This document shows positions 1 to 64,000 of a stretch of 64,000 nt of DNA, piece by piece. The notes beneath the pieces are model-generated. The model worked only from the letters and a program-made list of their open reading frames with translations. It searched no databases and was not told the DNA's origin. The translations under genes and the position numbers were made by a program. The DNA lies in NCBI GenBank assembly GCA_965219385.1, contig CBDCNM010000001.1, positions 174,631-238,630 on the forward strand. Reading direction: 5' to 3'. How positions within the stretch are numbered: the stretch's first letter is position 1; every line of letters starts with the position of its first letter. This DNA comes from Candidatus Latescibacterota bacterium (GTDB lineage Bacteria; Latescibacterota; UBA2968; UBA8231).

Positions 1-881
1 CAACGGCGGGTCCGTCGGAGGGAGACGCCTGGTATCGTTCGAGTACCTCACCGGTATGGGCATCGACAAAGTAGCGCCAGCGCTCGTGCAAATTGGGCCG
101 AATCTCCACGCACCACGTCAAACGCACCGGCTCCTCCAGCCGCGCGCTCCACAGATACAGCTCGGCCTCGGGGCCGCGGTAGTCCAACAGGTCCTGCATC
201 CTGGGACTGAGGGTTTTTATTGATCTATGCAGCCCCAAGTCGCCCAACGCCAGGTCAATCGCCGCCTCGCGCGTTATGGACGGCTCGACCTTGGTGATGG
301 TCCGGCGACGGCTGGTAGCGGCCGTTGATCGCGTAGAGACCCTGTTCCGCGCTCCAGTGCCCGGCGATGGAGGCCCCCCACACCGGCACACCCTGATAGC
401 GCTGTTCCAACTGCACGTGCTCCCATCCTGCCCGATCCTTGCGCGTGGCGCGATGGACGAGTTCCGACGACGGATCGCGCAGGCGAAACAGCTCGGCGTT
501 CTCGGTGATGAAATGGAGTACCTCCGCTCCGGGAGCGCCTGCCGTGGTGCGCTTTGCGGCTGCGCCGTGCGGCCGGTTGAATTGCACGAAGATGGGGGTC
601 TGATGGGTTGACTCGCGCACCACGGTCCACGGGGCCGAAGACGCGACCAGTTTACCCGCTGCCAATCCCCGGGATGCACGACTCGCCGCTGCCGCTTTCG
701 CCGCGTAGGCATTCGGCATCGTCAGTGTACGGGTCTGTGGAGGCGGCGCGCCACGGGGCGGCTTGACGACTTTGCCCTGGGGCCGTGCCCCCGCGTCAGG
801 GCAAGCCGCGAGTAGACCCAGGAGGCCGGCGATTACGATCCTCCCCCAAAACTGGCGAGATTCGGTTTTCACGGTTTTCAT
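1..881 (-). pseudogene. Secreted M4-family (thermolysin-like) metallopeptidase, N-terminal propeptide region (FTP/PepSY-like); frameshifted near 295 and running off the window
   Basis: Signal peptide MKTVK...LLAAC and FTP-like motif HVQLEQRYQGVPVWG. After a frame change at ~295 it reads ITKVEPSITREAAIDLALGDL...WRYFVDAHTGEVLERY (PepSY-like). The catalytic domain is not in the window. Confidence 0.7.
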
Positions 882-1366
882 GATGATCCCTCCTTTGGTT
901 GTTGTTGCCGTTTTTTTCTCAACTCCCTGCAGAACTGCCTGACCTTGCCGTACCATTCCTTCAGTTCCGCTGGCGCATCGCTAGCGTTCGACCAGGACCA
1001 AGCATAGCTGGTATCCGGCAAAGAATAAACGATCCTCGTGGTCATGTTGCCTGTCGTCTCATATGCTATTTTCAGTGCGCCGGTTCCTTCCAGTTGCCGG
1101 GCGAATTCCGCAATTTTCTCTGGATCCGCCTGGACGGCCCACAGAATGGAATCGGGTTGAGCCGGAAATCGCCGCCAGGCTTCTACTTTGCCGTCGGAAT
1201 GCAGGTAAAACCCCCTGACCAAGCCGGTAAATCCACCTCCTGTTGCAACGGATATTTTAAAGGCGTTCAGGCTTTGGCTGCCGGGCGTAGCCAGTCGGCA
1301 GCCTGAATGGGCAAAAATCACAGAAAAAAAGAACAAGCAGGTAAATCTGAGCATGGAATCCATCAA
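878..1366 (-). CDS. Putative lipoprotein, possibly emfourin-like (M4 peptidase inhibitor)
   Basis: Hydrophobic signal ending in HSGC, motif ISVATGGGFTG; stop overlaps the peptidase start (ATGA). Confidence 0.6.
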   Translation of the reverse strand: MMDSMLRFTCLFFFSVIFAHSGCRLATPGSQSLNAFKISVATGGGFTGLVRGFYLHSDGKVEAWRRFPAQPDSILWAVQADPEKIAEFARQLEGTGALKIAYETTGNMTTRIVYSLPDTSYAWSWSNASDAPAELKEWYGKVRQFCRELRKKRQQQPKEGSS

Positions 1367-1422
1367 GCACCTGGAAAGATTTCTAGGTGAAGAACGGGGA
1401 GCATGTGTCCTAATCCCAGCCC

Positions 1423-1848
1423 TTACCGCCCGACTGGGAAGCCGAGCCCAACCTGAATGGTAAAGGCTCGGTTCTTAACCTCATCAAAACCGCCGCCGCG
1501 GTCGGATCCTCGGCTGTGAGGGTGGATGACCCGCCCCCTTTTTCTTCGGATGGCCCTCGTCGAGATGATGGCGGTCGATCCGGTCACAGGCCCTTCGTGG
1601 CGTCGCCCCCGACCCATCAACCACTTGCTCGCCCCCCAGGGCGCCTCGTCCCTGGACACACAGCCGATCCGTCCGTCAGGGCCCGGAACAGGCTCGGCGA
1701 TGCGGTACGAGGCGACCCGCTTACCCGCTCTACCCGACGTACGCAAAGTCGACAATCCATCCATCTTAGCCCCGGGTTCGTCCAATACACTTTGCCATTT
1801 GCCAAGTCCAGAGCCAGTTCACCGGGAAAAAGGTCTAATCCTTGACAT
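1423..1848 (-). pseudogene. Collapsed gene remnants: YWTD beta-propeller fragment plus outer-membrane beta-barrel C-terminus
   Basis: ELALDLANGKVYWTN near 1780-1820; DEVKNRAFTIQVGLGFPVGR* ending at 1423; no continuous ORF. Confidence 0.45.
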
Positions 1849-1913
1849 TCTTGACCTCAATTCACCGCATTTTCATTTTTATACACAGCGTCTCCACTCA
1901 TATCACGCATCAC

Positions 1914-1928
1914 GCAAAATTCGTGCCA
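1914..1928 (-). promoter_or_regulatory. Sigma-54 -24/-12 promoter
   Basis: Minus strand TGGCACGAATTTTGC matches the consensus TGGCACG-N4-TTGC exactly. Confidence 0.75.
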
Positions 1929-2004
1929 TGATTTGTACAAAACAGGCAACACATTGTAGATGAAGGAGTTAGAATATACAAGAGCCGATTGGAAAGTATC
2001 GACA

Positions 2005-2022
2005 TGTTGCAGAAATGCTACA
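2005..2022. promoter_or_regulatory. Putative enhancer-binding-protein UAS
   Basis: Near-palindrome TGTTGCAGAAATGCTACA ~80 bp upstream of the sigma-54 site; similar TGTTGCAATTTGAAAC near 2123. Confidence 0.5.
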
Positions 2023-2179
2023 CGAAAACCGCCCGGGCGACCGTGTCACGGCTCTGACAGAAGCTATAAATGGATGTAAGGTAAGGACTTACGGGAAAAA
2101 CCTAATGGAGGAACAGAGGATGTGTTGCAATTTGAAACGCGAGGCGCGTTTTGCGACGCGGTGGCCGCGACGCCTCGGT

Positions 2180-2723
2180 TTCGAGAGCCCCTTGCGAGGC
2201 GTTTAAAATCCGCATCGGGCCGAGGGTGTTCGTCAACCTTCTCAACTACCCCGTCCAGATAGCGTCGGATCGAGAGCGAATCGTCAGGGTGGCGATGATC
2301 CTCAGGCGACCGCCACAGGCCGCGCGAAGCAAAGCACACGCCGTACGCACCCTGGTGGCCGGATCGTTCAGGGCCCGTCGCAAGCGCTGACCCGCGCGTG
2401 CTGGTGGCGATGATCCCCCGCACCGAGGCCGCCGTGAGGGCGGCCCGCACGGGCTCCTCGACCGAGAGCAGATCGGCTGAGGTGTCGTCGAGCCGGCCGC
2501 GTTTGGTACACAGGCGGATGATGTGGCGCGCACTCGTCGGCACGATCTGCTGCACGTCTGGGTCGGACAACGGCGGGGCCGCTACGAAAACCGGCGCTTC
2601 GTCCCCATAGACGTAGACCCCGTCGAACATGAGCACGTGCAGGTGGGGATTGAGGTTCAGGGCGGAACCGGATCTCCGGACGAAAGTTACCAAGTCGCAG
2701 CGTGCGCCCACGCCAGCAGACAA
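2180..2723 (-). mobile_element. IS91-family (Y2 rolling-circle) transposase remnant
   Basis: GSALNLNPHLHVLMFDGVY (HUH motif); truncated and degenerate. Confidence 0.75.
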
Positions 2724-2760
2724 CCACTAACGCACAAACTAAGTTTTTTGGAACATAAGG

Positions 2761-3942
2761 GGCTTTGTTGCATAAAAACCGGCCGGGTATGTCGTTGCCA
2801 GCCCTGTGTGGTTTAAGCCCCTTTGTCCACCGGATAGGATTCCGGTTTACCCAGATGCAGCAGCCGGTTGAGCAGCGCACAGCCCAACCGAGCTTCACGC
2901 TGTTGGTTGGCCAGACTCCGAGCCCGCAAGGGGCCGCCCATGATCCGCTTGTAGCGAAACAGCTGCGTTTGGGCCAATGAGCGGCGAGGATAGCCACTGG
3001 CCTTTTCCAGGCTCGACGGCCCTGTTGGCGAATGGCTCGAAGGGTCTCATCGCGGGCCAACGGCGCGGCCTGGGGGTTGCTATGTTGCTCGATCTTGGCG
3101 TCCTTGCGGGGCGCAATAATGGGCCGAATGGGCGGCCCTCGCGCCGGGTCGGCCCACGCGTCGAAGACCTTGCGCTTGTCATAGGCTCCATCGCCGCGAA
3201 GGCGCCTCAATGGGTGCCTCGACTTGCTCCAGCAACGGCTCGACCTGCCCGGCATCATCCTGGTTAGGGGTCGTCAAGGTCTGTGCCACGATGGTGCCGG
3301 TGGCCGCATCCACGCCCAGATGCAGCTTGCGCCAGGTGCGCCGTTGGGTCCCCCCGTGCTGGCGCACCTTCCACTCGCCTTCGCCCTACACCTTCAGCCC
3401 GGTCGAATCGACTACCAAGTGGATCGGCTCGCGCCCTCGTGGTTGGGGCAGCTCCACCGCCCAGCCGGCCGCCCAGACCGGGTAGTGTGATCGGGCACGG
3501 GCAGGTCCAAGCCCATCCGTGCCAAGACCGAGACGAGCAACCCGCCGGCCGGCCGCAGCGGCAGATGATAGACCCGCCCCAGGGTCAACGCCGTGTGGAT
3601 GGCTACATCCGAAAAGGTGTATGGCGCCCCCCGCTGGGGTGGGCCTTGGTAATACCACGCCTGGGCTAGCGGGGGAGTAACCTACACCGTCAGACGGCCG
3701 CGCTGCTGGAGCCCGGCCTCGTAGGCTGGCCCATTACGCACCCGGTACACCACCTTCGAGCGGCGAGCAGGACGGCGACGGGCCTTGACCGAGCGGGGGG
3801 AAGACGATACTTTGGACCTGACAGGCTTCTTGGCGGAAGGGGCATTGATTTTCTTGGGAAAAAGTCATGGCCAATCTAACAAGGAGCCTGTCTTCATTCA
3901 AGGCGGTACGGAAGAAGGACCACCGATTCATGCACCAACGCC
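2761..3942 (-). mobile_element. IS5-family, IS903-group element with frameshifted transposase
   Basis: Ends GGCTTTGTTGCATAAA and (rc) GGCGTTGGTGCATGAAT. Fragments IHLVVDSTGLKV, RRTWRKLHLGVD and GDGAYD lie in different frames. No target duplication seen. Confidence 0.85.
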
Positions 3943-3998
3943 CGTCATTGCTGAAAACAGTAGGCGCCTCCTCCCCTCCCCGCTATTCGGCCATTTGC

Positions 3999-4023
3999 AA
4001 TATACGCATAATATGCATATATT
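3999..4023. promoter_or_regulatory. Inverted-repeat operator upstream of the brnTA-like TA pair
   Basis: AATATACGCATA-A-TATGCATATATT: 12-bp arms with one mismatch, 6 bp before the toxin ATG. Confidence 0.6.
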
Positions 4024-4029
4024 TTGACT

Positions 4030-4300
4030 ATGGACATCGAATGGGACCCATAAAGCCAAAAGTAACTTTGCCAAGCACGGCGTATCATTCTCAGACACTG
4101 AATCGGTACTCTTTGATCCTTGTGCTTTGACGGTTGCAGATGATCGGGAGGTAGCCGAAGACCGGCATGTTACTATTGGTTTGGATGCTTTGGGGAGGAT
4201 CCTCGTGGTAGTATACGTAGTTTACGAAGAAACCATAAGGATAATTTCGGCGAGACAAGCGACTCGGGGAGAAAAGAAGACTTATGAAACAGGAATATGA
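4030..4300 (+). pseudogene. brnT: BrnT-family ribonuclease toxin, frameshifted after codon 7
   Basis: MDIEWDP* then in a shifted frame KAKSNFAKHGVSF...EDRHVTIG...IRIISARQATRGEKKTYE; not in the ORF track. Confidence 0.85.
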
Positions 4301-4535
4301 TTTCAGCCGTGGGAGACGAGGGGTGGTAGTTCCGCAAAAAGGAAAAACGCGAATTACCATGTATGTAGATAACGACGTACTGGATGCCTTTCGTTCATTT
4401 TCAGAAAAGGTGGGTACAGGTTATCAAACCATGATCAACGAGGCATTGAAAGATTACCTTGGAAAGAAGAAGCCTCCTGTTGACGAGAATACCCTGCGTC
4501 GAGTTTTGCGAGAGGAATTGCACGCAGCGAGCTGA
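4284..4535 (+). CDS. brnA: BrnA-family antitoxin
   Basis: MKQEYDFSRGRRG...KTRITMYVDNDVLDAFR...GYQTMINEAL; overlaps the toxin 3' end. Confidence 0.9.
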   Translation: MKQEYDFSRGRRGVVVPQKGKTRITMYVDNDVLDAFRSFSEKVGTGYQTMINEALKDYLGKKKPPVDENTLRRVLREELHAAS

Positions 4536-4606
4536 TTATTCAATTGATAGATTTGTGTGCTATCGTCGAAATTTTCAGAGACGTACTTAAACACGCCCGC
4601 AACGAC

Positions 4607-4694
4607 GTATAACAACACGGTTTGCACTACGGTGCTGTTGCGCCTTGGCCTTCGGCAATCCCTTCGGGGTTCGCAAACCGGCAGGACGTTAAAG
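4607..4694 (+). other. attC site 1 (integron cassette recombination site)
   Basis: R'' GTATAAC ... R' GTTAAAG; inner arms CGGTTTGC/GCAAACCG; 88 bp, intergenic. Confidence 0.8.
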
Positions 4695-4749
4695 TAAAGG
4701 AAATGGGAAAGAAGTCACATGGACTACAGCTATACCTGCGAATATTAAA

Positions 4750-6517
4750 ATGTCAAGTGAACTTATTAGTAAAAAGGCCCGAACCGAATTACGAGAATAC
4801 TTCGTTGGGACGACCTTACGAGAGATCGAAACGGAATTTGACACAGCAGATGTCCCGTTCGATGAAAATTATGAACCATCAACGAGTGGGCAGCGCAGAT
4901 CTCTTGTCGAGCAATATTATCATGCGGTAGATTGGTCAAAATGGAGCGACGTTAGAAAAGTACTCACAGTCTATGAAAATGTCCTTGCAGAATTAGAAGT
5001 AAATGCTGAGAATGGGGATGACTGGGCCGAAAATTCGTTTAAATCGCTTCGTAAATGGATTGAACGTGATGGGTATAAATATGATAAGTGAAAGGCTTAT
5101 TTCGCCCGGTAAACACTATGGACTTGAGGAAATAGCAGACACTGCTGCAAATTTCGATTTGCCTGAGCTTCATAGACAAATCGAGAGAATTAAAAATTCT
5201 GTTGAAGATGATCCTGGTTTAGCCATTGGTACAGCAAAAGAGCTTGTTGAAACTACATGTAAGACAATTCTTGAGCAACGATCAATTGCCATTGGGAATG
5301 ACCCTGACATTGGAAGACTAATTAAGGAAACAAGAAAGGTCTTGGGGCTAGTACCAGACTCTATCCCCAGTTCAGCGAAAGGAGCAGAATCAATTCGTCG
5401 TCTCCTCAGTAATCTTGGAAATGTAGTGCAGGGTCTTTCGGAATTACGAAACTTATATGGCACTGGGCACGGTAAGCATGGTGCAACAAGAGGCTTAAGT
5501 CCACGTCATGCAAGGTTAGCCATTGGCTCGGCAGCAACTCTTAGAAGCCGTCTGAAAACCCTCTGATGTAGTCGCATTTGAACGGGCGTACTCATCGAGC
5601 CATATTCAGGTTTCACCACAAACTCTGAACAGAAAGGCTTGTATGATGAGTACACCGCGTATGCAATATGCCACCGATCTAACCGATGCACAATGGCAGC
5701 GGATCGAACCGTTGCTGCCCGCGCCGCGCTGGCGGCTTCACGGTCCGGGTCGGCCGCCGCGGGATCGACGCCAGCTTGTCAACGGCCTTTTGTATTTGAA
5801 CAAGACGGGGTGTCCTTGGGCGTTGTTGCCTGCTTGTTTTGGGCCGTGGAAAACGGTGTATGATTACTTTCGTCGCTGGAGCCTGCAAGGGGTCTGGCCG
5901 CTGGTGTTGGATCGGCTGACTAAGAGGGAGCGCCGCCAGAGCGGCCGGGCTGCGATGCCGTCGGCTGGCGTAGTCGATAGTCAGACGATTAAGACCGCAA
6001 CGCATGGTAAAACAACCGGTTATGACGCCGGCAAAAAGATCAAAGGCCGCAAACGGCATCTGTTGGTGGACCCGTCGGGTTTGCTTCGACAGGTGGTGGT
6101 CACCGCCGCCGATGTCGAGGATCGAGAGGGTTTGAAGCAGGTGTTGACCCGCTTGAAGGCCGCCGGCGTGGCTCGGTTACGCAAGCTGTGGGTTGATGGC
6201 GGCTACCAAGGCGAGGCCATCCGAACGTGGGTGGCCAACCAAAAAAAGACGCACAAAATAGACTTGGAAGTCGTCGCCAAACAAGGCTCCGGATTTACCG
6301 TAGTTAAACGCCGGTGGGTCGTCGAGCGCACGTTTGCGTGGTTGATGAATTTTCGCCGACATGCCCGAGATTATGAGGTCTTGACCCGCCATAGTGAAGC
6401 CTTGATCCAGATTGCCATGATCCACTTGCTACTTAAACGAATCAAATGAAAATTAGAGTTTTCAGACGGCTTCTTACAACCTTCCTCTTTGAAACACACG
6501 TAGAAAGAAGTGTTTAA
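4750..6517 (+). pseudogene. Abortive-infection protein (N-terminal helical domain plus Abi_C domain); frameshift at ~5087 and IS insertion at 5543
   Basis: AIGTAKELVETTCKTIL and LSELRNLYGTGHGK (HEPN-like R-x-H Abi_C motif). Removing the IS and one TTA restores ...SAATLTTFLFETHVERSV* (stop 6515-6517); 277 aa reconstructed. Confidence 0.85.
5544..6473 (+). mobile_element. IS5-family (IS1031-like) element; intact transposase 5643-6449
   Basis: Perfect 16-bp IR GAAGCCGTCTGAAAAC, TTA target duplication, motifs VDSQT, DGGYQG and RWVVERTFAW. Confidence 0.95.
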
Positions 6518-7421
6518 AGAGAATAAAAACTGATGTAATATTGCGTTATTTCCCTACAACATAAGCTTCAATATTTCGATTAATTATGCTTACGGAACGC
6601 AGAAATGAGTAAGATCGCCTTGTGTATTGGCAACGCCAATTACCCTGAGAGTTCGCTGAAAAATCCCTGCAATGATGCGAATGATGTTGCTGCCAGTCTT
6701 GAATCGTTAGGCTTCGCCGTCTGTAAACTGACCGATGCCTCAACGGTCGAAATGGAGGACGCGCTTAGAACATTTTCTGGTGACTTAGCTACAGCACATG
6801 TAGGGCTTTTCTTTTTTGCTGGCCACGGTATGCAGATCGAGGGCACGAACTTCCTCACAGCAGTTAATTCTAATTTTGAATCGAAGCTTGATGCTAAGCA
6901 TTCGTCACTTTCTCTTGACAAAGTACTTGATGTATTTGAACAGGGTAGTAATGCGACTAGTATCGTCCTCTTGGATGCTTGCCGAAACAACCCCTATGAA
7001 CGTCGCTGGCGTGGCACCGAGACACTTGGATTGGCCTCTATATACGCCCCAAAAGGAACGATAATCGCGTATGCTACATCACCTGGGCAGACAGCCTCAG
7101 ATGGTAGTGGACGAAACGGTGCATTCACCGCCGCTTTACTCCAGCATATCAGTACCCAGAACGTAAGCATTGAAGATTTGTTCAAACGAGTGCGCAACAC
7201 TCTCAGTGCCAGTACACTTGCCAAGCAGACAAGTTGGGAGCACACATCTCTCATGGGTGATTTCTTCTTCAACCCAATATCTCTTACAGGCGAGATGAAC
7301 ACTGCTTATTCAAGAGAAGCTATGGCAGATGGAGAGTTTACCTGCCATGGTGGCCGTCCTCTAAGCACTGTTCTTGAAGGTCTTCGCAGCCATAATTGGC
7401 ACCGACAGAATACAGCGATTA

Positions 7422-8375
7422 GGCTGTGTACGATAAAAGGTTTTTGAGCCAAATACGGATGAAAGCGAGTATGATCATCGCCTGATACCTGTCGGCGTGT
7501 TTTTCATATCGGGTGGCAATGCGTCGGTTTTCTTTGAGCCGTCCGATGAGTCGTTCCACCACATTGCGCTGCCGATATAAGTCCTTGTCGAATCCGATGG
7601 CCTCAGGGGGATACTCCCCCTGCCGATTTTTTCGATGGGCGATCACGGGCTTGGTTCGCCGTTGGCGCAGTTTCTCGCGGATGGATTGACTATCATAGGC
7701 TTTATCACCGGCCAGGGCTTCAAACCGGGTGCGCTTGGGACCGGGTTTGCCTCCAATGGCCACTGAATCGAGCAAGGCGTCTACCTGGGTGGATTCATGC
7801 TGCTGACCCGGGGTTATGGTAACCGTGATGGGCTTGCCCGCCCCTTCACAAAGGACATGAATTTTGGTGGTATAGCCGCCACGGCTTTGCCCAAGCCCCT
7901 GTTTTTGAAGGCTTTCTTCACGGCTTATGGAAACACCATTTATGTTTTTTTTGCCCCGGCGGCTGCTTTATGCGCCCGAACGATGCTCCCATCGAGGGCG
8001 GCGAACGTAAAATCGATCTGATCCATATGGCGCGCTTGGGCTTCTAACGCATCCAGGATCTGTTGCCATAAGCCTTTTTGTTCCCAACGACGAAACCGGT
8101 CGGCCCCCGTGCTCCAAGGGCCGTACCGGGGGGGCAAATCGCGCCAAGGCGCGCCGGTGCGTAAAATCCAGAAAATGCCGTTGAGCACTTGGCGATGACT
8201 CCGATAAGGGCAGCCCGGTTTGCCCGACCGTTCGGCAGGTAACAACGGCTTTAGCAGGGCAAATTCTTCATCGGTTAAGTCGTAGCGGGCCATCGGTATC
8301 CCCTCCTTCGATTCAATGGTTGAAAGAGAGTATACCACGTCCCAATACTATTTCAAGCAATTATCGTACACAGCC
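7422..8375 (-). mobile_element. IS5-family (IS427 group) element, orfA/orfB joined by a -1 frameshift
   Basis: IR GGCTGTGTACGATAA, TA duplication; A8 run at the orfA end leads into GQSRGGYTTKIH...GDKAYDS...RNVVER. Confidence 0.93.
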
Positions 8376-8672
8376 TAGTAAACTTACACAGATTAACCTG
8401 CCAGACTGTTCTTCGGACGAGTTATTCGTTCTTGGTCGCAACCTATACCAGACGGCATGTGGAGGCTCATTTGGAAGCTCAAATCTCGCTGATAGATACT
8501 TCAATTCTCTCCGTCAGAACCTGAATTCTTGCGATGATGAAACTACTTTTCACATGGTTAATGGTATGCTTTACGAGATTTACTTTGGTTCCGATGGGAA
8601 GTTTAGAAATCGCATGAAGGGCGATAGACTTGAGGATGTATATTACATAGAAGAAGATCCTCAGTTCGAGCC

Positions 8673-10301
8673 GGGTGCATTAGCCGATTGTGTAAACCCG
8701 GTGATCACTGGGTCAGCCGGGCCTGAGCGTGTCTCTCGAAGACGGCCTCGAGGGTGCCGTTGTATTTGGCGCATCGTAATGCCAGCATGTGGTTGCTGGA
8801 GGCCTGGTACCACCAGGCGCCAGAGCGCTTGAGGCGCACTTGAGCAACGAATCGATGGGCCGACTCGATGGCTCCGGAGCCAATGGGGTAACCGCCTTTG
8901 CGATGACTTCCATACTCCACTCGAGACAGATGCTCGCTCAGATAGCTTACGGCGGCAGCGATCGCCTTGGCGGCTTCCTCGCAGATCGGCTGCATGCGCT
9001 GCAGGCCCCAGAGCACGCCGGCGGCTTCGTTGCCGTTGAGGCGGGCCATCGTAGCCTCCAGCCACTCACAGGCCCGCGACGGGTCGGCGCCGTACTGCGT
9101 TTGGGCTACTTCATGCAAGTACTGGCTGAGGTGGTAGAAGTCGAGCACTTGACGCGCCGAGGGGAACAGCTCTTGGACCCACTTCCAGATCCACGACGCG
9201 CCATCGCCGATGACGCACAGCCGTACTTGATCTTCGGGGATACGACCCTCGTCCTTGAGGCGCTTGAGGGCGTGTCCCAATTCCTCCTCGGTGGCCACCT
9301 GGTGCCAGGAGATGAGGTGGACGATGCGCTCCTCGTCCACCAGAAACAGGCGGAAGCCCTTGGCTTCGCGGTACTCCCCCTTCCAACGAGCCCGATGCGC
9401 CCGCTGGCGGCGCCGTCCGGGTCGCGCCCCACGGGCCGTGTCCGGACGCGTGGGGATCATGCTCCCAACCAGGGCCAGCACCGCGATCGGACGCCAGCTA
9501 CGACCGGCCTGCAGTGTTTCGATGCGTTCCTGGATTACCTCTCGGCTCGGAGCCACGTCGAGCACATCCAGAGAGCCGCCGAGCTGGTCGACGACCTCGT
9601 GGATAGCACAGTCGCTCAGGCGCGCATCGGTGAGGCGCGCCAGGAACGCCTCCGCGTCCCCATAGGGCATCTCCATCGCCAACCGAGTGGCCTCCTCCTG
9701 CACATCGGACTGCTTGCGCTCGGGGGTCAGACCCAGCGCCGCGTCCAAGGGGGCATAGCCGACACGGCAACGACGGCAGTAGAAATACGGGCGCTGCAGG
9801 CGACTGGTGCCCATCAGCGTCTCCACCGTACGGCCGCGAAGCGCCTTCTCCCGATGCACACAACGACCACAGCCCGGACACGGAGCGACGTCTTGCGTCA
9901 GCAGATCAGCGTAGTGTTGCTGCACGTACGCTTCGACCACCGCACCCATCAGCGCACCGCGGTGCGCGCCCAGGCACGCCGTCAGATCCCGAAGGCGCGG
10001 TCGCTCGTCCTCGAGCTCGGCCAGATCCGTGTCGACAGCATCCAGGATTCTATCCACCATCGCATGAACCTCGGCGCGCGCAGTCGTCGCCTGCGCCCTC
10101 TCTTGAAGCGCCTTCCAGGCCACGAGTGCACCCATCGAAGGTCTCCTTCCTCATGCCAGGGGAATACCCGCGGGGAAGGCAATCGACTCGTCGTAGCCAC
10201 AACGGCTCGTCCTAGTGCCCAGGGAAGGCACTTCCTTTCCTATTATAGTCAGGGTGGCCAAAATCCGCTCGAAAAAACCTACGCAATCAGCTAATGCACC
10301 C
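8673..10301 (-). mobile_element. ISKra4-family element; transposase 8705-10135
   Basis: IR GGGTGCATTAGC(C/T)GATTG, 9-bp duplication GTTCGAGCC, motifs GDGASWIW, LDFYHL and IGSGAIES. Confidence 0.92.
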
Positions 10302-10699
10302 GTTCGAGCCTTCATTCCGCTTCTGTAGAGAAGCTCTCCAACCGTACCAGGAGCTGATGTTTTATGTGCTACTTGACTTACGAGATGTGGTCTTTGATGC
10401 AGTTATCGAACCTGAGTCTGAGAGATGTCATCGATTAAAAACACTTCTCTTTGGTGGTGACAATGTATTATTTGCTAGGGATGGAGAAACACTGCCGGCA
10501 GACACACACGAATGGGCTCAATCATCCTTTAAAGTAGGTCAGTTTGAGGACAAACTTACGGCAAATCTTGCCATTCCTAGACGACGCCTTCGTGTTACTT
10601 ACTCTAACGACATAGAAGTTGAAGACACTATCATAGCACTCTATGACTTCGTGATTATTCGACCGGGAGCATCACTGGAGTAAATAAACATCCCACATC

Positions 10700-10792
10700 C
10701 TTTAACATTCCTTTGACGCAGCGCCGCCATACGACGGCTTGGCCTTCGGCACCCCAGCTACGCTAGGGTCGTCAACGGAAGAACTGTTATGC
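10700..10792 (+). other. attC site 2
   Basis: R'' CTTTAAC (complement of the previous R' GTTAAAG) ... R' GTTATGC; arms TTCCTTTGACG/CGTCAACGGAA; shares CTTGGCCTTCGGCA with attC1. Confidence 0.85.
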
Positions 10793-10837
10793 GACATGCC
10801 GGGAAGATGACTGGGCAAATATGATTAGGAAATCGTC

Positions 10838-11449
10838 ATGAAAATGTACGACTCTGTCACCCTTATTTGTGGCCAATACTCTGAGAGCCCTGCGGCTGTT
10901 CGAGCGGTTTTAGAACTATTCCGTCTTCGAGTTCAGATGCACGTCGGGGTATGGCGGCAGCACTTGATTGAAATCTTCGCTGGGAAAGTTCCATGCAGCG
11001 AATACATCATCATCATGACCTTCGGAGAAGGGGACACGGAGAATGAAGATCTTGACCCTGAGGATATGAAAATGGGCTTCCCGTGTGTAGAATTGCAGGA
11101 CGATTGGCAAGCCACAACTTTTCACCTCACTCCGACGAATATACCACAAGTTGTCGTTTGGCCAGACAAGAAGATTTTATTCTGCGGGTGTGGAAGTGGC
11201 AGGAGGCTATTTGCTGAGGCGTTTCTTCAAGCTGGCTGCGAATCATACATTGGATGCGTAGGCGAAGTTGATTCAGACGCAGGCATCATGTTTGTTCTGT
11301 CTTATTTCTACCATCTGCTATCCGAAGATCGGGGAGATTCACCAGTTTCAGATAGGCAAGCTTTTCAACGCGCTGCAGCCTTTGACGCACAGAGCGCGAG
11401 TGGAACGTCTAGATTCAGATATTTTACGAGGGACGATTTAACCGGTTGA
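10838..11449 (+). CDS. Hypothetical cassette protein, possible CHAT/caspase-like fold
   Basis: Single ORF filling the attC2-attC3 interval; ILFCGCGSG...FAEAFLQAGCESYIG. Confidence 0.65.
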   Translation: MKMYDSVTLICGQYSESPAAVRAVLELFRLRVQMHVGVWRQHLIEIFAGKVPCSEYIIIMTFGEGDTENEDLDPEDMKMGFPCVELQDDWQATTFHLTPTNIPQVVVWPDKKILFCGCGSGRRLFAEAFLQAGCESYIGCVGEVDSDAGIMFVLSYFYHLLSEDRGDSPVSDRQAFQRAAAFDAQSASGTSRFRYFTRDDLTG

Positions 11450-11472
11450 CAGGAACGGGAGTTAGGCACGCC

Positions 11473-11527
11473 GCATAACACATCGGTTTTCGCTTCGCCG
11501 CCTGCGGCAACCTGGCTACCGTTGGGC
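11473..11527 (+). other. attC site 3 (short)
   Basis: R'' GCATAAC (complement of the previous R' GTTATGC) ... GTTGGGC; 55 bp with weaker inner arms. Confidence 0.6.
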
Positions 11528-11569
11528 CGCCTCATTAGCCGAAAGCGAAAAAGGAGAGAATTCAACTTC

Positions 11570-12337
11570 GTGGTCGAGAAATACGTTGACTCGCACGGGA
11601 CCCGAATATGGACTGCCGCGCAAGGCTCTGGAATCCCCCTTCTTCTGTGCAACGGTGGACCTGGATGTTGTGATTACTTGCGGCCTGTAGCTGAGATGGT
11701 AGAAGATCTTGCCCACGTCATCCGTTTCGAGCAACGTGGATGTGGGCGCTCGGATCTGTCAGGACCATATGATGTGGAAACGTGCGTCGCAGATATGGAG
11801 GCGATCCGTGAGTCGTATGGATTGAGTCGTTGGGTGGTTGGGGGTCATTCCTGGGGCGCAGAGCTGGCGATTACATACTCGATTGTGCATGCGAATAGAG
11901 TGATGGGCATCATCGGTATTTCAGGCGGTGTCATTCACAAAGACCGCGCCTGGAGCAGTCAGTACACCCGTCTAAAGGACCAGGAGATCGTTCCAGACTT
12001 CGTGTATCCGCCAAATTTGGAAGTAAACAAACAGGTCAACGAGTCCTGGAGAGGGTTTGTTCGGAAGCCGGATCTTCTCAGAGTGATCGCCGACACCCCC
12101 ATTCCCACCATTTTAATCTACGGCGAGCGGGATATTCGACCGTCTTGGCCGATTCAGCAATTGGCCACTTTGTTGCCAAGGGGGAAGTTCGTTTCCGTAC
12201 AAGGGGCAGAACACGCGATATGGCTGCTTCGGCCTAACAAGTTGGCGGATCACATAAGAAATTTTATTGCCAGAATCGCTGAAGAAACGGCGCACCTGCG
12301 ATCGCGTGAAGATCCGTCGCCTTCGACTAACTTGTAG
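11570..12337 (+). CDS. Alpha/beta hydrolase (proline iminopeptidase-like)
   Basis: NGGPG, EQRGCGRS, GHSWG nucleophile elbow. Confidence 0.85.
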   Translation: MVEKYVDSHGTRIWTAAQGSGIPLLLCNGGPGCCDYLRPVAEMVEDLAHVIRFEQRGCGRSDLSGPYDVETCVADMEAIRESYGLSRWVVGGHSWGAELAITYSIVHANRVMGIIGISGGVIHKDRAWSSQYTRLKDQEIVPDFVYPPNLEVNKQVNESWRGFVRKPDLLRVIADTPIPTILIYGERDIRPSWPIQQLATLLPRGKFVSVQGAEHAIWLLRPNKLADHIRNFIARIAEETAHLRSREDPSPSTNL

Positions 12338-12348
12338 AGGCGAGGACT

Positions 12349-13047
12349 TTGCGAATTTCAGCGATTTCTTTTGATGGTGACATGACCTTGTGGGACTTTC
12401 AGAAGGTCATGCGGCATTCGCTCAAGCGCACATTAGCGGAACTACGCAGGCAAGTTCCGACACAGCGCGCTCTAGACCTTACGGTGGAGGAGATGATTGC
12501 GATTCGTAATCGGCTTGCCGAGGAGGTGAAGGGCAAGGTCTGGAACCTTGAGGAAATCAGAAGGCTTGCATTTGAGAGGACGCTGGAACATGTTGGATGT
12601 CTGGACAGTAGCCTGGCTGTCCGTCTGAATGAGATATATCTGAAGCATCGTTTCGAAGATATCGAGTTGTACCAAGATGTCGTGCCTGCTCTTGATACTT
12701 TAGCGCCTCATTTCAAGGTCGGACTTCTGTCAAACGGGAATAGTTACCCCGAACGCTGTGGGCTTGAGGGTCGTTTTGACTTTGTTGTCCTTGCCCAGGA
12801 TGTGCGTGTTGAGAAGCCCGATCGACGAATCTTTCAGATCACCGCACGGAGGGCGTACTGCCAACTGGAGCAGCTACTGCACGTAGGAGATTCCCTGGAA
12901 GACGATGTTGCGGGTGCGCGTGCGGCCGGAGCGCACGCGGTCTGGCTGAATCGCGAAGGTCTGACGAACGACACTGAGATCAAAGCTGACCACGAAGCTA
13001 GCTCATTGACTGACCTACCTGCAATATTAGGGGTAGGTCGAGGCTGA
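12349..13047 (+). CDS. HAD-family hydrolase
   Basis: FDGDMTL, LSNG, EKPD, HVGDSLEDDVAGA. Confidence 0.88.
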   Translation: MRISAISFDGDMTLWDFQKVMRHSLKRTLAELRRQVPTQRALDLTVEEMIAIRNRLAEEVKGKVWNLEEIRRLAFERTLEHVGCLDSSLAVRLNEIYLKHRFEDIELYQDVVPALDTLAPHFKVGLLSNGNSYPERCGLEGRFDFVVLAQDVRVEKPDRRIFQITARRAYCQLEQLLHVGDSLEDDVAGARAAGAHAVWLNREGLTNDTEIKADHEASSLTDLPAILGVGRG

Positions 13048-13085
13048 GGGTATTTCTACATAGCGGCCTTGCCATCCGTGGCAAG

Positions 13086-13385
13086 GTGTCCGTCCGTATT
13101 ATCCGCGAGCTTCAGGCGCTTAGCCAGAATTGTCCAGATTGTTGGGGTGTAGGCACAGATGCCGCACTGGTAATACTTCGATTTGGGTTTGAACATTTGG
13201 ACTTGTATAGGATTTCGGCTGTGACAACCTCCAATAATACGGGGGCCATCCGAGTTCTTGAGAAGCTCGGGTTTACTCAGGAAGGGTGCGAGCGTGAGGC
13301 TATATATTGGTCCAACCGACGTTGGGACAGGCTCTTATTCGGGATTTTGCGAGCAGAATTTGAGTCCAAGCATAATACGGGCTGA
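13086..13385 (+). pseudogene. RimJ/RimL-type GNAT acetyltransferase, C-terminal fragment
   Basis: PDCWGVG...FGFEHLDLYRI...NTGAIRVLEKLGFTQEG; N-terminal half missing. Confidence 0.7.
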
Positions 13386-13494
13386 TGAGAACTGGATTAG
13401 GATGGTTTGGAATAGGCACCCCCTCCGCTCGTTCCTCTCGCGTCGGCCCTTCGGGATCTGCTACGCAGGTCGGGTAGCCAAAGCTCATTAGCCG
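13380..13494 (+). other. Degenerate attC-like element with ATT instead of GTT core
   Basis: GGCTGATGAG ... CTCATTAGCC inverted arms; upstream stop codon lies in the left arm; inner CTTCGG and GCTACGC motifs as in attC2. Confidence 0.4.
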
Positions 13495-13529
13495 AAATGG
13501 GCCTGAGACCATAGAAAGGGGTCTAGGTT

Positions 13530-14519
13530 ATGCGTGAAATCGTGATGTTTAGCGGCAGTGCACATCCAATCCTTGCAGAGAACATTTGCAAACACTTAGG
13601 TATCTCACTTAGCCGAAGCACAGTGAATCAGTTCAGCAATGGCTGCATTCAGGTTCAGCTGGAGGCCAACTGTAGGGAAGCCGATGTTTTTCTGATACAA
13701 CCTTTTGTTATGCCCGTTCACGATCATCTGATGGAATTGTTACAGATGTTGGACGCGGCCCGCGGTGCATCGGCCGCTCGCACAACTGCCGTGGTACCCT
13801 ATTTTGGCTACTCACGCTCGGACAAGAAGGACGCTCCTCGAATTTCTATTGTAGCGCGGCTTGTTGCAGATTTACTTGACACGGCTGGCGCCAAGCGTGT
13901 ACTGACGATGACCCTACATGCACCGCAGGTGCACGGATTCTTCAATGTACCCGTAGACCACCTCAATGCGTTGCATGTATTGGCAAGCCACTTTCAAGGC
14001 CGAAATCTTGAGAATACTGTGGTGGTATCACCCGATCTCGGAAGGGCAAAAGAGGCGGCCCAGTTCGCCAGGATGCTGCAAGTACCTGTCGCCGCTGGTA
14101 GCAAGCGTCGGATTACCGACCGGAAGGTCGTAATTGATGCGATCGTCGGAGATGTCGATGAAAAGAAAGTTATTGTCCTGGATGATGAGATTGCCACTGG
14201 TGGTACGATTGTAGAATTGATCCATCGGCTTCGGGAACGAAAGGTCGATGAGATAACGATAACCTGCACACACGGCCTCTTTACGGGTAGAGCACTGGAG
14301 CGCTTTTGCTCATTTGCCGAGGTGCAGGAAGTGGTGGCAACGGATACAGTACCCATGCCTTCAGAGTGCCAATCGCACCCTAAGCTAACGACGTTATCTG
14401 TGGCTCCACTACTTGCTGAAGCCATTCGGAGAATCCACAATGGTGAGTCAGTCAGTAGCCTATTCACGGCACCAGAGTGGACTACAGAACACGATGTAGA
14501 GACGGCAGAGCCTGATTGA
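13530..14519 (+). CDS. prs: Ribose-phosphate pyrophosphokinase
   Basis: PYFGYSRSDKK, VVSPDLG, VLDDEIATGGT, THGLF. Confidence 0.92.
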   Translation: MREIVMFSGSAHPILAENICKHLGISLSRSTVNQFSNGCIQVQLEANCREADVFLIQPFVMPVHDHLMELLQMLDAARGASAARTTAVVPYFGYSRSDKKDAPRISIVARLVADLLDTAGAKRVLTMTLHAPQVHGFFNVPVDHLNALHVLASHFQGRNLENTVVVSPDLGRAKEAAQFARMLQVPVAAGSKRRITDRKVVIDAIVGDVDEKKVIVLDDEIATGGTIVELIHRLRERKVDEITITCTHGLFTGRALERFCSFAEVQEVVATDTVPMPSECQSHPKLTTLSVAPLLAEAIRRIHNGESVSSLFTAPEWTTEHDVETAEPD

Positions 14520-14643
14520 ATCAGGCCCACAACTGCTAACCCATATCGGATTGCACTTTTTTTCTGTACACATGAACTTCTGAGGGGCACAGCACGACTC
14601 TATATTTAGACGATGAGAATGGTTCCGGGCAGACTATGACACG

Positions 14644-15144
14644 ATGGATACTGGTCCAGTGAACGTAACAGAACTCTATCGGGAACTTGGGCCAATGCTT
14701 CTGGCATACTTTCGCCAGTACCGCTCGACGAATGCCAATGCAGAGGACTTGCTGCAGGAGACGTTCTTACGTGCCCTCAACCACCAGGAGCGGGTAGCAC
14801 GAGCCGCATCACCCCAGGCGTATCTTTTCGGCATTGCGCGCCATATCCGGCTTGATGCAGTGCGCAAGCGTCCAATGCCGGACGACGTCATCCTTCAGGA
14901 AAGCCGCCAAGTTGCAGAGCCGGAGGATCCGCGTCTCGGCGAGATGCGTGCGGCAATTCAGGAGCTGCGAGAACCACATCGTGAGACTCTCCTGCTCAAG
15001 CTGCGCCACGAATTGTCTTACGGGGAAATCGCAGAGGTGCTTCAGATCCCGATCGGAACCGTTCGTTCACGTTTGCACTACGCCGTCACCGAGCTGAAGA
15101 GGGTCCTGAACCTACCAACACATACAAACGACATGGACAAGTGA
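14644..15144 (+). CDS. ECF RNA polymerase sigma factor
   Basis: AEDLLQETFLRA; LSYGEIAEVLQIPIGTVRSRLH. Confidence 0.92.
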   Translation: MDTGPVNVTELYRELGPMLLAYFRQYRSTNANAEDLLQETFLRALNHQERVARAASPQAYLFGIARHIRLDAVRKRPMPDDVILQESRQVAEPEDPRLGEMRAAIQELREPHRETLLLKLRHELSYGEIAEVLQIPIGTVRSRLHYAVTELKRVLNLPTHTNDMDK

Positions 15145-15145
15145 C

Positions 15146-15649
15146 GTGAAGCCAGAATCCCTCGAAGGTTTGCTGATCGACCAGGCGCTGGGTGAGCTCA
15201 CACTGGAAGTGGAGGAGTTGCTGGACGCTCATTTGGCAGCGGACCCGGTAGCGGCCCAACAGGCCGCCGCCTGGGCCCAAACTTGGCAGGTGGCCAGGCG
15301 GGCGGCCGCGCTCGAGAGTGACGCGCAGCTCCATCCACCACCTTTGGCTCAGTCGCGCAGAATAGACCCCTGGAGCTGGAAAGCGTATCGAGCCGAGTTG
15401 CTGCGATTGGCGGCATGTTTGGTAATTGGCGTAGCCACGGGGTGGGCCCTGTTTGCGACTCAGCCTGCGAGGCCCGAAGCGCCCTCTGATGCCAAGCGGC
15501 CAACTACATTCTGGTCAATGACGCATCTGGCGGCGGAGTATCCCGGACCGTCGGCGCCGAATATTCGTCCTGTGCGATATGAGCTCCGATGGAAGCCGCC
15601 CGTCAGAATCCAGCAAGAGGAGGAGACCTATGAAACTTCGATCCACTAG
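15146..15649 (+). CDS. Putative membrane anti-sigma factor
   Basis: Follows the ECF gene; LIDQALGEL...LDAHL N-terminus and a single TM segment. Confidence 0.7.
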   Translation: MKPESLEGLLIDQALGELTLEVEELLDAHLAADPVAAQQAAAWAQTWQVARRAAALESDAQLHPPPLAQSRRIDPWSWKAYRAELLRLAACLVIGVATGWALFATQPARPEAPSDAKRPTTFWSMTHLAAEYPGPSAPNIRPVRYELRWKPPVRIQQEEETYETSIH

Positions 15650-16763
15650 TATCCGAGAGTGGGCGTGTCGCACCGCTGCGTTCGGGCTCGCCGCGCTCCT
15701 GGTTGGCGGATGCTACGAGAAGCGCATTCAGTGGGCGCCAGACGGCCAGCGAGCCGCCATTCTCACCAGTGAGGGCCTGTTCCTGTCAGATGCCAATGGC
15801 CGTTTGTCGCAGATGCTGCTGCCAGAAGTCAACGCTGTTGCCTGGTTGAGCGACTCGCAGAGGCTGGCCGTGGCTATATCGGATGACTCGAATGTAGGAC
15901 GCCTTGCGATAGCGCGCATCGACGGTGAAGGGCTCACGCTAGGCCGTCCGCTTTACTCCGACTCAACCGTAGTCGACATACGGATTGCGCCAGGCGATGC
16001 GCATATCGCGTTTACCGTCGAAAGCCGTCGGGATGTCGCAAACCTTCTCGTCGCACCTTGCGATGGTTCGGCTCCGCCTACCGTCGTATCACAGCGCGCA
16101 GCGGTCTATCCTGATTGGAGTCCCGACGGCCGGGCACTCGTCTACTTCGAGGCGACGGAAACATCCAGGCGTGAGGAAGAACTACGTCTTGGGGCCCTTG
16201 TCCGGCAGGGCGTAGTAAATGTCAATGGAGTGGTCGAACTTGCCGAGAGGCCCGTTTATCTCGCCGGGGTTCTATTCTCCGTCTACGCCCGAGTGCGCTG
16301 TCTGAAGGATGGACGCGTGCTTTTCAACGCCGCTGAGTTCGACCTGCCTTTCGCGTCAAAGGACGTCGGCGGACGGCACGAACAGCTGTTTGCCGTCGAT
16401 CCCACACGGCAGCCCACTCTCGTCCGTCTAATCACCCGCAAGGGGGAGGAGGAGCTGCCAAGACACCTGTCGTTCTTTGAGGTCAGTCCCGACGAACGCC
16501 AAGTGCTCTTCGGCACACTTGAAGGTGACGTGCATGTTTTGACCCTGGCGACGGGACAGGTAAAGAAAGTGCAGTCTGCCACTACCAAAACGGAAGAGAT
16601 GCAAGGGGCCCCAGTCTGGCGCAGGGCAGGCCAGTTCACCTACGTCAAGCGTCTGTCCACAGAGAATGGCAGACCTGCAGAGGTCGTCCTGTGGAACGAT
16701 GGGCAAGAGATTGTGCTGAGTGAAGACTGGCCCAGCGAGTTCATTGCCCAACTCGTCGATTAG
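15630..16763 (+). CDS. Lipoprotein with TolB/PD40-like beta-propeller repeats
   Basis: LLVGGC lipobox; WAPDG, WSPDG and VSPDE repeats. Confidence 0.7.
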   Translation: MKLRSTSIREWACRTAAFGLAALLVGGCYEKRIQWAPDGQRAAILTSEGLFLSDANGRLSQMLLPEVNAVAWLSDSQRLAVAISDDSNVGRLAIARIDGEGLTLGRPLYSDSTVVDIRIAPGDAHIAFTVESRRDVANLLVAPCDGSAPPTVVSQRAAVYPDWSPDGRALVYFEATETSRREEELRLGALVRQGVVNVNGVVELAERPVYLAGVLFSVYARVRCLKDGRVLFNAAEFDLPFASKDVGGRHEQLFAVDPTRQPTLVRLITRKGEEELPRHLSFFEVSPDERQVLFGTLEGDVHVLTLATGQVKKVQSATTKTEEMQGAPVWRRAGQFTYVKRLSTENGRPAEVVLWNDGQEIVLSEDWPSEFIAQLVD

Positions 16764-16780
16764 AGATGAAGGCTGTCGGC

Positions 16781-16800
16781 GTATAACATGCCGCTCGCAG
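16781..16800 (+). other. Truncated attC (left half only)
   Basis: GTATAAC-ATGCCGCTCGCAG just after the stop, same R'' as attC1; no right arm; host-like GC resumes afterwards. Confidence 0.4.
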
Positions 16801-16841
16801 ACCTCCCACACCACCCTCAAACATAGAAGAACAGCACGATC

Positions 16842-18386
16842 ATGGTATGCGCCGAAAAGGAGGCCATTGTGGCAAAAAAGGAAATGACCAACGAGGAGAA
16901 CTACCATTTTGACGTGGCGGGTTACCTGATCGTCCCGGGGGTCCTGACCGCCGCCGAACTGAAGGCCTGCAACCAGGCGCTGGATCAGGTCGAGTCCGCC
17001 GACGAGGCCCTGCAAGAGACGGCGTTGCTGGCCCTGCGCGATCATCCCGTGCTGGCGCACTACCTGGAGCAAATCTGCGGCGAGGAGTTCCGGCTGGACC
17101 AGGCCCCGCGCCTGATCGGCCTGGACCCAGGAGAGGCCAAGACGCCCCTGACGGGAGGCGGCGAATGGGTGGACTGGTCCCGGGCCTATCGTCAACACAA
17201 CGGGGCCCGCTTCTGTCAGGGGGTGCGGGCCCTGTGGGCGCTGACCGAGGTGGGTGAGGGTGAGGGGGGACTGGTGGTGGTCCCGGCCAGCCACAACAGC
17301 ACGGTAGGGGCCCCCCGGGACCTGGTGAGCGGGGCCGACGATATGGGACTGGTGGTGCAGCCGGTTTTGCAGGCGGGTGATTTGTTGCTGTGCGCCGAGT
17401 CGGTAATCCGGGGGGTGCGGCCCTGGCAGGGGCAGGGACCGCAGCGCTTGCTCGAGTACGGCTATATAAGCGCCGAGGTGCGCCCGTCCGCCGAGTCTGA
17501 AATCAAGGGCGAGGAAGAGACCATGCCCGAATGGACCGCTGAACTGACGCCGGTGCAGCGCGCCGTGTTGCACAACCCCAACCGGCCCTATCCGCCGCCC
17601 GTGGTCCACACCGACGGCAAGACCGCCTGGCTGGCAGAGGAGCCCGGAATTTTTCACCCTTCGATCTATACCCGCGACCCGGACTCGGAAATCGACGAGA
17701 AGGAGTTTTTCCACTGGGACCTGTGCGGCCACCTGGTCTTGCGGGGGGTGATGGACGAGGACTGGCTGGAGGCGGCCAACCAGGCGATTGACTCCACCCC
17801 CGACCGCATCCACACGGGCGGATCGGCCGCCGGCGACTCGAAACCGCTGGCGGGTACGGGGGTGGGCCGGTCGGGGATGTCCGACCCGTGGCAACTGCCC
17901 GCGCCCTATGGCGAGCCGTTCCAGAGGATGATTGCCCATCCGGCCCTGGTCCAGCGCTTGAACTGGATCATGGGCAGCGGGTTCGAGTGCATGATGTGCA
18001 GTGGGTTCCTGTCGGGCAAAGGGTCATCTGGACACTTTTTACACGCCAACGGCACACCGGCCAAGGTCGCCAATCACTACCGTCAGCAAAACGGCCGCGC
18101 CTACAGCGAGTTCGTCAATGTGGCCTGGCAGTTGCGCGATGTCACGCGGGCGGACGGGGGCTTTGTCTGCGTGCCGGGCACTCACAAGACCAGCTATCCC
18201 ATGCCCGAGTGCATCAAGAACTGCGACGACGAGATGGGCTTGGTGCGGCACGTGGAGATGAAGGCGGGCGATGTGCTGCTTTTCCTGGCCTCGGCCCAGA
18301 CCCACGGGGCCTATCCCTGGACGGGAGAACAGAACAGGCGGATGATCTTTTTTCAGTACCGGTCGCGGAATTTGTACGCGCCCTGA
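16842..18386 (+). CDS. Tandem-domain phytanoyl-CoA dioxygenase (PhyH) family protein
   Basis: Two repeats of FxxxG(Y/H)L...GG..(V/C)VP.(S/T)H...AGD.LL. Confidence 0.85.
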   Translation: MVCAEKEAIVAKKEMTNEENYHFDVAGYLIVPGVLTAAELKACNQALDQVESADEALQETALLALRDHPVLAHYLEQICGEEFRLDQAPRLIGLDPGEAKTPLTGGGEWVDWSRAYRQHNGARFCQGVRALWALTEVGEGEGGLVVVPASHNSTVGAPRDLVSGADDMGLVVQPVLQAGDLLLCAESVIRGVRPWQGQGPQRLLEYGYISAEVRPSAESEIKGEEETMPEWTAELTPVQRAVLHNPNRPYPPPVVHTDGKTAWLAEEPGIFHPSIYTRDPDSEIDEKEFFHWDLCGHLVLRGVMDEDWLEAANQAIDSTPDRIHTGGSAAGDSKPLAGTGVGRSGMSDPWQLPAPYGEPFQRMIAHPALVQRLNWIMGSGFECMMCSGFLSGKGSSGHFLHANGTPAKVANHYRQQNGRAYSEFVNVAWQLRDVTRADGGFVCVPGTHKTSYPMPECIKNCDDEMGLVRHVEMKAGDVLLFLASAQTHGAYPWTGEQNRRMIFFQYRSRNLYAP

Positions 18387-18395
18387 AAAGAGGAT

Positions 18396-19478
18396 CTATC
18401 CGTGGAGCTCCCGCAAATGCCGGGAGGCGGCCGCTTCGTTCTTGAGCTTCTGGTAGGGCTCCTCCAGGGACATGTCAATGGCCAGTCCGGGCGCAAACCC
18501 GCAGTCGGGGTTGATGCTCAGCCGCTCTGCGTCGACGTATTTCAACGCCTCTTCGACCCGACTCACGATTTCCTCCCGGGTATCGATCTTCTCGAAGCGA
18601 CACTCGACCGCGCCCAGGCCGATGAGCTTGTCCTCCGGCAGCTCCTTGAGAATGGCCACGTCGCCGGCAACCGGGATACTGAATTCCATTACGTACTGGT
18701 CGACGTCGATCTTCTTCATGGTCTCGATAATGGGCTCGTACCCCCCCTCTGCGCCCCAGCCTCTGCGCCCCCAGTTGCGCCGGCACAGATGCAGGGCGGT
18801 CTGCACCTGGTCGATGCCGTCTAGCATCTCGTTGATCTTGTCGGCCGCCAGGTCCATTTCGTACTGGGGATCCTCGAAGGAGTCGCGGTACTCCGGGTCG
18901 ACCAGGACGCACAGATGGGGTTCGTCTATCTGCACCACGGTGACCCCGGTATTCCGCAGTTCGAGCAACTCGGCGCGCAGGATGGGCACCAGGGCTTCGA
19001 TGAACCGGTCGCGGGTCGGATAGGCCCTTGACGATACCTCCTTTTCCCAGAGCCTGACCCCCAGAAGATAAGGCGAAGGCACGCACACCTTGGTCATGCG
19101 GTCGGTGGCCTCGACCAGGAAGCGGGCCTCCTCGGCGATCAGGCCAGGTTTGACCACTTCCATCGGTTCGGTGACGGAAATGCCCCAGCGGGCCGGCTCG
19201 GTGCGCAGGTCTGCGGAGAACCCGGTGGTTATATCCGCTATGATGTGGGTGTAGGCATGACGGCGCCACTCGCCGTCGCTGACCAAGTCGAGACCGGCCA
19301 GCTCCTGGACGGCAATGGCGTAGCGCACGGCCGCGTCCATCTGCGGCGAGCGCGCTGCTTCGGCCGATTGGGGGCCGGGTAGTTCCGGCAGCATCTCCTT
19401 CACCATCAAGGGCCTCGGGAGACTGCCTACGACGCCGGATGGAAACCGGGTTTGGGCAAAGCGCTGGGATATTGCCAT
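18396..19478 (-). CDS. Cobalamin-independent methionine synthase II family protein
   Basis: VVGSLPRP, SDGEWRR, QIDEP, HLCRRN, NPDCGF. Confidence 0.88.
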   Translation of the reverse strand: MAISQRFAQTRFPSGVVGSLPRPLMVKEMLPELPGPQSAEAARSPQMDAAVRYAIAVQELAGLDLVSDGEWRRHAYTHIIADITTGFSADLRTEPARWGISVTEPMEVVKPGLIAEEARFLVEATDRMTKVCVPSPYLLGVRLWEKEVSSRAYPTRDRFIEALVPILRAELLELRNTGVTVVQIDEPHLCVLVDPEYRDSFEDPQYEMDLAADKINEMLDGIDQVQTALHLCRRNWGRRGWGAEGGYEPIIETMKKIDVDQYVMEFSIPVAGDVAILKELPEDKLIGLGAVECRFEKIDTREEIVSRVEEALKYVDAERLSINPDCGFAPGLAIDMSLEEPYQKLKNEAAASRHLRELHG

Positions 19479-19512
19479 GGTGGGGATCTTTGTTTGGGGG
19501 TGGGATCTGGTT

Positions 19513-20310
19513 TCAAACCTCTGCGAAAAGGGATGGGAAAAACCGATGCGGATCGGCCGGCTCCGAAAAGAGAATCTGCTGGCGGGGTGTCAACTCCACT
19601 TTTGCCGGCGGTTGGACCCGCCTGGAAGACCAGGCCATGTGCGACACACAGTATTTATAGAGCAGGGTCCGTCGTTCGTGGGCGCCTTTCCAGGGGGCCG
19701 TGCCGTGCGTGAGAGACTCGGTGAACAGGATCGCGGAACCTGCGGGAGCGGACGGAATTACCACACAGGGCCACTGCTCGGGCGCATCGTAGATCTTCCG
19801 GGGCAGTTTGAAGTGGCTTTTATGGCTGCCGGGTATGCAGCAGAATCCACCGTAGTCCGGACCTGTGGGCGATAAATTCCACGCGACCACGGTGAACCCG
19901 TTGAGGATTTCGGTATCGCGAGGTTGGTAGTACTCCCCTGGCGCAACTATGGAGGTCACCCTACTTGCTCCGTAGTCTGAATGCAGGATTCCCGCTGGCA
20001 TGCCCGGTCGCATGTACATGCCGTAGAGGCGGTCCAAACGGAAGCAGTCTCCCAGCCTGAAGCGCAGGACCGGCATGATCCGGGGGTGATCCAGTAGATC
20101 GCAAAACGGTTTCCCCCACTCCAGAAACCCCGGCCCTTCCGGGGCTCCTCCGGCGGCACTGCCGAATCGTGGACCATCTACCGGCACGGGCAGATCTTGC
20201 TGGTCCATCAACTCATTGAGGGTTGCTACTCCCTCTGGGCTCAGGACATTTTCAATCACCAGATAGCCTTGTAAATCGAACAAGTACTGTTGTACCTCGA
20301 GGTCGTCCAT
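19513..20310 (-). CDS. PhyH family Fe(II)/2OG dioxygenase
   Basis: FDLQGYL, LHSD (HxD), IPGSHK, LTHGTAPW. Confidence 0.88.
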   Translation of the reverse strand: MDDLEVQQYLFDLQGYLVIENVLSPEGVATLNELMDQQDLPVPVDGPRFGSAAGGAPEGPGFLEWGKPFCDLLDHPRIMPVLRFRLGDCFRLDRLYGMYMRPGMPAGILHSDYGASRVTSIVAPGEYYQPRDTEILNGFTVVAWNLSPTGPDYGGFCCIPGSHKSHFKLPRKIYDAPEQWPCVVIPSAPAGSAILFTESLTHGTAPWKGAHERRTLLYKYCVSHMAWSSRRVQPPAKVELTPRQQILFSEPADPHRFFPSLFAEV

Positions 20311-20358
20311 AACGCCAGCCTTTTCGTATAGTTATGTATGTTCACGCGGTTTCGTTAA

Positions 20359-21369
20359 TCAGCTCGCCCCGACCGAGTCCAGGAGAGCTTTGATGTACCC
20401 CATGGCAAAAGCGCGGGAACGGTGCTGGTGGTGGTCGTCGTCGCTGAGGTGGGGCACGTGGTCTTCGATCAAAGGCACATCCACCCCGGCTTCACAATAA
20501 AGCCGCAGGGCCCGGGCCATGTCCACGTAGCCATCGTCGATAAAGGATTCGACGAAGGCGGGAACCGGTCCCGATACATTGCGGAAATGCACGTAGAAAA
20601 TCTTGCCCTGGCTGCCGAAGTAGCGGATGGCCTCGTACACGTCTTCGTCCATCTCCGCGATAGAGCCCTGGCAGAAGTCCAGACCGTGGTGGTCGCTGGG
20701 CACCAGCTCCAGCAGGCGGCGCAAATCCGCGTGACTGCTGGCCAGACGCGGCAGGCCGTGGATGGAGGGCACCGGCGGATCATCCGGGTGCAGCGCCAGC
20801 TTGACGCCCGCCTCTTCGGCCACGGGCAGCACCGCCTGCAAAAAGCCCTCGACATTTTCCAGCATCTGCGCCGCGCTCATCCCCGACCGGTCTCCGGCAT
20901 CGGGCCACGTGGCCCGGGCTTCAGCCGTGGGACCTTTCAGCAGGCCGCGGTCGTAGCGCGAGGTCCGGGCACCGCCGCGCGCCCGGACCTCCAGGTCCGT
21001 GCGCGTGCTGTAGCGTCCTGCCGAACCCTCCATAAGGCAATACCCCAGAACCGGGATACCGGCCCGGCCCATATGGCGCAGGGTATCCTGCCAGTCCTGG
21101 ATCTGCAAGTCCCGCTGCGCCCCCCCGTAAAATACCTCGCCGTACCAGGAAAAGGGCAGGTTTTCGACGGCGTGCAGCTGCAACCCGGCCGCCTCGACCT
21201 GCTCGCGGGCCCGCGCCAGTTCCCCGTACTCCAGGTGCGGCGGCCCAGAGGCGCTGCGGGCCCGCGCCAGAGCCGCGCCCCCGGCTATTGCGTGGGTGGC
21301 ACCCAGCTGCCGGCCGAAGCGCAGCAACTCGTCGCTGATTGAGCCGCGACAATCCAGTCCCAGTCGCAT
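20359..21369 (-). CDS. uxuA: Mannonate dehydratase family protein
   Basis: LALHPDDPP, DFCQG, YVHFRNV, DHVP, AFAMGYIKAL. Confidence 0.85.
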   Translation of the reverse strand: MRLGLDCRGSISDELLRFGRQLGATHAIAGGAALARARSASGPPHLEYGELARAREQVEAAGLQLHAVENLPFSWYGEVFYGGAQRDLQIQDWQDTLRHMGRAGIPVLGYCLMEGSAGRYSTRTDLEVRARGGARTSRYDRGLLKGPTAEARATWPDAGDRSGMSAAQMLENVEGFLQAVLPVAEEAGVKLALHPDDPPVPSIHGLPRLASSHADLRRLLELVPSDHHGLDFCQGSIAEMDEDVYEAIRYFGSQGKIFYVHFRNVSGPVPAFVESFIDDGYVDMARALRLYCEAGVDVPLIEDHVPHLSDDDHHQHRSRAFAMGYIKALLDSVGAS

Positions 21370-21402
21370 GGAATATTTTCCCTCCAACAGGTTTCTACCA
21401 GA

Positions 21403-23313
21403 TCAATCCCACCCGCGCAACACCCTTACATCCCCGCGGCGCTCCGTAAACCCCTGACCGTCGAAAAGACTCAACAGGGCCAGGGCATAGCGGCGGTTGC
21501 TGCCGATCAGGTCGCGGAACGCCGCCACCGTAATCTGGCCGCTGTGTTCCAGTTCCTCCCGCAGGCGCTCCCGCACGGCTTCCACGGTGTGCGCCGGCAG
21601 GAAAAGCCCGCCTTCCAGCGGCACCACCGCGCCCACGTCCTGAAGGGCCTGCAGCATGGCATCTATCCGCTTTTTTTTAACCTGGAGGCGCCGTGCCAGT
21701 TCCTCGGCATCCGGCATATCCGCAAAATCCGCCTCGTTCAGGGCTGTTTCGAGCTGCCCCCTGATGTTCTCATCGTCGGCACTGAAGCGGATGCTGTGGC
21801 CGTCAGAGCGCACAGTAGCCCCCTCCATGGCGATCCGCCCCTCCTTTTCCAGCCCCTGCAGCAGGTGGTTGTAGAGGGCAGTCTCCAGCCCCCGGGCACA
21901 GCGGTTTTTCAATTCCTCTCGGTTTAGCCCTGGCCTCAAGGGGAACTCGGCGTGGTAGCGCTCCAGGCCGTCCTGGATGCGACGGCCCGTATCGTCCCAG
22001 AGGGTGCGGTGGACCGCGTAGAGCCGGTTATCGCGTCGTCTGACCAGGACCGCCTGGTCGGCGGCCTCCAGCCGCTTAAGCCCGGCTTCGGTGCGCTCCA
22101 GACTCAACCCCAGCTCCCCGGCCAGGTCCACCGCGGCTTGCAAACCGGCCCTCCCGCCCAGCAGCTTGGGGCCCAGGACCTCTTCTGCCCGCTCCTGGTC
22201 GAGCCGCTGCAAGCGCTCGATACAACCCGCATCCGATCGCCTGTGTTTTACGGGGTGCGAATCCAGGACGCGACCGCCCCCTATGGTCAGGGGCGGCGAG
22301 TAGCGCCGGATCACGTAGCGATCCCCCCACACCGCCACCGTCGGGTTCTCCAGCCGGAACTGCACCATGGCCGACGCGCCCGGCTCCAGGACCTCCCGGT
22401 CCAGCAGGTGCACCCGGCCCAGGACCTCGCAGGTGCCGATGTGCAGACGGACCCGGGCCCGGTGGACCAGGGGTTTGGGGCTGGAGGGCAGCAGGTCCAG
22501 CCGGGCGTCCAGCATATGAGACGGCCGCAAATACCCGGGACTGCTCAGCACATCGCCGCGTTCGATCTGATCCACCTCGACCCCAGGCAGGTTCAAGGCG
22601 GCCCTGTCCCCGACGCTGATGGTCCGAACCGTCTGCCCGTGCCTTTGCAGACCGCGCACCCGCAAGGAGCGCCCGGCCGGCTGCACCTCTACCGCGTCCC
22701 CTTCCTCCAGACGGCCCGCCAGCACCGTGCCGGTGCTCACCAGGCCGAATCCCTTGACCAGGAAGGTGCGGTCCACGGGGAGGCGGAAGGGGCCCTGCTC
22801 GACTTTTTCTTGGGTGGCCGCGATCATCTCGGTCAGGAGCTGCTTGAGCTCTTCGATCCCCGTCCCGACCAGCGAGGAGACCCGCACGATCGGTGCCCCC
22901 TCCAGGAAACTGCCCTCGACCAGTTCCCTGATCTCCTCCTCCACCAGCTCCAGCCATTCCTCCTCCACCAGGTCGACCTTGTTCAGCACGACGATACCAC
23001 GCGCTACCCCCAGGAGCTTGAGGACGTCCACGTGCTCGCGCGACTGGGGCATGACCCCGTCGTCGGCAGCGATCACCAAAAGCGCCAGATCGATGGTGCT
23101 GACCCCGGCGACCATGGTCTTGACAAAACGCTCGTGGCCCGGCACGTCGATGATGGTGGCCTGGTCCCCGAAAAAGGCAAAACCCAGCTCGATGGTGATG
23201 CCCCGTTCCTTTTCCTGGGGCGCCCGATCCGTATCCGTCCCGGTGAGGCCCTGCACCAGCAATGTCTTGCCGTGGTCGATGTGACCGGCGGTTCCTATAA
23301 CCGTATGTGCCAT
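21403..23313 (-). CDS. selB: Selenocysteine-specific elongation factor
   Basis: GTAGHIDHGKT, RGITIELGF, C-terminal winged-helix domains; adjacent to selA. Confidence 0.96.
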   Translation of the reverse strand: MAHTVIGTAGHIDHGKTLLVQGLTGTDTDRAPQEKERGITIELGFAFFGDQATIIDVPGHERFVKTMVAGVSTIDLALLVIAADDGVMPQSREHVDVLKLLGVARGIVVLNKVDLVEEEWLELVEEEIRELVEGSFLEGAPIVRVSSLVGTGIEELKQLLTEMIAATQEKVEQGPFRLPVDRTFLVKGFGLVSTGTVLAGRLEEGDAVEVQPAGRSLRVRGLQRHGQTVRTISVGDRAALNLPGVEVDQIERGDVLSSPGYLRPSHMLDARLDLLPSSPKPLVHRARVRLHIGTCEVLGRVHLLDREVLEPGASAMVQFRLENPTVAVWGDRYVIRRYSPPLTIGGGRVLDSHPVKHRRSDAGCIERLQRLDQERAEEVLGPKLLGGRAGLQAAVDLAGELGLSLERTEAGLKRLEAADQAVLVRRRDNRLYAVHRTLWDDTGRRIQDGLERYHAEFPLRPGLNREELKNRCARGLETALYNHLLQGLEKEGRIAMEGATVRSDGHSIRFSADDENIRGQLETALNEADFADMPDAEELARRLQVKKKRIDAMLQALQDVGAVVPLEGGLFLPAHTVEAVRERLREELEHSGQITVAAFRDLIGSNRRYALALLSLFDGQGFTERRGDVRVLRGWD

Positions 23314-23389
23314 GTGGTTTTCAAAAAACTCCTGCGCTTTTTGCCTGGAACCAAGTCGACGAGTTGATTATAACCCCGATCAAACCCGG

Positions 23390-24796
23390 TCAGGCCCAGG
23401 ACTCGGCGGTTCGGTTCAACGCCTCGGCCAGGGGCGCTGCTTCGTCGTCCCGCACGGTGCGCATGTCCAGCAAGAGCCGTTCCTGGTTGATCCGCCCCAC
23501 TACGGATGGGTTCCCCAGGCGCAAGCGCCGGGCCAGTTCTTCGGCGCGGCCTCCACGCGGCTCCAGCCCCAGGGCCCGGCTGGCAAATTCCTCCAGCGGC
23601 AAGGTGCCGCTGCCGGCCTGGGCCCGGCTGTCCACCAGAGAGGGACACAAACGCTCCCGCGCCGGATCCGACAGGGCTTCAAGCACGATCCGGGCCCGCT
23701 GTTCCAGATCCTGCAGGGGCGCGGTCATCATGCGCAGCACCGGGTGCGCCCCCTGCAACCTGGCCGGGCTCAGGCGGTAGAGCCGCAGGCAGGCTTCCAG
23801 GGCGGCCAGGATCAGTTTGTCGCACCTGAGGGTGCGCATCAGCGGGTTGGCCGCGATGGGCTCGAGGTATTTCCTCTGGCCGGCGATGATACCGGCCTGG
23901 GGGCCGCCCAGGATCTTGTCGCCGCTGAAGCTCACCAGGTCGACCCCCACCCGCAGGACTTGATCCACCACCGGCTCCCGCGGCAGCCCCCACCCTGCCA
24001 GGTCCGCCAGCACCCCGCCCCCCAGATCGTAGACCAGGGGCAGGTCCGCCTTGCGGCTCAACTCCACCAGTTCCTCCAGGTCGGGCCGGGCAGTAAACCC
24101 CTGGACCCGGTAATTGCTCGGATGGACCACCAGGATCAGGGCCGTATCAGGGGCGAGGGCTTCCTGGTAATCCCGCAGGTGGGTGCGATTGGTCGTCCCC
24201 ACTTCGCGGATCGAGGCGCCGCTGGCGGCGATGATATCGGGCATGCGGAACGAACCGCCGATCTCGACCAGTTCCCCGCGCGAGACAATGACCTGGCGGT
24301 TGCGGGCCAGGGTGTTGAGCATCAGCAGGACGGCTGCCGCATTGTTGTTGACCACGGTGGCCGCCTCGGCCCGGGCGGCCTGGCAGATGAGGTCCTCGAC
24401 GTGGCCGCTGCGGGACCCCCGCTGGCCGCTGGCCAGGTCGAGTTCCAGATTGCAGTAGTGGGCCGCCGCTTCCCGCACCGCCTCCAGGGCCGCTGCGGGA
24501 AGCGGCGCCCTGCCAAGGCCGGTGTGAAGGATGACCCCCGTGGCGTTTATCACCCGCCTGAGACGGGTGCCCTCGTCGCGCTCGACCGCGGCGGCCAGTT
24601 GCCGCTCGACCCAGCGCAAGGCGGATTCCCGCGTGGGTTCGCCTTCCAGCAAATCCGGCTGGTCCCGCAGCCGTTGCACTACCCGGCGAACCAGCTCGGC
24701 GATATAGTCGCGCCGGTAGCGTTTCAGAAACGCGGCGGTGGAATCCAGCTGCAAGACCTGTTCCACAGAGGGCAGGGCTTTGTACACGCTGCTCAT
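23390..24796 (-). CDS. selA: L-seryl-tRNA(Sec) selenium transferase
   Basis: VINATGVILHTGLGRAP, ELVEIGGSFR, FSGDKILGGPQAG. Confidence 0.96.
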   Translation of the reverse strand: MSSVYKALPSVEQVLQLDSTAAFLKRYRRDYIAELVRRVVQRLRDQPDLLEGEPTRESALRWVERQLAAAVERDEGTRLRRVINATGVILHTGLGRAPLPAAALEAVREAAAHYCNLELDLASGQRGSRSGHVEDLICQAARAEAATVVNNNAAAVLLMLNTLARNRQVIVSRGELVEIGGSFRMPDIIAASGASIREVGTTNRTHLRDYQEALAPDTALILVVHPSNYRVQGFTARPDLEELVELSRKADLPLVYDLGGGVLADLAGWGLPREPVVDQVLRVGVDLVSFSGDKILGGPQAGIIAGQRKYLEPIAANPLMRTLRCDKLILAALEACLRLYRLSPARLQGAHPVLRMMTAPLQDLEQRARIVLEALSDPARERLCPSLVDSRAQAGSGTLPLEEFASRALGLEPRGGRAEELARRLRLGNPSVVGRINQERLLLDMRTVRDDEAAPLAEALNRTAESWA

Positions 24797-25182
24797 AGGC
24801 AAGTTATAGGTAGTCGCTATCCTCTGCCCCTGGCACCTCGTAAATCCAGCCGCATTCAGGACATAACGGCGTCCCGGAAACCCTGGACGCATGGCACTGG
24901 GGACAGCGCTCTCCCCCGAAGCGCAGGTACTTCAACACGACTATGAGTATAATAAAACCAGCGAAAAAAAACGCCCAGATCATGAGACGAAGAGACGGGG
25001 AAAAGCCGAGTTTCAGCTTGCCGCCGCAGTGGGATGAAGAGCCAATAGCTCAGACTTATAAATTCGCCTATCTCCTGGGAAAAAAACGAGATATGCAGTA
25101 CCCTTATAATAGGCCCATTTCAGGAGAACACAAGCTCTTTTGCCACGGCGAGAAGGACCGGGCGGCGGGTATTGATGGGGGC

Positions 25183-26037
25183 TTATCTGGAACGAGTGGA
25201 TGAGCGCAATTTTTTCAGCTGCCGCCGCCGACCCCATCGACTTTTTTTGCTGCGCTGTCGGCGCCCCAAGGGTGGACGGATATGTCCTTCCTGCTCCAAT
25301 TCCTCGAACACCTGATTCAGGCGGTCCGGGTAGTTGGTGATAATACCCTGGATCCCCATGAGCACCATGTCCCGCATGATGATCTCTTCGTTCACCGTCC
25401 ACGTCCACACCCCAATAGCGCGCTTGCGCATTTCTTCAAAGAAGGCAGGGGTCAGGGTAGCATGCCAGATGGTCAGGGCATTGGCTCCTACCTGGAGAAT
25501 CTGCTTGACCAGGCTTCGGGCCCGTACCCGGGAAGGGCTGGTCGGCAAGTTGCCGACCAGCAAGGCTGTGGGCACGGATGGGTTGAGCAACTTGATGCGC
25601 TGCACGGTCTGGGGATTAAAGGACTGGATGATGGCCTGATTCCCGGCTCCCATATCCTCGATGATACCGAGCAGGCGTTCCGAAATACAATCCGCCTTGA
25701 CCTCGATCAGCGCCAGGGCGCGGTGGCGGGCCAGATCCAGGACCTCCCCCAGGAGGGGCACCCGCTCGCCCCGGTAGCTTTTATCAAACCAGGAGCCGGC
25801 ATCGGCCTGGCGCACCTGGGCCAGGGTTTGCTCGCGCACCAGTCCTTGCCTGTCGGTGGTGCGATCCAGGCTGGCATCGTGCAGCACCACAAGCTCTCCA
25901 TCCCGGGTGGCGTGAACATCCAGTTCCACAACGTCTACCCCGATCTGGATGGCCTTTTCAAAGGCGGCCAGGGTATTCTCGGGCGCCAGGCCCTCTCCAG
26001 ATGCGCCGCGGTGGGCAATGCGCACAGGGGGGATCAC
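25183..26037 (-). CDS. Glycerophosphodiester phosphodiesterase
   Basis: IAHRG, PENTL, ELDVH, ITNYP. Confidence 0.92.
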   Translation of the reverse strand: MIPPVRIAHRGASGEGLAPENTLAAFEKAIQIGVDVVELDVHATRDGELVVLHDASLDRTTDRQGLVREQTLAQVRQADAGSWFDKSYRGERVPLLGEVLDLARHRALALIEVKADCISERLLGIIEDMGAGNQAIIQSFNPQTVQRIKLLNPSVPTALLVGNLPTSPSRVRARSLVKQILQVGANALTIWHATLTPAFFEEMRKRAIGVWTWTVNEEIIMRDMVLMGIQGIITNYPDRLNQVFEELEQEGHIRPPLGRRQRSKKSRWGRRRQLKKLRSSTRSR

Positions 26038-26050
26038 GGGCGCGCGCTCA

Positions 26051-27259
26051 TCAGGCCCCGAATTTGTCGAGGCGGCCGGCGTGGGCCATGGCCAGGGTCA
26101 TCAAAGCAGTCGAGGGGATGGTGCCAATGCAACCACCCCGGCAACCCCGTTCGGAGAAATTCGAAGTCGCATCCGGGATGTCCCAGGCACTGGAGAGCAC
26201 AACGGGAACCGGATGCCAGCTGTGGCCCCCCATGCTCGAAGGCGTCGAGTGATCTCCGGTGACGATCAGGACGTCCGGTTGCAGTTGCTGGAAGCGGGGA
26301 ACGAATTCGTCGATTTCTTCCAGCATCCCTACCTTGCGGTCAAAATCGCCATCCTCCCCGGCGCTATCGGTCCTTTTGATGTGCAGATAGCCCATCTCGT
26401 ACGCGGCAAAGTACTCCTCCAGAACCTGGAATTCGGCCTCGATTTCTCCCGCGCAGGCCGCAGTATCCATGCCCACGGCGGCCGCCACCCCACGGTACAT
26501 AGGGTACCCGGCAATCCCCAGGGCTTTGAGACCATATACATCGGCAACCTGGGGCAGTATGGGATAGCCGCCGAATCCCCTGATCAACACCATATTGGCC
26601 GGACTCTCGTTTGCCAGCAAGTCCCTTGCCTGTTCCAGGAAGGCATCGGCCACCTCGACCATGTGTTCGGCTTCGCGCCCTCGCGCCTGCAGCGCCCGGG
26701 GCAAAACCCCGATAGTCTGGGGGTCCGAGTCCGTCACCTGGCCTACCAGCCCCTGCCCCCTGAAGACCACGGTAGCCCGGTACTCCATTTCCGGAGTCAC
26801 TACGATTTCCACCCCGGGGATGTGGATCTGGGCCAGGATTTCACACAGTTCGGCGCATTGTTGCGTGGGAATGCGGCCGGCCCTCCGGTCCAGGACCACG
26901 CCATCCCCATCGAGGGTGCAAAAATTGAGCCGTGCGGCCACGTCACCGACCCTGAAGTCCAGGCTCAGGCCCAGGGCTGAGAGGGCGCCCCGGCCGATTT
27001 CGTAGCGCCAGGGATCATAGCCGAAAAGAGCCAGGTGGGCCGGACCGCTCCCCGGGGTGAGCCCCGGCCCCAGCGGTGAGAGCAATCCACAGCTGCTGGA
27101 AGTGGCCAGGGCATCCAGCTGGGGTAGATGGGCGGTCTCCAGCTCGGTATAGCCGGTCTCGGGATGCGGCAACCCCCCCAGGCCGTCTATGGTCACGAGC
27201 AGGATCTTGGTCTGGCGTCCCCGGATAAAGAGATTTCTGGTAAATTCTGAACTGATCAT
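26051..27259 (-). CDS. apgM: Cofactor-independent phosphoglycerate mutase (ApgM type)
   Basis: IDGLGG, PGSGPAHLALFGYDP, GDHSTP, HSWHPVP. Confidence 0.9.
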   Translation of the reverse strand: MISSEFTRNLFIRGRQTKILLVTIDGLGGLPHPETGYTELETAHLPQLDALATSSSCGLLSPLGPGLTPGSGPAHLALFGYDPWRYEIGRGALSALGLSLDFRVGDVAARLNFCTLDGDGVVLDRRAGRIPTQQCAELCEILAQIHIPGVEIVVTPEMEYRATVVFRGQGLVGQVTDSDPQTIGVLPRALQARGREAEHMVEVADAFLEQARDLLANESPANMVLIRGFGGYPILPQVADVYGLKALGIAGYPMYRGVAAAVGMDTAACAGEIEAEFQVLEEYFAAYEMGYLHIKRTDSAGEDGDFDRKVGMLEEIDEFVPRFQQLQPDVLIVTGDHSTPSSMGGHSWHPVPVVLSSAWDIPDATSNFSERGCRGGCIGTIPSTALMTLAMAHAGRLDKFGA

Positions 27260-27269
27260 TCCGGCCCTT

Positions 27270-28946
27270 TTAGCACTCTTCCGCGTACATATCCTTTAAA
27301 ATCAGCTGGACCGACCCGCTGCCGGCAAATCTGTCTTCTTCCAGGGCGAAGGCCGTGGAAAGGTATTGTCCGGGGTGCACTTCTTCCGCCACTTCGCCCT
27401 GATTCCACCACACCGCCTGGCAACAGCGCCCGCCAATATTCAGTTCCATTTTGAAGTGATTCCCGCCGCGCCCCATCCGACCACAGGAAACCACCTGGCA
27501 ATGTTCGGCGACAAATACCGGAACCTCGTGCCCCTGTCCAAAGGGCTTGAGCCGGGTCAATGCCTCCAGGGTCCGGGTACCGATATCCTGGGGCCGAAGC
27601 ACCATATCGACCCGCAGTCGAGGCTCCAGGTCCGCGGCGGAAATATGCGCGTTGGCATGGTCGATGAGCGCCGCCCGAAAGGCTTCGAAGGCTTCGGCCT
27701 TCATGGAGAAGCCGGCGGCCCCTGGATGGCCCCCGTAAGTGCTCAGATACTCGGCGCAGGTACTGATCCCGGCGCTGATATCATAGGGGGGAATGCTGCG
27801 GGCGGACCCCGTATAGGTGCCATCGCCCCGCGCCTCGGTACACACCACGGTCGGACGGTGGTACTTGGTTGCCAACCTGCCGGCCAGCAGTCCGATGATG
27901 CCCAGGTGCCAGGTTTCCCCCAGGAGAATGATGATTCGATCGGTCTCCAGATCATCGGGACCGACCAGGCTTTCCGCCTCCTGCAGACCTTCGCGCTGTA
28001 GTTTCTGCCGGCGGCCATTGAGCGCATTGAGCTGGGAGGCCAGAGCCGCGGCCCGAGTAGAATCGCTTGCGGTCAATAGCTCCAGGGCCAGATCCGCCGA
28101 GGCCAGACGACCGGCCACATTGAGTCGCGGCCCCAGATAAAATCCCACGGCCGTGGTGTCGAGGGATTTATCCGCGTACCCGGCGACTTCTTTGAGCTGG
28201 CGCAGGCCGGGCCGCTGGGTTTTTTCCAGTATTTCGAGGCCGCGCTGGATAAACACCCTGTTTTCATCCAGAACCGGCACCATGTCCGCGACCGTCCCCA
28301 GGGCCACCAGATCGAGCAGGCAATTCAGGTAGCGGCGCCTCTCCTGGCCGCTCATAAAGTCCTGGCTGAGGGCCTGAACCATCTTGAAGGTTACTCCTAC
28401 GCCGGCCAGGCCTTTGAATGGATAGGAGCAATCGCGCCTGTTGGGGTTGATAATGCTGTGAGCCGGTGGCAGGACATCGTGCTGCTGATGGTGATCCAGG
28501 ACCACGGTATCGAGGTCGTGGCCGCGGGCCACCTCCAGGGCTTCGAAGGCCGCTATACCGTTGTCCACAGTGACGATCAGATCGGCGTTTTTTTTCAGCG
28601 CCCGGCGCACGGCTGGGGGGTTTATGCCGTAGCCGTCCACATGGCGATCCGGCAACAGGAAGTCACAGGAAGCGCCAACCCAATGCAGAAAATCCATCAG
28701 CAGGGCCGTGCTGGTGACTCCATCGACATCGTAATCGCCAAAAATGAGGATCTTCTCACCCTGGCGGATGGCTCGCTGAATGCGCTCCGCCCCGCGCTCC
28801 AGATCGGTGAGCAGTTCGGGCGGATGCAGGCGCTCGGGGCCGACCTCCAGATCTTGCGGATCCAGCGAACGGCCGGCCAGCAAAGCATCCACCAGCGATT
28901 CAAATTCGCCCTGATAGAGAATATCCCAGACGGGATAAATGCGCAT
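27270..28946 (-). CDS. recJ: ssDNA exonuclease RecJ
   Basis: GDYDVDG, TVDNG, DHH, GSARS, GGHPGAAG. Confidence 0.95.
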   Translation of the reverse strand: MRIYPVWDILYQGEFESLVDALLAGRSLDPQDLEVGPERLHPPELLTDLERGAERIQRAIRQGEKILIFGDYDVDGVTSTALLMDFLHWVGASCDFLLPDRHVDGYGINPPAVRRALKKNADLIVTVDNGIAAFEALEVARGHDLDTVVLDHHQQHDVLPPAHSIINPNRRDCSYPFKGLAGVGVTFKMVQALSQDFMSGQERRRYLNCLLDLVALGTVADMVPVLDENRVFIQRGLEILEKTQRPGLRQLKEVAGYADKSLDTTAVGFYLGPRLNVAGRLASADLALELLTASDSTRAAALASQLNALNGRRQKLQREGLQEAESLVGPDDLETDRIIILLGETWHLGIIGLLAGRLATKYHRPTVVCTEARGDGTYTGSARSIPPYDISAGISTCAEYLSTYGGHPGAAGFSMKAEAFEAFRAALIDHANAHISAADLEPRLRVDMVLRPQDIGTRTLEALTRLKPFGQGHEVPVFVAEHCQVVSCGRMGRGGNHFKMELNIGGRCCQAVWWNQGEVAEEVHPGQYLSTAFALEEDRFAGSGSVQLILKDMYAEEC

Positions 28947-29126
28947 GGGATTCTTGGATATCGTCGTGGAGAGACGGAAAGATGCCCGAGACCGTGAGAA
29001 TCCAGCCCCTCGATTGCTGAATATACACCCCATGGCGAATCATCGTCAAGCCCCTGGGAATTGTTCTTGCTTTGCCCCAGGAGTTTTTTACATTAAAGTT
29101 TATATTGAATTTCCCAGGAGTCATCC

Positions 29127-30377
29127 ATGTCCAGATTGTGCTGTGCGTTGTTCGGGCTTGGGGTTTGGACCCTCCAGCCCATTTTCGCCGGCGAGAACGC
29201 CGGGGTCGAAATAGACGCTCTCAAAATCAGTGCCCCCTGCGACCGGACCGCCGGCGACTTGGTCGAATTTTCGGTCAGCGCGCGCCACATGAGCAATGTC
29301 CGCCAGGTCCAGATCAGCTTCAGCTGGCAACCCGCGGATGCCATCGTCGAAGTCGCAGCCGAAGCGGGCAGGATTCCCATAGAGCAGAAGCTCAAGACCC
29401 CCTTTCCCCCGCAAATCTATGGAAACCAGGTCGAATACGGCATGGGCACTTTAGGGGATGGCGCTGAGGGCATGGAAGGTGAGGCCTTACTCGCCACCTT
29501 CGGCTTTAAACTGGCCCCGCATATCACGCCGGACACCCGGGTCGATATCTGGGTTGATGAGGTTTCCCTGGGCCCCAACTTTAGCCAACACGACATCATT
29601 CGCCCACTCCAGGGTGTGATTCTCGCCAACTACTGCGATGACGATCAGCAGCTCCTGGAGCGCACCCTCTTCGTCGTCCCCGAACAGGCGGACACCTCCT
29701 TTTCCCCGGCCCCTTTAGCACAGGTCGAGGACCAGAGCGCTGGCGAGACCCTGTTCAGAGCCAGGTTCCTCGAACAGGGCTTCTTTGCCGCTGACCAGGT
29801 GTTCACCTGGACCATCGAAAACCAGGGACAATCCCCGGTCTACATGCTCGGCGAGCAGGTCATAATGGTGGAACCGGGAACCTCCGGCCAGGGAGCCTCC
29901 ACGAGCGACCAGCGCGGGGACGCCTTTTTCCTCGTGGATGCGGAACTCGGCCCCGATCTGGAAGCGGTGGGGATGGCCACGGTGACGGCCTGTGTCGAGT
30001 CGGAGGGAGAATCGATCTGCGCTTCCTCCCTCATTACCTGGTGGGGGGACCCGCCTACCGCAATCCAGGACGAAACAGACCCGTTTCTGCCCACCCGGTT
30101 GCGGCTCGGGCAAAACTACCCCAACCCTTTCAACGCCGCTACCATCCTTCCATTTTCGGTTCCGCAAAAACCTGGGGGGGAGCTGCGGCTGGAGATCTTG
30201 AATGCAGCCGGCCAGGTTGTCACCACGTTGCTGAATGGCCACCTGGAACCCGGCCAGCACCAGGCCCGTTGGGACGGACGCGACGAGCACGGCCACCCCC
30301 TTGCGAGCGGACTCTACTTTTACAGAGTCCGTCTGGACGCCGAGGATTTGGCGCGGCCGATGGTCCTGTTGCGCTAA
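29127..30377 (+). CDS. Secreted protein with cohesin-like N-terminus and C-terminal FlgD-Ig (sorting) domain
   Basis: Signal peptide; LGQNYPNPFN...WDGRD...ASGLYFY. Confidence 0.8.
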   Translation: MSRLCCALFGLGVWTLQPIFAGENAGVEIDALKISAPCDRTAGDLVEFSVSARHMSNVRQVQISFSWQPADAIVEVAAEAGRIPIEQKLKTPFPPQIYGNQVEYGMGTLGDGAEGMEGEALLATFGFKLAPHITPDTRVDIWVDEVSLGPNFSQHDIIRPLQGVILANYCDDDQQLLERTLFVVPEQADTSFSPAPLAQVEDQSAGETLFRARFLEQGFFAADQVFTWTIENQGQSPVYMLGEQVIMVEPGTSGQGASTSDQRGDAFFLVDAELGPDLEAVGMATVTACVESEGESICASSLITWWGDPPTAIQDETDPFLPTRLRLGQNYPNPFNAATILPFSVPQKPGGELRLEILNAAGQVVTTLLNGHLEPGQHQARWDGRDEHGHPLASGLYFYRVRLDAEDLARPMVLLR

Positions 30378-30386
30378 GTCCTTTCG

Positions 30387-31721
30387 ATGCCTTCCCCAGA
30401 TCCTGCTCGCGACACGGCTCTGCGCCTCCTCTGGGAATGCGAAACCAGACAGACCGAGCTCGAGCACCAACTGGCGGTGCTGGACCAGGGCCTCCTGACG
30501 CCGCGAGACCGCCGTTTTGCCCGCCACCTGGTGCTGGGCACCCTGCGCTGGCGCAAACGTCTGGACTGGATCGTCGACCAGTTTGCCCGCCAGCCGATCG
30601 CGTCCTGCTCGCCCTGGATTCGCCAGATCTTACGCCTGGGGGTGTACCAGATTTTCTGGCTCGACAAGGTACCGGGTCGGGCCGCGGTGCACACCTCGGT
30701 GTCGCTGGCCCGACGCTTTGGCCACGGCGGTGTTTCCGGCCTGGTTAACGCGGTTCTGCGCCAGATCCTGCGCCAGGCCGATCGCATTCAGTACCCCTCC
30801 CGCCGGAACGACCTGCCCTCCTACCTGGCCGTCTATCACTCCCACCCTCAGTGGATGGTGGAGCGCTGGCTGCAACGCTGGGGCGAAGAAATGACGGAGG
30901 ATTTGCTGAAGGCGCACAACACCCCGTCCGCTCTGTACATCCGCGCCAATCCGCTGCGCGTCGGCCCGGCCGAACTGGCACAGGCTCTGGGCCCGGCAGG
31001 TCGCGCCCTGGAGCCGGCCGGGTACTTGCCGGGGTACTTTGAGGTAAAAGAGCCGGAAGGGATTTTTCACTCGCGGGCCTACGAGTCCGGTTTTTTCCAG
31101 GTCCAGGATATCAGCGCTGCTCTGCCCGTGGCCCTGCTCGAGCCCCAAAGCGGCGAGCAGGTTCTGGATCTGTGCAGTGCGCCGGGCGGCAAGGCCACCC
31201 AGATGGCCATGGCCATGCAGGATCGCGGCCTGGTGGTCGCCGCCGATCGCTCGGCCGCGCGCCTGCGCCTGGTGCGGGAAAATGCCGCCAGAATGCGCCT
31301 GCAAAGCATTCGGACCATGCTGCAGGATGCCCGCGCCCACGGAACCCGGCCGTTCCAGCGCGTCCTGGCGGATGTTCCCTGTAGCGCTACCGGCATCCTG
31401 GGCCGCCACCCCGATGCCCGCTGGCGCAAACGGCCTGGACACCTGCCCGGTCTGGTCGAGCTCCAGTACTCCATCCTGCAGCAGGCCTTTGCCGGCTTGC
31501 GGGAGGAGGGTGTTCTGGTGTACAGCACCTGTAGCCTTGAAGAGGAGGAAAACGCCGGCCTGGTGGAACGCTTTCTAAGTGCGACCAGGATGGCCGAACT
31601 GGAACCGGCATCCCGCCATTTCCCGGGCACAGCCTGGGCGGATCGCTATATTCAGACCTTGCCCGGACGCGATCCTGGAGACGGCGGTTTTGCCGCCCGC
31701 ATCCGCAAAAGAAGATCATGA
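30387..31721 (+). CDS. rsmB: 16S rRNA m5C967 methyltransferase
   Basis: NusB-like N-terminus; DLCSAPGGK, DVPCS, YSTCS. Confidence 0.93.
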   Translation: MPSPDPARDTALRLLWECETRQTELEHQLAVLDQGLLTPRDRRFARHLVLGTLRWRKRLDWIVDQFARQPIASCSPWIRQILRLGVYQIFWLDKVPGRAAVHTSVSLARRFGHGGVSGLVNAVLRQILRQADRIQYPSRRNDLPSYLAVYHSHPQWMVERWLQRWGEEMTEDLLKAHNTPSALYIRANPLRVGPAELAQALGPAGRALEPAGYLPGYFEVKEPEGIFHSRAYESGFFQVQDISAALPVALLEPQSGEQVLDLCSAPGGKATQMAMAMQDRGLVVAADRSAARLRLVRENAARMRLQSIRTMLQDARAHGTRPFQRVLADVPCSATGILGRHPDARWRKRPGHLPGLVELQYSILQQAFAGLREEGVLVYSTCSLEEEENAGLVERFLSATRMAELEPASRHFPGTAWADRYIQTLPGRDPGDGGFAARIRKRRS

Positions 31722-32509
31722 GAAAGCTACTAAGCAGATTATTTTTTTTTCTTTGTATTGGCCTGGGCACCCTTGTATTCAGCCTGTTCGCATTCAATTA
31801 TCTGATCATGCCCTACGTGGTAAACGTCGATAAAGTCCAGGTCCCCGAACTTCGCAAGCTCACCACCTCCAGCGCCCTGAAACGACTGAGCGCCAAGGGC
31901 CTCCGCCTGGCGCCGCGCGATAGCCTGTACCAGGAGTCCATCCCGGAAGGCGCTATCGTGGATCAACTTCCCAACTCCGGCAAGCTGATCAAAAAAGGCC
32001 GCCGCGTCTTCGTCGATATCAGCAAGGGCCCGCGCCTCTATACCGTCCCCGAGGTCAAACAGAAAAGTCTGCGCGAAGCCCGCCTGCAACTCGAAAGCGC
32101 CCAGTTACAGGTCGGCTCGGTCGCCTACGTATCCTCTTCCAGTATCCCCCGGGGCGCCATCGTCGATCACCTCCCCAGCGCCGGCGTCCACCTGGCCCGC
32201 AACAGCAAGGTGGACCTGAAGATCAGCAGTGGTCCCCCTGCCGCTCTCAAGCGCGTTCCCAACCTGGTTGGACTACCCATCGAGGTAGTGGAAGATACCC
32301 TGAAAAAATACGAGATGCGTCTGGGCCGGCTCGAAAATCAGGTCGACAGCCAACGACCGGCCGGCATCGTCCTGTCCCAGAAACCCTCGGCGCGAGAAAG
32401 GGCTCTGCACCGCACCCCCGTCAATCTGGTTGTGAGCGTCCAGGAAAAGGTGGTTACAGAACCGGATTCCGCGCTCGAAGATACAGCGGAAAATTTACCA
32501 AAGGACTGA
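31718..32509 (+). CDS. PASTA-domain membrane protein
   Basis: N-terminal TM plus three VP..(G)..Q.P repeats. Confidence 0.88.
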   Translation: MRKLLSRLFFFLCIGLGTLVFSLFAFNYLIMPYVVNVDKVQVPELRKLTTSSALKRLSAKGLRLAPRDSLYQESIPEGAIVDQLPNSGKLIKKGRRVFVDISKGPRLYTVPEVKQKSLREARLQLESAQLQVGSVAYVSSSSIPRGAIVDHLPSAGVHLARNSKVDLKISSGPPAALKRVPNLVGLPIEVVEDTLKKYEMRLGRLENQVDSQRPAGIVLSQKPSARERALHRTPVNLVVSVQEKVVTEPDSALEDTAENLPKD

Positions 32510-32513
32510 AATC

Positions 32514-33173
32514 ATGCATACCGTTCCCGCGCTGGTCGCCCCTTCCCTTCTGGCGGCCGACTTCGCCCACCTCGCTGCCGAAGTAAAACGGGTAGAGAAA
32601 GCCGGAGCCGATTTGCTCCACCTGGATATCATGGACGGCCACTTTGTTCCCAATATCAGCTTCGGCATTCCCGTCGTCGAAGCCATCCGCCGGGAGACTC
32701 GACTCAAACTCGATACCCACTTGATGCTAAAAGCCCCCTGGGAGTTTTTAAAGCCCTTCAAAGAGGCCGGGGCCGACGCCCTCACCGTACATGTGGAGGT
32801 GTGCGACGAGCCGCACCGCATCATAGACGAGATTCACGCCCTGGACCTGGAGTGCGGCCTGGCCATCAACCCGGCTACCCCGGTCGAGGCCCTCTTTCCC
32901 TACCTGCCGGATCTCGATCTGGCTTTGATCATGTCGGTGGATCCTGGATTTGGCGGTCAGGCCTTCAAACCGGAGGTCCTGGACAAGGTCCGGACTCTGC
33001 GCTTGCACTGCCAACGCGGCGGTCTGGCCGTTCCCATCCAGATCGATGGCGGCATAACCCCCGACAATGCGGCTTCCTGCAGAGAAGCCGGGGTAGAGAT
33101 ACTGGTCGCCGGCTCGTCCGTGTTTCGCGGCCCCGATGCCGGTAGCGCGATCGGCGCCATCCGCGGCGGCTAA
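32514..33173 (+). CDS. rpe: Ribulose-phosphate 3-epimerase
   Basis: APSLLAADF, HLDIMDGHFVPN, IDGG. Confidence 0.96.
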   Translation: MHTVPALVAPSLLAADFAHLAAEVKRVEKAGADLLHLDIMDGHFVPNISFGIPVVEAIRRETRLKLDTHLMLKAPWEFLKPFKEAGADALTVHVEVCDEPHRIIDEIHALDLECGLAINPATPVEALFPYLPDLDLALIMSVDPGFGGQAFKPEVLDKVRTLRLHCQRGGLAVPIQIDGGITPDNAASCREAGVEILVAGSSVFRGPDAGSAIGAIRGG

Positions 33174-33278
33174 GCTTATTGCCCGATTCTCTTACTTCCT
33201 CTATATTATATAGCTATTATATAGCTCTTTGTTGGTTTTTATGGGTTTCGGCCTTTAATGTAGAGCTCGACACAAGTC

Positions 33279-34610
33279 ATGTTCGACCGTCTTTCCGAGC
33301 GCTTCGACGCCGTATTCAAACAGCTCCGCGGCCAAGGTAGAATCACCGAGCGAAACATCGATGAAGCCCTGCGCGAAATTCGACGTGCTTTGCTGGAAGC
33401 CGATGTAAATTTTAAAGTTACCAAAGGTTTCATCCAGCAGGTCAAGCAGCGGGCCATCGGCCGGGAGGTCTTGAAGAGCCTGACCCCGGGACAGCAGATC
33501 ATCAAGATCGTACACGACGAACTGATCTCCCTGCTCGGCGCTACGGCCAGTCCTCTCAAACTCGCCGATCTGCCTCCCACCACCCTCATGCTGGTGGGTC
33601 TGCAAGGTTGTGGCAAAACCACCATAGCCGGCAAACTGGCCCTGCACCTCAAGACCCAGGGGCGCCCCTGCCTGCTGGTAGCGGCGGATATGTATCGGCC
33701 GGCAGCCGTCGAACAGCTGCAGACCCTCGGGGCTTCGATCGACGTGCCGGTCTACAGCCGGCCCCGGGGAACGGACCCGGTGGCTATTTGCCAGGAGGGC
33801 GTCGAAGAGGGCCGCCGGACCAACCGCAGTGTGGTCATCATGGACACGGCCGGCCGTCTCAGCATCGACCAGGACATGATGGACGAACTGGTTGCGATCC
33901 AGCGAAAAACAACGCCGCACGAGATCCTCTTTGTAGCCGACAGCATGCTCGGGCAGGACGCTGTGGAGACGGCCAGCCGTTTTCACCAGGAGCTGGAGTT
34001 CAGCGGCTGTGTACTGACCAAGATGGACGGCGATGCCCGCGGTGGCGCGGCGCTGTCCATTCGCCAGGTCACGGGCAAGCCCATAAAATTCATCGGCACG
34101 GGTGAAAAACCCGATGCTCTGGAGCCCTTTCACCCGGACCGCATGGCCTCGCGGATCCTGGGCATGGGCGATATGCTGTCCCTGGTCGAAAAAGCCGAGC
34201 AGGCCTTCGAACGGGAACAGCTGGGAAAAATGGAGGAGCGCCGTCGCCAAGAGGCGTTCACCTTCGAGGATTTCCTGGAGCAGCTCCACGCCATCAAAAA
34301 GATGGGGCCCCTGGACCAGCTCATGGGCATGATCCCCGGAATGGGGAAAAGCCTCAAAGGGGTCCAGATCGACGACAATGCCTTTGTGCACGTGGAGGCC
34401 ATCATTCATTCCATGACCCGGGAGGAACGCCGCACTCCCCAGATCCTCAACGGCAGTCGACGCCGGCGCATTGCGCGCGGCAGCGGCACGACCGTTCAGG
34501 AGGTAAATCGGCTTGTCAAGCAGTTCCAGATGATGCAGAAAATGATGAAACAAATGAACCGTACGAAGCCGGGAAAAATGAAGCTGAACATGCCCTTTAT
34601 GGACTCTTAG
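33279..34610 (+). CDS. ffh: Signal recognition particle protein
   Basis: GLQGCGKTT, DTAGR, TKMDGDARGG, M domain. Confidence 0.97.
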   Translation: MFDRLSERFDAVFKQLRGQGRITERNIDEALREIRRALLEADVNFKVTKGFIQQVKQRAIGREVLKSLTPGQQIIKIVHDELISLLGATASPLKLADLPPTTLMLVGLQGCGKTTIAGKLALHLKTQGRPCLLVAADMYRPAAVEQLQTLGASIDVPVYSRPRGTDPVAICQEGVEEGRRTNRSVVIMDTAGRLSIDQDMMDELVAIQRKTTPHEILFVADSMLGQDAVETASRFHQELEFSGCVLTKMDGDARGGAALSIRQVTGKPIKFIGTGEKPDALEPFHPDRMASRILGMGDMLSLVEKAEQAFEREQLGKMEERRRQEAFTFEDFLEQLHAIKKMGPLDQLMGMIPGMGKSLKGVQIDDNAFVHVEAIIHSMTREERRTPQILNGSRRRRIARGSGTTVQEVNRLVKQFQMMQKMMKQMNRTKPGKMKLNMPFMDS

Positions 34611-34630
34611 CCCAGGCAAGGAGATTTGAT

Positions 34631-35005
34631 TTGGTTAAATTGCGCTTGATGAGGACGGGCAGGAAAAAGCGCCCTCTCTATCGCATCGTGGCCATGGAGG
34701 TCAATGTGGCACGCAACGGCAGTAGGCTTGGCCAGGTGGGCCATTACGACCCGCTTCACGCCAAGGTTGAAATCGATGAAGAGGCCGCCCTGCTGTGGCT
34801 CAATCGCGGAGCACAGATGACCCCTACGGTCAAATCCCTCCTGCATAGCCAGGGCGTTCTGGCGCGCTGGAAGGGCCTGGAATTCACCGTTCGGGAAGAC
34901 GCCCTGCTCAAGGATAAACCCAAGCGCCGACGCAAATTAGCGGCTGCTGCTGCCCAGGAAGAGACACCCGCCGAAGAAGATGCTGCCGCCCAAGCGGAGA
35001 GCTAG
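34631..35005 (+). CDS. rpsP: 30S ribosomal protein S16
   Basis: VKLRLMRTGRKKRPLYRIVA; synteny. Confidence 0.95.
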   Translation: MVKLRLMRTGRKKRPLYRIVAMEVNVARNGSRLGQVGHYDPLHAKVEIDEEAALLWLNRGAQMTPTVKSLLHSQGVLARWKGLEFTVREDALLKDKPKRRRKLAAAAAQEETPAEEDAAAQAES

Positions 35006-35029
35006 CGCCTCAGCCCTCTGCGGGACCGG

Positions 35030-35548
35030 ATGGCAGAACGCGTTGCAGTAGGCTATATCACCCGCACCAAGGGAGTGCGGGGGTTCGTCAAGGTCGAGAT
35101 CCTGACCCACCGGCTCGATCGCTTCGACGAACTTTCGCAGGTAGTTCTACAGAAAAACGGTCGGGAGGACCGCCTGTTTCAGATCCAGCACTGGCGGCCC
35201 GAGCAGCCCGGTATATTGATGAAGTTCGTCGGGATTGATACGCCCGAGGAAGCCCGAGAAGTCCTGGTCGAGGGCTACATCACCGTCGCGCCTCACGAAG
35301 TGGCGCCCCTGCCCGAGGATTCTTACTACATATCCGACCTGATAGGGTGTGCGGTGCTGGATGAGGCCGGCCGGCATCTGGGAAAGATCATCGAGGTTTT
35401 GCAGATGCCCTCGACCGATGTGTACGTGGTCCGCCATAAAAACCGCGAAATACTGGTTCCCGCGGTTGGCAATTTCGTCTTGGAAGTATCTATTCCCCGG
35501 CGCGAACTGGTGGTGAGAGGTATTGAAGAACTGTTGAATGGATCATGA
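35030..35548 (+). CDS. rimM: Ribosome maturation factor RimM
   Basis: GVRGFVKV, YYISDLIG, EILVP; synteny. Confidence 0.93.
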   Translation: MAERVAVGYITRTKGVRGFVKVEILTHRLDRFDELSQVVLQKNGREDRLFQIQHWRPEQPGILMKFVGIDTPEEAREVLVEGYITVAPHEVAPLPEDSYYISDLIGCAVLDEAGRHLGKIIEVLQMPSTDVYVVRHKNREILVPAVGNFVLEVSIPRRELVVRGIEELLNGS

Positions 35549-36267
35549 AAATCGATATCGTCACCCTCTTCCCCGATTTTTTCACTTCTCCGCTGGGCAC
35601 CAGTATAATAGAACGGGCTCGCCGGCAGGATGTGGTGGAGTTTGAAATCCACGATCTGAGGGAATTTGCCCAGGACCGCCATCGGACCGTAGATGATACC
35701 CCCTACGGCGGCGGTGGCGGCATGGTCATCAAACCCGAACCGGTCGCACGAGTCTGGGAAAAACTTGGCCTGGCGCACGGTTTGTGCATTTATCCCACCG
35801 CGGACGGAGAGCCCTTTGATCAGAACCTGGCCATTCAATTGTCCACGCAGGAACACCTGGTCCTGCTCTGTGGGCACTACAAGGGCATTGACGAACGCAT
35901 TCGTCGGCACTGCATCGACCGGGAAGTCTCCATTGGCGATTACGTTTTGACCGGGGGCGAACCCGCGGTGCTGGTCCTCATCGATGCGGTCGTCCGGCTC
36001 ATTCCAGGGGTGCTGGGCGATTTCAGCTCGGCTCTTGAAGATTCCTTTCACGAGGATCTGCTGGACTGCCCCTGGTACACCCGTCCGGCGACATTCTGGG
36101 AAGAGAGCGTGCCCGAAGTTTTGTTGAGCGGCAACCATCGGGAGGTGAGCCGCTGGCGTCGCCAGCAGGCCTTGCGCCGCACCTTTGAGCGGCGCCCGGA
36201 CCTGCTGGAAAAAGCGGATCTGGACGAAGACGAAAAACAACTTGTCGTCCAGTGGTCGAATGAGTAA
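35545..36267 (+). CDS. trmD: tRNA m1G37 methyltransferase
   Basis: DDTPYGGGGGM, SIGDYVLTGGE. Confidence 0.96.
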   Translation: MKIDIVTLFPDFFTSPLGTSIIERARRQDVVEFEIHDLREFAQDRHRTVDDTPYGGGGGMVIKPEPVARVWEKLGLAHGLCIYPTADGEPFDQNLAIQLSTQEHLVLLCGHYKGIDERIRRHCIDREVSIGDYVLTGGEPAVLVLIDAVVRLIPGVLGDFSSALEDSFHEDLLDCPWYTRPATFWEESVPEVLLSGNHREVSRWRRQQALRRTFERRPDLLEKADLDEDEKQLVVQWSNE

Positions 36268-36306
36268 AAGGGAGCTGGACAATCCCCATAAAAAAGGTGG
36301 AACCTT

Positions 36307-36654
36307 ATGGATATGAGTATTTTGCGCGAGTTGACTTCCGATCAGTTGAAATCGGATCTTCCCGATTTTGGCCCTGGCGATTCCCTGCGCATCCACGTGC
36401 GGGTTATCGAGGGCGAAAAAGAGCGGGTTCAGGTCTTTGAAGGAAATGTAATCCAGCGCAAAGGCACGGGCATACAGGAGACGGTTACCGTGCGCAAAAT
36501 CACCCAGGGTGTTGCCGTGGAGCGCATCTTCCCCTTGCATTCACCCCGCATCGCCCGGATCGAAACCATCCGCCGGGGCAAGGTGCGGCGGGCCCGCCTG
36601 TTTTACCTGCGCAACCGCAAGGGCCGCGCCGCGCGCATCAAAGAGAAACGTTAA
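36307..36654 (+). CDS. rplS: 50S ribosomal protein L19
   Basis: [24 protein letters not shown]. Confidence 0.97.
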
Positions 36655-36656
36655 CC

Positions 36657-36890
36657 GTGTCTCAACCCACCGACCATAAATTTCTCTTTACCAGGAAGAA
36701 CTGGACCCTGTTTGTCCTTGGCCTGGCAACCATCGTTCTGGGTTATGTCTTCTTGAGCATCCCCCCGGCAGAGGGCTTTTTATCCCTGACCCTGGCTCCT
36801 ATCCTGCTGCTGGTGGGCTACTGCGTGCTGATCCCCATGGCGATTCTGGTGAAAGATCGCCCGGGTGCGCCCAAAGAAAATTCCGAGTAG
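36657..36890 (+). CDS. Small two-TM membrane protein (DUF3098-like)
   Basis: FTRKNW...LSLTLAPILLLVGY. Confidence 0.7.
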   Translation: MSQPTDHKFLFTRKNWTLFVLGLATIVLGYVFLSIPPAEGFLSLTLAPILLLVGYCVLIPMAILVKDRPGAPKENSE

Positions 36891-36966
36891 CAGGAAAGGC
36901 GGCTGACATCCTTTCAGGAGGACCAGCGCCGATCCGTGTCGATACAGAATAGGCCTACACCGGAGT

Positions 36967-37137
36967 ATGGAGCGCCTGCTCGAGTATATTGAATACATCG
37001 CCGTGGCCGCCTTTGTGCTGATCTGGGTGCTGACCAGCAAAATCATTCGATCGATCAAGCGGTTGAGGGGAGACGGATACGACCGCAATGCCCCGGAAAC
37101 CCCCAAGCGCCCCAGGCGCAGGATTCCGCTCACCTGA
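36967..37137 (+). CDS. Small 56-aa single-TM protein
   Basis: MERLLEYIEYIAVAAFVLIWVLTSKIIRS...RRRIPLT*; fills an operon gap; below the ORF-track cutoff. Confidence 0.55.
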   Translation: MERLLEYIEYIAVAAFVLIWVLTSKIIRSIKRLRGDGYDRNAPETPKRPRRRIPLT

Positions 37138-37170
37138 TCGAAATCATTCGGCTTTTAGCGAAAAGATCTC

Positions 37171-38391
37171 ATGGATCAAGAGTCGATTATCCGACAGTGT
37201 GCAGCACTGCACGACAAGGCCTTGGTCAGGGCCCTGACCCTGGACAAAACAGAGTACAGCGACCCTTTCCGCGTCCAGGCCCGGCGCGAACTGGATAAGA
37301 GAGGTTTGTCTTTGAGCGCCGTGGTCGACGTGGTAGAAGTGCGTCGGCCCGAAAGCGATCCAGTATACTGCAACATTCATCAGGCCCTGGCCGTGCTGGA
37401 TGAGGACATACCACTGTGGGATATGCGAATCTTTGCCAACTGCATGAACGAATCAATGGTCCTGCAAAGAGAAACTCAGCAGTGGATGGCCCATCACTAC
37501 CGCGATGAAGAATACGCCAGGTCTTTTTCCATAAAAACCCGAGAAGCCCTGAGCGAACTCCTGCCACTCTTCCTGCGCCTGGAAGAGTGGGAACACCGCG
37601 TGGATCTTTTTTATGACCTGGACGAGTGGGACGTATTCGAAAAATCGAACTCCCGCGGGCACATCGCGCAAATCGTCGCGGATCTCGACGCCGGCCAGGT
37701 GCCCTGCACCGTGCAAACACCCGCCTTTTCACAGGATGAAGAAGGCGCTCTGACCCTGTTGGTTCCGCCCGAATACATGGACCTCGCCGAGGAAATAATA
37801 GCGGATGTCGAAGAGGACGTCCACGATTTATACCACCGTGTCGCCGTACTGGCCGCAGGCCATGATCTCAAGAAAGAGCTGGAAACCTACGATCTCCTGC
37901 TCCAGGCCGCCCCTACCAATCCGGCGGTTTTTTACAACAGGGGAAGTATCCTCCACGAACTGGGCCGTTACCGCGAGGCCGCGGACGCCTTTATCGAGGC
38001 GGTATCCCTGGGCGTGGAAGAGGCAGAGAAAAATGCGCAGTTTGAGTCACAACAGGCACCTCGTGGACTTGGAGGAATCTTCGGGATGGTTGCGTTCCTG
38101 TTCAGGAAGACGCTCTCCTCCAGCGACCTGGCTCCCGAACGGCCGCGCTATCCGGATTTCATAGACGATGCCGAATTGTTCCTGCGGCAGCTTGTGGAAC
38201 GAATGCCCCGGGATTTAAAGATCCTCCATTGCCTGGCGTCCATATCCAGGCTCAAAAACCAGGTTGCAGAGGCCGAGGAACTCTACAAGAACATCCTCGC
38301 GATTGAACCCTCGGATCGCATCGCCTACTTTTATCTTGGTTATCTGCACTCGGCAAGGGGAGGAGAAGGTCGAGCTCCGACAAGCGCATGA
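37171..38391 (+). CDS. TPR-containing hypothetical protein
   Basis: AVFYNRGSILHELGRY and AEELYKNILAIEP TPR motifs. Confidence 0.75.
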   Translation: MDQESIIRQCAALHDKALVRALTLDKTEYSDPFRVQARRELDKRGLSLSAVVDVVEVRRPESDPVYCNIHQALAVLDEDIPLWDMRIFANCMNESMVLQRETQQWMAHHYRDEEYARSFSIKTREALSELLPLFLRLEEWEHRVDLFYDLDEWDVFEKSNSRGHIAQIVADLDAGQVPCTVQTPAFSQDEEGALTLLVPPEYMDLAEEIIADVEEDVHDLYHRVAVLAAGHDLKKELETYDLLLQAAPTNPAVFYNRGSILHELGRYREAADAFIEAVSLGVEEAEKNAQFESQQAPRGLGGIFGMVAFLFRKTLSSSDLAPERPRYPDFIDDAELFLRQLVERMPRDLKILHCLASISRLKNQVAEAEELYKNILAIEPSDRIAYFYLGYLHSARGGEGRAPTSA

Positions 38392-38539
38392 ATCCCGCGG
38401 AAACATGCGCCGAATTCCCCCGACTGGAGACCAAAAACCTGGTTCCGCCCGGCCCAGCGACCCTGCGATCACTTTGTCGACCGCGTGATCTACCGCATGC
38501 CGGCCACAGAGTGGTCGGCCCAGAACTGAGCAGGAGAAT

Positions 38540-39562
<1,023 letters not shown>

Positions 39563-39585
39563 ACGCGGATTTTGCCGGAGGGTGG

Positions 39586-39678
39586 AAACCGGTGCTGGGC
39601 ACCTGGCAGGACATCTTTTCCTGCGAGTTTGATGGCCCCCGGCGCCGGCGCTTCTTGGTGAAAGTGATAGAGAGGTGA
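39586..39678 (+). pseudogene. YjbQ (UPF0047) C-terminal remnant
   Basis: [27 protein letters not shown] with no start codon. Confidence 0.7.
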
Positions 39679-39713
39679 TAATCAGTGCTCAACCGCCAAA
39701 CAGGAGAAACAAA

Positions 39714-40226
39714 GTGCTCTACACCCTCGAGGAAAGCAAGGTAACGCTACGCGGCGACGAGGTTTTCATCGCCCCCAACGCCACCTTGATCGGCTCTGTA
39801 ATACTGGAAGATAAAGTCAGTATCTGGTTCAACGCGGTAATCCGGGGAGACAACGACCTGATCGCCATCGGCCCGGAAACCAATATCCAGGACGGGGCCA
39901 TGCTACACACCGATTCCGGCATCCCGCTCGAGATTGGCCGCGGCGTCACCGTGGGGCACATGGCCGTGCTGCACGGCTGTAGCGTCGGCGAGTTCAGCCT
40001 GATCGGCATCAAGGCCGTGGTCCTCAACCGCGCCCGCATCGGCAAAAACTGCATCATCGGGGCCAATACCCTCATCACCGAGGGCAAGGAGATTCCCGAT
40101 AATTCCCTGGTGGTGGGCTCTCCGGGCCAGGTAAAGCGCCAGCTTACCGAGGAAGAAATCGCCGGTCTGAAAGGCTCCGCCGCCCACTACGTGCACAACG
40201 CCCGGCGCTACAAGAAGCTGTTTTGA
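39714..40226 (+). CDS. Gamma carbonic anhydrase family protein
   Basis: Hexapeptide repeats, [19 protein letters not shown]. Confidence 0.92.
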
Positions 40227-40301
40227 AGTGTCAGCGCCAGGTTGGGCGCCCTTTGGCCCGGCCCCTGGACAACCGGAGACAAACTTCGGTCGGGCCGCAG
40301 C

Positions 40302-41672
40302 TCAAGCCTGCGAGAAAACCGTGCGGATAAGCGCCAGGGTTTCGTCGTTTTCCGGATCCAGCCCGCTGAACAGGGCGCCCTCGCAATGGTTGTCTGTCAC
40401 TGTCTCCAACAACCGGCGGACCAGTTCGGGCTCGGCCCCGACGGAAACCGGGACATAGAGCGGCACCCGCCCCCGGATCTGCGCCTTGAGCCGGCTTACT
40501 TCGCGGGCGAACATTAGCGCCAGGGGCAGAGGCCCGTCCCTCAAACCCGCCACCTCCAGCGGCAAATCCAGATCGTCGTACCCGAACATCCGGTACACCA
40601 GCTGCAGCGCCTCCCCCTCCTGCAGATCCGCGACCGCCCGGCACAGCGCCGGCGCCCACTCGGACGCCAGGTTGGTCACGGTCGTGGCCCAGCCCACCAC
40701 GCCCCCGTGCGAACTCCCCCCGGTCAGGTAATCCGCCCCCCTTTCCCAGGCCCCGTAGATATGCCCGCCCAACAGCGCGATGGACGGCGGAAACACGTCG
40801 CTGCCGAACACCTTGTCCGCGCCCCCCGCCCCCCGCACCGCCGCACGGAACTCCCGCATGCGCTCGGCCATCACCAGGGCGCGAAACCGCAGCCACTCCA
40901 GGACGGCTCCGTCCTCTCCCAGGCAGGCGAGAAACTCCCAGAAACCGGGACGGGCCCGGCCGAGCCTGAGCACCTGCTCCCGCGTCAGGGCGCTCAACCC
41001 GGCGCGTAGCCGCAACACTCCTTCTTTCATGCGCTCGAAGTCGAACCCCAGGTGCCCGGCCTCCTCCTGGCAGAAGCTGCAGCCGCAGGCCAGGAGACTG
41101 TGCAGATTGGCCGGCGCTGGATAGCGCGCGTGGTCCACGTCGAACCCGTCCAGATCGTAGCGCCGGATCAGGTCCACCAGGCAGTCGCGGATCCACTCGT
41201 TGATGTCCTTGCGACCGGGGCACAGGCCAATGCCCCACTGCTTGTAGCGCAGGTCCAGAAGCCGGCCTTCGATGTCCCGCATGGCGTATTCCGGATAGAC
41301 CTCGCCGCCGTAACTCCACAGGCCGATGTGGCCCCAGATCTCGATGCCGGCCCGCCGACAGGCTTCGATGACCCGCAACAAGGCTGTATCGTCAAAGCCT
41401 CCGATGGTCCCGGCCACCGGCGGGTAGATCCCCTCCCGGGCACGCGGGTACTGGTCCGTCCGCTGGCGCCAGTCCTCAAAGGGCCCGCGCCGGGCGATCT
41501 CCTCTGCGGCGCGGAATCCCGAGGTATGGCAGATATGGCTTTCGGGCATGATGGTGGTCAAGCCGATCTCGTCGCGCAACTTCTTCAACGAGTCCGGGTG
41601 CTCGGCCACGTACTCGGTTTGGCAAAACCAGATGAAGCGTTCCAGATGTCCGGCCATGGTTTCCTGGATCAT
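40302..41672 (-). CDS. Hypothetical protein, possible TIM-barrel glycoside hydrolase-like
   Basis: RYDLDGFDVDHARYP and CGCSFC; long ORF with host-like codon usage. Confidence 0.6.
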   Translation of the reverse strand: MIQETMAGHLERFIWFCQTEYVAEHPDSLKKLRDEIGLTTIMPESHICHTSGFRAAEEIARRGPFEDWRQRTDQYPRAREGIYPPVAGTIGGFDDTALLRVIEACRRAGIEIWGHIGLWSYGGEVYPEYAMRDIEGRLLDLRYKQWGIGLCPGRKDINEWIRDCLVDLIRRYDLDGFDVDHARYPAPANLHSLLACGCSFCQEEAGHLGFDFERMKEGVLRLRAGLSALTREQVLRLGRARPGFWEFLACLGEDGAVLEWLRFRALVMAERMREFRAAVRGAGGADKVFGSDVFPPSIALLGGHIYGAWERGADYLTGGSSHGGVVGWATTVTNLASEWAPALCRAVADLQEGEALQLVYRMFGYDDLDLPLEVAGLRDGPLPLALMFAREVSRLKAQIRGRVPLYVPVSVGAEPELVRRLLETVTDNHCEGALFSGLDPENDETLALIRTVFSQA

Positions 41673-41754
41673 CAAAAGGGTACACCATCCTTTTAAGATA
41701 TACAAGATGCGCTCAGGCGTCACGGACAAACCTAAAAAGCCTTCTAAAAAAACT

Positions 41755-41783
41755 TTGACAATGCGAAGAGGTGATATTACATT
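41755..41783 (+). promoter_or_regulatory. Sigma-70 promoter
   Basis: TTGACA-17 bp-TACATT. Confidence 0.7.
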
Positions 41784-41789
41784 GGAAGC

Positions 41790-42036
41790 AACCATACTGC
41801 ATGCATTGGTAGCCACGTGGTTGTTGATCCCCCAAAAAGGAGGATATCATGCCACCGGACAGTTACCAGCAGCCGCAATATTCATAAAATGTTCGCGGCT
41901 GCGCGGTTCTAACCCACCTGTACTACCAGTCCCGCCCTTCATCCCACCCGGGCCGGACTACCACAGAGTCGCTTGCTAGACTCTTCAGTACGGACGAAAG
42001 CCCTGTTCGACACACCTCGAACAGGGCTTTCATTTT
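41790..42036 (+). ncRNA. Candidate structured sRNA or attenuator leader containing a 12-codon ORF (41849-41887)
   Basis: Lies between the promoter and terminator; AGGAGG RBS, several GC-rich helices. Confidence 0.5.
41996..42036 (+). terminator. Intrinsic terminator
   Basis: Perfect 15-bp stem GAAAGCCCTGTTCGA/TCGAACAGGGCTTTC followed by ATTTT. Confidence 0.75.
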
Positions 42037-42052
42037 GATTCTTGGATGGTCG

Positions 42053-43489
42053 ATGAGATACTTTGCCTTGGTGCGAATGGCACTTCAACACCTTAGGTAC
42101 AGGCCTATTTTGGGAGGACTCCTCCTCGTGGCTTTGTGGGGCTGCGACGATTCCATCGAGCGCAATATCGAGCGCCTGAATCAGGGCGGCGAAGAGGCAG
42201 AAGCCGCCCGCAAAAGACTTAACAAAACAAAACCCATCGACACCATGGCGCTGATCAGGGCCTTCCGGACCAAGGACCATCCTCCGCCCGCCCGGGTGGA
42301 CATGGCCGAAGCCCTCTATCAGGTCTACCTGAGGGAAGAAGACCGGCGCGTCCTGGCGGCCCTGATAGAGGGCCTGAACGACCCGGACGCGGCGGTGCGC
42401 ACCAAGGTGGCCAGCGCCCTGGGGGATTTGGGTCAGGAACAGGCCGTGGCCCCCTTAGTCGACCAACTGGTAGGCGAGGGGAATGATGCTGCGCGCTACC
42501 AGATGCTGGTCGCCCTGGAGGCACTGGGAAGAGAAGATGGCCCGGTCCCATTTTCTTCCCGGATCACCAGCGCCAGGATGAGTGCGGAGGACAACATGCG
42601 CTTTTCCCGCGTCCTGGTGCAAATGACCCGGGAGAATCTGTCGGATTCCCTGCGTTTGCAGACCCGCGAGTGGCTGGAAGTCCTGGCGGCGGAGAAAGCC
42701 TTGGAAGCCCACACCTGGGTGGAAAAAGGGGATCGGCAATGGGCGGAAAAACTCCTGCTGGCCGCCAGGGATCAGATTCCGGACAGCAAGAACATCAACT
42801 GGCAACTGGGCCGTTTTTACTGCGACCACGGCGACCGGGAAAAGGGCTTGCGGACCCTGGACGCCGCCGGTCTGCTGGCCCGGGTCCACCGGATGCACGC
42901 CCGTCCCCGGATCGACGGCGTGCTGGAGAAACCTGCCTGGCAAAACATCGCCCCCCTGACCCGGTTCTACCAGTGCCTCTGGAACCAGCGCGCCTATCCG
43001 GTCGCAGGGGATGCCGAGATCTACCTGGGTTATTACGACAGCGATCTCTACATCGGTTTCAAAGGCTACGAGCCTTCCACCCACAACCTGGCCGCCGCGG
43101 CCACCCAGCGCGACGACGACAAGGTATCCCGAGACGACGTCATCGAGATCTTTCTGGACGCCAACCACGACTACCAGACCTATTACCACATCCTGGTAAA
43201 CAGCATCGGCACCGTCGTGGACCAGTACAACGATGGTACCCATCGCCAGGGAGACCTGGAATGGGACGGTTCCATCGCGGTCGCAGTGGCCCTGGCCGAT
43301 ACCTTCTGGACGGTCGAAATCCAGGTGCCGGTCCATCGTCTGGACAGCCAGCGGCTAGGCTATGGCGCTATCTGGGGATTCAATTTCGCCCGGGTGCGGG
43401 TTGCCAACTCATCCACCTATGCGCAGTGGGCCCCCACCTACGGCAGCGCCCATCGTCCGGATCGTTTCGGCTTTCTGGTCTTCGACTGA
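42053..43489 (+). CDS. Lipoprotein with HEAT repeats and a CBM9-like sugar-binding domain
   Basis: LWGC lipobox; LNDPDAAVR; PRIDGVL...DVIEIFLD...WTVEIQVP...WGFNFAR. Confidence 0.78.
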   Translation: MRYFALVRMALQHLRYRPILGGLLLVALWGCDDSIERNIERLNQGGEEAEAARKRLNKTKPIDTMALIRAFRTKDHPPPARVDMAEALYQVYLREEDRRVLAALIEGLNDPDAAVRTKVASALGDLGQEQAVAPLVDQLVGEGNDAARYQMLVALEALGREDGPVPFSSRITSARMSAEDNMRFSRVLVQMTRENLSDSLRLQTREWLEVLAAEKALEAHTWVEKGDRQWAEKLLLAARDQIPDSKNINWQLGRFYCDHGDREKGLRTLDAAGLLARVHRMHARPRIDGVLEKPAWQNIAPLTRFYQCLWNQRAYPVAGDAEIYLGYYDSDLYIGFKGYEPSTHNLAAAATQRDDDKVSRDDVIEIFLDANHDYQTYYHILVNSIGTVVDQYNDGTHRQGDLEWDGSIAVAVALADTFWTVEIQVPVHRLDSQRLGYGAIWGFNFARVRVANSSTYAQWAPTYGSAHRPDRFGFLVFD

Positions 43490-43493
43490 TGGT

Positions 43494-45530
43494 ATGACGG
43501 GTAAAAGCTACAGCGCTCTGGCCATCTTCCTCCTGGCCCTGGCCCTGCGTTTGATTCATCTCGCAGAGATCGCCGACACCCCTTACTTCGATACCCTCGT
43601 CCTGGACGCCGAAGAATACGACCACCTCTCCGACCAGCTCCTCAGGGGCGACTGGCTGCTCGACGACATGCCCACTTACGTCCACGGTCCCCTCTATACC
43701 TATGTATTTGCCCTGGTCAAGCTCCTTGGTTTCCACTTTCCTGCCATGCGTTTCATTCAGGCCATCCTGGGGGCCCTCTCCTGTGTCCTCGTCTGGCGGA
43801 TTGCCGGCCATATCTTTCCCCATCCAATCCCCTTGATTGCCGGCTTTTTAGCCGCCGGGTACTGGCCTTTTATTTTTTACAACAGCGAAATCCTGGCCAC
43901 TACCCTGGTGCTCTTTGTCGAACTGGTCCTGGCCTGGTTCCTCCTCCACGTTGGCAACAGACTCTCCTGGACCACCGCTCTCCTGGCCGGGCTCCTTTTA
44001 GCCCTGCTGATTACCGCGCGCAGCAATACCTTGCTGCTCTTTCCCCTAGTCGCGTGGTGGATCTACCAGCAAGCGGCCCCTGCCACAACCCACAGGAGGA
44101 GACTCCCCTGGGTCTTTGCCCTTTCTGTGTTGCTCTGCCTTGCTCCTTTTCTCCTGCGCAATCAGGTAGCACAGGGCACCCCTCTCCCCTTTCAGGGCAG
44201 CTGGAGCCTATTCCTGGGCACCAATCCGCAGGCGGACGGTACCCCTTATGCACGCCAGGGATTATCCTGGCAGCGCCTCGAAAGTCTCCCGCTCCAGGCC
44301 GGCTATACCACCCCGGCGGAGAGAGGACGCTTCTATCGCGCCGCCAGCCTGGATTTTGTCTTGGAGCACCCGGCCGACTATCTCCACCTGCTCTACCGCA
44401 AATTCAGGCTCTTCTGGCATGCCTTTGAAATTCCGGTCAGTACCGACCTGCGCTACTTCGAGGGGCACACCCTCCCGAGCCGCCTCCTGATTCTCAACTT
44501 CGGGGTGGTCGTGCCCCTGGCCCTGGCCGGAATGCTGTGGGGACGCCACCAGCCCGCCCACGTTCTGCTGTATGGCTTTATCCTGGTCTACCTGGCCACC
44601 GGCCTGCTCTTTACCGTATGCGCCCGCTATCGCCTGCCGGCCCTGCCCTTCCTGATGATCTTTGCCGCCCAGGGCATCTGGCAACTGGGAGTCTGGATCC
44701 GCACCAGAGCATTCGCCCGGGCTGGTGGTTTTGTCCTGCTCCTCGGCGCGGCCACAGCCCTGGTGCACACCGGGGTAGAGCAAGAACAGGTAGACCACCT
44801 CCGCTCCTCCTGGCTCCAGGGGCACGTCTACGTGCGCACCCAGCGCTACGACCTGGCCGAGCAGGCCTTTCTGCGCCGCCTGCAGGAAAACCCGAAGGAC
44901 TCCGATGCCCTCAACAGTCTGGCCGTGGTGTACCAACGCCAGGGCAGGGTAAAAGAGGCGGAAGCGACCTTCAAGCAGGCGGTCGAGGCCGCCCCGGACC
45001 ACTCCAGGCCCTGGCTCAACCTGGGAGACCTCTACTTAAAGCAACAGCGCCTGATCCCGGCCCGCAGGGCCCTAAAAACCGCCCTGCGCCACGATCCCCG
45101 GCCGCTGACCCAGCACGAGGGGTATCACAATCTGGGGTATGTGTTCCTGTTCCAGCAGGCCTCCCGGCAGGCCTACCAGGCCTTCAAACAGGCCCTGAAG
45201 ACCCACGAGCGGGCTACTACCCATTACGCCCTGGCCACGGCCTGTGCTTTTCTCCAGCTACACGAGGAACAACTCGACGCCCTGGAACGCGCGGTCGAAC
45301 TCGATCCGACTTTTGCGCCGGCCTACCGCAATCTCGGGGTGCTTTATCTGAAAAGGGGCAATCTCGATAAGGCGGGAAAAGCCATCCGGCAGGCCATCCG
45401 GCACGACCCGGATTCGCCGGTGGCCTATCGCCACCTAGGCGCCCTCTACCTGAAGCAGGGCCAGAAGGACCGCGCCCGGAAGGCCTTTGCAAAAGCCCTG
45501 CAGCTCAAAGGTTCGGACGGCGGTCCCTAG
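43494..45530 (+). CDS. GT-C (PMT/ArnT-like) membrane glycosyltransferase with TPR repeats
   Basis: Multiple TM segments, LDAEEYD, ARYRLP; C-terminal TPRs. Confidence 0.8.
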   Translation: MTGKSYSALAIFLLALALRLIHLAEIADTPYFDTLVLDAEEYDHLSDQLLRGDWLLDDMPTYVHGPLYTYVFALVKLLGFHFPAMRFIQAILGALSCVLVWRIAGHIFPHPIPLIAGFLAAGYWPFIFYNSEILATTLVLFVELVLAWFLLHVGNRLSWTTALLAGLLLALLITARSNTLLLFPLVAWWIYQQAAPATTHRRRLPWVFALSVLLCLAPFLLRNQVAQGTPLPFQGSWSLFLGTNPQADGTPYARQGLSWQRLESLPLQAGYTTPAERGRFYRAASLDFVLEHPADYLHLLYRKFRLFWHAFEIPVSTDLRYFEGHTLPSRLLILNFGVVVPLALAGMLWGRHQPAHVLLYGFILVYLATGLLFTVCARYRLPALPFLMIFAAQGIWQLGVWIRTRAFARAGGFVLLLGAATALVHTGVEQEQVDHLRSSWLQGHVYVRTQRYDLAEQAFLRRLQENPKDSDALNSLAVVYQRQGRVKEAEATFKQAVEAAPDHSRPWLNLGDLYLKQQRLIPARRALKTALRHDPRPLTQHEGYHNLGYVFLFQQASRQAYQAFKQALKTHERATTHYALATACAFLQLHEEQLDALERAVELDPTFAPAYRNLGVLYLKRGNLDKAGKAIRQAIRHDPDSPVAYRHLGALYLKQGQKDRARKAFAKALQLKGSDGGP

Positions 45531-45531
45531 A

Positions 45532-47013
45532 TTAATTCTCCACGTTGAGCAGATTCAGCTGGGCACTCGCACCAGCCGGCGCCCCAGAGGTGGAATCGGC
45601 AAAGGGGTATTTCCCACCGATACAGTAGGTGCACAAACTGCTGTCCGGAATGCCCGCCCGCTCGAAAGCCTTGAGCATGCTCTGGGACGAGATGTAGATT
45701 ACCGGCATCTCCATTTCCCGGCTTATTTGATCCTGGTCCCTTCCCCGCGCAATGAACTCGTCGCCGGGAGGAGGTTCGGGCGGCATGTCCACCCCAAAGG
45801 TACAACCCCTGGGGATCCCGTCTTCGCCGACAATGCCGATGGGCGGGGTATAGCTTACCAGGTAGGCCTTTTTCACCCTGCACTCTTCGTAGAGCAATTG
45901 CCGCGCCCTCTTCGAGTTGTTGCCCCTGACGATGCTGTCGTCCAGCAGGATCGCGGTCTTGCCCTCCAGGTCTGCGGCCTTGCCGGGCAGTACGTGCAGG
46001 TTGTCGCCAATGGACTTTTTGCGTTCGTCGGCCGTAGTGCCCAGAAAGGAACGCTCACCGCGCATCTTGTAAAACACGGTCTCAAAGGGCAGCCCGACCT
46101 TTTTGGCATAGGCTCTCGCAGCCACTTCCGGGCAGCGGGGCAGGTAGGTCACCAGGTCCACATCGTCGGGCCGAAATTCCTCGGCCAGGATCTCGCCGAG
46201 GGATTCCCGTATGCGCCGCACGCTCACCCCGTTGATAATCGAGTCCACATCCGTGATGTAATTCCATTCGAAGAAACAGTACGCCAGGGTGGGATCGAGC
46301 AGTTTTTCCTTGGTGTAATCCCCTTCGGGGGTCAGGTAGTAGATCGTGCCTGGCTCGAGATCCTCGATATAGTCACCCCCGTTTTTTCTGAAGGCGATGT
46401 CCTCGGAAGCCACCCCGTACTTGCCGTCCTTCCAGCCCAGGACTCCGGGTTTGATCCCGCTCCGGTCGCGCAGGACGATCACGTCCCTCTTCCTGGTATC
46501 GGCAATGGCCATGGTGAAAGCGCCGGGGATCTCGCGCAGGAAATCGTATTCTCCGCGCTGGCGGTACAGATGCAGCAGGGCTTCTGTATCGCAACCGGTC
46601 TTCACCTGATCCGGAGCGATGCATTTATAGAATGTCCTGTCCACCTGGCCATTGTGCACCGCGGCCAACTCGCAGTCCAGGATGAGGATGTGGTTACCCC
46701 TGGGCTCGGGCTTGCCCCCGACCACGTGGGGATGGGCGTCTTCGAGGATTTCGTCCTTCCGGCCCCGGGTGGCGTAGCGGACGTGGGCCATGTAGGTATG
46801 GTAGTTGGGGCTGGGTAGGATCTTGTGCAGATCCGTCACGTCGAACCGGTCCACTCCACCGGCCCACTTGATTACATCTATGCGCCCGTCCCCCACGGCT
46901 GCTATGCCGGCGGCCTCCCTCCCCCGGTGCTGTAGAGAACGCATGAACGAATAGGCGTCGTGCAGGGTGTGAGCTACGGAGAAGCCACAGTTGTGAAGGA
47001 TTCCCTCGGCCAT
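45532..47013 (-). CDS. purF: Amidophosphoribosyltransferase
   Basis: Short propeptide then CG, LQHRG, HVRYAT, HNG, DDSIVRG, C-terminal CTYC. Confidence 0.9.
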   Translation of the reverse strand: MAEGILHNCGFSVAHTLHDAYSFMRSLQHRGREAAGIAAVGDGRIDVIKWAGGVDRFDVTDLHKILPSPNYHTYMAHVRYATRGRKDEILEDAHPHVVGGKPEPRGNHILILDCELAAVHNGQVDRTFYKCIAPDQVKTGCDTEALLHLYRQRGEYDFLREIPGAFTMAIADTRKRDVIVLRDRSGIKPGVLGWKDGKYGVASEDIAFRKNGGDYIEDLEPGTIYYLTPEGDYTKEKLLDPTLAYCFFEWNYITDVDSIINGVSVRRIRESLGEILAEEFRPDDVDLVTYLPRCPEVAARAYAKKVGLPFETVFYKMRGERSFLGTTADERKKSIGDNLHVLPGKAADLEGKTAILLDDSIVRGNNSKRARQLLYEECRVKKAYLVSYTPPIGIVGEDGIPRGCTFGVDMPPEPPPGDEFIARGRDQDQISREMEMPVIYISSQSMLKAFERAGIPDSSLCTYCIGGKYPFADSTSGAPAGASAQLNLLNVEN

Positions 47014-47324
47014 ATTCACCACCTCTATTAAGGACTATGAAATGGATGTGGATAGCTTTCCTCGGATAACCTCCTGATATCATCTCCCCGCTCAATAATA
47101 TAAAGCAAACGTAAAACAAACGAAAATGACCGAAATACTTTTTCCTGCTTACCTTCTGAAGACATCGCTAGCTGGTGGTGTATCCCCGGAATCAATCGAG
47201 GCCAGATCCATCGGGCTACTGCCGTAAAGCGATGCTTGCGGAGTTGACATTTGCTCGGGCCGTGCGCTATATTATGCGGCCGAAAATACTGGTTTGCGGT
47301 TCCGCCCATATTGAGGAGGTTTTC

Positions 47325-49211
47325 ATGTTCGGATTTTCGTTCGGGCCGCGGCGTCTGGTCCTTGGTTTTATCCTCCTGATCGCCTTTGCTTCTCTGTGCC
47401 CGGCCGTCGAACTCGATCCGGAGGAGTTCATGCCGGTGGAGGAGATCAAACCGGGGATGAAAGGATACGGTCTCACGGTATTTTCCGGGACTAAAATAGA
47501 TACCTTTCAGGTCGAGATCCTCGGGGTGCGCAGGAGCACCCAGTGGCCGCGGTGGGACCTCATCTGGGCCAGGCTGGCAGGGGGGCCGCTCGAAAAGGCG
47601 GGGGTCATCGCCGGGATGAGCGGGAGCCCGGTCTACCTTGAAGACCGGCTCATCGGGGCCGTGGGCTACGGCTTTTGGGCTTCCAAGGAGCCGCTCGCCG
47701 GCATCACCCCCATAGAGCAGATGTTCGATACCTTTGAGGGCTCGAAGGGGCTTGGAACACCAGGGAAGAACTGGCAGGGTGGATTGGATGAGTACCCGGG
47801 GGTTGAATGGGGTGTAGCGCCCGAGGATCTGGAAAAAGGGGTTGACGCTGGATGGGGATCTGGCCCCGGCCTGGGGTCCAAAGGAGTAAAGGGGCTGCCC
47901 GGGGGCGGGTTGAACCTGGAGGCGGGGGTGGAGTCCAGGGTGGTTCCTCTGGCCACCCCGCTGATGATTTCCGGGGTGGACCACCAGGCCTTCGAGATGA
48001 TGTCACCGGTGCTGAAAGGCATGGGGTTCCTCCCCCTTCAGACCGGAGGGGCCTCGGTCTCGGAGGTCGAGTCCCCCGAACTCGAGCCTGGGGCCGGGGT
48101 TGGGGTCCAGTTCATGAGGGGTGATTTGAACCTCTACGGATACGGCACCCTCACCTACCGGAAAGGGAAAGAGATCCTGGCCTTCGGCCATCCCATGATG
48201 TTTGAGGGGGAGACGAACATGCCGATGATCACGGTGGATATCCACTTTGTGGTCCCGAGTATAATCCAGTCCTTCAAATACGGCTCGGCCATAGATCTTG
48301 TTGGAGCCGTGACCCAGGACAGGGTCTCGGCGATCGCCGGCGTCGTAGATCAGATTCCGAATCTGACGCCCGTGGCTGTTCAGGTGACGGATGCGGGCGC
48401 GACGAAGGAATTCAACTACGAAATCATAAAGCACAAGCAATTTACCCCTATGCTGATCCGGATCGGCGTATTGGCCACCATAGGCGCTGTCGGGAAACTG
48501 TCGGGGGACTATGCGGTCGGGCTGAAGACGGAAGTGAATCTGGAAGGGCACCCCCCCTTCGCAATGGAGGATTTCTTTTCCGGCAATGGGGCTCCGTTCC
48601 AGGCAGGATACTCGGTGTACCGCACCTTTACCCAGCTTTTGGGCAACGATTTCGAACAAGTGAACGCGGAGAGTGTCTCCATGGAGCTCTCCCTCCTCGA
48701 GCAGAGAAGAAGCGCGGTCCTGGAAGGGATCCGGGTCGACAAGGACGCCATCAGACCCGGGGACCCCATCGAGGTCACCTTGTTTGTCAGGCCGTACCTG
48801 GAGGATACTCAAACAAAAAGGATCTCCCTCGAAATCCCCGAAGACGTGCCCGAGGGCATGCTGGAGCTGAGGGTCTACGATGCCCGCACCGCCTATGGCG
48901 TGGAACGCTGGCAGGCGCCGCACAAATTCAGGCCGAGGAACATGACGGAGCTGATCGGGCTGGTGCGGGAAAGCCCGCGCAACAATGAGTTTGTGGTCGA
49001 TCTCTTTCTGCGCCGCACAGGGGCCACGGTCGGAGCCCTCGAACTGCCCTCGCTCCCGGCCTCCATGCTCGCGGTTTTGAAGACCACCCGGCAGGCGGGA
49101 GGATCCGGCCTGACCCAGGGCACCAATGTGGCGCGCCGGAAAATCGCGTTCGGTTACGTGGTTGCGGGGAGCAAGACCTTGCCCTTGCGAATCGACCGGA
49201 GAGCCAGATAA
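47325..49211 (+). CDS. SpoIVB/S55 peptidase domain protein (secreted)
   Basis: PGMKGYGLTVF, GVIAGMSGSPV, LAFGHP. Confidence 0.88.
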   Translation: MFGFSFGPRRLVLGFILLIAFASLCPAVELDPEEFMPVEEIKPGMKGYGLTVFSGTKIDTFQVEILGVRRSTQWPRWDLIWARLAGGPLEKAGVIAGMSGSPVYLEDRLIGAVGYGFWASKEPLAGITPIEQMFDTFEGSKGLGTPGKNWQGGLDEYPGVEWGVAPEDLEKGVDAGWGSGPGLGSKGVKGLPGGGLNLEAGVESRVVPLATPLMISGVDHQAFEMMSPVLKGMGFLPLQTGGASVSEVESPELEPGAGVGVQFMRGDLNLYGYGTLTYRKGKEILAFGHPMMFEGETNMPMITVDIHFVVPSIIQSFKYGSAIDLVGAVTQDRVSAIAGVVDQIPNLTPVAVQVTDAGATKEFNYEIIKHKQFTPMLIRIGVLATIGAVGKLSGDYAVGLKTEVNLEGHPPFAMEDFFSGNGAPFQAGYSVYRTFTQLLGNDFEQVNAESVSMELSLLEQRRSAVLEGIRVDKDAIRPGDPIEVTLFVRPYLEDTQTKRISLEIPEDVPEGMLELRVYDARTAYGVERWQAPHKFRPRNMTELIGLVRESPRNNEFVVDLFLRRTGATVGALELPSLPASMLAVLKTTRQAGGSGLTQGTNVARRKIAFGYVVAGSKTLPLRIDRRAR

Positions 49212-49243
49212 GACCATGCGATCATTCCTTTCCAATCAACTAA

Positions 49244-50148
49244 GAGGCCCTAACAAAACTCTTTGAGGTACTTCCAACAGATGAGAATACATCCAATGTC
49301 GAGAAAGGCTTCATGGAGATCACCTCGTCGCTCCCAGCGGACTCGAAGCCGACGGAATTGGTGCAACCATGCCAACGTTCGTTCCACCACCCACCGATAG
49401 ACGCCCAAGCCGCTGCCGTGGGCTTGCCCTCGCCGAGCCAACACCGAGCCGATGCCCCGCTTACGCAAGGCGCGCCGATGGGCTTGCGAATCATAGGCCC
49501 GATCCCCTTGCACCCGATCCGGCCGACGACGCGGGCGGCCGACCCGACCGGCCACCGGGGGTATGCGATCCACCAACGGCAACAGCTGCGTCACATCATG
49601 CCGATGGGCCCCCGTCACCCCCGCCGCCAACGGCACCCCTTGGGCATCGGTGATTACATGGTGTTTGCTACCGGGTTTGCCGCGGTCCGTCGGATTGGGA
49701 CCGGTGTGCGCCCCCCCCCAACCGCCCGCACCGAGGCACTATCGACCACCGCACGAGACCAATCAATCCGGTCGGCGGCCCTCAGTCGGTTCAACAGGAT
49801 ATGATGGACTCTTTTCCAGACCCCGGCTTGTTGCCAAGCGTGCAGGCGACGCCAACAGGTCATCCCCGAACCGCACCCCATCTCTTGAGGCAAATACTCC
49901 CAAGGGATACCCGTCTTGAGCACAAAGAGAATGCCGGTCAGCACCCTACGGTTATCCAGCCGAGGCCGCCCCCCTTGGGGGCCAACGGTTACGGGGGGCA
50001 AAACCGGTTCAATCAAGGCCCATAACCCATCGTCGAGTAACGGCTTGGCCATCAAAAACACCTCCATATCAAGACGGTAGAAGCAATACCGAAGAGGATA
50101 AGAATATAATGAAGCCTATACGCGATTCCAAGGTTTTGTTAGAGACTC
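49244..50148 (-). mobile_element. IS5-family element with two-ORF transposase (G-run frameshift)
   Basis: IRs GAGGCCCTAACAAAAC / GAGTCTCTAACAAAAC, TAA duplication; GPNPTDRGK, GDRAYDS, RWVVERT. Confidence 0.92.
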
Positions 50149-50161
50149 TAAGGAGAAAAAC

Positions 50162-52471
50162 ATGTTCGGAAAAAAGATTCTGCGGGCATTCTGGGCCGCA
50201 GGTCTCTTGGGCATCCTTTCGGCAGCCGGGTCGTGGGCTGTAACCCCTTCAATCTGGAAGGTGCAGACGCAGGGAGGCTTCGAGGCAGGGGAGTTGACCA
50301 ACATCTCGGTCAACAGCAGAGGAGAAGCCACCCTGGCGCCCTCTCTGGAGCAAATCGCCGACACCGAAGAGCTGTACATATGGTGCGTGGCTAGGGACGC
50401 CGGGGGGCGTGTGTACGTGGGCACCGGGAACAACGGCAAGGTCTTCAAGGCGACAAAGGCAGGGGAGTTGTCCCTGGTCGTGGATCTGGAGGAGCCGGAC
50501 GTCCTCAGCCTGGCGCTGGACAAAAAGGGCAATGTCTATGCAGGGACTTCCGCCAGCGGAACCATTTACAAGATTTCGCCCGCGGGAGAATCGAGCACAT
50601 TTTTCGCCACGGAAGAGGCCTATGTCTGGGCTCTGGTTCTGGATCCTGGCGGGAATCTGTACGCCGGGACCGGCGATAAGGGAAAAGTCTATAAAATCGC
50701 TCCGGATGGGAACGGGGCGGTGCTGTACGACTCCCCCGAAACCCACATCATGTCCTTGATCCGGGGGGAGGACGGCAACCTGTATGCGGGGGGAGAGGGC
50801 AGCGGCATCATCTATAAAATATCTCCCGCGGGGGCTCCCTTTGTGCTCTACGACGCAGCCGAAAAAGAGGTGCGGTGTCTGGCGCTGGATGCCGACGGGG
50901 TGCTCTACGCCGGAGCCATCGTCGGGGGAGGCACCAAGTCCGGCGCTCCGCCCATGCAGATGATGCCTGCGGGCGGCCCGCTGCCCGGGGCCATGCAGGG
51001 CGCCGGGGTCGAGGTGTCCGAAGGGGAAGAGACCCCGCTGCCCGGGCCCCAGCAAGCCGGTTCCATGCCTCCTTCGGGCGCTGTGCCGCCCGCTCGGGGC
51101 GGCCCGCGAGGCCCTGGGGGCCCCGGGGGGGGGTCGGCGCTCTACAAAATAGCGCCGGATGGCGTGGTCTCAAAGATCTGGCGCTCACCCGACCAGCAGG
51201 TGTTGTCCCTGGCCATCCGCCCCGGAGGGGACCTGATCCTGGGGACGGGGGGTGAGGGCAACCTCTACGCCGTGGATCCCGACCAGGAGGAAGCGACCAA
51301 CCTGACCCGGTCTTCCGAAGCTCAGGTGACGGTGATTCTGAGTGGAGACAGGGGGATGATTGTAGGCTCTGCCAATATGGGCAAGCTCTACCGGCTGGGG
51401 CCCGGACACGCCTCCGAGGGGACCCTGGAGTCGATCGCCCACAACGCCTCGACCTGGGCCCGGTGGGGCCGGGCGACCTGGGAGGGCGAGGCCGGCGGCG
51501 GCACCCGGATCGGGCTCTCCACCCGCAGCGGCAATACCGAGAAACCCGACTCCAGCTGGAGTCCCTGGACCGCGGCGGATCGGGCCGACCACGGCCGCAT
51601 CGCCAGTCCCAATGCCCGCTACGTCCAGTGGCGCGCCGAACTCAAGAGTTCAAAAGCGACGCAGACCCCTCTGCTCAACTCGGTTTCGGTCTCCTACCTG
51701 CAGAGAAACCTGAAACCCAGGGTGAATTTTGTGACAGCCGGTCCGCGCAACGGAGGGCAAGGCGGTCCCCGGAATAACCAGGGCGGTCCGTCCAGACCTC
51801 CTCAAGGCGGGGGCGGTCCGTCCAGACCTCTTCAGGGCGCCGGCGGCCCCCCCCCGCCCCCTCATCCGGGGGGTCCCCCCAGCCAGGGTGCTCCGCAAGG
51901 GGCTGCGGACCGACCCATCAAGGGCGCCGGGACCATAAGGTGGGGAGGGATAGACGCCAATGGCGACCAGCTGAGCTACGACCTCTTCTTTCGCGGTATC
52001 GAGGAAGAGGACTGGAAGCTTTTGAAGGAGGACCTCAAGAAAACCTCGCACACCTGGGACTCGGAATCATTCCCGGATGGTCGCTACCTGGCCAAGGTGG
52101 TCGCCTCGGACGAGCCGAGCAATCCGCAAGGGATGGCCCTTTCCGCTGAGAGGGTGAGCGATTCGTTCTCGGTGGACAACACCTCTCCCCGGGTGGAGAA
52201 TCTCAAGATCGAGGTCCAGGGCAATAGCGCGACTGTGACGGGGGTGGCAAAGGATGCGGCCAGTCTTTTGAAAGAAGGCGGGTGGGCTGTGGACGGAGGG
52301 GAACTGGCGGTCTTTTTTCCCGCGGATGAGATCTTCGATTCCAGGGAGGAGGCTTTTTCCTTCCCGGTGGAATTGCCGTCGAGCGGAGAGCATACTCTGG
52401 TCGTCCGGGTAGTGGATTGGGCCGGCAATGTCGGGGCGCAAAAGGTGACGGTAAAGACCAAGGGGGACTAA
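50162..52471 (+). CDS. Secreted beta-propeller repeat protein with Gly/Pro linkers and Ig/FN3-like C-terminus
   Basis: Repeated xYAGTG..G.(V/I)YKI.P.G units; signal peptide. Confidence 0.8.
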   Translation: MFGKKILRAFWAAGLLGILSAAGSWAVTPSIWKVQTQGGFEAGELTNISVNSRGEATLAPSLEQIADTEELYIWCVARDAGGRVYVGTGNNGKVFKATKAGELSLVVDLEEPDVLSLALDKKGNVYAGTSASGTIYKISPAGESSTFFATEEAYVWALVLDPGGNLYAGTGDKGKVYKIAPDGNGAVLYDSPETHIMSLIRGEDGNLYAGGEGSGIIYKISPAGAPFVLYDAAEKEVRCLALDADGVLYAGAIVGGGTKSGAPPMQMMPAGGPLPGAMQGAGVEVSEGEETPLPGPQQAGSMPPSGAVPPARGGPRGPGGPGGGSALYKIAPDGVVSKIWRSPDQQVLSLAIRPGGDLILGTGGEGNLYAVDPDQEEATNLTRSSEAQVTVILSGDRGMIVGSANMGKLYRLGPGHASEGTLESIAHNASTWARWGRATWEGEAGGGTRIGLSTRSGNTEKPDSSWSPWTAADRADHGRIASPNARYVQWRAELKSSKATQTPLLNSVSVSYLQRNLKPRVNFVTAGPRNGGQGGPRNNQGGPSRPPQGGGGPSRPLQGAGGPPPPPHPGGPPSQGAPQGAADRPIKGAGTIRWGGIDANGDQLSYDLFFRGIEEEDWKLLKEDLKKTSHTWDSESFPDGRYLAKVVASDEPSNPQGMALSAERVSDSFSVDNTSPRVENLKIEVQGNSATVTGVAKDAASLLKEGGWAVDGGELAVFFPADEIFDSREEAFSFPVELPSSGEHTLVVRVVDWAGNVGAQKVTVKTKGD
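51782..51830 (+). repeat. In-frame tandem repeat (30-bp period) in a Gly/Pro linker
   Basis: GGCGGTCCGTCCAGACCTC occurs twice. Confidence 0.7.
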
Positions 52472-52642
52472 TTCATCACAACCGCATATTCCAGCGCAGG
52501 GTAGTGCCGTGCGACTCGGGAAAGAAAAAACAAATCCCGCCGGCGCACACCAGGCCCGAGGGCCGCGCTCCGATGGACGGGAGGACATCGTGGGCTTGGC
52601 CGATGGGGGCCAGGGGGCAATGGCGACGAGTCGAAGTTTGTG

Positions 52643-53455
52643 CTACACCCCGCCAAAGGCGGTATAGCCGCCGTCCACGGTAACGATGGAGCCGGTGACA
52701 AAACTGGCCTGGTCCGAGACCAGCCAGAGGGCGGCCCCGGCGATTTCCTCAGGTTTTCCCAGACGTCCCATGGGAACCTGGGCAATGATCTGCCGGCCCC
52801 TGGCGGTCAATTCCTCGCTATCCTGTTCCACCAGCAGGAACTTGTTCTGTCCGGTGAGGCAAAAGCCCGGGGCAATGGCGTTGACGCGGATGGTCGGCGA
52901 ATAGGTTTGCGCCATGTGCACGGCCAGCCACTGGGTGAAGTTGCTGGTGGCGGCCTTGCCGTTCGAATAGGAAATGGAACGGGTCAGTGGCGCCATGGCG
53001 CCGATGGAAGAGATGTTGAGAATGGCGCCGGCTTTTTTGTCGGCAAAGATGCGACCCGCTGCCTGCGAGGGAATGACGGCGCTCATGTAGTTCAGATCCA
53101 TCACCCGCTTCAGGGATTCCGTGGGGATGTCGAAAAACTCCATTTCGGGGGAGGTGGTGGCCTCCTTCTGGCTGCCCCCGGCACCGTTTACGAGTATATC
53201 TATGGTATCGTAAGCGGCCAGGGTTTCCGCAAGCGCCTGTTCGACGCTTGCGGTGGACAGGACGTCGCATTCAATCCCCAGGCCCTTGCCTCCGGCCCCG
53301 CGGATCTGGTCTGCTTTCTTTTTTGCGGCTTCGCCTACTTTGTCCCAGATGGCCACGCGAGCCCCTTCGCGGGACAGGGCTTTTGCTATTTCTCCACAAA
53401 TGGCACCACCGGCCCCGGTGACGATTGCGACTTTCTCCGCAAGGTTTAGATCCAT
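52643..53455 (-). CDS. SDR oxidoreductase (D-mannonate oxidoreductase-like)
   Basis: TGAGGAIC, VNGAGG, YSNGK, VNAIAPGF. Confidence 0.88.
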   Translation of the reverse strand: MDLNLAEKVAIVTGAGGAICGEIAKALSREGARVAIWDKVGEAAKKKADQIRGAGGKGLGIECDVLSTASVEQALAETLAAYDTIDILVNGAGGSQKEATTSPEMEFFDIPTESLKRVMDLNYMSAVIPSQAAGRIFADKKAGAILNISSIGAMAPLTRSISYSNGKAATSNFTQWLAVHMAQTYSPTIRVNAIAPGFCLTGQNKFLLVEQDSEELTARGRQIIAQVPMGRLGKPEEIAGAALWLVSDQASFVTGSIVTVDGGYTAFGGV

Positions 53456-53535
53456 TTCAACTCCGTTGAGGGCGACCCTCAAGGCCTTTTACCTGTCGAG
53501 TGGGATATTGGATGCTGCTCGCCGGGAACGGCTTC

Positions 53536-54573
53536 TCAATCTTCGCTTTCCAGGAGCTTGAGCCGATCCCCGGCCTTGATGTGCTCCTGGCCCTGGAGCA
53601 GGCGCACCTTGGACAGGCGGGCGCCGATGATCTCCTGGACTTCGAGTACGCCGATGGGCTGTAAGGTGTCCAGATTTTCTTCAATGGCTCGCTTGGGGCC
53701 GGGGTAGACCTCGAAGCGGAGTCCGGCGCGCAGGCGGTTCTCGCTGCCGATATTGATGTATATTTCATCCTCGTAGACCGAGAGGATCTCGGCGGGCTGG
53801 TTGCCCAGCTTGAGGCCGCTGGGCCGGATCAACTCCTCCAGTTTGTGGATCACCTCGTCCATGACTTCGACCGTGGCCTGGCCAATGGCCGTGCCGAGAA
53901 ATTCCTCGGAACCGAAGGTCATGTCTTTCAGCCCCAGGAACTGGACGTCCTGGGCGCGGGGCTTGCCCAGCAAGTCCAGGCCCAGATCGCGGTCGATGAT
54001 TTCGCGACTGGCCCGGACGGTGCCCGCCTCTCGTTGATCGCGGACCCACAGGCCCTTCAATTCTATATCGGCGATGCCGGTGTAGGACTTGTAGCCTCCC
54101 AGCAAGGGATCTCCTACGGAGACCCTCTTCATGTCGTAGTCCTTGAGGGTGCCCCGGACCAGCATGTCGGCCTCCAGGATGCGGCCGGCCTCCAGGATCT
54201 GTTCGGGCTTGAGTTTTTTCGGGTTTTCCACGGTCTCGGCCATGGCCTCGTAGGGCACCACGCGCCAGTTCGGCAGGGGGTAGGCGGCCAGTTTGACGCT
54301 CAGCATATAGGCCATGGCCTGCTCTATTTCCCAGACGCCCTCGCGGAATCCCGAGGTATTGACGAAGGGCATGACCGCGATGTACTGCGGCGCTACGGCG
54401 GTGGAATCCTCTACGTGTCTCTTATCCTTCAGGTACTGTGCGAGCGCACTGGGTTTCTCTGCAGCCGCTTCTTGCGCGCCCTGGGCGTCCGTGCCAGGTT
54501 GGTCCAAGGGGCTGGTGAGGGGGGCACAGCCGTGCCAGAGGATCATCACAAGGCCGCCGATAAGAAGCTTCAT
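53536..54573 (-). CDS. Lipoprotein, CsgG/FlgT-like
   Basis: WHGC lipobox, IAVMPFVN, IYINIGS. Confidence 0.65.
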   Translation of the reverse strand: MKLLIGGLVMILWHGCAPLTSPLDQPGTDAQGAQEAAAEKPSALAQYLKDKRHVEDSTAVAPQYIAVMPFVNTSGFREGVWEIEQAMAYMLSVKLAAYPLPNWRVVPYEAMAETVENPKKLKPEQILEAGRILEADMLVRGTLKDYDMKRVSVGDPLLGGYKSYTGIADIELKGLWVRDQREAGTVRASREIIDRDLGLDLLGKPRAQDVQFLGLKDMTFGSEEFLGTAIGQATVEVMDEVIHKLEELIRPSGLKLGNQPAEILSVYEDEIYINIGSENRLRAGLRFEVYPGPKRAIEENLDTLQPIGVLEVQEIIGARLSKVRLLQGQEHIKAGDRLKLLESED

Positions 54574-54800
54574 GGATTCGTCCGGTTAGATCTGTCCATA
54601 CCTTGTGCTAGGGTAATCGGCAATGGATTATTTGTCAAGTAGGGGCCGAGCGCCCCGGGTCGGGCGACCAGAGAAGCCGGACGGGCCTTGATGCAGGCTT
54701 CTTTTTGCCGTGTCTTATGGCAAGCAAAAATTCTCCCGCTCTGCCGCTGTGGCATGGGGAAATTGCTTATCTTTATATGGTCTGGTTCAAGGGGTAGGCC

Positions 54801-55793
54801 ATGCACGAGGGTTATACCGCAGAGCGGCTTTTGCCGGAGGAGTTTCTGGAGCGGCTGAAATCGATACTGCCGGCGGCGCAATACCGCCGTTGCGTGCAGA
54901 CCTTCTGCCGGAAGACGGCCACGGCGTTTCGCGCCAATCCCCTCAAAGCGGAAAAAACGTCCCTGGAAGAGGAATTGCGCGCTGAGGGATTTGGATTGGA
55001 GCCGCTGGCCTGGAAGAGGGATGCCTTTGTGGTACCCCACCAGCAGCGCCGGCCCCTGACCGAATCCAGGGCCTGCCGGGAAGGCCGGCTCTATATCCAG
55101 AATCCCTCCAGCATGGTTCCGCCCCAGGTCCAGGATCCCCAGCCCGGCGAGTGGATCCTGGACCTGGGGGCAGCGCCGGGCAGCAAGACCGTGCAGATGG
55201 CCGGCATGATGGGCAATGAGGGCGAGATCGCGGCGGTGGAGTCGGTCCGTTCCCGCTTTTTTCGTCTGCGGGCCAACCTCGAGCATTGCGGGGCCACCAA
55301 TGTGCGGACCTATCTCAAGGATGGGACTCGGGTGTGGAAGAATTGCCCGGAGATGTTCGACTGGGTGCTGCTGGACGCGGCCTGTTCCGCGGAGGGGCAG
55401 TTCAATGTCCACGACTCCTCCAGCTACGCCTACTGGAGCCCCGGAAAAATCCGCGAGATGCAGCGCAAACAGAAGCGCCTGTTGGTCTCGGCCGTGCAGT
55501 GTCTGAAGCCGGGAGGGGTGCTGGTCTATTCTACCTGTAGCTTTGCACCGGAGGAAAACGAGGTGGTGGTCAATTCGGTGCTGGAAAGATTCGGGGCGGC
55601 GCTGCGCCTCGAAGAGGGGGCGCTGTCCCTTGCCCGGGTACAGCAGGGGCTCACCTGCTGGCAGGATAGATCCCTGCACCCGGATTTAAGCAGGGCCATC
55701 CTCATTCTGCCCGATGGGGTGATGGAGGGGTTCTTTGTGTGTTGTTTGCGCAAGCTGGAAAGCACCCTGAAAGAGGACTTCTCTACCCGATGA
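54801..55793 (+). CDS. RsmF/NOL1/NOP2-family m5C RNA methyltransferase
   Basis: YIQNPSS, DLGAAPGSKT, DAACS, YSTCS. Confidence 0.9.
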   Translation: MHEGYTAERLLPEEFLERLKSILPAAQYRRCVQTFCRKTATAFRANPLKAEKTSLEEELRAEGFGLEPLAWKRDAFVVPHQQRRPLTESRACREGRLYIQNPSSMVPPQVQDPQPGEWILDLGAAPGSKTVQMAGMMGNEGEIAAVESVRSRFFRLRANLEHCGATNVRTYLKDGTRVWKNCPEMFDWVLLDAACSAEGQFNVHDSSSYAYWSPGKIREMQRKQKRLLVSAVQCLKPGGVLVYSTCSFAPEENEVVVNSVLERFGAALRLEEGALSLARVQQGLTCWQDRSLHPDLSRAILILPDGVMEGFFVCCLRKLESTLKEDFSTR

Positions 55794-56248
55794 TGCAAAA
55801 AATACAGGTATTGTGTGCAGTTGGCTGGCTGCTGGGGGGCTGTGGCACGGACGACAACCCCTTGCGCCAGGACGAGGTCGTGCTCCAGAGCCAGGTGGTG
55901 CTGAAGCCCGAGGAGGGGCTGGAGGAGGCGGTGCAGGTGGACAGCGTGCACTGGGAGCTGGGCCTGCTCAACACAACGGTGCCGGAGGAGGTGGAAATCG
56001 AGGGCCTGTTCCAGATTTTTTTCCGCAACCTCGCGGCCCGACCGGTGGAGATCCGCTACGACCTGCGCTTCCTGGACGAGGACGACTTTCTAATCGATAA
56101 CTTCAACCCATTCGGGCAGCCCCTGCGCCTGGAAGCGGATCAGGCGCGGGAGGCGGCCGGAGGGTTCATTATCGAGATGGGGCATGTGGAGGACTTGAGG
56201 CTGGTCACCACCATGCTGGTGGTGGCCCGCGTCAGGGCGGTGCAGTAG
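55790..56248 (+). CDS. Hypothetical lipoprotein
   Basis: LLGGC lipobox; overlaps the upstream stop. Confidence 0.65.
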   Translation: MMQKIQVLCAVGWLLGGCGTDDNPLRQDEVVLQSQVVLKPEEGLEEAVQVDSVHWELGLLNTTVPEEVEIEGLFQIFFRNLAARPVEIRYDLRFLDEDDFLIDNFNPFGQPLRLEADQAREAAGGFIIEMGHVEDLRLVTTMLVVARVRAVQ

Positions 56249-56325
56249 CTGGGGGAACCTTGGCAAAACCTTCACCGGCCCTGCGCCAGGTTCGACATTC
56301 GGGCTACACAGCGCGTTTTAAGATG

Positions 56326-56527
56326 GTCAGTACTTCACGGAATCGGCGGGGCGGCCGTGCGGGGCTTGTGCCTCTGGCGTTTTATGAGGCCCAAGGCGCT
56401 CTTGCCCCGCTCTCCCTTCCTGCTGCTGCGTCCACTCGCAGCCCCCACCACCCCCCATAAAACGCTGCCGGCACCATCCCCTCCCGGCCTTGAGGTCCAG
56501 ATAGGTACGGGTTCGTGAATCACTGAC
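56326..56527. repeat. Long imperfect intergenic palindrome (MITE/REP-like)
   Basis: Outer arms GTCAGTACTTCACG/CGTGAATCACTGAC; inner perfect GCGTTTTATG/CATAAAACGC. Confidence 0.5.
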
Positions 56528-56560
56528 AGTCTCTAAGTCTATAAGATACAGGATAATGAT

Positions 56561-57814
56561 TCACTTGAACAGCAGCTTCAGGTAGAAGAGCGGGTTGGTG
56601 AAGTATTTTTTGGGTACGGCATTGGCGATCATGCCGCAGATCAGCTCGCCCAGTTCGGGATTGCCCGCAGCCTTGCGGATCACCAGGTTGAGGAGGGATT
56701 GCCAGCGTCCCAGTTGCTGCATGCGGGTGCTGATTTTCAGCTCGTCCCCCAGCGCGTCCCAGAGGCGCTGGTCGTAGCGCTTGAGAAAGCGGGCGCTGAA
56801 GTCGTTGGCCTGCAAGGCCTCGACCGCGGTCTCCACGGCCGTGCGCGCCGAGTACAGGGCATTGCCTATGCCTTCGCCGGTGAAGGGATCGATCAGGCTG
56901 GCCGCATCCCCCAGGAGGAGGAAACCCTCGCCGTAGATCCTGCGGTGCTTGCTGCCGGCCGGCAAGTTCCAGCCCACCGGCTCTTCGAGAGGCCGGGCCG
57001 CGGCAAAGCGGTCTTTGAAGGCCGGGCTGTGGATCACCTTGTGCAGGGCCTGCACGAGGTCGACGCGGTGTTTCTTGAGGTACTTGTGGACCATGCCGAT
57101 GCCGACGTTGGCGCAGCCGTTCTCCAGAGGGAAGATCCAGAAGTAACCCGGGAGGGCTTCCTCGACGAAGTGGAGTTCGATCTGGTCCTGTAGATCCGCG
57201 ACGTTTTCATAGTAGCAGCGCAGGGCCACGATCCAGTGCCGGCTTTCGTGCTTGTAGAGCCCGCCCTGGCGGGCGACCATGGAGTTGAAGCCGTCGCAGC
57301 CCAGGACCAGACGGCCCCGGTACTCGACCACTTCTCTGCTGCCGGCCGGGCGGCCCCGCACGCCCCGCACCTGTCCCTGCTCCACGATCAGTTCGCGCAC
57401 ATTGAAGCCCTCGATACAGGTCGAGACCTGGCGGCGGGCCTCCTCGAAGAGGAAGTGGTCGAAAACCTGGCGGCGGATCACAAAGCCTTCCATGGGCATG
57501 CTGGTGCTGGTCAGGGTATCCTGGTGGTGGTATTGCCGCAAGTCGATGTGGAGGTCGGTGTGGGTCGGACTGCCAAAGACGACCGACTGGATGAGAGCGC
57601 CGGGCAGGGCGCGCACCTTGTCCAGGAGGCCCAGTTCGTGGAGGATGGCCACGGACTTGCCGGAGAGGGCGTCGCCGCAGATCTTGTCGCGCGGAAAGCG
57701 GTCCTTGTCCAGGAGCAAGGTCTTGAGCCCTCGGCGCTGGGCGTAGAGCGCGGCCGTGGAGCCGGCCGGACCGCCGCCGACAATGATGAGGTCGTAGGTC
57801 GGGTCTGGAGCCAT
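56561..57814 (-). CDS. Geranylgeranyl reductase family flavoprotein
   Basis: VGGGPAG, FPRDKICGD, GYFWIFP, GDAA..IDPFTGEGI. Confidence 0.9.
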   Translation of the reverse strand: MAPDPTYDLIIVGGGPAGSTAALYAQRRGLKTLLLDKDRFPRDKICGDALSGKSVAILHELGLLDKVRALPGALIQSVVFGSPTHTDLHIDLRQYHHQDTLTSTSMPMEGFVIRRQVFDHFLFEEARRQVSTCIEGFNVRELIVEQGQVRGVRGRPAGSREVVEYRGRLVLGCDGFNSMVARQGGLYKHESRHWIVALRCYYENVADLQDQIELHFVEEALPGYFWIFPLENGCANVGIGMVHKYLKKHRVDLVQALHKVIHSPAFKDRFAAARPLEEPVGWNLPAGSKHRRIYGEGFLLLGDAASLIDPFTGEGIGNALYSARTAVETAVEALQANDFSARFLKRYDQRLWDALGDELKISTRMQQLGRWQSLLNLVIRKAAGNPELGELICGMIANAVPKKYFTNPLFYLKLLFK

Positions 57815-57983
57815 GAGGGATTCTCGTCTTTTAGAAGATAGGCTTCTAAGCCAGCACGACAAGAGCAGCCTCTTAGCGATTCGGGATCTCGCCGGGGCCA
57901 GGTCTTGCAAAAGAGCCGATCTTGTGTACATTTTCTAAGTTTAACCAAGATTTCATCTCATAAAATCACGGAGTCGCAAAGCC

Positions 57984-59897
57984 ATGACAGTAGATTCCAC
58001 CGACGCGGCACAATCAAGCGGAACCGGCGTCGAAGAACGCCGGTTCCAGACCGAAGTGCAGCAGTTGCTGCACCTTTTGATCCACTCCCTCTACACCCAT
58101 TCGGAGGTGTTTGTCCGGGAGTTGATCTCCAATGCATCGGATGCCCTGGACAAGGTCCACTTCCGCTCGCTCACGGACCGCAATATCGTGGATCCGGACG
58201 CCGTGCTGGAGATTGATGTCCAGGTCGAGAAGAGCGGCAAGATCCTGACCATAAAGGACACCGGCATCGGCATGACCCGCGACGAGGTCACCCAGAATAT
58301 CGGTACCATTGCCCACTCCGGCTCGACCGAGTTCCTCGAGCAGATGGCCGAGACCAAGGACGACGAGCAAAAGCTCAGCCTGATCGGCCAGTTTGGGGTG
58401 GGGTTCTACTCGGTTTTCATGGTTGCCGACCGGGTGGTCCTCACCACCCGCAGCGCCGCTCCAGAGGCCGAGGCCGTGATGTGGGAGTCTACCGGGACCG
58501 GCAGTTACACCTTGTCGACAGCGGACAAAAAGGACCGGGGCACCGAGATCAAGATCTACGTGCGCAGCGACAGCGAGGAGTACCTGGACGCCCATCGGCT
58601 CGAGCAGATCATCCACAAACACTCGGATTTCGTGGCCTATCCCATCAAGGTGGGCGGCAAGCAGGCCAACGACACCTCGGCCCTGTGGACCCGACCCCGC
58701 AACGAAATCACCGAGGAGCAGTACCACGAATTCTACACCCACGTGTCCGGGGACCCGGAAAAACCCCTGGCCTACGAGCACATCGTGGTGGACGCGCCGA
58801 TCCAGTTCTACAGCGTCCTCTACCTCCCCGGGCACATGCCCCTGAATCTGCTGTTTACCCAGGAGCCCAGGATTTCGCTCAACCTCCACGTCAAGCGGGT
58901 CTTTATCCAGGACGACTGCAAGGAGCTCCTGCCGATCTATTTGCGCTTTGTGCGCGGCGTGGTGGACTGCGACGATCTGCCCTTGAATGTTTCGCGCGAG
59001 ACCCTGCAGCACAATCCGGTGATCGGCAAGGTCCGCTCCAACCTGGTGCGGCGGATCCTGAATATGCTGGAGGGCATAGCCAAGAACCGCGCCGAAGACT
59101 ACCTCAAATTCTGGCGTTCTTTCGGCATGGTGCTCAAGGAAGGCATCACCATGGACTTGGAAAACAAAAACCAGATCGCCGGGCTGCTGCGCTTTCACTC
59201 CTCCCTTAGCGACGACCCGGAGGAGTTGGCATCGCTGCAGGAGTACGTGGACCGGATGCAGACGGACCAGAAGGAGATTTACTACCTGACCGGCGAAAGC
59301 CGCGAGGTGATTGCCCAGAGCCCGCTGCTGGAGGCCTTTGGCAAGCGCAACCTGGAGGTGCTCTGCATGAGCGATCCGGTGGACGAGTGGGTGGTGAACG
59401 GCCTGCAGAAGTTTGCCGACAAGGAGTTCAAGGCCATCGACGCGGCGGATCTGGACCTGGGCGAGGAGGTCAAGCTGGAGGGGGTCGGCCAGAAGGACAA
59501 GGCGCAGACCATCGAGCTGGTCAGCTTCCTCAAAAAGGAGTTGGGGGACCGGGTCGCCGACGTCGTGGAGTCGAACCGCCTGACCGACAGTCCGTGTGTG
59601 CTGGTGGTGCCCCAGGGCGGTCTGGGCCTCAACATGGAACGCATAATGAAAATGACGGACCAGGAATTTTCGCCCACCAAGCGGATTCTGGAGATCAATT
59701 CCTCCCATGCCATCATCCGCAATATGGGCCAGGTCCTCAAAAAGGACCGCGACTCCGAGCAGCTCAAGGAGTGGTCCCAGTTCCTGGTCGACTACGTGCT
59801 CCTGGGCGAGGGCACGGTCGAGGATCCGCAGCGGGTCACCCGCACCCTGCAGTCGATTATGAGCGCGGCCACCGACCAGGCGGCCAAGGAGGATTGA
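57984..59897 (+). CDS. htpG: Chaperone HtpG (Hsp90)
   Basis: RELISNASDA, DTGIGM, IGQFGVGFYS, LPLNVSRE. Confidence 0.97.
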   Translation: MTVDSTDAAQSSGTGVEERRFQTEVQQLLHLLIHSLYTHSEVFVRELISNASDALDKVHFRSLTDRNIVDPDAVLEIDVQVEKSGKILTIKDTGIGMTRDEVTQNIGTIAHSGSTEFLEQMAETKDDEQKLSLIGQFGVGFYSVFMVADRVVLTTRSAAPEAEAVMWESTGTGSYTLSTADKKDRGTEIKIYVRSDSEEYLDAHRLEQIIHKHSDFVAYPIKVGGKQANDTSALWTRPRNEITEEQYHEFYTHVSGDPEKPLAYEHIVVDAPIQFYSVLYLPGHMPLNLLFTQEPRISLNLHVKRVFIQDDCKELLPIYLRFVRGVVDCDDLPLNVSRETLQHNPVIGKVRSNLVRRILNMLEGIAKNRAEDYLKFWRSFGMVLKEGITMDLENKNQIAGLLRFHSSLSDDPEELASLQEYVDRMQTDQKEIYYLTGESREVIAQSPLLEAFGKRNLEVLCMSDPVDEWVVNGLQKFADKEFKAIDAADLDLGEEVKLEGVGQKDKAQTIELVSFLKKELGDRVADVVESNRLTDSPCVLVVPQGGLGLNMERIMKMTDQEFSPTKRILEINSSHAIIRNMGQVLKKDRDSEQLKEWSQFLVDYVLLGEGTVEDPQRVTRTLQSIMSAATDQAAKED

Positions 59898-59898
59898 T

Positions 59899-61242
59899 AT
59901 GTCCGACGAGATTCGCACTCTGGCGCAAAATGCTCGCCAGGCAGCCCTGGGGCTGGCGAGCATTTCGGTGGAGGTGCGCAACGCCGCCCTGGAGGCAATT
60001 GCCCGGGGCCTGGAAGAGGAAAGGGAACGGATCGAGGCGGCCAACCGGGAAGACCTGGAGGCGGCCGGCGAAATGGTGGAAAAGGGCGAACTGGCCGAAC
60101 CCCTGGTCAAGCGCCTGGTGGTGGGCGGCTCCAAGTTCGAGGGGGTGGTGACCATGGCCCGCGGGGTCGCGGACCAGCCCGATCCCCTGGGCAGGACCCA
60201 GAGCGCCACCGAGCTGGACGAGGGGCTCGAGCTGTTCAGGGTATCGGTGCCGATCGGGGTGATCGGGGTGATCTTCGAGTCGCGGCCCGACGCCCTGGTG
60301 CAGATCGCCGCGTTGTGCCTCAAGTCCGGCAACGCGGTGCTGCTCAAGGGCGGCCGCGAAGCCTGGCGCACCAACCAGGTACTGGCCGAGGTGATCGCCC
60401 GGGCCGCGGCCGAGGTAGAGGGGATCCCGGAGGGCTGGATGGCCCTGCTGGAGACCCGCGAGGACGTGCGCGCCCTGCTGGACCTGGACCAGTACATTGA
60501 CCTGATCCTACCGCGAGGCGGCAACGAGTTCGTGCGCTACATCATGGAAAATACCCGGATTCCGGTCATGGGGCACGCCGACGGGGTCTGCCACGTGTAC
60601 GTGGACCGGGCGGCCGATCTGGACAAGGCCGTGCGGGTGGTGGTGGACTCCAAGACCCAGTACGTGGCGGTGTGCAATGCGGCCGAGGCCCTGCTGGTGC
60701 ACCAGGACATTGCCGCGCCCTTTTGCGAGCGGGCCTTTGCGGCCCTGGAGGAAAAGGGGGTGGAGATCCGCGGCGACGAGCGCACCCGCCAGCTGAGCCG
60801 GAGCAACGGCCGGGTCGTGGCGGCCAGGGAGGAAGACTGGGGTTTTGAGTACCTGGACCTGGTGCTGGCGGTGAAGGTGGTGGACGGCCTGGAGGCGGCG
60901 GTGGAGCACATCAACCGCTACGGTAGCCATCACACCGACGCGATCGTGAGCGAGGACGAGGAGGCGGCACTGCACTTTTTGCGCAGCGTGGACTCGGCCT
61001 CGGTTGTGCACAACGCCTCGACCCGCTTTGCGGACGGGTTCCGCTACGGCCTGGGGGCCGAGGTGGGGATCAGCACCAACCGGCTGCACAGCCGCGGGCC
61101 GGTGGGGCTGGAGGGGCTAACCATCTACAAGTACATTCTCACAGGAGACGGCCACACGGTCGACGACTTCGAGGGCGATTCCCCGCGTCCCTATACCCAC
61201 CGTCGCCTGGAGGCGGAATGGCAGACACGGGAGGTCAGGTAA
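59899..61242 (+). CDS. proA: Gamma-glutamyl phosphate reductase
   Basis: PIGVIGVIFESRP, VCNAAE, NASTRFADG, RGPVGL. Confidence 0.96.
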   Translation: MSDEIRTLAQNARQAALGLASISVEVRNAALEAIARGLEEERERIEAANREDLEAAGEMVEKGELAEPLVKRLVVGGSKFEGVVTMARGVADQPDPLGRTQSATELDEGLELFRVSVPIGVIGVIFESRPDALVQIAALCLKSGNAVLLKGGREAWRTNQVLAEVIARAAAEVEGIPEGWMALLETREDVRALLDLDQYIDLILPRGGNEFVRYIMENTRIPVMGHADGVCHVYVDRAADLDKAVRVVVDSKTQYVAVCNAAEALLVHQDIAAPFCERAFAALEEKGVEIRGDERTRQLSRSNGRVVAAREEDWGFEYLDLVLAVKVVDGLEAAVEHINRYGSHHTDAIVSEDEEAALHFLRSVDSASVVHNASTRFADGFRYGLGAEVGISTNRLHSRGPVGLEGLTIYKYILTGDGHTVDDFEGDSPRPYTHRRLEAEWQTREVR

Positions 61243-61248
61243 GACAGC

Positions 61249-61602
61249 ATGAGCGAGCAGACACAGACGGAGCGTCCCCGGATCAAACGCCACATTTTTC
61301 TCTGCGCCACTCCGACCAAGCCCAAGTGCCACGCGGACGGCACCGGAGCGGAGTGCTGGGAGTTCTTGAAGAAGCGCCTGAGCGAGCTGGGCTACGGCCA
61401 TCCCAGCAGCGGCATCCACCGCACCAAGGCCGATTGCCTGCGGGTGTGCGAGAGCGGGCCGACGGTGTTGGTCTACCCGGAGGAGGTCTGGTACCATTCC
61501 ATGACGGTCGAGAAGCTGGAGCGCATCATCCAGGAGCACCTGATCGGCGGTCGGGTGGTGGAGGAGTACGTCAACCAGGAGCCGTTCCGCAATCTGGACT
61601 GA
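61249..61602 (+). CDS. Thioredoxin-like [2Fe-2S] ferredoxin
   Basis: HIFLC...C...CLRVCESGP..VYPE.VWY. Confidence 0.9.
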   Translation: MSEQTQTERPRIKRHIFLCATPTKPKCHADGTGAECWEFLKKRLSELGYGHPSSGIHRTKADCLRVCESGPTVLVYPEEVWYHSMTVEKLERIIQEHLIGGRVVEEYVNQEPFRNLD

Positions 61603-61627
61603 ACCGGGCGCAGGGCTTATAACGGGG

Positions 61628-62505
61628 ATGGAGGATGAATTGTTCGGACAGCTCTTCACGGCCCTGGACCCGGTTCAAGCCGCCTCACTCCTGGCCCGGC
61701 TGGACCAGGAGACCACTACCCGTCGCCTCGAAACATTGCCGCGGAACACCGCCACGGAGCTCAGGGAGCTCATGGTCTACCCTCCTGAGACCGCCGGCCA
61801 CCTCATGGATCCCCAGGTGACCACCTTTCGGGCGGACGAGGCTGTGGAAGATGCCATGAGGCGGATCCGGGGCCATCCCGAACGCCGCATCCTGGATCTG
61901 TGCCTGGTGGACGAAAAGGGCCATCTAACGGCTGTAATTCCCCTCCAGGAGGTGGCCATTGCAAGCTCGGACCAGCGTCTGGAGGCGCTCGTTCGAGGCC
62001 AGCCCATCAATGTCCAGGCCATGTCCTCCCGCGAAGAAGTGGTAGAGCTCCTGGAGGAGAAGAAACTGGCCAGCCTGCCGGTAATCAACTTCGAGGGCCG
62101 GCTCCTGGGCATCATCCAGCACGATGTCCTGGTCGAAGCCGCCCAGCAAAACGCCAGCGGGGATATCCAGGCCATGGTCGGGGCCGGACGCGAAGAGCAG
62201 GCCCTTTCCAGGGCATCCTTTGCGATCCGCAAGCGGCTCCCCTGGCTCCAGATCAACCTGGTGACCGCCTTTCTGGCCGCTGCCGTGGTCGGCCTGTTCG
62301 AAGGCACCATCGCCAGATTCACGGCCCTGGCTGTCTTCCTGTCGGTGGTGGCCGGCCAGTCCGGCAATACCGGGGCCCAGGCCCCGGCCGTAACCATGCG
62401 GGGGTTTGCCCTGCGGCAGATCCGCGTGCGCAACTGGCGCCGGATCGCCACCGTTTTCTGGGACTGGCTACCTTGCTCTCCAGCGCATTCAACCTGGCTC
62501 TTTGA
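61628..62505 (+). pseudogene. mgtE: MgtE magnesium transporter with internal deletion and frameshift
   Basis: CBS pair, KRLPWL, GQSGNTGAQ. After WRRIAT the C-terminal FLGLATLL..* appears immediately in another frame. Confidence 0.8.
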
Positions 62506-62801
62506 AGGAGAGGACGGACGCTCAGAGGGCCATTGCGACGGCACGCCGGCTTCCGAGCAGAGGATGGTCGAGCGGGATGTACACCTGTATCGCCTGGTGA
62601 GCCGGCAAGCGGTAGGGACCCGGCGCATGCTGCTGAAATAGGTAGCCGGTCCGCCGAGGGTTGACCTATCTTCGAAAAAGGACTTAATTTTCTCATGGGG
62701 AACGACGAACCGCGCACAAGGTATCCTATGAGCCTCACCGGATCTACAAGTTATTGTCCAGCCACAGTTCATCTAAATCGAGCCATAAAATCAACCTGGT
62801 C

Positions 62802-62828
62802 AAAAGTGCACCTCACAGGTGCACTTTT
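62802..62828. terminator. Hairpin with flanking A/T tracts (bidirectional terminator-like)
   Basis: AAAAGTGCACCT-CAC-AGGTGCACTTTT. Confidence 0.6.
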
Positions 62829-62853
62829 TATTTTTTAAATCCAAGAGGGCGAA

Positions 62854-63564
62854 ATGGAAGGCTTATTGCAGCTGTTGCAACTTCAGGATGTGGACAAGGA
62901 ATTAAAGACACTAGAGGAAGCCAAGGAACAGTATCCTGCGGAAATCAGCGATCGGCGGGAGGAACTGGACAAGGCCCGGTCGGCTCTGAAAGAGCAGGAA
63001 GACCAGCTGGAGGAACTGGCCCGGAATCGACGCCATTTCGAGCGCGAACTCGAAGGCGCCCGAACCAGTCTGCAGGAACACGAAAAACGCTTTGCCGAGG
63101 TCACCAACAACAGGGAATACGATGCCCTGCAGATCGAAATAGAATCCTGCAAGACGCGGATTTCCGAGCACGAAACCCAGATCCTCGAAACCATCGAAGC
63201 CACGGAGCAGCTTCAGGAAGAGGTAGAAATCGCCAAGCAGGACTACGGGGAAGTCCATCGGGACCAGCAGGCGCGCATTGACGAACTCCAGGCCAAACTG
63301 ACCTCTCTTCAGGAGGAGGTAGACGGCGTGGAAGAACGACGTCAGGCCGTGGTTGAGAACATCGGGGCAAACCTGTTGCGGGTCTACAAACGCAGCCGCA
63401 AGGCCAAGGGGATGAGGGTGGGTCCGGTCCGAAAAGGCGCCTGTGGTATCTGTTTCCGCCAGTTGCCGGCGCAGCAAAAAACCAATGTGCGACGCAACGA
63501 GGCCGATATACAGTACTGTGAGAGCTGCGGCACCATTATGGTCTGGGATGAACAGTCGGCTTAA
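62854..63564 (+). CDS. Coiled-coil protein with C4 zinc ribbon (DUF164/CT398-like)
   Basis: Long heptad region, CGIC...CESC. Confidence 0.88.
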   Translation: MEGLLQLLQLQDVDKELKTLEEAKEQYPAEISDRREELDKARSALKEQEDQLEELARNRRHFERELEGARTSLQEHEKRFAEVTNNREYDALQIEIESCKTRISEHETQILETIEATEQLQEEVEIAKQDYGEVHRDQQARIDELQAKLTSLQEEVDGVEERRQAVVENIGANLLRVYKRSRKAKGMRVGPVRKGACGICFRQLPAQQKTNVRRNEADIQYCESCGTIMVWDEQSA

Positions 63565-63565
63565 C

Positions 63566-63938
63566 GGAGTGGGTCGGGCGATCGCGCTGTCCGGCCACAG
63601 GGCCGGAGGTGAGGAAAGTCCGAGCTCCCCAGGACAGGACGCTGGGTAACACCCAGGAGGGGCGACCCTACAGAAAGTGCCACAGAAAACACACCGCCCG
63701 GAATCCTCTGGTCTTCGGGTAAGGGTGAAAAGGTGAGGTAAGAGCTCACCGCGTTTCCGGCGACGGAAACGGCAGGGCAAACCTCGTCCGGAGCAAGGCC
63801 AAATAGGGGAGGAGAGGTGGTCCGCCTCGCTTACAACTCCCGGGTAGGCCGCAAAGAGGCTGTGGGCAACCACCGTCCAAGATGAATGATCGCCCCGCGC
63901 CCCGCGCGCGGACAGGACTCGGCTTATAGACCCACTCC
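63566..63938 (+). ncRNA. rnpB: RNase P RNA (class A)
   Basis: GAGGAAAGTCC, GAAAGTGCCACAGAAA, GAGCAAGGCCAAATAG and ACAGGACTCGGCTTA; terminal P1 pairing GGAGTGGGTC/GACCCACTCC. Confidence 0.97.
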
Positions 63939-64000
63939 CACTTCTTTCGTTCATTGAGTCCGTTTCCCCGGGCCTGGCCACAGGACCGGACAGCGGGAAT

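Follow-up and report, generated by a model that had tools for sequence, protein, structure and literature searches.

A cassette silenced by three insertion sequences encodes a paracaspase with a widely shared C-terminal domain, a candidate phage sensor

Between positions 4607 and 10,792 of the window, the 64,000-nt stretch of DNA that was analysed, short gene pieces alternate with insertion sequences (IS). An earlier note had claimed that the pieces form a ~2.6-kb low-GC unit of two genes hidden by three IS, and had proposed a sensor protease and a HEPN-type protein mobilised as one cassette. Which genes does the unit encode, and do they depend on each other? The features are as follows.

4607..4694, + strand: attC-like site that forms the end of the BrnT/BrnA cassette lying upstream, a member of the 49-repeat family.
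4688-4694, + strand: GTTAAAG core, the 5′ recombination end of the cassette; the match to the X12 contig begins at 4695.
4750..5091, + strand: 5′ piece of the Abi_C/AbiJ-like gene, 113 aa, cut short by a +1 frameshift near 5086-5092; 94% to P0077 residues 1-112.
5093..5543, + strand: middle piece of the Abi_C gene with the HEPN-type R-x6-H (R233...H240 in P0077); Pfam Abi_C 84 bits, cut-off 24.
5544..6473, + strand: IS5-family element with TTA duplication; NF033580 242.8 bits, cut-off 110.
6477..6517, + strand: final codons of the Abi_C gene, stop included, matching P0077 residues 264-277.
6518..6604, no strand: AT-rich intergenic region of 87 nt with no attC; the attC profile search is empty even with filters off.
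6605..7421, + strand: caspase piece 1, encoding the MALT1-like C14 domain (H74, C126) and the first part of the C-terminal domain; identical to P0001 1-272.
7422..8375, − strand: IS5-type element with split transposase and TA duplication; DUF4096 and DDE_Tnp_1.
8378..8672, + strand: caspase piece 2, encoding the helical core (LGRNLYQ, NGMLYEIYF) of the C-terminal domain; identical to P0001 274-371.
8673..10301, − strand: ISKra4-family element with 9-bp duplication GTTCGAGCC; NF033572 228.5 bits, cut-off 205.
10311..10683, + strand: caspase piece 3 with the stop, encoding the beta-rich part in which the C-terminal domain ends (AlphaFold secondary structure); identical to P0001 372-494.
10700..10792, + strand: the cassette's own attC (CTTTAAC ... 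GTTATGC), attC-family match at E 2e-10; its first core complements the core at 4688.

The IS ends and target duplications can be read in the window sequence itself, and excision of the three IS leaves a unit of 2,571 nt with 44.1% GC in a genome of ~60%. The unit extends from GTTAAAG (4688) to the next attC, whose first core CTTTAAC (10700) is the exact complement. The X12 contig (2,836 nt) maps to 4695-5538, 6472-7419, 8376-8663 and 10302-10692 and is a complete IS-free cassette from a related strain; the match begins and stops at the cassette bounds, and the flanks differ. The duplications and this intact contig thus bear out the hidden two-gene unit, and the annotation of this genome consists of fragments only, as had been foreseen. 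The IS5-family element is present in 16 genome copies at 97% or more, itself included, the IS5-type element in 14 copies (12 identical) and the ISKra4 element in one; the latter two are missing from the X1, X2 and X12 contigs.

The attC-like repeats form a family of 49 members across the genome. When a profile built from these repeats was run with nhmmer, filters off, no match was obtained in 6478-6640 and a control site was recovered at E 3.5e-9, in agreement with the claim that no attC separates the two genes. The possibility of a cryptic attC was excluded by this search and by the ~2-nt gap found in a relative (see below). With complementary attC cores, movement as a unit and no internal attC, the unit is an integron-type cassette. 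A 16-site attC array elsewhere in the genome adjoins a tyrosine recombinase gene with the genome's best TIGR02249 score (124.8 bits, cut-off 265) and an apparent frameshift near its end; no integrase was found near the cassette's three-site attC cluster. In this genome the cassette is dead, carrying a frameshift and three IS insertions. Independent knock-outs have occurred more than once in related strains, which suggests that the cassette is costly to keep.

The first gene aligns at 94%, in both halves, to P0077, a protein of 277 aa. The alignment shows 7 nt at positions 5086-5092 where 6 are needed, that is, one extra base, which confirms the proposed 277-aa Abi_C/HEPN-like protein after removal of one base. 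As the frameshift is also present, without a gap, in contigs of runs X1, X2 and X4, it is not an assembly error, and these contigs rule out sequencing error as its cause as well. P0077 scores 94.5 bits with PF14355 (Abi_C; cut-off 24), and R233 and H240 of its R-x6-H motif, which fits the R-x4-6-H of Abi_C, are invariant in 50 of 50 homologs. The N-terminal half of the protein has no match in Pfam, and the PADLOC AbiJ profile matches the C-terminal part only (E 4.5e-12, positions 169-276 of 281), with no full-length match.

The three pieces of the second gene equal the database protein P0001 (494 aa) with zero mismatches, just as expected for a C14 caspase split into three in-frame pieces. The protein matches Pfam Peptidase_C14 at E 2.8e-37 (PF00656, 127 bits, cut-off 21.4), and the best structural matches of the caspase domain in Foldseek are to MALT1. 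The catalytic dyad is intact, as the earlier note had it: H74 and C126 are invariant in 28 homologs, and the His-Cys dyad is retained in 54 of 58 full-length caspase representatives. With a caspase fold and this dyad, the protein belongs to the paracaspase-like members of Peptidase C14. No full-length caspase homolog was found in the genomes of 60 relatives.

The remainder of the protein (~residues 228-494) is a C-terminal domain with a helical core and a beta-rich tail. As had been suspected, it matches no domain that can be named: searches of Pfam, NCBIfam, PADLOC and PDB sequences were empty, no Foldseek match in PDB or BFVD reached E<=0.001, the ESM Atlas returned unnamed clusters only (at 0.79), and the phage collection gave no match. 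Generic HEAT-like helical proteins (best VIA-align Z 6.6) were not accepted as a fold match. A search of the source genome returned the window pieces only. No description of the domain or of the Abi_C-caspase pair was found in the literature searched; subscription papers and bioRxiv supplements may hold one.

The domain is carried by 827 protein clusters. Among the best 150 of these, 78 have a caspase, 33 are fragments or the domain alone, and 39 have another N-terminus (32 PIN_8, 3 TIR_2 and 4 without a Pfam family, one of which was judged by eye to be HNH-like). P. luteola WP_244322443 is an example of a PIN fusion. Fusions to DARNA (PD-T7-3)-like HEPN domains occur at loci L200-L202 and L212-L214; of 167 other genomes from the phylum, three have a match to the domain, always as a HEPN fusion. 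Near-invariant residues of the helical core are common to the caspase, PIN and TIR fusions; D242, Q268, G292, R293, N294, Q297, G335, E339, R349 and K353 are each conserved in no less than 93% of caspase fusions and of PIN fusions alike. A quick tree of the domain needs five changes of effector, with at least two forced for PIN. An unannotated domain shared among at least four classes of effector is what one would expect if it served as an immune sensor, and the domain is probably a swappable sensor, moved between toxic enzymes and probably sensing phage.

Do the Abi_C protein and the caspase work as a pair? One possibility, which we regard as unlikely, is an obligate two-component system where the caspase senses infection, cleaves or binds the Abi_C protein and releases its HEPN RNase. 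Both genes are in the X12 contig, and close relatives keep them linked even where the caspases are only 79% identical; for four of the eight other caspase contigs of the two nearest clusters, the Abi_C and caspase contigs have equal lengths. In the 79% relative the caspase start lies ~2 nt past the Abi stop. The intergenic distance is ~2 nt in the P0003-type relative, where 24 letters coding for the N-terminus of P0003 join 6517 to 6609. The near-abutting pair in the 79% relative looks like an operon, an observation that goes against the reading we prefer below. Abi_C is directly upstream in the same order at the distant locus L109, AbiJ-like genes are near L146 and L170, and a caspase-activated pro-nuclease provides a precedent (PMC12799240). 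These observations argue weakly for an obligate caspase and HEPN pair. Against it, Abi_C is directly upstream in only 1 of the 54 distant clusters with at least 1 kb upstream (among 73 domain-homolog clusters), neither the domain nor a caspase turned up in the examined flank of any of five other Abi loci, the Abi family has 2,817 matches compared with 62 proteins for the caspase domain, and a cassette that lacks an internal attC is passed on in one piece regardless of what it does. No recurrent partner gene was found in the 73 clusters, nor in a Pfam scan of 119 nearest neighbours. The proposed pair thus holds as a single cassette linked in close relatives, but is not supported as a general system.

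The fusions of the domain to PIN, TIR, HNH-like and HEPN enzymes elsewhere favour a self-contained sensor-effector over a protease dependent on Abi_C. We therefore consider the two cassette genes probably independent of each other, and our preferred reading, which we hold to be likely though by no means secure, is abortive infection by the product of a single gene, a sensor-effector whose sensor is swappable, with an independent Abi_C gene packaged alongside. The Abi_C gene, a common AbiJ-like HEPN RNase, would simply travel with the caspase, as there is no attC between the two.

A defence role, which the earlier note had thought likely, is supported by the effector fusions and by the neighbourhood of the domain. 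PADLOC matches (E<=1e-10) lie within two genes of 21 of 70 domain loci and of 5 of 41 control caspase loci (p=0.038), a crude comparison given greedy ORF picking, differing source collections, short contigs and some generic matches on both sides. The controls are 41 of the 77 domain-less caspase loci from a contig scan with whole-protein alignment, which was swamped by unrelated caspases and yielded the domain in 2 of 79 loci. The neighbours vary by locus and include Qat, short Argonaute-SIR2, type II and III restriction-modification, Lamassu-like genes, a Thoeris TIR, AbiJ and AbiC. A stress or addiction module that merely gathers in mobile, defence-rich DNA seems improbable to us. It would fit the 49 of 70 loci without a strong PADLOC neighbour, the repeated knock-out of the cassette in the lineage and the fact that no phenotype is known, but every fused partner is an enzyme used as a defence effector, and the HEPN fusions are homologous to a validated defence protein over the first 300 positions.

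According to the preferred reading, the 494-aa protein would combine an N-terminal MALT1-like paracaspase with a C-terminal sensor domain. Upon infection, the C-terminal domain may bind a phage-derived trigger and cluster, bringing the protease domains together as dimers that would cleave proteins of the cell, which would then stop or die. Alternatively, the domain could bind, as a receptor, a nucleotide second messenger produced elsewhere, in the manner of type IV Thoeris, CARF or SAVED. Such receptors are likewise fused to caspase, TIR, PIN and HEPN, the invariant polar residues of the domain are clustered, the caspase of type IV Thoeris, too, ends in an uncharacterised C-terminal domain (10.1101/2024.10.24.620036), and ThsB-like TIR genes flank locus L142. 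We doubt this reading as well, as a ThsB-like TIR is adjacent in only 1 of 70 loci, no cyclase or CD-NTase model matched among 216 neighbours, and the cassette is without a TIR gene.

For the sensor-effector protein that we favour, the likeliest single trigger, by analogy with DARNA/PD-T7-3, is single-stranded DNA (ssDNA), although we put this forward tentatively, with a phage protein as the alternative. DARNA is a one-gene abortive-infection protein with an N-terminal HEPN RNase and a helical ssDNA-binding C-terminal sensor that contacts ssDNA through F368-N408 (10.64898/2026.02.22.705581); PDB 9WXF 'Dandelion' appears to be the DARNA protein. HEPN proteins with the domain core align to 9WXF residues 13-326 at E 5.8e-14 (envelope end 393), and they score 36.3 with the PD-T7-3-like family of 446-519 aa (maximum of 40 shuffles, 17.4). 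The domain in turn matches these HEPN fusions at E 1e-13 to 1e-25, so that, through them, its core would lie at the position of the ssDNA contacts; W265-x3-N269 with an aromatic residue at +39 parallels F368-x3-D372 with W406 at +38 in DARNA. The link is transitive only, as the direct comparison of domain and PD-T7-3-like profile scored 22.7 (shuffled maximum 22.9) and the searches gave no alignment between the distal motif and DARNA itself. PD-T7-3 family searches were positive in 0 of 317, 5 of 401 and 1 of 301 genomes, and the single match of the third search, like L215, was set aside as an unrelated chance or partial match.

From these alignments, it is conceivable that the domain is a stand-alone DARNA ssDNA-reading claw grafted onto caspase, PIN, TIR, HNH and HEPN effectors, and the window protein a DNA-activated paracaspase. 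If so, one polypeptide would sense exposed phage ssDNA, cluster on it and trigger caspase-type death, the bacterial equivalent of an inflammasome that senses DNA, and the domain would define a new and widespread family of immune sensors with over 800 clusters. Intact natural alleles of the cassette proteins exist, P0001 and P0344 for the caspase and P0077 for Abi_C, and ssDNA activation is predicted to act via W265/N269. The mode of phage detection is known for only a minority of defence systems, and most bacterial caspases lack an assigned function.

How does the cassette compare with known systems? Like the defence cassettes of integrons reviewed in PMC13434031, it is a low-GC cassette between attC sites, but it has two genes, is inactivated and has no integrase near its three-site cluster. 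Its Abi_C gene resembles AbiJ/Abi_C (PF14355) HEPN proteins in the above-cut-off Abi_C match and invariant R-x6-H, but fits the PADLOC profile by the C-terminal part only. What defines type IV Thoeris is a neighbouring short TIR gene whose product makes the signal (Rousset et al., 10.1101/2024.10.24.620036); such a gene is absent from the window cassette and has a ThsB-like counterpart in 1 of 70 loci, whereas homologs of the window domain are fused to TIR itself. With canu (PMC12799240) and the EACC1-caspase modules (PMC12642450) the cassette shares a MALT1-like caspase adjoining a candidate effector gene, but the MBL pro-nuclease and EACC1 partners are absent, NF047832 scores 59 bits (cut-off 140) and no partner is conserved. 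Neither P0001 nor the source genome has a PD-T7-3 match, and compared with DARNA the window protein has a caspase in place of the N-terminal HEPN, lacks the middle helical region and has an added beta-rich tail. What it shares with DARNA is a single gene that joins an N-terminal toxic enzyme to a helical, putatively sensing C-terminal domain.

The cassette (GTTAAAG at 4688 to the attC at 10700-10792) carries an Abi_C-like gene followed by a C14 caspase gene. Three IS elements with duplications had been proposed within it, and their ends and duplications were found where proposed. All three have inverted ends in the sequence and were named by NCBIfam/Pfam:

5544-6473, IS5-family element, TTA duplication
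7422-8375, IS5-type element, TA duplication
8673-10301, ISKra4 element, GTTCGAGCC duplication

The genome holds 16, 14 and 1 near-identical copies of these elements, respectively. Without them the cassette is 2,571 nt long with a GC content of 44.1%, in a genome of about 60%. The caspase gene, which the earlier note had rejoined into a 494-aa protein, is matched across its three pieces with zero mismatches by P0001, an intact 494-aa database caspase. The 277-aa Abi_C homolog P0077 gives a 94% match to both halves of the first gene, and its alignment shows 7 nt at 5086-5092 where 6 are needed, in agreement with the 277-aa gene with one extra base claimed there. As natural proteins match the pieces, the reconstruction is independent of in-silico joining.

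Contigs from four public sequencing runs (four studies) were compared with window positions 3900-12400. A 2,836-nt contig from run X12, about 95% identical, holds the entire cassette without IS elements and between different flanks; its match begins at 4695 and stops at 10692. The X1 and X2 contigs, identical in sequence, have only the first of the three IS elements, so the second and third insertions are the most recent. All three are present in the X4 contig. The frameshift in the Abi gene was also found in X1, X2 and X4, and the X1 contig (protein P0354) carries an extra IS5-type insertion at a different site within that gene (5348), which is an independent inactivation of the same cassette in another strain. 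From this comparison, we conclude that the cassette is real and mobile, dead in this genome, and has been struck repeatedly. On plasmids of Edwardsiella anguillarum, a homolog annotated as a short caspase piece beside an IS5 transposase (L210:2334-4537) is apparently disrupted too.

An attC profile grown from the window sites detected 49 repeats genome-wide, scattered in small clusters, with 3 in the window. Sixteen of the 49 form an array on contig 2 of the same genome (1,317,337-1,341,093; L001, L008) beside a divergently placed tyrosine recombinase of 288 aa, whose score falls short of the IntI cut-off and which seems to carry a frameshift close to the C-terminus. Integrons with defence cassettes have been described before (accessible text of PMC13434031). 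The preceding cassette is a BrnT/BrnA toxin-antitoxin pair (4040-4535) closed by the attC at 4607-4694. The next one (10838-11449) has an ORF of 203 aa, unmatched in Pfam, NCBIfam and PADLOC, behind which lies a short attC (11470-11527); the profile detected no attC among the alpha/beta-hydrolase, HAD and GNAT-fragment genes beyond it. RNase P RNA class A is located at 63566-63942.

The same profile search found no attC between the Abi_C and caspase genes, as had been claimed. The claim that the two form a functional pair fared less well, and we consider it quite unlikely. Linkage does hold in close relatives: four of eight caspase contigs (own excluded) match a nearest-Abi-cluster contig in size, and in the P0003-type relative (79% caspase identity) the caspase starts about 2 nt past the homologous Abi stop, a tight spacing that keeps some small probability for a pair. 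However, without an internal attC the cassette is inherited whole, and linkage in one lineage is therefore expected regardless of function. We collected 96 loci bearing the caspase C-terminal domain (73 clusters at 90% identity) and searched them with a profile of 120 Abi homologs. Two loci matched: in L109 the Abi gene is the immediate upstream neighbour, and in L146 it lies three genes upstream. Among the 54 distant clusters whose upstream sequence spans 1 kb or more, Abi_C is thus directly upstream in 1. The Abi family is also very common (2,817 matches), and neither the caspase nor its domain occurred within the fetched flank of five other Abi loci. The R233...H240 motif (P0077 numbering) is invariant in Abi_C homologs, and the protein would most simply be a separate HEPN RNase. 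At L170, an AbiJ_NTD3 gene lies downstream.

The C-terminal domain (about residues 228-494), which the earlier note could not name, indeed found no match among the models of Pfam, NCBIfam and PADLOC or among solved and viral folds. AlphaFold predicts a helical core with a beta-rich tail (mean pLDDT 84.6 for the full length, 76.2 for the domain). The domain profile retrieved 827 clusters at 50% identity, the best 150 of which comprise 78 fusions to caspase, 32 to PIN_8, 3 to TIR_2, 4 to N-termini outside any Pfam family, of which one looks HNH-like by eye, plus 33 fragments or domains alone. The same three main forms occur on plasmids. A quick tree of the domain gave 5 effector changes (minimum 3), and ten mostly polar residues are conserved in 93% or more of the caspase fusions and likewise of the PIN fusions. 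The His-Cys dyad is intact in 54 of 58 full-length caspase representatives, and the caspase fold is MALT1-like.

Within two genes either side, PADLOC matches (E<=1e-10) were seen at 21 of 70 domain loci vs 5 of 41 control caspase loci (Fisher p 0.038), or 32/216 vs 5/134 by protein (p 0.001); 41 of 77 available control loci were scanned, and six matches to the caspase model itself were removed. The control is crude. The defence neighbours vary from locus to locus. A ThsB-like TIR adjoins the domain gene at L142 only, where the caspase gene sits between two such genes (2068-5783). A TIR version lies downstream of, and co-oriented with, a complete Qat operon (L091:5560-6768), and a caspase version comes after a QatC that carries a fused DpnII/MboI-like nuclease domain (L107:1036-2898). 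Effector swapping and a defence neighbourhood without a partner are, with this crude control, the pattern of a one-gene sensor-effector, and the domain is an uncharacterised, probably sensory module common to several immune effectors.

The dyad, the MALT1-like fold, the modularity of the domain and the defence context are all observed. MALT1-type enzymes need dimerisation for activity. In analogy to the caspase of type IV Thoeris (as described in the accessible part of 10.1101/2024.10.24.620036), trigger binding by the domain would cluster the protein and dimerise its protease domains, and the resulting promiscuous proteolysis would lead to abortive infection.

A possible trigger is suggested by DARNA (PD-T7-3), in which ssDNA is bound by F368, D372, Q403, W406 and N408 of the distal helical C-terminal domain (accessible part of 10.64898/2026.02.22.705581). 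When 167 other genomes of the phylum were searched with the domain profile, 3 yielded ∼495-aa proteins that begin with an R-x4-H HEPN and end in the domain's helical core (hhalign probability 97.7%); their N-termini match PD-T7-3 weakly. An independent search of 401 genomes with a PD-T7-3 profile gave five matches, three with the domain core (E about 1e-13 to 1e-20). A ∼495-510-aa HEPN family (L200, L202, L208, L212-L214), homologous to DARNA over about 300 positions and ending in the domain, represents candidate DARNA-like systems. A profile of 11 HEPN proteins of this kind aligns to residues 13-326 of PDB 9WXF ('Dandelion', 460 aa, 12 chains; E 5.8e-14) and does not reach the binding residues; R122/H127 of 9WXF would fit DARNA R117/H122 plus a 5-residue tag. 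Compared with the distal region of a PD-T7-3-like family of 446-519 aa, the HEPN-fusion core scored 36.3, the maximum of 40 shuffles being 17.4. In this register W265-x3-N269 of the window caspase lands on an F/W-x3-N motif with the spacing of F368-x3-D372; of the 162 sequences parsed, 154 have the aromatic and 62 a second aromatic in the following loop. Direct comparison of the domain with the PD-T7-3-like family showed no excess (22.7 vs shuffled 22.9), and a single-sequence test was within noise. We treat ssDNA as a tentative lead, somewhat doubtful, rather than a result; if true, this would be a caspase activated by ssDNA.

Our literature search, which did not extend to subscription papers and bioRxiv supplements, found no description of the domain, and none appears in the accessible parts of PMC13069673, PMC13243611, 10.64898/2025.12.03.692087, 10.1101/2024.10.26.620412, PMC10952713 or the supplement rows of PMC9519451. 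The operon test for type IV Thoeris came out negative for the cassette. As far as the accessible text of their sources describes them, canu (PMC12799240) and EACC1-caspase (PMC12642450) are set apart from the window caspase. The window protein differs from DARNA in its effector and is thus a distinct protein.
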